Source of the DNA: Amoeboaphelidium protococcarum X5
Taxonomy: Eukaryota > Fungi > Aphelidiomycota
Direction of reading: 5' to 3'
NCBI GenBank assembly: GCA_023515725.1
Contig: JALDTO010000157.1
Location: 1 to 9,917, forward strand
Length of the DNA stretch: 9,917 nt
How positions within the stretch are numbered: position 1 is the stretch's first letter; every line of letters begins with the position of its first letter. The translations under genes were made by a program, and so were the position numbers. This document shows positions 1 to 9,917 of this stretch, piece after piece. Below the pieces are notes generated by a model. It did no database searches. It was not told the DNA's origin and saw nothing but the letters and a program-made list of their open reading frames with translations.

Positions 1-92
1 TATTGCGCGTTGCATTATCATCTTCGTCCACGGAATGCACCGGCACGCTGAACTTCAAACAATCAGACAATAAAATGCTCTTATTGTTAAAA

Positions 93-107
93 GTGCAAAG
101 TGCAAAA
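93..107 (+). repeat. GTGCAAAGTGCAAAA, left copy of an imperfect direct repeat flanking the YR ORF
   Basis: Matches 2761-2775 (GTGCAAGGTGCAAAA) at 14 of 15 nt in the same orientation. Confidence 0.5.
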
Positions 108-279
108 ACGGAAACCGTTAAGGTTGACGTTGGAAGAATGCGCGAGCGATCGAGCGCGCGACGGTGATCTCGCAGAAAACAGACAAGTCAGTTGTTTCAA
201 ACAAATCCTCAATGATTTTGCATTAAACTTTTTGTATTAAATCCACTTTCAATCTCAGTCTCCATATTATCTGTCTTGT

Positions 280-2712
280 TCAAATACTACACTCATCCAT
301 GGTACCAGAGCAATTGTTTGTCTTGAAGCTAGTTGGTTTGAAGTTCCCCCAATGTGCGATGAACTTATCCAAATCACCGCCAAAGTGCTTTCTCAGACAT
401 TTCATGATCGGGCAGTATTGCTTCACGTAGAATGATTTGGCGCCAGCTGATAACCCGACGGTTGAGCCAGGATCATCCACTGCAAGAATGGCCTCCAACT
501 TCGCCATGGCAGTCTTCGCTTTTCTCACTTTCTCTCTCCCAGGCATATCATTCACAACTTCATCCTACTGAACAGCTGTGATGGCAGGTACAACATCAGC
601 TACGTCAGTGTCTTCTTCATCGGATTCATAGAGTTCATCATCAGAGTGAACCGCAGCTTGTTCACGTAACTATCTGGAAGAAGATTATTGAGAAGTCAGA
701 GTAGATTTTGGCTACTTCAACTTAGCTGATTGAGTGGCAGCAATCAATCCATTCGCATAAAGCTCAAGCATCCTACGCAGCTCATTAATCTCCTCCGGAG
801 TGGCATTAGGTGCAATTTCTTTCAACTTTGCCTCAATAAGCTGCAGCACAGTCTCTTTCTTCTGCAACTGGAGAAGTGCATCGTAAATCACTCTAGGTCC
901 ACCAACTGCATCAACATCAGATAATCCACATAAGCTACGAACAATCTCTTGACTCACCTGCTGCAGACAAAAATTGCCTCTAGAATGGGCAGCATTCAGA
1001 CTGCGAGCCATCTATAGCTACTCACAGTAGGCTGATCTGAATTTGCTTACCACGGAAGACACGTCCAAACGTCTAGTCTTCGCTAATTCTAGCAAATAGC
1101 TAGCATCCTTCTTATACAATGCGGCATTAGCGGACGAAGCGTGTCGCGCACTCTTAGTGATGTCAATCTCTGATCCCATTCCCCAAACAGCAAGCAAATA
1201 GCCAGTCTTCCTACTAGTGTGCGTACCAAATTTACCATCGGGATTGCCGGTAGCAATCTTACAAGCTTTCTGATACTGCCTATGATAAGATACGTAAGAG
1301 ATGTTGTACGCCGCATGCCCAACTTGCTTCACAGCATCCAGTGTACTCTCTTGAGGGAACAAGAATCCAGTTCTAATCCCAGAAATAAAAATCCACGTCA
1401 AAAGCGCACGAACCGGGCACAATTCGGGCACATCATAATCCGTCCAAAGAGTCAAGCACACTCTAACACGATCAGACTTGCCTTTAATGTAGAAAGCAAG
1501 GGAAGATATACTGCCATCACTTTGAAAGGTCGCAAGATCCTTGTTGAGACAATTTTCCAGCCTAGGATCATGAATTTTCAAATCGGTGACTTCATCATTG
1601 CGCAGAAATAGCTTGATACTAACGATAATCATCGTCCACATCATGAATGACTTCGCATCATTTTTCGAGATGAAATACTCGCGGAGACGTAGTAATTCCC
1701 AAGGTGTGAGCGGCTAGCTGCCTTCGGACACGTAGCTGCATCCATCGCGGGAGTTCAATCTCTACATGTTAGTCATGAGGGAAGAATTCTTTGGATCTCC
1801 ACCCAGCCAAATACGAGGAGCCATCGGATGGAACCGACAGCCAGATCTATCACCACGCTCAGAACGTTGGATGCACTCTTCGCAGATATCTCTGTACTCC
1901 CCCCTCTAATTACGACTATCATGCAGCACAGAGACAGCCGATAACAACTGGTCAACATTCTGTGGCATATTCCAACCACCCTAGCACTTGATATCGTGCC
2001 CATAGACACATTTCACAGCGTTGCCATTCTCGTCTTTTAGCAAAGAACCCTTCTCATTACGCTTGAACTTGATAAACAAAATGATGCTCTTGGCGTTCAT
2101 TGACGGTGTGTACTGCGGGGGGTTAGGAAGCAGCATTAAACTCGAGCTGTAGTCACCAATTAGCGCAAAAAAGTACCGCAATCCTCTGTAATGCTTCTAG
2201 TAGGCTTACATACTATTCACAGCCAAAGGCCTACCGCCAGTGAGTGGCACAGATACGTCGGATCGAGTCAACCTCAGCAGCTTCAACGTCTCTCCAATGC
2301 CTTCATCCAGCTTATACTTGTACGCCGCTTCAATGCGATACACATGGCTGTTCTCCGACTTCTTGCGTCTCTTCACCTTCTTCGCCAACTGCTCATCATC
2401 CAGACCATCATCAGAGTCGTAATCGTCGTCGTCATCTTCATCTTCATTCTCCAGCTACCTATTGAAAGCAGCACTGACTTGAGCAGAACTTTGTGAAGTG
2501 ATATCAGCAGTTTGATTCATGCTAACAACACTTGTTTCAGCCTCGCACCCAGCCAGACCAGAACTTGAGGAGGCGGATACGCCGACACTACTGCCAACAC
2601 CAGCACACTCATCAACGGCTGGGATGCCAGTACTACTGTTGGAGGTGGTGATACCCCCTCCAGATGGCTACGAGTCACTCTACACTGCTCTAGAACGCTT
2701 CCTGCCAGACAT
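280..2712 (-). CDS. Tyrosine recombinase (phage-integrase fold) protein, Crypton-like, about 810 aa, intronless under the TAR=Gln code
   Basis: Track ORFs 2206-2388, 1981-2181, 1018-1644, 712-1011 and 280-555 all share one minus-strand frame. They are separated only by TAG/TAA (15 in total) and there is no in-frame TGA between ATG 2712 (MSGRKRSR) and TGA 282-280. YR motifs: LFLR-NDE (R at 1602), IKGKSD (K), LCPVRAL, GTHTSRKTG (H 1221, R 1212), ARH...ALY (H 1143, Y 1116). An alternative in-frame ATG lies at 2838. Confidence 0.9.
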
Positions 2713-2760
2713 GCGAGACGGTCGAGATTGTAACAAAGCGAGTTCGGTGCGTTTCTCCGG

Positions 2761-2791
2761 GTGCAAGGTGCAAAACACTACCGGTGCAAAA
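2761..2791 (+). repeat. Three GTGCAA units (2761, 2768, 2784), right copy of the flanking repeat, inside the divergent YR/FIST intergenic region
   Basis: Sequence gtgcaaggtgcaaaacactaccggtgcaaaa is seen directly. Confidence 0.5.
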
Positions 2792-2860
2792 GAAAACAAG
2801 CGTTTTATTTGTTTTAAAAGAGTCAGATACAATAGCATACAATTTGTACAATTTTCGGCT

Positions 2861-4132
2861 ATGGCAAATAGGTTGACTAGATCATTGTAATGGCCAAAGT
2901 GCTCCGATATTAAATACGTATCATAGGAATTAAATTTATTGTTAAAGGGGATCAGTGGCCATCAAGTAGTTTCCGCAGCATACATTTACGTCAGCCCGCG
3001 ATCACCTAATAACGACAATCTTTTAGATTACAGTCGGAGATTGGGGACTTCCGTTACCGAAACTTTACGTAGAAGCTTACAATATGATGTGCCGTTGGTT
3101 GGCGGTTGTGTTGATAATTTATTGATTCAAAGTTAAGTTCCAAGTCATCTGTATCAGGCTAATGGTGTTGGTATTTGTCTAGTGACGGCAGAACGTGATA
3201 TCGCTGATGGGAAGTAATCTGCATTCCATCGCAAGTTTGACTCGCCCCAAAAGGAATTAGTTAGAGTTGGAAGATTTGGATCTCATAATAGCAATAATGG
3301 GGAGTCATCTCACTCTGGTTGGAGTCGCGTTCTTGAAAAGTACAATTAAATGAAAGCTCCATCTGAAGAACATAAATCATCTGAGTTTACGGGTGTCCAG
3401 TCCTTACATGCAATTGGCCCTCATTCACAGCTGAATGCCTTGTGTTAATTGTTAAAGTGCTCACCCAATGTTTTACATAGCTCTGGTATCACGTCAATGC
3501 AAACACGTTTCCTTACGGGAACTGAAACTGTCCTGGTTGCTAATGACCAAGTTTACACTGATGGAGTTGTTGGTATTTGCTCTAAATTATAAGCATTAAG
3601 CCCATAGATTAAACTTCCTTGGCTCTGTAATGTCTCTCGGTAGTTTTAGATAACCAAACGCACGGGAAACATGATCATTGAATTGGACAACGAGCCAGCG
3701 GTGTCCGTAGTTTAACAACTAACGTTGAATTCTTAGTTCCCTGTGGTCGCTCTTTTGCCTGATTTAAATCAATTACCAATATAAGTGGTAGGCGGAGATT
3801 CAGGGCGTGGGGTTTTAGGACTTAAAGTTCACGATCCTTCTATACTGAATAACTGCACAACGTTACAGTTTGCGTAGATTGGTAGCGAAATTTAGACTTC
3901 CGATGATCTGAATGATAACGATGGTTTTCTTGTTTCTAGCAAAGGTGAAATCCCGTTTATAACTGACGATAAACGCGATGATTATCAATTTGTCGGTGCC
4001 ATGTCTGCCTCAAGTGTAATGAGTTCTATCATCATAGAAAAGAAGCCCACTGATCAAGATGAATCGTAAAGCGCGTCGTCGAAACACATCCTGATCGATT
4101 CTCCCGGCACAATCTTGAATCTTTCGCAGTGA
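2861..4132 (+). CDS. FIST-domain-containing protein (fungal type), about 423 aa
   Basis: Open from ATG 2861 to TGA 4130-4132 with 16 in-frame TAA/TAG and no TGA. Motifs VPLVGGCVD, TRFLTG..VLVANDQVYTDGVVG, ITKRTGNMIIELDNEPA and VVGGDSGRGVL resemble FIST N/C domain signatures (recognised from memory, not searched). Confidence 0.75.
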
Positions 4133-4147
4133 AAAGATATACTCGTG

Positions 4148-5173
4148 ATGAGTAATGATAATCTGCCGGATCGGATATTGCTTGAAATAAGTGATCTTAA
4201 TAGACTAGCCTCAGAGCATTAGCTTATTTAACAGAATGTATATTAAGTGATAGATGAATCTGATTATAGTTTATAACGCAACGTATAAACACACCCGCCA
4301 GAATTTACAATCGCTAGCAGATGTGGCTAGAAATAAGATTAGAGATCCACTAAAGAAGAGATTAAACGACAGATTGTTAGTAGATTGCATAGAATAATGC
4401 GTTCGATTTATGATAATAGTGATGGACTCGATACATCAATGGATCTAATATCTGAAGAGTGTTGCGAGTTGTTGGCCAAATTAGATCTCGGTAATTAGTA
4501 GCAGTCATCGTCTGAACATCGAATGTTTTAGATACGTTCACAATCGTGTATCTTTGATATTGCCATCAAAGAGGCATCTTTGGCTGAGGCTGATCTGGGT
4601 TCATTGACCTGGAATTCCTCTTTACTGTTTATAAAATTGATATTATTGAACGCAATCCACGTGCCGTAATCATCAAGATCAGTTCTAGAGCTGGGATGTG
4701 GCACTGGCCTCTCTGGTATATTCTTATCCATGTATACCATGAAAGCTGGATTAAATCTTACATCTGTACTATTAACCGACTATCATGAAGGAGTTCTGAA
4801 AACAGCTTAGAGTAATGTTTCCATCAATACCGCGATTTCATAACTAGTAGATGTACAGAAATTGGACTGGCGTAATTTTGAAGAATTTAGCCGCGATGGA
4901 TTCGATTTAATAATCGGAACTGATCTGGTGTATGACATGGAAGCCGCGTTGGTTATACCAAAAGTTTTATAGCATGTCACTGTGCCTGGCACACAGATAA
5001 TACTACTGTTGCCTTTACGACGTAATTTTGAGAGGGAGATTTCAGCATTTCTGGATGGGATGAAGAAACTCGATTCGATGGTCGGACATCAAACAATCAT
5101 TAGAGACACTTCGTTGTAAGAACCTTCCATAGATCATTATATATTGTTTGAGTACCAACGAATATATAATTGA
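4148..5173 (+). CDS. Class I SAM-dependent protein-lysine N-methyltransferase, family 16 (Efm2/Rrg1-like), about 341 aa
   Basis: ATG 4148 to TGA 5171-5173 with 16 in-frame TAA/TAG. Motifs ADLGSLTWNSS, VLELGCGTGLSG (motif I), LLTDY (post-I), KLDW and FDLIIGTDLVY (DxxY of family 16). Confidence 0.88.
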
Positions 5174-5418
5174 AGTCGCGTCTTGATATGTAATTGACGA
5201 TTTAAATGGTCTATATTTAATCAATTTTATTTTTTACTTGTCTGAATACTTTTAGTACTTAGCCATTGGGCATTTTAGCACCGAGAATCCCCAAAGGCAA
5301 CGCGCTTCTCTCTCAACGCAATTCCTTCCCTCCTTTCGCCGACTCGAAACGCTATCTATCCATTCTTTATTTACTGCAGTGTACTATAAGCTATATTACA
5401 GTCTACCTTAATTACAAT

Positions 5419-6414
5419 ATGGCCCGCCGTTACGACTCTCGCACAACTATTTTTTCGCCTGAAGGTATGCATATTGTATTGATTTGGCATAATAGTTGAA
5501 CTGACATTTTATATGTTGTAGGCCGCCTGTATCAGGTTGAGTATGCTATGGAGGCAATCTCACATGCCGGCACAGCATTGGGTGTCCTGTGTCAGGATGG
5601 AGTTATCCTGGCGGCAGAGAAGAAGGTTACCAGTAAGCTGTTGGATGATCAGGTTCGCTCCACCGAGAAAGTTTACCCAATTAACGACAACATTACGGTC
5701 GCTGTTGCCGGTATCACCGCAGATGCCACGATCCTCATTCAACATGCCCGTCTGGATGCGCAAAAGCACTTGATGATGTATGGTGAGTAGGTTCCTGTTG
5801 AGTAGTTGGTGGAGAAAATGTGTGACCTGAAGTAAAGTTACACTCAGTATGGTGGTCTGCGTCCATTCGGTGTCAGTTTCCTGTGGGCTGGCTGGGATGA
5901 CACGTATAGACTGAAGGATTTGCGCTCCACCGCTATAGATAGTGCAGAGTAGGAGGGTGGAAGTAAGTCGGGTTTCCAGCTGTATTGCAGCGATCCTAGT
6001 GGTAATTACGCTGGATGGAAGGCTCACTGTATTGGTGGCAACTGGGCCAGTGCTCAGTCTATTTTGAAGCAGGATTATCGCGACGATTTGACCTTGTTTG
6101 GTGATGGTAAGCCAGTTGTGCAAGAGTCTAAACAGCAACAGGGATCTTCCTCTTCAAGTGCATCGGCTACTACTTCTACGCCAGCGGACCAACCATCAGT
6201 CAAGTCTGGTATGGAGTTGGTTCTAAAGTGTTTGAGCAAGACTATAGAAAGCACTTCGCTGAATTCTGAAAAATTAGAGATTGCTATAGTCGGACGTAAG
6301 CAGCTCAAGGATGGTTCCTCTACGGTTTATACGAAGGTTTATGAGCCGGAAGATGTCGATGCTATCCTGAAGCATTATGGTTATGTAAAGCCTGAACAAA
6401 AATAGGAAGCGTGA
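5419..6414 (+). CDS. PRE9: 20S proteasome subunit alpha3 (PRE9/PSMA4), about 312 aa; exons 5419-5464 and 5522-6414
   Basis: [47 protein letters not shown] and [12 protein letters not shown]. In-frame TAG at 5788, 5803, 5950 and 6403 and TAA at 5833 are read through; the gene ends at TGA 6412-6414. Confidence 0.97.
5465..5521 (+). other. Spliceosomal intron in PRE9 (57 nt, phase 1)
   Basis: GTATGC donor, CTGAC branch point at 5501-5505, TGTAG acceptor. Removal restores the conserved [11 protein letters not shown]. Confidence 0.95.
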
Positions 6415-6435
6415 TTTTACGGTACCCGTGTATAT

Positions 6436-7460
6436 TCAATCCTTTTTCTTACCACCCCTCTGCTTCTTTACCTGTTATGTTTCCTTTTTAGTTTACTCAA
6501 CAAATGTTGATGAGCTATTTGGTGTAATTTTAGAGGATTACTATAACATGAATGACACCAACGGAATTGTCAGCACTAGGAAATCGACCAACGGGCTTCG
6601 TTCAAATCCAGCAAGTAGGCAGCTCGATAGCAAAACAATCATAAAGTTTCTACAAAGCAAAACACGAATTATTATTAAAATAACTCTTTAAGATTAAACA
6701 TAATTGATACCTTGACGGAGTGTGTAAGTCATTATGTATTTCAGCCTGGATATACGGTCCGATGCTGGTCAACTTCATAAAATACGGAAACACAGTGGAA
6801 CCACCTACACTAAATGATATATAACGGCTCATCATGAAACATTACAACAGAAGACTTACCCCATTAAGCCAGATATGAGTAAACAAATATTATATACTTC
6901 GATTAATCTCCATGTGTTAACAACTGATTGTCCTGCTATAAAACAATATACGCATTTGTAGCACCAGCTATCCCATCACACGCCCGCTTCCAAATGTTAA
7001 CAAAATCAATGATGAAAGTAACGATATTACTTTGTAACAGTATCGTGCGAGCATTTACTACGTATTCTACGTTGACCAGCAACCAGCATGTCACAATTAT
7101 CACAAGCTTCCCAGTATCAAACAGCGAAGCCATCAATGCGGGGGAGGTGAATATACCTTGACCATTAAAGATGAGTTCCAATATAATCTTGCCACAGAAT
7201 GAGAATATCAGTGAGCACGCAAGACTTTCCAAAGAGAAACACCATGAAGCTTTAATGTGCGCAGGGACATGTCGATCGACCAATTTGCGAATTTTCAATG
7301 AAACAGACAAAGTATATAAAGTGAACACAAACTAACTCCTATACAGCGTCTATGCCCAAGTTTCATACAATAAAAAGTTATTAGCATTAGACAGCAGGTC
7401 ACTGATTTAATCTATATTCAACCAGGTGAGGTCAAATTGCGATGAGGTCATTTATATCAT
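6436..7460 (-). CDS. TRIC/TMEM38-like trimeric intracellular cation channel (divergent), about 302 aa; exons 7460-6860, 6804-6711, 6649-6436
   Basis: Splicing two GT-AG introns gives a 909-nt frame with several hydrophobic helices. Segments SLIFSFCGKIILELIF, IIVTCWLLVN, WKRACDGIAGATNAY, YLAQWGGSTV and DLHTPSRNF follow the order of TMEM38 motifs. The C-terminus GGKKKD-stop is a dilysine ER-retrieval signal. The start may instead be ATG 7451. Confidence 0.65.
6650..6710 (-). other. Intron 2 of the TRIC-like gene (61 nt)
   Basis: GTATCA donor, very AT-rich body, TGTAG acceptor. Splicing yields two further hydrophobic segments and the KKKD end. Confidence 0.75.
6805..6859 (-). other. Intron 1 of the TRIC-like gene (55 nt)
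   Basis: GTAAGT donor and TGTAG acceptor; joins W-G/G-S-T in frame. Confidence 0.8.
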
Positions 7461-7608
7461 ATCAGTATCTTTAATGTATTGACTGAATCACATGAGAGCC
7501 GATCTTGTGTGACTGAGTGCCGGCAAGAGCGCCGATTTTCATTCCCCCGTCGTCAACTTTCCTTTTCTTTCTCTTCTACTCCTCATTCATTTCCCCGCCC
7601 AAGCTTTT
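7461..7608. promoter_or_regulatory. Probable bidirectional promoter between the TRIC-like gene and eIF1, with a CT-rich tract at about 7537-7600
   Basis: Only 148 nt separate the divergent start codons, and a pyrimidine-rich stretch precedes the eIF1 ATG. Confidence 0.5.
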
Positions 7609-8027
7609 ATGACGGACAACGTAACGTTCGGGACTTTTGGTAAGCAATTTTGTTTATATCTACATAGAGATTTGATTATTTAATTTATGATATATTTACC
7701 CCATTATGTGTAGATCCTTTCGCAAATGAAAAGTTGGAGAGCCAAGAAGATGCAACAGCCTCCTCAACTTCCATTATCCACTTGCGCATCCAGCAGAGAA
7801 ACGGGCGCAAGACTTTGACCACCATCACTGGGTTACCATCTGATCTGGACCAGAAAAAATTGTTGAAAGCATTCAAGAAGGTGTTTGCATGTAATGGCAC
7901 CATTATCGAAGATGAAGAGCTCGGTGAAGTGATTCAGCTGCAAGGTGATCATCGTGCCAAGGTACAACAATTCCTGGTTGAGGAGAAGATTGCCACCAAG
8001 GACCAAATTAAAGTCCACGGTTTCTGA
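7609..8027 (+). CDS. SUI1: Translation initiation factor eIF1 (SUI1), 114 aa; exons 7609-7639 and 7714-8027
   Basis: MTDNVTFGTF-DPFA...IHLRIQQRNGRKTLTT...FACNG...IQLQGD...IKVHGF, ending at TGA 8025-8027. Confidence 0.97.
7640..7713 (+). other. Spliceosomal intron in eIF1 (74 nt, phase 1)
   Basis: GTAAGC donor, AT-rich body, TGTAG acceptor. Removal restores the conserved FDPFA motif. Confidence 0.93.
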
Positions 8028-8439
8028 TATGATTTGATAATTGCGACAATATATTAAATACATCTATTTTATTATTACAGTTTTTACATGCTTATGTTGA
8101 TGGCCGGGTATTACTGACATAACAACTTGATAAGACGAGCCTCATACAGACATTGTGATCATTTGTCTGACGGCGTGATGACTGATTCAGACTTCGCTCG
8201 CTTTTAGTGTTTCTTCGTGCGCGTCGCTTCATTCTCCACTTGTCCTTGTGTGATCTTAGCCAAAGAGAGAGATCCCTTCGCGCTTAAATTCCGAATTCTT
8301 CAACCGACCGAAATTGCGCAAATTTTATTCGACAATTCTTTGAGCGTTCCATCCACGGAAAAGTTGTCGCGTTCGGTCAGTGATCTTTCTATTATTGTAG
8401 CACTAAGAAAACTTATTCACAAAAACTCATTGAATAAAT

Positions 8440-9207
8440 ATGGGTCGTGTTATTCGTGCACAGCGTAAAGGTCCTGGTGGAATTTTCAAGGCCCACACTA
8501 AGCATCGCAAGGGTGCAGCTAAGCACCGTGTTTTGGACTTTGCAGAGAGACACGGTTATGTGCGCGGACTTGTGAAGGAGATTATTCACGATCCTGGTCG
8601 TGGTGCCCCATTGGCTAAAGTATAATTCAGAGATCCGTACAGATACAAGATGCGTACCGAGACTTTCATCGCTGCTGAGGGTATGTACTCTGGACAGTTT
8701 GTGTACGTTGGAAAGAAGGCTAATCTTACCGTTGGTAACGTTTTGCCTCTGTCCTCCATGCCAGAAGGTACCATCATCTGTAATGTTGAGTAGAAGGTTG
8801 GTGATCGCGGTTCATTCGCTCGCTCCTCCGGTAACTACGCAACTGTCATTGGTCACAATACTGATGATGGAAAGACGCGTATTAAGCTTCCATCCGGTGC
8901 CAAGAAGGTTGTACCTTCGCTGTCCCGTGCCATGGTCGGTATTGTTGCTGGTGGTGGTAGAATTGACAAGCCAATCTTGAAGGCTGGTAGAGCTTATCAC
9001 AAGTATAAGGCAAAGCGTAACTGCTGGCCAAAGACTAGAGGTGTGGCTATGAACCCTGTGGAGCATCCTCACGGTGGTGGTAACCATCAGCACATTGGTC
9101 ATGCTTCTACTGTGGCTCGCGACAGTCCACCAGGTAAGAAGGTTGGTTTGATTGCCGCTAGAAGAACTGGTCTGATCAGAGGTACTAAGCAGCTGAAGAC
9201 CGACTGA
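8440..9207 (+). CDS. RPL2: 60S ribosomal protein uL2 (yeast L2 / mammalian L8), 255 aa, no intron in the CDS
   Basis: [11 protein letters not shown]...[18 protein letters not shown]...NVE*KVGDRG...[15 protein letters not shown]. In-frame TAA 8623 and TAG 8791 sit inside collinear conserved sequence. The gene ends at TGA 9205-9207, followed at once by a second TGA. Confidence 0.98.
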
Positions 9208-9220
9208 TGATAATGTCAGT

Positions 9221-9226
9221 AATAAA
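9221..9226 (+). promoter_or_regulatory. Possible polyadenylation signal AATAAA for RPL2
   Basis: The hexamer starts 13 nt after the stop, in an AT-rich convergent spacer. It could be chance. Confidence 0.3.
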
Positions 9227-9350
9227 TAATTCAGTCTTAATACAACTCTTTTATATAAAAAGGATATCTATGTTATTAACGACGTATACTTTCTATTAAA
9301 TATCACTTTTATCATCATCAATCCTCTAAGAAAGAGATACTAATGTCGAA

Positions 9351-9917
9351 TCAGTGAGCGGGCACTTGAATTGCTCTGATTCTCCTCTTGGGCTTCAGCT
9401 TCGTGTCCACGGTCAACTTTGGAGGCTTGGGCCGTCTAAGCTTCTTCTTCTCTGATAAGGTGGACAATGCAGCAGCTTATTACTCACTCACACGCTCGAG
9501 TGTCTATCTAAACTCTATAATATCTATAACTTGTATTCCTGATATGGAAGGTCGCTTTGATTTCATAGCTGTGCTCTATCGACCCGATTAAGAGACTGAT
9601 GCCAAATGTGGATGTTACGATAACACTTTGCTATCTGTACGGAGTGGGATACTTGGACCGTTATCGGCAGTCTCTTTAATTGCCCCCAGAGGACTAGCAC
9701 GAATCTACGCTCCACCACCGGCGCCATAACCAGACAATACGTGAGGAGTTCGTCGCTCCAGACATGGCGTGGACGCAGACAGAGCTACCATTGAAGTAAA
9801 CGGGGCATCTACTGATTAAGGAGAGTCCTCACATATATCAGTAGATGTTTGGCGCGTCAAGGACTACTTACTGCTCTTGGCCACGGCCGCATTTTGATGA
9901 TCTTGCTTCTTATCCGC
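9351..9917 (-). CDS. 3' portion of an unknown gene: low-complexity S/P/K-rich C-terminal region, running off the right edge
   Basis: The minus frame is open from 9917 to TGA 9353-9351 (188 sense codons, 9 TAA/TAG, no TGA): ADKKQDHQ...EQQAAALSTLSEKKKLRRPKPPKLTVDTKLKPKRRIRAIQVPAH. No family recognised. Confidence 0.7.

Follow-up and report, generated by a model that had tools for sequence, protein, structure and literature searches.

A probable Crypton-type transposon, present in many near-identical copies and concealed by a reassigned genetic code, in the alga parasite Amoeboaphelidium protococcarum

The window analyzed here, 9,917 nucleotides of Amoeboaphelidium protococcarum X5 (contig JALDTO010000157.1 of assembly GCA_023515725.1, positions 1 to 9,917), carries genes for a proteasome alpha subunit, SUI1, ribosomal L2 and a lysine methyltransferase, and on the minus strand near its left end a single open reading frame (ORF) for a tyrosine recombinase (YR). 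This frame (280-2712) comprises 811 codons, 810 of them followed by a terminal TGA at 280-282; within the 810 there are 15 in-frame stops of the standard code (13 TAG and 2 TAA), and TGA occurs solely at the end. Because about 2% of codons are TGA when the window is read in its other frames, the chance of 810 TGA-free codons is about 1e-8, and the frame is not a chance one. An earlier note, made from the letters of this DNA, had joined five ORF fragments into one frame, and all five fragments of at least 50 amino acids (280-555, 712-1011, 1018-1644, 1981-2181 and 2206-2388) do indeed lie in it. Reading TAR as sense is also needed in the proteasome, SUI1, L2 and methyltransferase genes, and at 3 of the 11 TAR positions of the recombinase that could be aligned, glutamine is the commonest residue in an alignment of 64 relatives. 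TAA and TAG encode glutamine in the recombinase ORF, and the standard code hides the gene. An exact look-up of a 208-aa standard-code fragment of the ORF in public assemblies found it not to be on record. For searches, the stop-free pieces of the recombinase were submitted separately, the glutamine-translated whole protein being analyzed in local scripts only.

The translated protein has the layout that had been outlined for it, and each listed part could be located. Residues 3-8 read GRKRSR and precede a stretch rich in S and G; an acidic tract then leads into KKVKRRKK (about 89-118). Next come a Cys/His motif, the catalytic domain and a helical region, and a second acidic linker (about 690-715) joins these to the C-terminal domain (717-810). 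The N-terminus is disordered and contains NLS-like motifs. The catalytic domain piece (residues 334-564; 1021-1713, minus strand) includes R371, K412, H498, R501, H524 and Y533, which occupy columns that are invariant or at least 90% conserved among 64 full-length relatives and make up the complete R-K-HxxR-H-Y set that the earlier note had reported. Within the N-terminal, core-binding half, a CxxC-x11-CxxH motif (C277, C280, C292 and H295; 1828-1884, minus strand), each residue of which is at least 90% conserved in the 64 relatives, probably binds metal. The last 94 residues (283-564, minus strand) form a helical Cys/His domain that is conserved across the family, with an invariant C56, an H60 that is at least 90% conserved (numbering of the piece) and additional terminal cysteines. 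A model of the window protein's own C-terminal 94 residues was helical with a pLDDT of 92; it had no convincing match among PDB folds (Foldseek best E 6.2; VIA best Z 3.7), and the domain matched no Pfam family, with no hit to GCR1_C at E ≤ 1.

For the overall fold we turned to a 37%-identical full-length relative, P0003, whose model (64 sequences) had a mean pLDDT of 86.8. Its residues 83-479 superpose on residues 19-327 of Cre with Z 17.8 and an rmsd of 3.5 Å over 287 aligned residues, and in Foldseek Cre was matched at E 7.5e-6, followed by lambda Int, XerH, Tn1549 Int, Flp and topoisomerase IB; a profile search of PDB sequences returned chance matches only. The model supports a predicted Cre-like two-domain fold for the window recombinase, contrary to the non-integrase fold that the earlier note had named as evidence against its reading. 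The likeness to Cre of phage P1 extends to both domains (287 of 319 residues) and to the catalytic residues, whereas sequence identity is only 11-12%, the target described below is degenerate in place of a 34-bp lox site, and the window protein adds a disordered N-terminus of 140 residues, the CCCH insertion and, at the C-terminus, some 270 residues comprising the helical region and the Cys/His domain.

The recombinase gene lies within a complete unit of 2757 bp (74-2830, minus strand; 5'-GTATCTGACTC...AATAAGAGCATT-3'), whose sharp edges are the points at which identity among 19 full-length copies stops. Upstream of the ORF is a 5' non-coding end of 118 bp (2713-2830) with three direct TTGCAC motifs (2761-2766, 2768-2773 and 2784-2789), including a 15-nt repeat, TTTTGCACCTTGCAC; downstream is a 3' non-coding end of 206 bp (74-279) with two (93-98 and 100-105), which make up the 15-nt repeat TTTTGCACTTTGCAC. 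Thus each end of the element bears the 15-nt direct repeat TTTTGCACYTTGCAC, with a third TTGCAC at the 5' end. The total of TTGCAC in the whole window is not above chance (7 vs 6.2), and what stands out is the clustering alone, as five of the seven sites lie within 70 bp of the element ends, all on one strand. No terminal inverted repeats were found in the element, nor any inverted or split terminal repeats of the DIRS/Ngaro type, and Pfam searches with nine stop-free pieces gave nothing significant, whether reverse transcriptase (RT) or any other domain.

The assembly (23.6 Mb, 346 contigs) contains the catalytic piece of the recombinase, at 100% identity, in 21 places, and a DNA search with the whole element recovered 19 full copies together with partial copies on C192 (5' end altered) and C203 (cut by the contig end). 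A further 11 contig ends break off 69-74 bp inside the element, and junction counting yields about 26 copies in the genome. Four other copies match the window copy with 100% identity, and 14 differ from it by one base; across 18 aligned copies of 2757 bp there is a single difference in all, a synonymous one in codon 19 (position 2656; Gly19, GGT/GGG), at which the window copy has the minority G. The window element is one copy from a young Crypton-type burst, and the identity between copies suggests that it may be active at present.

The junctions of these copies define the insertion target. From 25 left and 25 right junctions we obtained the consensus R-T-A-W-N4-T-T^D-T-A-Y, with T favored at +5. 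On the left, R is found in 25/25, T in 24/25, A in 25/25 and W in 23/25, followed by four unconstrained positions and then T (24/25) and T (25/25); on the right, C is never seen at +1, T, A and Y are each present in 25/25, and T occupies +5 in 18/25. In the window copy, the 5' half of the target (2831-2840, minus strand) consists of GTA (2840-2838), five variable bases and TT (2832-2831) next to the element's GTAT, and the 3' half (70-73, minus strand) is TTAT, corresponding to D-T-A-Y, next to the element's ...GAGCATT. As the element starts with GTAT and ends with CATT, the TTGTAT of the 5' junction has its counterpart in the TTDTAY of the 3' junction, an exact match in four copies. The 50 bp beside the junctions are AT-rich (GC 33-35% vs 39% farther out). 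The window copy lies 30 bp upstream of the ATG of the neighboring gene (2861) and is oriented away from it; open frames are a poor guide to gene-proximal insertion here, because only TGA stops frames.

For three insertions we could reconstruct the empty site. One is a short host repeat whose unoccupied paralogs read ...GATATTGTATTTTATCC..., and which in its occupied form is interrupted between TGTATT and TTATCC; the second is the homeolog of the C298 end, on C155; and the third, on C207, corresponds as homeolog to the 5' flank in the window itself. Joining the flanks gives, in all three, the length of the empty site, indicating that insertion entailed neither duplication nor loss. The check for an empty site that the earlier note had proposed thus came out as simple insertion at both homeologous sites. 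A. protococcarum has been reported to contain duplicated gene sets of about 91-93% identity, and the homeologs with empty sites are 85-91% identical. Since both homeologs are empty, the insertions are younger than the divergence of the duplicated halves of the genome.

These data bear on two readings of the locus that differ from a transposon. Of the two origins considered in the earlier note, a poorly described YR transposon family and a domesticated recombinase, the former is retained and the latter is not. A domesticated host gene would agree with the intact ORF and with the proteasome, SUI1, L2 and methyltransferase genes on its flank, and it is rejected because the ORF recurs in about 26 near-identical copies that have sharp boundaries and lie at unrelated sites, and because homeologous sites are empty; we consider domestication vanishingly improbable. 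The other eukaryotic element classes with a YR would make it part of a retrotransposon of DIRS/Ngaro type, or of a Starship-like element with cargo, the remainder lying outside the window. Against both, the two ends of the unit lie inside the window, which also answers the concern that an RT ORF might be found just to its left; the unit has 2757 bp and one ORF, neither RT, RNase H nor DUF3435 was matched, and inverted or split terminal repeats are lacking. The probability of such an origin is, in our view, negligible.

We use the term Crypton for a eukaryotic DNA transposon that encodes a YR, as Goodwin 2003 and Kojima & Jurka 2011 used it. The window element has the catalytic R-K-H-R-H/W-Y set of this class, consists of a 2757-bp unit with one ORF and neither RT nor long or inverted terminal repeats, and ends in a short (4-6 bp) terminal direct repeat that mirrors microhomology with the target (TTGTAT vs TTDTAY) and is not a target-site duplication (TSD). 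Short terminal direct repeats in published Cryptons likewise reflect microhomology with the target (PMC3212892). Taken together, window 74-2830 is very probably one copy of a Crypton-type DNA transposon that is autonomous, was active until very recently and is moved by its own tyrosine recombinase. The earlier suggestion of a Crypton-like element is borne out by the single-ORF unit, the Cre-like fold and the absence of an RT match.

Junction sequences also invite a proposal for how the element moves. Following the model of Goodwin for Cryptons, it would excise as a circle with the junction ...GAGCATT|GTATCTG..., and the recombinase, which the subterminal TTTTGCACYTTGCAC repeats might help to position, would recombine TTGTAT of the circle with a genomic RTAW-N4-TTDTAY, inserting the element without duplication. 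The junctions have a constant polarity: the 5' junction always has the element's GTAT (25/25 on the left), and the 3' junction always has the target's DTAY, which differs from GTAT in 21/25. Two staggered exchanges over a mismatched 6-bp overlap should yield both polarities after replication, and the polarity, the one observation that suggests it, therefore favors an exchange of a single strand pair. The product could be set by one strand pair exchanged beside the shared TT, with the intermediate being resolved by replication or host factors; such resolution would also let the copy number rise. Biased mismatch repair could cause the polarity as well. The cleavage positions, like the roles of the terminal repeats and of the C-terminal domain, are putative.

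A mechanism with a circular form raises the question of whether the element, instead of being a chromosomal transposon, is mainly an integrating episome, a small circle of plasmid or virus type that carries an integrase. Its small size and the fact that it encodes an integrase-like protein only would be compatible with this. All copies seen are nonetheless integrated, at distinct chromosomal sites, no replication gene is present, and the circle junction occurs in no contig, the whole-element DNA search having returned integrated copies and contig ends only. We regard an episome as very unlikely and retain the chromosomal transposon.

The repeats have also left their mark on the assembly, since identical copies of 2.76 kb confuse it, the window's contig included. 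Positions 1-73 of the window are the last 73 bp of contig C298, with which the window's contig shares an overlap of 76 bp, as a k=77 graph would give. Homeolog synteny pairs the 1-73 flank with the end of contig C94 and not with window 2831 onward, whose partner is instead the 3' flank of the C98 copy; judged by this synteny, the two flanks of the window are not syntenic partners. Similarly, the copies at L003 and L009 split the two halves of one host-repeat site between them, an apparent flank swap; no homeolog was found for the left flank of the C179 copy. Contig joins that contradict homeolog synteny make the pairing of left and right flanks in contigs untrustworthy, whereas the junction sequences are local and unaffected by mispairing. 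The mispaired flanks could reflect either the route that the assembly took through identical repeats or genuine rearrangements by the recombinase, of a kind documented for CryptonF-1_cRei (PMC9977147).

Relatives of the recombinase are numerous. A phmmer search with the catalytic piece against 1.8 billion cluster representatives returned at least 700 relatives, the best among the matches listed being 44% identical, and residues 141-808 are colinear with relatives of 690-750 aa (37% identity, E 1e-142). The A1 profile scored the window ORF at 653 bits. Named relatives are mostly chytrids (Zopfochytrium, Blyttiomyces, Quaeritorhiza, Phlyctochytrium, Terramyces, Rhizoclosmatium, Chytridium and Boothiomyces), with A. 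protococcarum itself and Plasmodiophora besides, and many further relatives reside on metagenome contigs of 2.3-4 kb. A word-based protein search with the family alignment gave 9 matches. Two TARA/JGI contigs of a distant relative were 98% identical over their entire overlap, so that no element boundary was obtained from them. In a FastTree phylogeny of 82 core regions, which took in all rows spanning the profile core after near-duplicate cluster members had been dropped, the three aphelid lineages come together, weakly supported (SH-like 90), beside chytrid sequences; this grouping would fit a long residence of the family in the lineage.

Domain profiles place the protein outside several known groups. 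GCR1_C, DUF3435 (PF11917) and DUF3504 (PF12012) were matched neither by the pieces of the window protein nor by the 64 relatives, in keeping with the earlier failure to recognize GCR1_C or DUF3435 by eye. NDC10_II, our proxy for the CryptonF/Ndc10-type YR, had no match in the window protein and below-cut-off matches only in 5 of the 64 relatives. As a positive control, a canonical CryptonF in the same genome, with at least 10 identical copies, was significant for NDC10_II and for GCR1_C (86 bits). The recombinase family profile scored this CryptonF at 4 bits, yet with the catalytic motifs in register, and the protein accordingly does not nest in CryptonF, one of the described groups whose inclusion of it would have spoken against novelty.

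The resemblance to CryptonF, a group of fungal and oomycete Cryptons, is nevertheless considerable at the level of the element. Both are YR DNA transposons that measure about 3 kb, have a single ORF and lack terminal inverted repeats (TIRs) and a true TSD; an insertion close to a gene is seen in both, here in the window copy, and some 6-bp terminal repeats of CryptonF, CAGTAT and TTGRTA, are similar in flavor (PMC3212892). CryptonF-1_cRei of Chlamydomonas, in which alone Crypton activity has been directly seen, ends in CACCG and targets CAYCG (PMC9977147), a near-identity of terminus and target that is paralleled here by TTGTAT and TTDTAY. In contrast to CryptonF, the window element lacks GCR1_C, has a YR that NDC10_II does not detect, and possesses an extra CCCH motif and another C-terminal domain. 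Starship captains (DUF3435) and CryptonA (DUF3504) are likewise eukaryotic YRs that move DNA into short, near-matching targets (PMC13465315); unlike Starships, the window element has neither DUF3435 nor cargo and measures 2.76 kb, compared to tens to hundreds of kb, and unlike CryptonA and CryptonI, its protein is without a DUF3504-type YR. DIRS, Ngaro and VIPER differ by their RT/RNase H and by inverted or split direct terminal repeats, all of which the element lacks.

The closest call concerns CryptonS, known from oomycetes and a diatom. Like the window element, CryptonS is without GCR1_C, has a C-terminal region conserved within its own family, is of similar length (2.8-3.9 kb) and carries terminal direct repeats of 5-6 bp; moreover, the nearest unnamed ESM-Atlas clusters of a chytrid relative, by language-model features, are mostly from Oomycota and diatoms, which we treat as a lead only. 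By published description, however, CryptonS termini are TATGG or TTACTG (PMC3212892) and not TTGTAT, and its hosts are stramenopiles, whereas the named relatives of the window protein are from chytrids, the aphelid and Plasmodiophora. Among the named matches from all searches there was none from an oomycete or a diatom, and the catalytic region of the Plasmodiophora relative, used as query, gave 21 matches, none of them in oomycetes. Membership in the already described CryptonS is doubtful, although it is the most serious of the alternatives. As far as we could find, the lineage of the element would be an undescribed one, set apart from CryptonS by published descriptions.

A bolder composite reading would combine several of these proposals: an undescribed Crypton superfamily in aphelids and chytrids whose hallmarks are a Cre-like YR, the CCCH insertion and, at the C-terminus, a Cys/His domain of unmatched fold, and which is live today and integrates by exchange of one strand pair at a 2-bp TT with replicative resolution. 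As a whole we hold this to be improbable. If true, it would represent a YR pathway that raises copy number with a degenerate 14-bp target only.

Cryptons are among the least studied eukaryotic transposons, and we found no biochemical study of any Crypton recombinase in the literature. The element would be a rare, apparently live example of this little-studied class in the genome of an alga parasite. Being intact and compact, with about 26 copies (the count for which the earlier note had called), base-resolved ends and a clear, degenerate target, it offers a practical system in which the circle-and-integrate model can be tested, and it could show how a tyrosine recombinase transposon gains copies. 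There is also a consequence for annotation, as the recombinase gene is invisible under the standard code and some of its relatives have been fused into host gene models.

Related elements have also left other traces in the same genome. It contains a paralogous family that is 35% identical, with an intact copy at C264:1093693-1095996 that is 95% identical to the NCBI A. protococcarum entry MP228_004128, as well as decayed relics.

We identified at least three insertions of the element into a host repeat containing TGTAAGAATTAATAAAATGTTAGTATCAGTAAGATATTGTATTTTATCCTCAAAGGTGAAGAGATATCACCTTTGAGATC, at two positions 5 bp apart. This short, dispersed repeat, which includes a hairpin, was observed at loci L034-L040, L017 and L026, as well as in the flanks of the L009 and L003 element copies, and is possibly MITE-like.

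Next to the window copy, positions 1-73 duplicate the end of contig C298 (L041), and homeolog synteny identifies the end of C94 (L023) as their partner. By the same measure, the partner of the window's 5' flank is the sequence on the 3' side of the C98 copy (L013, C98:756338-760030). Judged by synteny, the two flanks of the window copy are not partners of one another: either the assembly followed a path through identical repeats of 2.76 kb, or the element mediated a rearrangement. The start codon of the neighbouring gene (window 2861-4132, + strand) lies 30 bp away from the 5' end of the element and is kept in the C207 homeolog, the empty-site counterpart of this flank. Two pieces of the gene were searched against Pfam, with no match. 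A variant element copy at L004 (G000:C192:414872-418564) has an altered start and lacks the first 20-29 bases, the missing bases being replaced by partly similar, rearranged sequence.

Among relatives of the recombinase, P0024 from Quaeritorhiza and P0033 from Phlyctochytrium are merged into host gene models in the chytrid annotations; the fusion partner is an MFS transporter in one case and, in the other, a class II tRNA-synthetase-like protein that bears the name ribosomal L39. Such fusions are probably annotation artefacts of insertions. A 908-aa relative is encoded on the marine metagenome contigs L052 and L053, in both of which a conserved 161-aa gene lies directly downstream (L052 2874-3359 and L053 3177-3662, both on the - strand) and could be a second gene of the element encoding this relative.

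The A. protococcarum assembly also contains a second family of the same recombinase superfamily, 35% identical to the element's recombinase, with one intact copy at L033 ~3190-5500 (+) (G000:C264:1093693-1095996) that shows 95% identity to the NCBI A. protococcarum protein MP228_004128. A run of N lies immediately upstream of this copy. Decayed relics were located at C135:20806-21322 and C179:505019-505993. In the same genome, a canonical CryptonF (L051 3369-5459, +; G000:C146:496368-498458) combines an NDC10_II-type tyrosine recombinase with GCR1_C and a GRW...Y motif, and is also young, because at least 10 of its copies, including those at L047-L050, are identical. Adjoining it is a 753-codon ORF (L051 1006-3267, -) whose motifs look like those of a BED-finger hAT transposase.
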